This document shows positions 1 through 13,239 of a stretch of DNA of 13,239 bases, piece by piece; the first letter of the stretch is position 1, and every line of letters begins with the position of its first letter. The stretch lies in assembly GCA_052390515.1 (NCBI GenBank), contig JBQTGV010000109.1:1-13239 (forward strand). Reading direction: 5' to 3'. This stretch comes from Candidatus Eiseniibacteriota bacterium (GTDB taxonomy: Bacteria; ARS69). Position numbers and translations under genes: made by a program. Below the pieces are notes generated by a model that was not told the DNA's origin, ran no database searches, and was given only the letters and a program-made list of their open reading frames with translations.

Positions 1-1
1 T

Positions 2-1255
2 CGGGCCGAGCTCCGCGCCTTCGCCCTCACCGGAGACGAGGGCGGCCGCCAGGACGAGTCGCTGCGGCGCGCGCTGGCCGCGCTTCCGCCGTCGGGCCTC
101 CGCGAGCTCGCTCTGGGGGTCGCGGATCCGGCCGGGATGGCCCGCGTACAGCAGGAGCTCGCGCGGCGGGGAGAACCTCCCGCCGGCCCCGTGTTCCCTG
201 TCGCCCTCCTCGCGCCGCTCAGCGGAAAGCTGCAGGAGTTCGGCGAAGCGTTCCGCCTCGGAGTGCAGCTCGCGCTGGAGGACCGAGACGCGCGGGCTGC
301 CGCGGAGCATCGCGACATCCCGGAAGTGCGCCTCGTGGAGCGCGACACGGAGGGCGATCTGCTCACCGCCACGCACGCGGCGCGGGGCGTCGTGATCGAG
401 GAGGGCGCGCGCGCCGTCGTCGGACCGCTCCTGTCCGTGACCACGATCGCCGCGGGGAGCGTCGCGGAGTCGTACGGCGTTCCGCTGATCGCCCCGCTCG
501 CCACCGACCCGGAGCTGTCCACGATCGGCCGCTACGTGGTGACGATGGACTCCCCGCCCGAAGCGCTCGCGGCCCCGCTCGGCGAGTTCGCCGTGAGCGT
601 GCTCGGCGCGCGCCGGTTCGGCGTGCTGCTGCCCGACGACGGCGTATCCGCCGCCTACGAGCGCGCGTTCGAGTCCGCCGTGCGCGACGCCGGCGGGGAA
701 GTCGTCGTCTCCCTCGCCTTCGAGCCCGGCGAAACGGACTTCCGCAAGTTGATCGAGCGCGTCGATCGTGAGGAAGTGGATGCGTTGTACGTGCCCGGTG
801 CCGGCTCCGACCTCGGCGCGCTGGCTTCGCAGCTCGACTTCTACGAATTCCACCGCCGCATCCTCGGGCACGGCGCGTGGACCCATCCGGACGTGTTGAC
901 CCCGGGCAATCGTTCGCTCGAGGGCGCGGTCCTCTCTCTCCTCGAGTCCGACCACCCCGATTCGGAGTTCCTGATGGCGCTCGGAGAGAAGGTGCGGCAC
1001 CGTTCGGCCGAGGAGGTCTCGCGCTTCCACGTCCAGGGCTACCGGGCGATGGCCGCGCTCCTGATGGTCGTCGACCGGGGTGCGCGCGGCGGCGAGGAGA
1101 TCGCCGAATCGCTTCGCCTGCGCCGCTTCTGGGCGGAGCCGCCGCCGGGCGAACGCATCCACCTGGTCACCTGGCGGGACGGCGTGCTCGGTCCGGCGAG
1201 CTGGGCCGGCGCCTTCGATCTCGCGCCGGACTCCACAGCGTCCGGCGGCGAATGA
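2..1255 (+). CDS. 5'-partial class-I periplasmic binding protein fold (LppC/LpoA-like PBP activator or LivJ-like ABC substrate-binding family)
   Basis: The frame of ORF 137..1255 is open back to position 2 (RAELRAFALTGDEGGRQDESLRRAL...), so the true start lies upstream of the window. Motifs VALLAPLSGK..FGEAFRLG, ERDTEGD, AVVGPLLS, GVPLIAP, FEPGETDF and DALYVPG match the type-I PBP fold. ASQLDFYE..ILGHGAW resembles LppC-like members. The helical segment upstream suggests an extra N-terminal domain. Confidence 0.75.
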   Translation, partial: RAELRAFALTGDEGGRQDESLRRALAALPPSGLRELALGVADPAGMARVQQELARRGEPPAGPVFPVALLAPLSGKLQEFGEAFRLGVQLALEDRDARAAAEHRDIPEVRLVERDTEGDLLTATHAARGVVIEEGARAVVGPLLSVTTIAAGSVAESYGVPLIAPLATDPELSTIGRYVVTMDSPPEALAAPLGEFAVSVLGARRFGVLLPDDGVSAAYERAFESAVRDAGGEVVVSLAFEPGETDFRKLIERVDREEVDALYVPGAGSDLGALASQLDFYEFHRRILGHGAWTHPDVLTPGNRSLEGAVLSLLESDHPDSEFLMALGEKVRHRSAEEVSRFHVQGYRAMAALLMVVDRGARGGEEIAESLRLRRFWAEPPPGERIHLVTWRDGVLGPASWAGAFDLAPDSTASGGE

Positions 1256-2352
1256 GGCGAGCGGCGGCGGCGGCCGGCGCCCCGCTGACGCTCTCGGCCA
1301 GCGAACCGAGCGAAGCTCCGGCGGACCGACCCATCGTGCTCGGCGCGGTGCTCCCGCTCTCCGGTGAGGAGGCGCACACCGGCGAAGAGATTCTCGAGGG
1401 ACTCGAGCTGGCCGCCGAGGTCGAGGATGCGGCACCGCCGCTCGCCATCCGGGCGGCCGACGGCGAGGCGGCGCCTGCCGCGTCGGTGCACGCGTTCCGC
1501 GAGCTGGCCGGCGATCCGGAAGTGTCCGCGGTCGTGGGCGGCTGGTTCGCGTCGACCGGCCGGACGCTGACCGCGGTCGCCGGGACGGCGGGCGTGCCGT
1601 TGCTCGTCCTCTCGCCGCTGGCGGGAGCCAGCCAGGGCGACGTGTTCCCGCTGCATCGCATCTCCGCGCTCGGCGAGGCGGCGGCCCGGTTCGCGTACGA
1701 CGAGCTGGACGCGCGGCGGGCCGGCATTCTCCGGCTGCCCGGCGGCGAGGTCTCCGGCAGGCTCGCCGACGCGTTCGCCGCGGCGTTCACGCGCCCGGAC
1801 TCGCGGCTCGTCTGGTCCATCTCGCCGGACGGCGCGGGCAGGCTCGCGCTCCCCGCGGGGCCGGCCGAGCCGGTCGACGCGATCTTCGTGGCGGGCGCAG
1901 GGGAGTGGGCGGAGCGCTGCTCGGCGCTGGGTGCGTCCACGCGCGAGGCCGCGATCCTCACCGTGACCGGGTGGCAGACGGACGGTCTCGATCGACTCGC
2001 GGCCGGCGGCGTACCGGTCTACCTCGTGTCGTTCTTCAGCGCCACCGATCCCTCGCCGGCGAACCGGCGGCTGCTGGAGGCCTGCGCGCGGACCGGACGC
2101 GAGCCCACGCCGGCCCTGGCGCTGGGGTGGGACGTGGGTCGGCTCATCCGGCACGCCGCCTTGGTAGGCGGCCGCGACCGCGACGGCATTCGCACCGGTC
2201 TCCGCGGGGGGGCGCCGTTCTCCGGCGCGACGGGGAGGCTCGACTTCGGCTGGGCCGGGACGCCGAGGGAGACCCCGGCGGTGTCGTCCCTGTCCTCCGC
2301 CGGCCTCGTGTTCCTGAGGCGCGTGGAGGTGCCGGCCCAGGGCGGGGGTTGA
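1252..2352 (+). CDS. Class-I periplasmic binding protein fold (LivJ/Peripla_BP_6-like), 366 aa
   Basis: ATG at 1252 overlaps the previous TGA (ATGA, 1252-1255); the track's 877 start lies inside gene 1. Motifs IVLGAVLPLSG..G.EI.EG, SAVVGGW, GVPLLVLSP, ALGWD and FSGATGRLDF are typical of the family. The N-terminus resembles a signal peptide. Confidence 0.75.
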   Translation: MRRAAAAAGAPLTLSASEPSEAPADRPIVLGAVLPLSGEEAHTGEEILEGLELAAEVEDAAPPLAIRAADGEAAPAASVHAFRELAGDPEVSAVVGGWFASTGRTLTAVAGTAGVPLLVLSPLAGASQGDVFPLHRISALGEAAARFAYDELDARRAGILRLPGGEVSGRLADAFAAAFTRPDSRLVWSISPDGAGRLALPAGPAEPVDAIFVAGAGEWAERCSALGASTREAAILTVTGWQTDGLDRLAAGGVPVYLVSFFSATDPSPANRRLLEACARTGREPTPALALGWDVGRLIRHAALVGGRDRDGIRTGLRGGAPFSGATGRLDFGWAGTPRETPAVSSLSSAGLVFLRRVEVPAQGGG

Positions 2353-2370
2353 CGCTCGGAAACCCCCGTC
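2341..2370 (+). repeat. Inverted repeat/hairpin spanning the stop codon of gene 2 (possible terminator or operator)
   Basis: GGCGGGGGTT (2341-2350) pairs with AACCCCCGTC (2361-2370): 10-bp stem with one G-U pair and a 10-nt loop. No poly-U tail follows. Confidence 0.4.
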
Positions 2371-2378
2371 GCTACATT
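2349..2378 (+). promoter_or_regulatory. Putative sigma70-type promoter for the selA-smc-ftsY run
   Basis: TTGACG at 2349-2354 (-35, 5/6 match), 18 bp spacer, TACATT at 2373-2378 (-10, keeps T1, A2, T6). It sits in the only long intergenic gap and stands out against the very GC-rich background. Confidence 0.5.
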
Positions 2379-2434
2379 CGATCGACGGCCCGCACCCCTC
2401 TCCGTCGCTTTGCGCTCCCACCCGTGAGTGCCTC

Positions 2435-3823
2435 TTGCAGGAAGCGCTTCGCCAGATTCCTTCGGTCGACCAGGTGCTCGCGGCGCCCACCGTGCGCGGG
2501 CTCCTCGAGCGGGAGCCGCGACCGGCGGTCGTGCGCGCGGTCCGCGCGCGCCTGGAGGCGATCCGCGGCGAGGTGCTCGCCGGGAACGGCGCGGCGGTGC
2601 CCACGCTCGAGCGGATTGCCGCCGACGTCGTGGAGCAGGTGCAGGGTCGCCCGCGCGGTCTTCGCCGCGTGCTCAACGCCACCGGCGTCGTGCTGCACAC
2701 CAATCTGGGTCGCGCGCGGCTCGCCGAGGCGGCGGTGCAGGCCATCGTCGAGACGGCGCAAGGAGCCTGCGATCTCGAGCTGGATCTCGCGACCGGGCGG
2801 CGCGGATCTCGCACCGAGCGCTTGGAGCGCCGCCTGTGCGAGATCACGGGTGCTTCCGCGGCGTTCGTCGTGAACAACAATGCCGGTGCCTTGGTGCTGG
2901 CGCTGAACGAGCTCGCCCAGGACCGCGAGGCAGTCGTGTCCCGCGGCGAGCTCATCGAGATCGGCGGCTCGTTCCGGCTGCCCGACGTGATGGCCCGGAC
3001 CGGCGCGCGCTTGGTGGAGGTCGGTACCACGAACCGCACGCACCTCGGAGACTACGAGCGCGCCATCGGGCCGCGCACCGGGCTCCTGCTGAAGGTGCAC
3101 CGCTCCAATTTCCGCCAGGACGGATTCGTCACCGAGCCTACGCTCGCCGACCTCGTGGCGCTCGGGCGGCGGCACGGGGTTCCGGTGCTGCACGATCTCG
3201 GTTCCGGCTCGCTGCACGAGACCGCCGCGACCCGCCGTGAGCCGAGGCTGTCCGACAGCCTCGCGCAGGGCGTGGACGTGGTGACCTTCTCGGGCGACAA
3301 GCTGCTCGGCGGGCCGCAGGCCGGGATCCTGCTCGGGAGCGCCGCCGTGCTCGACCGTCTCCGGAAGAACCCCGTGGCCCGGGCGCTCCGGGTCGACAAG
3401 TTCACCATCGCCGCCCTTGCAGCCACGCTGGATCTCCTGGAAGATGCGGATCGGGCGCGGGAGCTGGTGCCGACGCTGCGCGCGCTCGACGCGTCCCCGG
3501 AGGAGCTTGCCCGGCGGGCCGCCGCCATCGTGCGGGAGCTGGCCCGGTGCGATGACCTGAGCGTGCGCCCGGTCCCGGCTTCGAGCGAGGTCGGGGGCGG
3601 GGCGGCGCCGGCGGAGGATCTGCCGACGACCGCGGTCGCGCTCCGGCACCGCAGCTTGTCCGCGGAAGAGCTAGCCGCGGAGCTCCGCGGGCTCGCGACG
3701 CCGGTGATCGGCCGCATCGCCGCGGGCGAGGTCCTGCTCGATCCGAGGAGCCTGGATCCGGCCGAGGACTTGCTTTGCGCGCGGCTGATCGGGGACCGCT
3801 TCGGTCCGGGGGGAGGGGGCTGA
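2435..3823 (+). CDS. selA: L-seryl-tRNA(Sec) selenium transferase (selenocysteine synthase), 462 aa
   Basis: LRQIPSVD N-terminus, VLNATGVVLHTNLGRA, VVNNNAGA, SRGELIEIGGSFRLPDV, EVGTTNRTH, LLKVHRSNF, DLGSG, and the PLP-lysine motif FSGDKLLGGPQAG. TTG start with a weak SD. Confidence 0.97.
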   Translation: MQEALRQIPSVDQVLAAPTVRGLLEREPRPAVVRAVRARLEAIRGEVLAGNGAAVPTLERIAADVVEQVQGRPRGLRRVLNATGVVLHTNLGRARLAEAAVQAIVETAQGACDLELDLATGRRGSRTERLERRLCEITGASAAFVVNNNAGALVLALNELAQDREAVVSRGELIEIGGSFRLPDVMARTGARLVEVGTTNRTHLGDYERAIGPRTGLLLKVHRSNFRQDGFVTEPTLADLVALGRRHGVPVLHDLGSGSLHETAATRREPRLSDSLAQGVDVVTFSGDKLLGGPQAGILLGSAAVLDRLRKNPVARALRVDKFTIAALAATLDLLEDADRARELVPTLRALDASPEELARRAAAIVRELARCDDLSVRPVPASSEVGGGAAPAEDLPTTAVALRHRSLSAEELAAELRGLATPVIGRIAAGEVLLDPRSLDPAEDLLCARLIGDRFGPGGGG

Positions 3824-5307
3824 TGGGGACTGCCGCCGCCATTCGCGATCCGCGGGAGCTCGCCGCCGAGCTCTCGCTTCCGCTTCTCGGCACCGTGCCG
3901 CCGCCCGCCGCGGCCGAGGGCCCGGTCTCGCCGCGCGTCCCCGCGGACGCCGCGCGCCGTGACTCCCTGAAGGCGGTCGCCGATCGCATCCTTGCGGGGC
4001 CCGGACCTGTCGAGGTGATCGGGCTGGCCGGAGACCTGCCGCCGGCCGAGCGTGCGGAACTGGCCGGGGCGCTGGCCGCCGTCCTCGCCGGCGAGCGGAG
4101 CACCGTGCTGATCGACGCGGACCTGCGCGGCGCACACCTGGCCTTCGAGGCTTCGTCGCGGGCGCAGGAAGGGCTCGTCGACGTGCTGCGCTACGGCGTC
4201 CGTTCGCCGCGCGTGGTCGGTCCCACGGGGACGCCGGGGCTGAGCCTCCTGCCCGTCGGCTCCGGGACCGTGGATGTCGCCGGGACCTACGCGTCGGATG
4301 CGGCCGTGCCGCTCTTCGCCGAGCTCCGCCGCGGCGGCGATCTGCTCGTGGTGAACGGGCCGGATCCTCGGGACGCGGGTGCCGCCGGGCGTCTCCTCGA
4401 CCTCGTCGGCGGGTGGATCCTGGTGGGCTCGGCCGCCGCCGTGGACTCGTCGTCCCTCCTCTCGCTGCGGGATCGGCTGGGCCGCTCTCGGTGCGTCGGG
4501 GTCGTCGTGGTCGCGGCCGGGCCGCCCGTGACCGCCCCTCCGGCGCCGCGCGCGCCGCTCGCTTCTGCGGTCGCCGCGAAGGCACCTGCGCGGGATCTCT
4601 CCGCACGCGTCGAGCCGGAGCCCGCGTCGCGCGTCGAGCCGCCCCGGTCTTCACCGCTCCGGGTGTGGGGAATCGGGCTCGCCGGCCTCGCTGCGGTGGT
4701 GCTCGCCGTGGTGTTGCTGCGTCCCGCGGACCGGATCGAGCGGCCCGAGCCGAGCGTGGAGCGCAGCGCGGAACCGCGCGTGCTCCCACCCACGGAATCG
4801 ACGTACACCGAGCAGCGCGTAGAGGAACCGCCGGCGCCGGTGAGCGCCCCGCTCACAGAGACCCTCCCGCAGGGGGCTTGCCCCGCGCCGGACTCGCCGG
4901 CGCCCGCGTCGGTACCGCGGGCGCCGGCGGCGGTCGCGGTGCCGGCGCGCGCAACGGTCGAGCCGCCAGCTCCGCCCGCGGTCCAGCCGTCCCCCGCATC
5001 CGCTCTCGCTCCGGCGGCTCCGACCCCTGGCGGGATCTGGGGCGTGCATCTCGCGTCGATGCGCACCGTGGCCGGCGCCCGCGAGGAGGAGGCGCGCTTC
5101 ACCGCGAAGGGCTTCGCCACGGTGCTCCGCGAGGTCGAGATCGAGGGCAAGGGACGTTGGGTCCGCGTCTACGTCGGACCGTTCGCGGACCGGAACCAAG
5201 CGAGCGAGGCGGCGGCGCGCGTTCGCGCGCTCGGGTTGCAGGAGTACGCGCAGGTGCAGCGGCTTCCGGCGGAGGAGAGCGTCGGGACGGGACGGGAGGA
5301 TCGATGA
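3823..5307 (+). CDS. Bitopic membrane protein: degenerate Wzc/CapB (BY-kinase, ParA/MinD superfamily) domain + TM helix + Pro/Ala linker + C-terminal SPOR domain, 494 aa
   Basis: ATG 3823 overlaps the selA TGA (TGATG), preceded by GGAGG. IRDPRELAAELSLPLLGTVP, VLIDADLRG (DADLR 4114-4128), EGLVDVLR, GLSLLPVGS and CVGVVV are Wzc-like. TM helix VWGIGLAGLAAVVLAVVLL (4663-4719). SPOR-like WGVHLASMR...KGF...KGRWVRVYVGPFADRNQASEAA (about 5035-5262). Confidence 0.8.
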   Translation: MGTAAAIRDPRELAAELSLPLLGTVPPPAAAEGPVSPRVPADAARRDSLKAVADRILAGPGPVEVIGLAGDLPPAERAELAGALAAVLAGERSTVLIDADLRGAHLAFEASSRAQEGLVDVLRYGVRSPRVVGPTGTPGLSLLPVGSGTVDVAGTYASDAAVPLFAELRRGGDLLVVNGPDPRDAGAAGRLLDLVGGWILVGSAAAVDSSSLLSLRDRLGRSRCVGVVVVAAGPPVTAPPAPRAPLASAVAAKAPARDLSARVEPEPASRVEPPRSSPLRVWGIGLAGLAAVVLAVVLLRPADRIERPEPSVERSAEPRVLPPTESTYTEQRVEEPPAPVSAPLTETLPQGACPAPDSPAPASVPRAPAAVAVPARATVEPPAPPAVQPSPASALAPAAPTPGGIWGVHLASMRTVAGAREEEARFTAKGFATVLREVEIEGKGRWVRVYVGPFADRNQASEAAARVRALGLQEYAQVQRLPAEESVGTGREDR

Positions 5308-8300
5308 ATCTCAGGAAGCTCGAGCTGTTCGGCTTCAAGTCGTTCATGCGCAAGCTGGACATCCACTTTTCCGACGGCATCACCGTGATCGTGGGGCCGA
5401 ACGGCTGCGGCAAGACGAACGTGACCGACGCGGTGCGCTGGGTGCTGGGGGAGAGCAACGCGCGAACGCTGCGCGGGGCGAAGATGGAGGACCTCATCTT
5501 CAACGGCACCGCCGACTACAAGCCGCTGAACGTGGCCGAGGTCGAGCTCACCGTGGACAACTCCTCGGGCATCCTGCCCATCGACTACTCCGAGGTCACG
5601 GTCACGCGCCGCATCTACCGCGAGGGCGAGCCCGAATTCCTGATCAACAAGGTGCCGGCGCGCATGCGCGACGTGCACGACCTGTTCATGGACACGGGAC
5701 TCGGCAGCCGGGCGTACTCGGTGATCGAGCGCGAGATGGTGGAGATGGTCCTCGCCGATCAGCCGGAGAAGCGCCGCGAGCTCATCGAGGAGGCGGCGGG
5801 GATCCACAAGTACAAGATCCGCGAGCGGCAGGCGCGGCGGAAGCTGGAGTCGACGGACGCGGACCTGCATCGCATCTCCGACGTTCTGCGCGAGGTGGAG
5901 CGGCAGGTGCGGTCGCTGAAGCGGCAGGTCGGCGCGGCGCAGCGCTTCCAGGAGATCCGCGACCGGCAGCGCGAGCTCGAGGTGGCGCTCGCCTGGGTGG
6001 ACCTCGAGGAGATGGACGGACGGACCGCGTCGCTCCGCGAAGCGTTGGCCGAGAACGAGACCGAGCGGCTGGGTGCCGGCAGCCGCATCGCCGCCGTCGA
6101 GGCGGAGCTGGAGGCACTCCGCGTGCGCATGACCGAGGCGGAGCACCGGCTGGCCGACCAGCAGCGCGAAGTGGACCGTCTGGCGGACGACGCGCGCGCC
6201 GCGGAGAGCGAAGTGCTGGTCCGGCGGGAGCGCCGCGACGCGCTCGCGGAGTCCGCACGGCGGCTCGCCCGGGAGCGGGAAGAGCTCGGCGAACGCCTCA
6301 CCGAGGGCGCGCAGCGCGGCGAGCGGCTGGCCGCCGCGCACGCGGAGTCGACCGCGCTCCTGGCAGGCGTCGAGGGTCGGCTGCACGTCGAGGAAGAGAG
6401 CCTCGGGCGCCTCGATTCGGACCTCGCCAGCCGGCGCGCGGGCCTGGCTCGTGCGCGCGAGATGGTGGAGGCCGCCTCGCAGGACGTGGGGCGCCTGCGC
6501 ACCGAGCTCGCCAACGTGGAGGCCAGGGCCGCGCATCTCGCCGATCGCCGCACCGCACTGGAGGCGGAGACTCGCGAGCTCGCGGCGCGGCTGGCAGGGC
6601 GCGAGCGGGGGCTGGCGGAGGCGGCGGAGCGAATCCGCGGCCTTCGCTCCGGTCTCGAGCAGTGTGAGCGCGAGCTCGAGTCCGCGGGGGCGGAGCGCGA
6701 CGCGCTCGACTCGCGCCGCGACTCGGCGAGGGAAGAGGACGCGCGTCTCGCCGTCGAGGTGGAGTCGGCGCGGTCCGGACTGGAGATGCTCTCCGCGCTG
6801 CAGTCCGCGTACGAGGGCTACGGCCAGGGCGCCCGGGCGCTGCTGCTGCGCGGCGGCCCGTATTCGCCGCTCGCCGATCTGGTGAAGCCGGCGCGTGAGG
6901 ATCTGCTTCCGGCGCTCGAGGCGGCGCTCGAGGGCGCGGTGGAGTTCGTGGTCGCCCGCGACTCGTCCGCCGTGTCCGACGCGGTGCGCTGGCTCCGCTC
7001 CGGCGAAGGCCGCGCCACGATTCTCGACGCGACCGGCTTCCGCGGCGACGGGGCGAAGAACGCGCCGGCCGCCGTGACCGCGGACGCCGCGGTGCTCGGG
7101 CCGGTGCGCGCGTTCCTGCACGCGGAGGGCGAGCTCGGCGCCGTGCTGGATCATCTCACCGCCGGCATGTTCGTCGTGGAGTCGCTGGAGGACGCGGTGC
7201 GCCTCGCGCGGCGTGCCGATTCCCGGGGGCTGCGCTTCGTCGCGCGCAACGGGGACTGGGCCGAGCATCCCGGCATCGTTCGTGGAGGCACTCCGGCCGC
7301 CTCCGGCGAGAGCCGCCTCCTGGGACGTGCCGCCCGCGTGGCCGAGCTCGGCGCGCGCGTCGCCGAGGCCGAGGAGCGCCGCCAGGCGGCGCGCCGGCGC
7401 GCGCAAGCGTTCTCCGTCGAGCGCGAGTCGCTCGCAGCGCGGATGGAAGAGCTCCGCGCCGCCGCTTCGGCCGCACGGGAGACGCTGCTCGCCGAGGAGC
7501 GCATCGCCGAGAGGCTGCGCGCCGAGACGGCCGCGGGCGAAGGGCGCCGCGACGCCGTTCGCCTCGAGCTCGGCGAGGTCGCGACGTCGCTGGAGGATCT
7601 GGCACGCGAGAAGCGTGCGCGCCTGTCGGCGCTGGACGAGGCCGAGGCCGGCCGCCTGCGGCTGGAGGAGGAGTGGAAGCGTCGGGAGAACGAGATCGTG
7701 GACTCCTCGGCGATGCGGGAGCACGCGCAGGCCGCCTGTCACGAGCTTCGCCTCGAGGCGCAACGGCTTCGCGGCGAGCTCGAGAAGATCGGGCTGGATG
7801 GCCAGCGCCTCGAGGAATCGCGCCAGACCGTCGAGCAGGGGCTCGCGCGCCGCGCCGCGGAGGCGGCGGACAACGAGCGGACCGCAGTCGAGCTGGGCCG
7901 GGAGATCGAGCTCGGCGAGGCGGAGGTCGCACGGCGCGTGCAGGTGCTCGCCGAGCGCAAGGCGGTGCGGGACCGTGCCGCGGACGAGCGCGGCGGGATC
8001 CTCGAGCAGCTCCGCACCGTGGACGAGGAGCGTGCCCGGTGGTCGCGGCTGCGCGACCAGTCCCAGGAGCTCTCCCACCGGAACGAGATGGAGCTCTCGC
8101 GACTGGAGTCCGCTCGCCACGAGCTGGTGGGGCGGGTGGAGCGGGAGTTCGGGGCGAGGCTCTCCCTGCCCGACGCGCGCGAGGCGCACGGGACGCTGGC
8201 CGGCGCCGACCCCGACGTGCTGGAGGCAGCCCGCCGCGAGCTGGAGGAGCTGCGGCGCACCGTCGACCGCATGGGCGCGGTGAACCTCGTGGCGCTCGAG

Positions 8301-8966
8301 CAGTACGAGCGCGAGGAGAAGCGCTACGAGTTCTTGAAGACCCAGCGCGACGATCTGGAGGAGGCGCGGGAGAAGCTGCACCGTACGATCCGCAAGATCA
8401 ACCGCACCGCGCGGACCCTGTTCATGGACACGCTCACCGCCGTGCAGGGCAACTTCCAGCGCACCTTCGGCACGCTCTTCGAGGGCGGCCACGCCGATAT
8501 CCGGCTCGTCGGCGACGAGGACCCGCTGCACGCGCCCATCGAGGTGTTCGCCAGGCCGCGAGGCAAGCGGCTCAACAGCATCTCGCTGATGTCCAGCGGC
8601 GAGCGGGCGCTGACCGCGGTGGCCTTCCTGTTCGCCATCTACCTGGTCAAGCCGAGTCCCTTCTGCATCCTCGACGAAGTCGACGCGCCGCTCGACGACG
8701 CCAACATCGGGCGCTTCTTGGCCATGCTCCGCGAGGTCTCCAAGAAGACGCAGTTCGTCATGATCACGCACAACAAGAAGACCATGGAGGTCGCCGACTA
8801 TCTGTACGGCGTCACCATGCAGGAGCCGGGCGTGTCGCAGCTCGTCTCCGTGCGGCTCGGGCGGGAAAGGGGCGATGGTCGCGTCGAGGAGACCGCCGAG
8901 GCCGACGAGGTGCCCGAGGAAGAGGACGCAGCGGAGGGGGAGCTCGTCGCGGAGGGCAGCGCTTGA
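5304..8966 (+). CDS. smc: Chromosome segregation protein SMC, 1220 aa
   Basis: True start is ATG 5304 (SD GGAGGA at 5295-5300; ATGA overlap), not 4413. LELFGFKSF, Walker A GPNGCGKTN, LRGAKMEDLIFNG, FMDTGLG, EEAAGI, long coiled coils, central hinge (NGDWAEHPGIVRGG), GAVNLVA, Walker B/D-loop CILDEVDAPLDDAN, H-loop ITH, YGVTMQEPGVS. Confidence 0.98.
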   Translation: MNLRKLELFGFKSFMRKLDIHFSDGITVIVGPNGCGKTNVTDAVRWVLGESNARTLRGAKMEDLIFNGTADYKPLNVAEVELTVDNSSGILPIDYSEVTVTRRIYREGEPEFLINKVPARMRDVHDLFMDTGLGSRAYSVIEREMVEMVLADQPEKRRELIEEAAGIHKYKIRERQARRKLESTDADLHRISDVLREVERQVRSLKRQVGAAQRFQEIRDRQRELEVALAWVDLEEMDGRTASLREALAENETERLGAGSRIAAVEAELEALRVRMTEAEHRLADQQREVDRLADDARAAESEVLVRRERRDALAESARRLAREREELGERLTEGAQRGERLAAAHAESTALLAGVEGRLHVEEESLGRLDSDLASRRAGLARAREMVEAASQDVGRLRTELANVEARAAHLADRRTALEAETRELAARLAGRERGLAEAAERIRGLRSGLEQCERELESAGAERDALDSRRDSAREEDARLAVEVESARSGLEMLSALQSAYEGYGQGARALLLRGGPYSPLADLVKPAREDLLPALEAALEGAVEFVVARDSSAVSDAVRWLRSGEGRATILDATGFRGDGAKNAPAAVTADAAVLGPVRAFLHAEGELGAVLDHLTAGMFVVESLEDAVRLARRADSRGLRFVARNGDWAEHPGIVRGGTPAASGESRLLGRAARVAELGARVAEAEERRQAARRRAQAFSVERESLAARMEELRAAASAARETLLAEERIAERLRAETAAGEGRRDAVRLELGEVATSLEDLAREKRARLSALDEAEAGRLRLEEEWKRRENEIVDSSAMREHAQAACHELRLEAQRLRGELEKIGLDGQRLEESRQTVEQGLARRAAEAADNERTAVELGREIELGEAEVARRVQVLAERKAVRDRAADERGGILEQLRTVDEERARWSRLRDQSQELSHRNEMELSRLESARHELVGRVEREFGARLSLPDAREAHGTLAGADPDVLEAARRELEELRRTVDRMGAVNLVALEQYEREEKRYEFLKTQRDDLEEAREKLHRTIRKINRTARTLFMDTLTAVQGNFQRTFGTLFEGGHADIRLVGDEDPLHAPIEVFARPRGKRLNSISLMSSGERALTAVAFLFAIYLVKPSPFCILDEVDAPLDDANIGRFLAMLREVSKKTQFVMITHNKKTMEVADYLYGVTMQEPGVSQLVSVRLGRERGDGRVEETAEADEVPEEEDAAEGELVAEGSA

Positions 8967-9898
8967 TCCGGAGCATCGGCCGCGGCCTCGACAAGCTCCG
9001 TGACGGCCTTCGCCGAACGCGCACGCAGCTCGAGAGCGGCATCCGCGCGATCGTGCAGGGTCGCGCGTCGATCGACGACAACATGTGGGAGGAGATCGAG
9101 GAGCTGCTCCTGGCGAGCGACGTGGGCGCTCCGGCGGCGGAGGAGATCGTCGCCGACCTGCGCCGCGCAGCCGGACGTTGGACCCGGCCGGACGCGGACG
9201 GGCTGTTCGAGGCGCTGCGCGAATCGCTGGCTGCGCGACTCACCAGCGGGGCCGGCCTCTCCCTGGACGGTGGCGAGGGCCCGGCGGTCGTCCTCGTCGT
9301 GGGCGTCAACGGCGCGGGCAAGACCACGACCATCGCGAAGCTGGCCGCGCGTATCAAGGGCACGGGCAAGAAGGTGGTCCTGGCGGCCGCCGACACCTAC
9401 CGCATGGCCGCGGTCGAGCAGCTCGCGGAGTGGGCGGCCCGCGTCGACGTCCCTGTGGTGCGCGGGCGCGAGGGGGCGGACGCGGCAGCGGTGGCGTTCG
9501 ACGGGCTCGAATCCGCCCTCGCGCGGCGCGCGGACGTCCTCCTGGTCGACACTGCCGGGCGGCTGCACACCAAGAGCAACCTGATGGAGGAGCTCGCCAA
9601 GGTGCGCAGGGTGCTGGAGAAGCGGCTCCCGGGCGCCCCCCACGAGGTCCTGCTGGTCCTCGACGCGACGACCGGTCAGAATGCCGTGCAGCAGGCGAAG
9701 GCGTTCGCCGGCATGGGAGTGACCGGCATCGTCCTGGCCAAGCTCGACGGGACCGCGCGCGGCGGCGTCGTGCTCGCCATCCGCCGGGAGCTCGACGTGC
9801 CGGTCAAGCTCGTCGGCATCGGCGAGCAGGTCGAGGACCTCGCCGACTTCGATCCGGTGGCCTTCGCCCGCGCGCTCGTCCCCGAGCCGGCTCCCTGA
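8963..9898 (+). CDS. ftsY: Signal recognition particle receptor FtsY (NG domain only), 311 aa
   Basis: TTG start at 8963 overlaps the smc TGA (TTGA), with SD GGAGG at 8951-8955. KLRDGLRRTR membrane-targeting helix, EIEELLLASDVG, G1 GVNGAGKTTTIAKLA, DTYR, DTAGRLH, LDATTGQNA, KLDGTARGG, GIGEQVEDL. smc-ftsY adjacency is a known gene order. Confidence 0.97.
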   Translation: MIRSIGRGLDKLRDGLRRTRTQLESGIRAIVQGRASIDDNMWEEIEELLLASDVGAPAAEEIVADLRRAAGRWTRPDADGLFEALRESLAARLTSGAGLSLDGGEGPAVVLVVGVNGAGKTTTIAKLAARIKGTGKKVVLAAADTYRMAAVEQLAEWAARVDVPVVRGREGADAAAVAFDGLESALARRADVLLVDTAGRLHTKSNLMEELAKVRRVLEKRLPGAPHEVLLVLDATTGQNAVQQAKAFAGMGVTGIVLAKLDGTARGGVVLAIRRELDVPVKLVGIGEQVEDLADFDPVAFARALVPEPAP

Positions 9899-9908
9899 AG
9901 GAGACGTA

Positions 9909-11612
9909 GTGCACGCATCGTCCTCCGGCCCTTCGCGGCCGCTGGATCAGGTCGCGCACCTGTTCCGCATCAGCGCGCAGCTGCTCGTCGCGACGGATCT
10001 GGACGAGCAGCTCCGGCTGGTAGCGCACGGCATCGTCGCGGCCTGCAACTACCGCCGCTGCGTCATCACGCTGTTCGATGACCACTGGCAGGTCTGGAAG
10101 CGCGCCCACGCCGGCCTGAGCCCGGCGGAAGCGGATGCCCTGGAGAGGACGCCGGCGCTGGACGCGGAGGTCCGCCGGCGGGTCCTGGACGAGCGCTACC
10201 GCATCGGCAACTCGTACTTCATTCCGCACGATTCGGCGATGGGAGCCCAGCTCTCGGACGTCGGCGTCTCCACCAGCCGCACGCGCGACGAGTTCGTCGA
10301 CTGGCATCCCGAGGACTTCCTGTTCGTTCCGCTGCGCGGCAAGGAAGGGAAGCTGCTGGGGACGATCTCCGTGGACGATCCGCTGGACGGCCGCAGGCCG
10401 ACCGCGGACAGCCTGTCGATCCTGGAGCTCTTCGCCCGCGAAGCCGCGTTCGTCATCGAGCAGAGCCTCCTGCTGCGCGAGCTGTCGCGGGCGGAGGGGT
10501 ACCTCGACAACGTGGTGACGAACTCCGCCGACGCCATCGTGACGACGGACACCGACGGCAAGATCATCATCTTCAACGAGGGCGCCCAGAAGATGCTGGG
10601 CTGGCTGCCGGAGGAGGTGGTGGGGAAGAGCGTCGTCCTGCTCTACGGATCGGAGAAGGACGCACGGCAGAACATGAGGCAGCTCATGACGCCGGGCGAG
10701 CACGAGCCCGGGCGCCTCGTCGGTCACGAGACCGCTCTCGTGTCCAAGAGCGGGGAGCGCATCCCGGTGTCCCTCTCCGCGTCGGCGCTGTACGACGCAG
10801 CGGGAGAGTTCCTCGGTACGGTGGGCATCTCCCGGGACCTTCGGCCCTGGAAGCGGCTGGAGAAGGAGCTCGTGCAGGCGGAGAAGGCGGCGACGGTCGC
10901 GGAGGTGGCCGCGACGCTGTGTCACGAGATCAACAACTTCCTCGAGGAGATCCTGTCCGCCGGCCAGGTCTCGTTGCTGACGCTCGATCTCGAGGAGGTC
11001 CGGCGCATGTACGAGTCCGCCGGCAAGACCGCCGAGCTGGACAAGGAGGTCGAGCGGCTTCAGGTGATCTCCCGCGAGGCGCTCAAGATCGCCTCGCTCA
11101 CGAGCCGGCTGCAGACCATGGCGGACCGCGGCGGGGGCTACGCCACGACCGAGTACGTCGGGGACATCCGCATGGCGGAGCTGCCCTCCAAGTCCCGGCC
11201 CGGAGCGGGCGGCAGGATCCTGGTGGCCGATGACCGCGAGTACATCCGCGAATTCCTCAAGGACTTCCTGGTGCTCGAGGGATTCCAGGTCGACACCGCC
11301 TCCGACGGTCGCGAGGCGCTGACCAAGGCGGAGGGCGAGCACTACGATCTCGTGCTCTCCGACATCAAGATGCCGCATCTGAACGGCTACGAAGTCTTCG
11401 CCGGGGTGCGCCGCGCCGATCCGAGGACGAAGGTCATTCTCATGACCGCGTACGGCTACGACCCGTCGCACTCCATCGTGAAGGCGTCGGGCGAAGGGCT
11501 CTCCGCGGTGCTGTACAAACCGTTCCACATGGCTCGCGTGCGGGACGCCATCCTGAAGGCGCTCGGCCGGAACGGCGGGAACGGGGAGGTGCGCGGCGGG
11601 AGCGTCGGGTGA
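9909..11612 (+). CDS. GAF-PAS-DHp(HisKA-like)-receiver signalling protein lacking HATPase_c, 567 aa
   Basis: SD AAGGAG at 9898-9903, GTG start. GAF-like region (LFVPLRGKEGKLLGTISVDDP), PAS/PAC (NSADAIVTTDTDGKIIIFNEGAQKMLGW...VGISRD), H-box ATLCHEINN (His 10923-10925), receiver ILVADD...LSDIKMP..NG...MTAYG...KPF (Asp 11361-11363). Confidence 0.88.
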   Translation: MHASSSGPSRPLDQVAHLFRISAQLLVATDLDEQLRLVAHGIVAACNYRRCVITLFDDHWQVWKRAHAGLSPAEADALERTPALDAEVRRRVLDERYRIGNSYFIPHDSAMGAQLSDVGVSTSRTRDEFVDWHPEDFLFVPLRGKEGKLLGTISVDDPLDGRRPTADSLSILELFAREAAFVIEQSLLLRELSRAEGYLDNVVTNSADAIVTTDTDGKIIIFNEGAQKMLGWLPEEVVGKSVVLLYGSEKDARQNMRQLMTPGEHEPGRLVGHETALVSKSGERIPVSLSASALYDAAGEFLGTVGISRDLRPWKRLEKELVQAEKAATVAEVAATLCHEINNFLEEILSAGQVSLLTLDLEEVRRMYESAGKTAELDKEVERLQVISREALKIASLTSRLQTMADRGGGYATTEYVGDIRMAELPSKSRPGAGGRILVADDREYIREFLKDFLVLEGFQVDTASDGREALTKAEGEHYDLVLSDIKMPHLNGYEVFAGVRRADPRTKVILMTAYGYDPSHSIVKASGEGLSAVLYKPFHMARVRDAILKALGRNGGNGEVRGGSVG

Positions 11613-13237
11613 CCGGAAGGCGGCCGGTCGCGCAGCGCCTCGCCATCCGCTTCCGCACGGAGATCGCCTTCGCGGCGCTCGTCGTCGTCCTCTTCGCCGG
11701 ATACCTGTTCTCCGACGACCTGCTCTACGGCAGCGACTCGATCCCGTCGGGGCTCGCCTTCCGCGGCTTGCTGGTCGACTTCGCCAAGGAGTTCCGGGAG
11801 CTGCCGCGCTGGAACCCCTACATCCTCGGCGGCCTTCCCTTCCTGGATGCGACTCACGGCGACACGTTCTTCCCGTCGTCCGTGCTGCAGTTCCTTCTCC
11901 CCGTGTACCGCGCGCTCGGACACAAGCTCGTGCTGCACGTGTTCCTCGCCGGCGTCTTCATGGCGTTCTACCTGCGCTCGCTGCGCCTCGGGGAGGCGGC
12001 GACCGCGGTCGGCGCGCTCTGCTACATGCTGTCGCCGGTGCTGGTGAGCTACATGTTCGCCGGCCAGGACGGCAAGATGTACGTGATGAGCATGGCGCCG
12101 CTCGTGCTGGGAATCCTGGAGCGCGCGCTGCGCTCCGGTTCGGTGCGCACGTTCCTCGGGCTGGGAGTGGTGATCGGGCTGCTCATCCTGTCCGCGCAGA
12201 TCCAGATGGCCTACCACTGCCTGTGGTTCGTGGCTGCGCTCTTCGTGCTTCGGCTGTGGCGCGGCCCGGCCACCGGCGAACCCGCACCGCCCCGCGCCAG
12301 GAGCGCCGGTCTCTTCGCCCTGGCCGTGGTGGTCGGTGTCCTCCTCGCGTCCATCCAGCTCTTCCCTGCGGTGGCGTACGTGAAGCACCCCGCGGCCTTC
12401 TCAGTCCGCTCGGAGAAGACGGATTACGAGCACGCCTCGTCGTGGTCGCTGCATCCCGAGGAAGTGGGGGCGATGGTCGTGCCGGACTTCTGCAACGCGC
12501 CGATTCCGTCGGGCTACTGGGGCCGGAACGCCTTCAAGTACAACTCGGACTACGTCGGCATCCTCACGTTGTTCCTCGCCGGCCTGGCCCTCGCGCGGCG
12601 ACGCGACGCGACGCGGTGGTTCCTGGCCGGGCTCGGCGCCTTCGCCGTGCTGTATTCCCTCGGGGGGCACACCCCGTTGCACCGGCTCTTCTACGCGGTC
12701 GTGCCGCAGGTGAAGCTGTTCCGTGCACCGCCGCTGGTCATGTTCGGGGTGGCCTTCGCGGCGAGCGCCCTGGCGGCGCACGCGGTGCACGACTTCGAGC
12801 AACAGACGCGGGCGAAGGACGCGCGGCGCCTGGCGTCCCGCGTGCTCGGCGTGGGGTTGGCGGCAGCCGCGGTCATCGCGCTCGTGGGGCTGGCCGGCGG
12901 CGGCTTCGTCGCGTTCTGGACGGATCTCTTCCGGCCGGAGCTCGACGAGGCGAAGGTGCAGGCGCAGGCGGCGAACGTGCCGGCGTTCCGCAGCGGGGCG
13001 CTCTTCGTGGCCGGCGTGCTGGCGGCAGGCGGTGCGCTGGTGAGCGGACGCCTGCGCGGGGCGGTCTCGTCGCGCGTCCTGCTGGGCGGGCTCGTGCTGC
13101 TCACCGTCGTGGACCTGTGGCGGGTGGACCTGTGGTTCATCCGCGTCGTCGAGCCGGACCGGTGGATCCATCCCGCCGGGATCGTCGCCGATCTCGCAGC
13201 GGAGTCCGAGCGCGAGAAGTTCCGCGTCGCGCCCATC
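11609..13237 (+). CDS. 3'-partial YfhO-family polytopic membrane protein (GT-C-like glycosyltransferase)
   Basis: Absent from the ORF track because it has no stop in the window. GTG 11609 overlaps the upstream TGA (GTGA). Manual translation: MTGRRPVAQRLAIRFRTEIAFAALVVVLFAGYLFSDDLLYGSD...ELPRWNPYILGGLPF...HVFLAGVFM...AGQDGK...QIQMAYH...SWSLHPEE...YWGRNAF...YVG...KLFRAP, with many hydrophobic helices. PxWNPY..GG.PF is characteristic of YfhO-like proteins. Confidence 0.8.
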   Translation, partial: MTGRRPVAQRLAIRFRTEIAFAALVVVLFAGYLFSDDLLYGSDSIPSGLAFRGLLVDFAKEFRELPRWNPYILGGLPFLDATHGDTFFPSSVLQFLLPVYRALGHKLVLHVFLAGVFMAFYLRSLRLGEAATAVGALCYMLSPVLVSYMFAGQDGKMYVMSMAPLVLGILERALRSGSVRTFLGLGVVIGLLILSAQIQMAYHCLWFVAALFVLRLWRGPATGEPAPPRARSAGLFALAVVVGVLLASIQLFPAVAYVKHPAAFSVRSEKTDYEHASSWSLHPEEVGAMVVPDFCNAPIPSGYWGRNAFKYNSDYVGILTLFLAGLALARRRDATRWFLAGLGAFAVLYSLGGHTPLHRLFYAVVPQVKLFRAPPLVMFGVAFAASALAAHAVHDFEQQTRAKDARRLASRVLGVGLAAAAVIALVGLAGGGFVAFWTDLFRPELDEAKVQAQAANVPAFRSGALFVAGVLAAGGALVSGRLRGAVSSRVLLGGLVLLTVVDLWRVDLWFIRVVEPDRWIHPAGIVADLAAESEREKFRVAPI

Positions 13238-13239
13238 GC

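Follow-up and report, generated by a model that had tools for sequence, protein, structure and literature searches.

Organization of the locus

The window analyzed here is the whole 13,239-nt stretch of DNA, from Candidatus Eiseniibacteriota bacterium, and it contains selA, the target gene, the chromosome-condensing gene smc and ftsY on the plus strand (Table 1). A GC3 periodicity plot placed the coding frame across 3823-5307 in plus-strand frame 1, and the ATG at 3823 agreed with the N-termini of the homologs and is preceded by a GGAGG-like Shine-Dalgarno sequence. The reading frame at 3823-5307 is a real gene, and its 494-aa layout is common to 26 homologs. It belongs to a conserved, unstudied protein family from uncultured bacteria, all members of which come from MAGs.

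Table 1. Features of the target gene and its neighbors, numbered as in the window
Feature	Residues	Position (nt)	Strand	Remarks
selA (upstream)		2435..3823	+	Pfam SelA, E 7.3e-135; TGA stop and target ATG have one base in common
Target CDS (P0001)	494 aa	3823..5307	+	Order: BY-pseudokinase domain, linker, TM helix, linker, SPOR domain
Predicted BY-kinase-fold domain, cytoplasmic	1-232	3823..4518	+	AF2 pLDDT mostly >90; Foldseek; NCBIfam
N-terminal segment (IRDPRELAAELSLPLLGTVP)	7-26	3841..3900	+	Equivalent of the CapA C-terminal activator fragment and of the segment after TM2 in PCP-2a proteins
Degenerate Walker A (GLAGDLPPAERAE)	67-79	4021..4059	+	Arg77 at Lys position, Ala78 at Ser/Thr position, 2-residue insertion
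Walker A' kept (VLIDADLR)	95-102	4105..4128	+	Asp98 and Asp100 in 35/35 family and 24/24 sister-family sequences
Most conserved stretch (AQEGLVDVLRYGVRSPRVV.PT..GL.LLPVGS.T.D)	114-151	4162..4275	+	Run of invariant columns, 27 sequences
Degenerate Walker B (LLVVNGPD)	174-181	4342..4365	+	Asn178 in place of Asp
Cytoplasmic Pro/Ala-rich disordered linker	233-280	4519..4662	+	pLDDT <50; without Tyr cluster
Single TM helix	281-299	4663..4719	+	Best Kyte-Doolittle window 2.61; AF2 helix 283-299
Periplasmic Pro/Ala/Glu-rich disordered linker	300-402	4720..5028	+	pLDDT <50; many gapped alignment columns
SPOR domain	403-481	5029..5265	+	His409 at usual Gln position; Pfam, modeled fold, E. coli FtsN alignment
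C-terminal GTGREDR tail and stop		5284..5307	+	Overlies smc Shine-Dalgarno (GGGAGGA) and ATG (5304)
smc (downstream)		5304..8966	+	Pfam SMC_N, SMC_hinge; ATGA overlap with target stop codon
ftsY		8963..9898	+	Pfam SRP54, SRP54_N; TTG start overlaps smc stop (TTGA)

The N-terminal domain and its likeness to BY-kinases

The AF2 model of the whole protein had a mean pLDDT of 74.8, and 232 residues spanning both domains scored at least 90. A Foldseek search with this model returned, among the matches listed, only CapAB, BceF, Wzc or Etk (E 9.3e-12 to 9.1e-8, probability 1.00), with target TM values of 0.71-0.80 against kinase-domain-only chains. When a profile of the N-terminal domain was compared with PDB sequences, CapA1B1 was matched at E 1.1e-5, Wzc, BceF, VpsO and Etk were also found, and the natural proteins at E <= 0.0015 were BY-kinases only. 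NCBIfam gave E-values of 1.1e-7 (TIGR03018) and 4.4e-7 (TIGR01005); no BY-kinase cut-off was reached, the scores being <=31 bits (rounded) against 108-412, that is, 31.4 versus 230.65 bits for TIGR03018, 28.5 versus 411.7 for TIGR01005, 15.1 versus 313.8 for TIGR03029 and 11.8 versus 108.05 for TIGR01007. The likeness of residues 1-232 to BY-kinases is far beyond chance, and the model predicts that they adopt the BY-kinase P-loop fold, including the segment that CapA gives CapB in the CapAB pair. The initial annotation, made from the sequence alone, had assigned the first ~230 residues to a Wzc/CapB-type domain and predicted Wzc, CapB and Etk as structural matches; the Foldseek matches agree with this. 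The motifs it listed were all found at its positions in the translation: IRDPRE...LSLPLLGTVP at residues 7-26, DADLR at 98-102, GLVDVL at 117-122, LSLLPVGS at 140-147 and the terminal VGVVV strand at 225-229.

In the profile-to-PDB alignment, profile position 8 meets residue 20 of the CapA1-CapB1 chimera 4jlv, and the PCP-2a matches align from profile position 4-8, just past their membrane part (Pfam of P0039 and P0043). The domain begins within residues 1-4 of most family members, at residue 21 in P0014 and at residue 15 in P0032. Wzc and Etk of E. coli, CapA/CapB of S. aureus, BceF and VpsO have the same fold as the target by Foldseek and profile search, and these canonical BY-kinases share with it the order of activator segment, Walker A, Walker A', GLxDxL / LPxG, Walker B and final strand. 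However, the target lacks GK[S/T], the Walker B Asp and a Tyr cluster, and has no upstream, fused or adjacent Wzz/PCP. Its TM helix follows the kinase-like domain, unlike in the canonical proteins, so that the inverted domain order reported earlier stands.

A ParA/MinD/Mrp ATPase identity was rejected: the Pfam ParA, CbiA and AAA_31 models match intact relatives, unlike the target, which gave no match at E <= 1, and its loop lacks the Lys. The name 'Mrp family ATPase' on some homologs is an automatic label from one source.

Loss and retention of catalytic motifs

Walker A was placed by MAFFT alignment with intact BY-kinases, and residues were counted with hmmalign. The glycine-rich P-loop is replaced by a loop that reads GDLPPAERA and is two residues longer. 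Arg occupied the Lys position in all 35 family sequences covering the site (family n = 38), followed by Ala in 34 and Ser in one. At the Walker B Asp position, 36/37 family sequences had Asn and 1/37 had His; Asp was present there in 103 of 123 other BY-like matches. Since Tyr occurs only at positions 124, 156, 328, 450 and 475, with none between residues 157 and 327, the protein has no Tyr cluster, and the 45 residues past the N-terminal domain contained 0-2 Tyr in the 38 members. The translation thus matched the earlier account of a Walker A without Lys (residues 67-79, nt 4021-4059), of a Walker B reading LVVNGPDP with Asp changed to Asn178 (nt 4354-4356) and of a kinase-like domain followed by no Tyr cluster.

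A sister family (n = 24) has the same architecture and, in 24/24 members, neither Lys nor Asp at the Walker A and B positions; Asp98, Asp100 and Arg102 are retained in both families. The conservation of the two losses, which had been put forward as a check by homolog alignment, was found family-wide, and the alignments show both losses as fixed in the family and its sister. The N-terminal domain is likely catalytically dead on its motifs. Because the Arg at the Lys position is invariant and Walker A' is fully kept, ligand binding may persist; the DxD motif and this Arg could mark residual ligand binding instead of a pure scaffold.

There is a slim chance that the domain is alive, as a non-canonical nucleotide or ligand switch that would use Arg77, Asp98/Asp100 and Asn178 for MinD/ParA-like cycling or substrate phosphorylation. 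Such a switch would fit the retained Walker A' residues, the placement of the invariant Arg77 exactly at the Lys position and the Arg found there in 17/123 other BY-like matches; EcpK, by contrast, is reported in PMC12004946 to lack all three Walker motifs. It fits poorly with the replaced and lengthened P-loop, the Ala at the Ser/Thr position, the missing Walker B Asp and Tyr tail, and the failure of the ParA, CbiA and AAA_31 models to match.

BY pseudokinases are an already established kind, represented by EcpK of Myxococcus xanthus and HfsB of Caulobacter crescentus (PMC12004946), and the novelty of the target lies in its fusion and context. By the description in that paper, EcpK and HfsB resemble the target in having a BY fold without functional Walker A/B motifs and without a Tyr-rich tail, and are proposed to act by direct protein-protein contact, not phosphorylation; they are small, soluble, stand-alone proteins of polysaccharide loci that bind the PCP-2 C-terminal tail, whereas the target is membrane-anchored, carries a periplasmic SPOR domain and an activator-like segment in cis, and lies in a selA-smc-ftsY operon, a comparison founded on published descriptions.

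Conservation and relatives of the family

In an exhaustive search of 1.84 billion representatives, full-length members scored at least 260 bits and the best protein outside the family 74 bits, a gap that by this measure isolates the family in sequence space. The nearest intact relatives in the same search were PCP-2a proteins (by Pfam, P0039 with Wzz and GNVR, P0043 with Wzz) or stand-alone BY-kinases (P0040 and P0048). The target and sister families formed one split of 56 tips in the tree (support 0.965), which indicates a single origin.

Ten N-terminal domains 46-53% identical to that of the window had 58 invariant columns out of 236, a proportion that in this alignment denotes purifying selection. 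All 26 invariant columns of the 27-sequence alignment lay within residues 121-226. The most conserved stretch, residues 114-151, is a candidate partner-binding surface; in the AF2 model, pLDDT drops to 65-74 at residues 111-130. Tyr124 is common to the sister family and was found in only 2/123 other BY-like domains.

Membrane topology and the SPOR domain

The best 19-residue hydropathy window gave a single TM helix at residues 281-299. The linkers on its two sides each contain ~26% Pro and 20-23% Ala, and the length of the second differs among homologs. Pfam SPOR (PF05036) matched residues 403-474 at E 3.6e-12, with 46.9 bits against a gathering cut-off of 21; together with the hydropathy and linker composition, this match bears out both the earlier succession of one TM helix, a Pro/Ala linker and SPOR and the SPOR assignment proposed for checking on the C-terminus. 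The modeled domain has the RNP-like beta-alpha-beta-beta-alpha-beta order (DSSP strands 405-413, 433-440, 444-454 and 477-481; helices 416-428 and 457-469) at a pLDDT of 86-97. We infer a bitopic protein with the FtsN/DamX/DedD topology from the lack of a signal peptide and from the action of SPOR on peptidoglycan; the kinase-like domain would then lie in the cytoplasm and SPOR in the periplasm.

The FtsN localization residues S254, W283 and R285 were matched in every member with the region (33, 32 and 32 sequences, respectively). The position of FtsN Q251 was His in 33/33 family and 22/22 sister-family members. SPOR domains direct proteins to septal denuded glycan and, as described in PMC6895207, have one highly conserved glycan-contacting Gln. 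Because His409 replaces this Gln, ligand affinity or specificity may differ from those of the SPOR domains studied.

FtsN, DamX and DedD of E. coli have their N-terminus in the cytoplasm, cross the membrane once and end in a SPOR domain behind a Pro-rich periplasmic linker, an arrangement also predicted for the target. The cytoplasmic N-terminal tail of FtsN is short, and the target differs in having a 232-aa folded pseudoenzyme there. This shared layout, and the names 'DedD' or 'FtsN' that sources automatically gave to homologs, would suit a divisome component of that type whose periplasmic part is active and whose kinase-like domain is a functionless relic. We consider that very improbable: no other part of the protein is as well conserved as the N-terminal domain, which holds every invariant column of the 27-sequence alignment, and this disfavors a relic; the NCBIfam ftsN model (TIGR02223) gave 11.4 bits against a cut-off of 107.65, from the SPOR part only.

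Genomic neighborhood

Loci were compared by tblastn with the window's own proteins over +/-8 kb in seven long loci. The block PBP-PBP-selA-X-smc-ftsY-GAF/PAS/REC-membrane (X, target) was collinear in 7/7 loci that were long enough, and two short loci retained selA-X. Stop and start codons at the block junctions overlap or sit close together, and the DNA element that underlies the GTGREDR tail in the target precedes smc in 8/8 sequences, within the ORF in four and in the spacer in four. Translational coupling links the target gene to selA on its upstream side and to smc-ftsY on its downstream side, and the clade as a whole conserves this block. The smc coupling, the selA-X-smc-ftsY block and the non-polysaccharide locus, all absent from the initial annotation, are the most informative context. 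The smc adjacency lies inside an eight-gene block of one clade and may reflect shared ancestry instead of a functional link. The selA gene in the same operon has no obvious tie to cell division.

Among the conserved genes within +/-8 kb in the seven long loci, tblastn recognized no Wzx, Wzy, PCP or OPX gene; no PCP (Wzz/GNVR) protein was found among them, and the neighbors were selA and smc wherever covered. This setting weighs against a BY-pseudokinase that partners a kinase-less PCP-2 encoded elsewhere and whose SPOR domain ties the Wzx/Wzy export machine to peptidoglycan or the septum, as in the pneumococcal CpsC/CpsD capsule at midcell. So does the activator segment, which a PCP tail would supply and which the target carries in cis, with pLDDT >90 in the blocks of residues 11-40. 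We regard such a partnership as unlikely, even though the closest intact relatives are PCP-2a or stand-alone BY-kinases, PMC12004946 describes a PCP partner for every BY kinase and pseudokinase characterized, and CpsD is septal (PMC4574921).

Pneumococcal CpsD is also a precedent for a BY-fold protein at the division site that is tied to chromosome segregation, and it is reported to bind ParB (PMC4574921). CpsD is an active autokinase of a capsule locus, recruited by the membrane protein CpsC, whereas the target has a degenerate kinase, would be placed by its fused SPOR domain and has operon structure alone as its chromosome link.

Proposed role and significance

The best reading of the protein, held with moderate confidence, is a bitopic BY-pseudokinase/SPOR protein that serves as a SPOR-targeted cytoplasmic scaffold; we infer its septal localization and its partner. 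SPOR would bind amidase-denuded septal glycan and concentrate the protein at the division site. The kinase-like domain, probably unable to phosphorylate, would serve as a protein-binding platform, as proposed for EcpK and HfsB, and its invariant 114-151 surface would recruit or hold a cytoplasmic partner at the septum. This partner would most plausibly come from the chromosome-organization or division machinery, given the fixed smc coupling and the CpsD-ParB precedent. The initial annotation had titled the kinase fold a septal anchor; its fold, SPOR domain, motif loss and domain order hold, but the anchor would be SPOR, with the kinase fold as the part that it anchors. Its view that the architecture was not previously characterized agrees with our literature search, which found no paper describing a BY-pseudokinase/SPOR fusion.

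A more specific version, which we think doubtful, is a septum-anchored adaptor linking the state of septal peptidoglycan to chromosome organization, in which SPOR would sense denuded glycan and the dead BY domain would keep SMC, ParB or another nucleoid factor related to them in place where the septum closes. If true, the protein would be a pseudoenzyme-based equivalent of the CpsD-ParB link and of systems for nucleoid occlusion or chromosome clearing, and the translational coupling to smc would be functional, not historical, in a lineage little studied.

To our knowledge, work on BY-kinase folds has until now connected them with polysaccharide co-polymerases, a machinery that the few pseudokinases described continue to serve. 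The family moves the BY fold out of the polysaccharide setting: it is fused to a septal-wall-binding module and fixed beside smc, in a lineage whose cell biology is almost undocumented. The family is a clean natural case of stepwise pseudoenzyme evolution, in which Walker A and B were lost, Walker A' was kept and a new invariant surface arose, and the consistent replacement of Gln by His on the glycan face of SPOR offers a testable variant for SPOR specificity. If the inferred role is true, the family would provide the first case of a BY-fold protein that peptidoglycan, and not a PCP, recruits, and it would give a handle on how Gemmatimonadota-like bacteria bring division into step with the nucleoid or with the synthesis of envelope polysaccharide.

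Gene organization and predicted transcription unit

The G+C content of the window is 67-77%, and most of the listed ORFs are therefore shadows. Eight plus-strand genes were selected by their third-position GC periodicity and named from Pfam. The ATG assigned as the start of the target gene (X) agrees with the N-termini of its homologs and is preceded by a GGAGG-like site. The stop codon of selA and the start codon of X have one base in common, the stop codon of X (TGA) overlaps the ATG of smc, and the stop codon of smc overlaps the TTG start codon of ftsY. The window contained a single sigma-70-like match, which was located upstream of selA, and no terminator-like site was found on its plus strand. 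On the basis of these features, selA-X-smc-ftsY reads as one transcription unit with translational coupling. The sharing of an operon by a selenocysteine synthase with smc and ftsY is unusual.

Features of the window and the basis on which each was assigned
Feature	Position (nt)	Strand	Basis or remark
First Peripla_BP_6 protein	137-1255	+	GC periodicity, Pfam
Second Peripla_BP_6 protein	about 1252-2352	+	GC periodicity, Pfam
Sigma-70-like match	2349-2378
selA	2435-3823	+	Pfam, E 7.3e-135
selA-X junction	3821-3825		TGATG
Target (X)	3823-5307	+	GC periodicity; Pfam SPOR only
Segment aa 111-130 of target	4153-4212		QEGLVDVLRYGVRSPR
His409 codon of target	5047-5049
smc-upstream element	5284-5312		Shine-Dalgarno and start codon of smc
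X-smc junction	5304-5307		ATGA
smc	5304-8966	+	Pfam
smc-ftsY junction	8963-8966		TTGA
ftsY	8963-9898	+	Pfam
GAF-PAS-receiver protein	9909-11612	+	Pfam
Polytopic membrane protein	11609 to window end	+	GC periodicity, Pfam

Conservation of the gene neighborhood

We compared nine homologous loci from one genome scan, all of them from metagenome-assembled genomes, four of which are labeled Gemmatimonadetes, Gemmatimonadota, or Gemmatimonadales and five just 'bacterium'. In tblastn searches with the window proteins, the eight-gene block was collinear in all seven loci of sufficient length, and the two short contigs retained selA-X. The typical identity to the window proteins was 64-74% for SelA, 52-59% for SMC, and 47-56% for the N-domain of the target.

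The GAF-PAS-receiver protein, in which Pfam recognized no HisKA, HATPase, or output domain, was encoded 3' of ftsY in 7/7 long loci at 66-71% identity. The two Peripla_BP_6 genes are tandem paralogs; the long loci keep both of them 5' of selA, some with about 1.5 kb inserted between the two. The first product has a weak match to LppC/LpoA (E 0.03, under the cut-off). PADLOC found no defence-system match, and scanning the window for Rfam families and tRNA genes gave nothing.

The X-smc junction was compared among the window and loci L002-L005 and L007-L009. A DNA element, ACGG(G)AGGA[T/A]CGATGAA (ACGGGAGGA[T/A]CGATGAA), was present 5' of smc in all eight sequences and forms the ribosome-binding region of smc. 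In four sequences (the window, L004, L005, and L007), the element falls inside the ORF of the target, which overlaps smc by ATGA; in the other four, it occupies a spacer of 16-30 nt. Since the DNA is kept even where it lies in a spacer, the C-terminal peptide GTGREDR was ruled out as a sorting or recognition motif; its conservation is a by-product of the smc ribosome-binding site.

Domain layout and fold of the target

Translation recovered all of the motifs listed for the target in the initial annotation at their coordinates. Pfam detected only a SPOR domain (aa 403-474; E 3.6e-12; score 46.9 bits, cut-off 21), which places this domain at the C-terminus as first described. The single predicted TM helix was likewise recovered, as the best hydropathy window (281-299) and as a helix at 283-299 in the AlphaFold2 model. 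Tyr occurs just at positions 124, 156, 328, 450, and 475, in agreement with the reported lack of a Tyr cluster after the N-domain.

The AlphaFold2 model, built on an alignment of 27 sequences, had a pLDDT above 90 over most of aa 10-232, disordered linkers, and a confident beta-alpha-beta-beta-alpha-beta SPOR domain. The N-domain had been described as BY-kinase-like, and a Foldseek search of the PDB with the model bore this out: every listed match was a BY-kinase (CapAB, BceF, Wzc, and Etk), with a probability of 1.00 and target TM-scores of 0.71-0.80 for kinase-domain-only chains, the best being CapAB (3bfv, 9.3e-12). NCBIfam gave matches to BY-kinase models alone, which were sub-threshold but real (TIGR03018, 1.1e-7; TIGR01005, 4.4e-7; EpsG, 0.0099). 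The BY-kinases of the PDB were reached by a family profile and not by the single sequence: phmmer with the target found nothing significant in the PDB (VpsO, E 1.5), whereas the profile of ten target-family N-domains (A2) matched the CapA1-CapB1 chimera 4jlv (E 1.1e-5) as well as Wzc, BceF, VpsO, and Etk. The 4jlv alignment pairs profile positions 8-229 with chain residues 20-250 and therefore starts within the CapA activator fragment. De novo TIM barrels topped the same list and were rejected as spurious, being repeated matches of ~40 residues to one beta-alpha unit. The ESM Atlas returned for aa 1-235 only unnamed clusters and ParA/CbiA/AAA_31 clusters, which agrees with the superfamily and adds nothing further.

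In a profile alignment with CapA1B1, the three positions of the EX2RX2R ring-forming motif of BY-kinases mapped to non-conserved positions of the family. Modelling of two copies of the N-domain (A2) as a complex, to look for self-association, scored 0.00, a value that speaks neither for nor against oligomerisation.

Loss of catalytic motifs

Residues were counted position by position with hmmalign, and a MAFFT alignment was made with intact BY-kinases from the same search. With fragments counted, the target family has 38 sequences. The Walker A Lys position was occupied by Arg in 35/35 members of the target family and by Lys in none of the 24 sequences of a sister family with the same architecture; among 123 other BY-like proteins, it was Lys in 83 and Arg in 17. 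The adjoining Ser/Thr position was Ala in 34 members of the target family and Ser in one, and Ser/Thr in 107 of the other 123. At the Walker B Asp position, the target family had Asn in 36 and His in one of 37 sequences, the sister family had no Asp, and 103 of the other 123 retained it. Walker A' (Asp98 and Asp100) was kept throughout both families (35/35 and 24/24). The glycines of the P-loop are absent from the target family, and the loop is two residues longer. In the sister family, the P-loop was displaced by an insertion in hmmalign and MAFFT placed Arg at the Lys position; neither alignment gave a Lys. A GKT in protein P0009 was rejected as a Walker A motif by the position-specific count, as it is a stray near the C-terminus of the N-domain. 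The losses of the Walker A Lys and the Walker B Asp described for the target were thus confirmed in its homologs; catalytic decay is fixed across the target family and is not a one-off.

Arg also replaces the Walker A Lys in the 17 other BY-like proteins counted here (within P0039-P0167; for example GDGRT, PCP-2a-like P0043), and the Walker B Asp is missing from about 20 of the 123. Judging from these sequences, degenerate BY domains seem common among relatives.

Purifying selection on the N-domain of the target is strong. Its best-conserved stretch (aa 114-151) contains long invariant runs, though the sequences are ~40% identical overall; Y124, R127, and R130 belong to this invariant surface. 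The most conserved segment, aa 111-130, is the least confident in the modelled domain (pLDDT 65-74), which fits a flexible loop that would become ordered upon partner binding.

Target and sister families

A word-indexed search found 26 relatives of the target, 25 with a precomputed SPOR domain. When 1.84 billion representatives were searched exhaustively with the profile, 18 matches had E <= 1e-30 and 4966 proteins E <= 0.001; those of the latter that were examined were generic BY-like domains. The scores showed a sharp gap: full-length members reached at least 260 bits, and the highest-scoring other protein 74 bits. Among the weaker matches, P0044, P0046, P0061, P0092, and P0137 combined an N-terminal BY-like domain with a C-terminal Pfam SPOR domain, and P0061 used as a query retrieved 20 close relatives along with one weak ParA-type match. 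The resulting sister family of ~24 sequences (these five and P0168-P0186) has a BY-like/TM/SPOR layout, TDxxEDPxARV as its P-loop, and APA as its Walker B; as in the target family, Walker A' is retained and both Walker A and Walker B are gone. Tyr124 is common to the two families (24/24 in the sister family vs 2/123 in other BY-like domains). P0160, whose SPOR-like end was seen solely by the target-family profile, may be a third BY-like/SPOR variant.

A FastTree phylogeny (LG+gamma; 171 core columns, 178 sequences, nine dropped for coverage under 75%) recovered the target family (34 sequences, support 0.986), the sister family (22, 0.979), and both together (56, 0.965). Both groups sit on long branches and the outgroup was drawn from matches to the target-family profile, so their grouping may reflect long-branch attraction. 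Nearly all full-length members begin with the N-domain (from residue 1-4; from residue 21 in P0014 and 15 in P0032), and hence no Wzz-fused form was seen among them.

SPOR domain

According to PMC6895207, the FtsN residues relevant to septal localisation are Q251, S254, W283, R285, and I313, and the Gln homologous to Q251 is the only highly conserved polar contact. Alignment with FtsN of E. coli (sequence translated from the MG1655 record) equated S254, W283, and R285 with Ser412, Trp446, and Arg448 of the target, which are present in every target-family member that covers the region (33, 32, and 32 sequences, respectively) and in 22, 23, and 22 sister sequences. I313 fell in a variable column where the alignment is uncertain. 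Membership of the SPOR family is secure, and glycan binding is likely.

The Q251 position is His409 in 33/33 target-family and 22/22 sister sequences. The usual glycan-contacting Gln (FtsN Q251, RlpA Q270) is thus uniformly replaced in both SPOR-fused pseudokinase families, and this His may alter the ligand preference, affinity, or specificity of the domain.

Proposed role

The target would be oriented with its N-terminus inside and its C-terminus outside, as are FtsN, DamX, and DedD. SPOR domains direct proteins to amidase-processed septal peptidoglycan, as described in PMC6895207, and the SPOR domain would bring the target there. For EcpK and HfsB, which have a BY fold without catalytic residues, PMC12004946 argues for action by direct protein contact; by analogy, the N-domain of the target would act in the same way. 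Because of this topology, targeting, and precedent, we read the target as a putative SPOR-targeted cytoplasmic scaffold. Residual ligand binding by the N-domain, via Arg77 and the retained DxD, may offer another explanation.

The fixed coupling to smc, together with the CpsD-ParB link, a precedent for a BY-fold tie to the chromosome machinery (PMC4574921), points to the chromosome or division machinery as a candidate partner. The main rival explanation is that the partner is a kinase-less PCP-2 (polysaccharide co-polymerase) encoded elsewhere in the genome. No polysaccharide gene was recognisable among the conserved neighbors of the target in the compared loci.

As the initial annotation had supposed, we found no paper describing this architecture: a SPOR/BY-kinase fusion is undescribed in the open full-text literature searched, a set that leaves most subscription journals outside and in which absence is not proof. 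Neither BY pseudokinases nor bitopic SPOR proteins are new in themselves; what is new is a BY pseudokinase out of its polysaccharide context, with an acquired TM-SPOR module.
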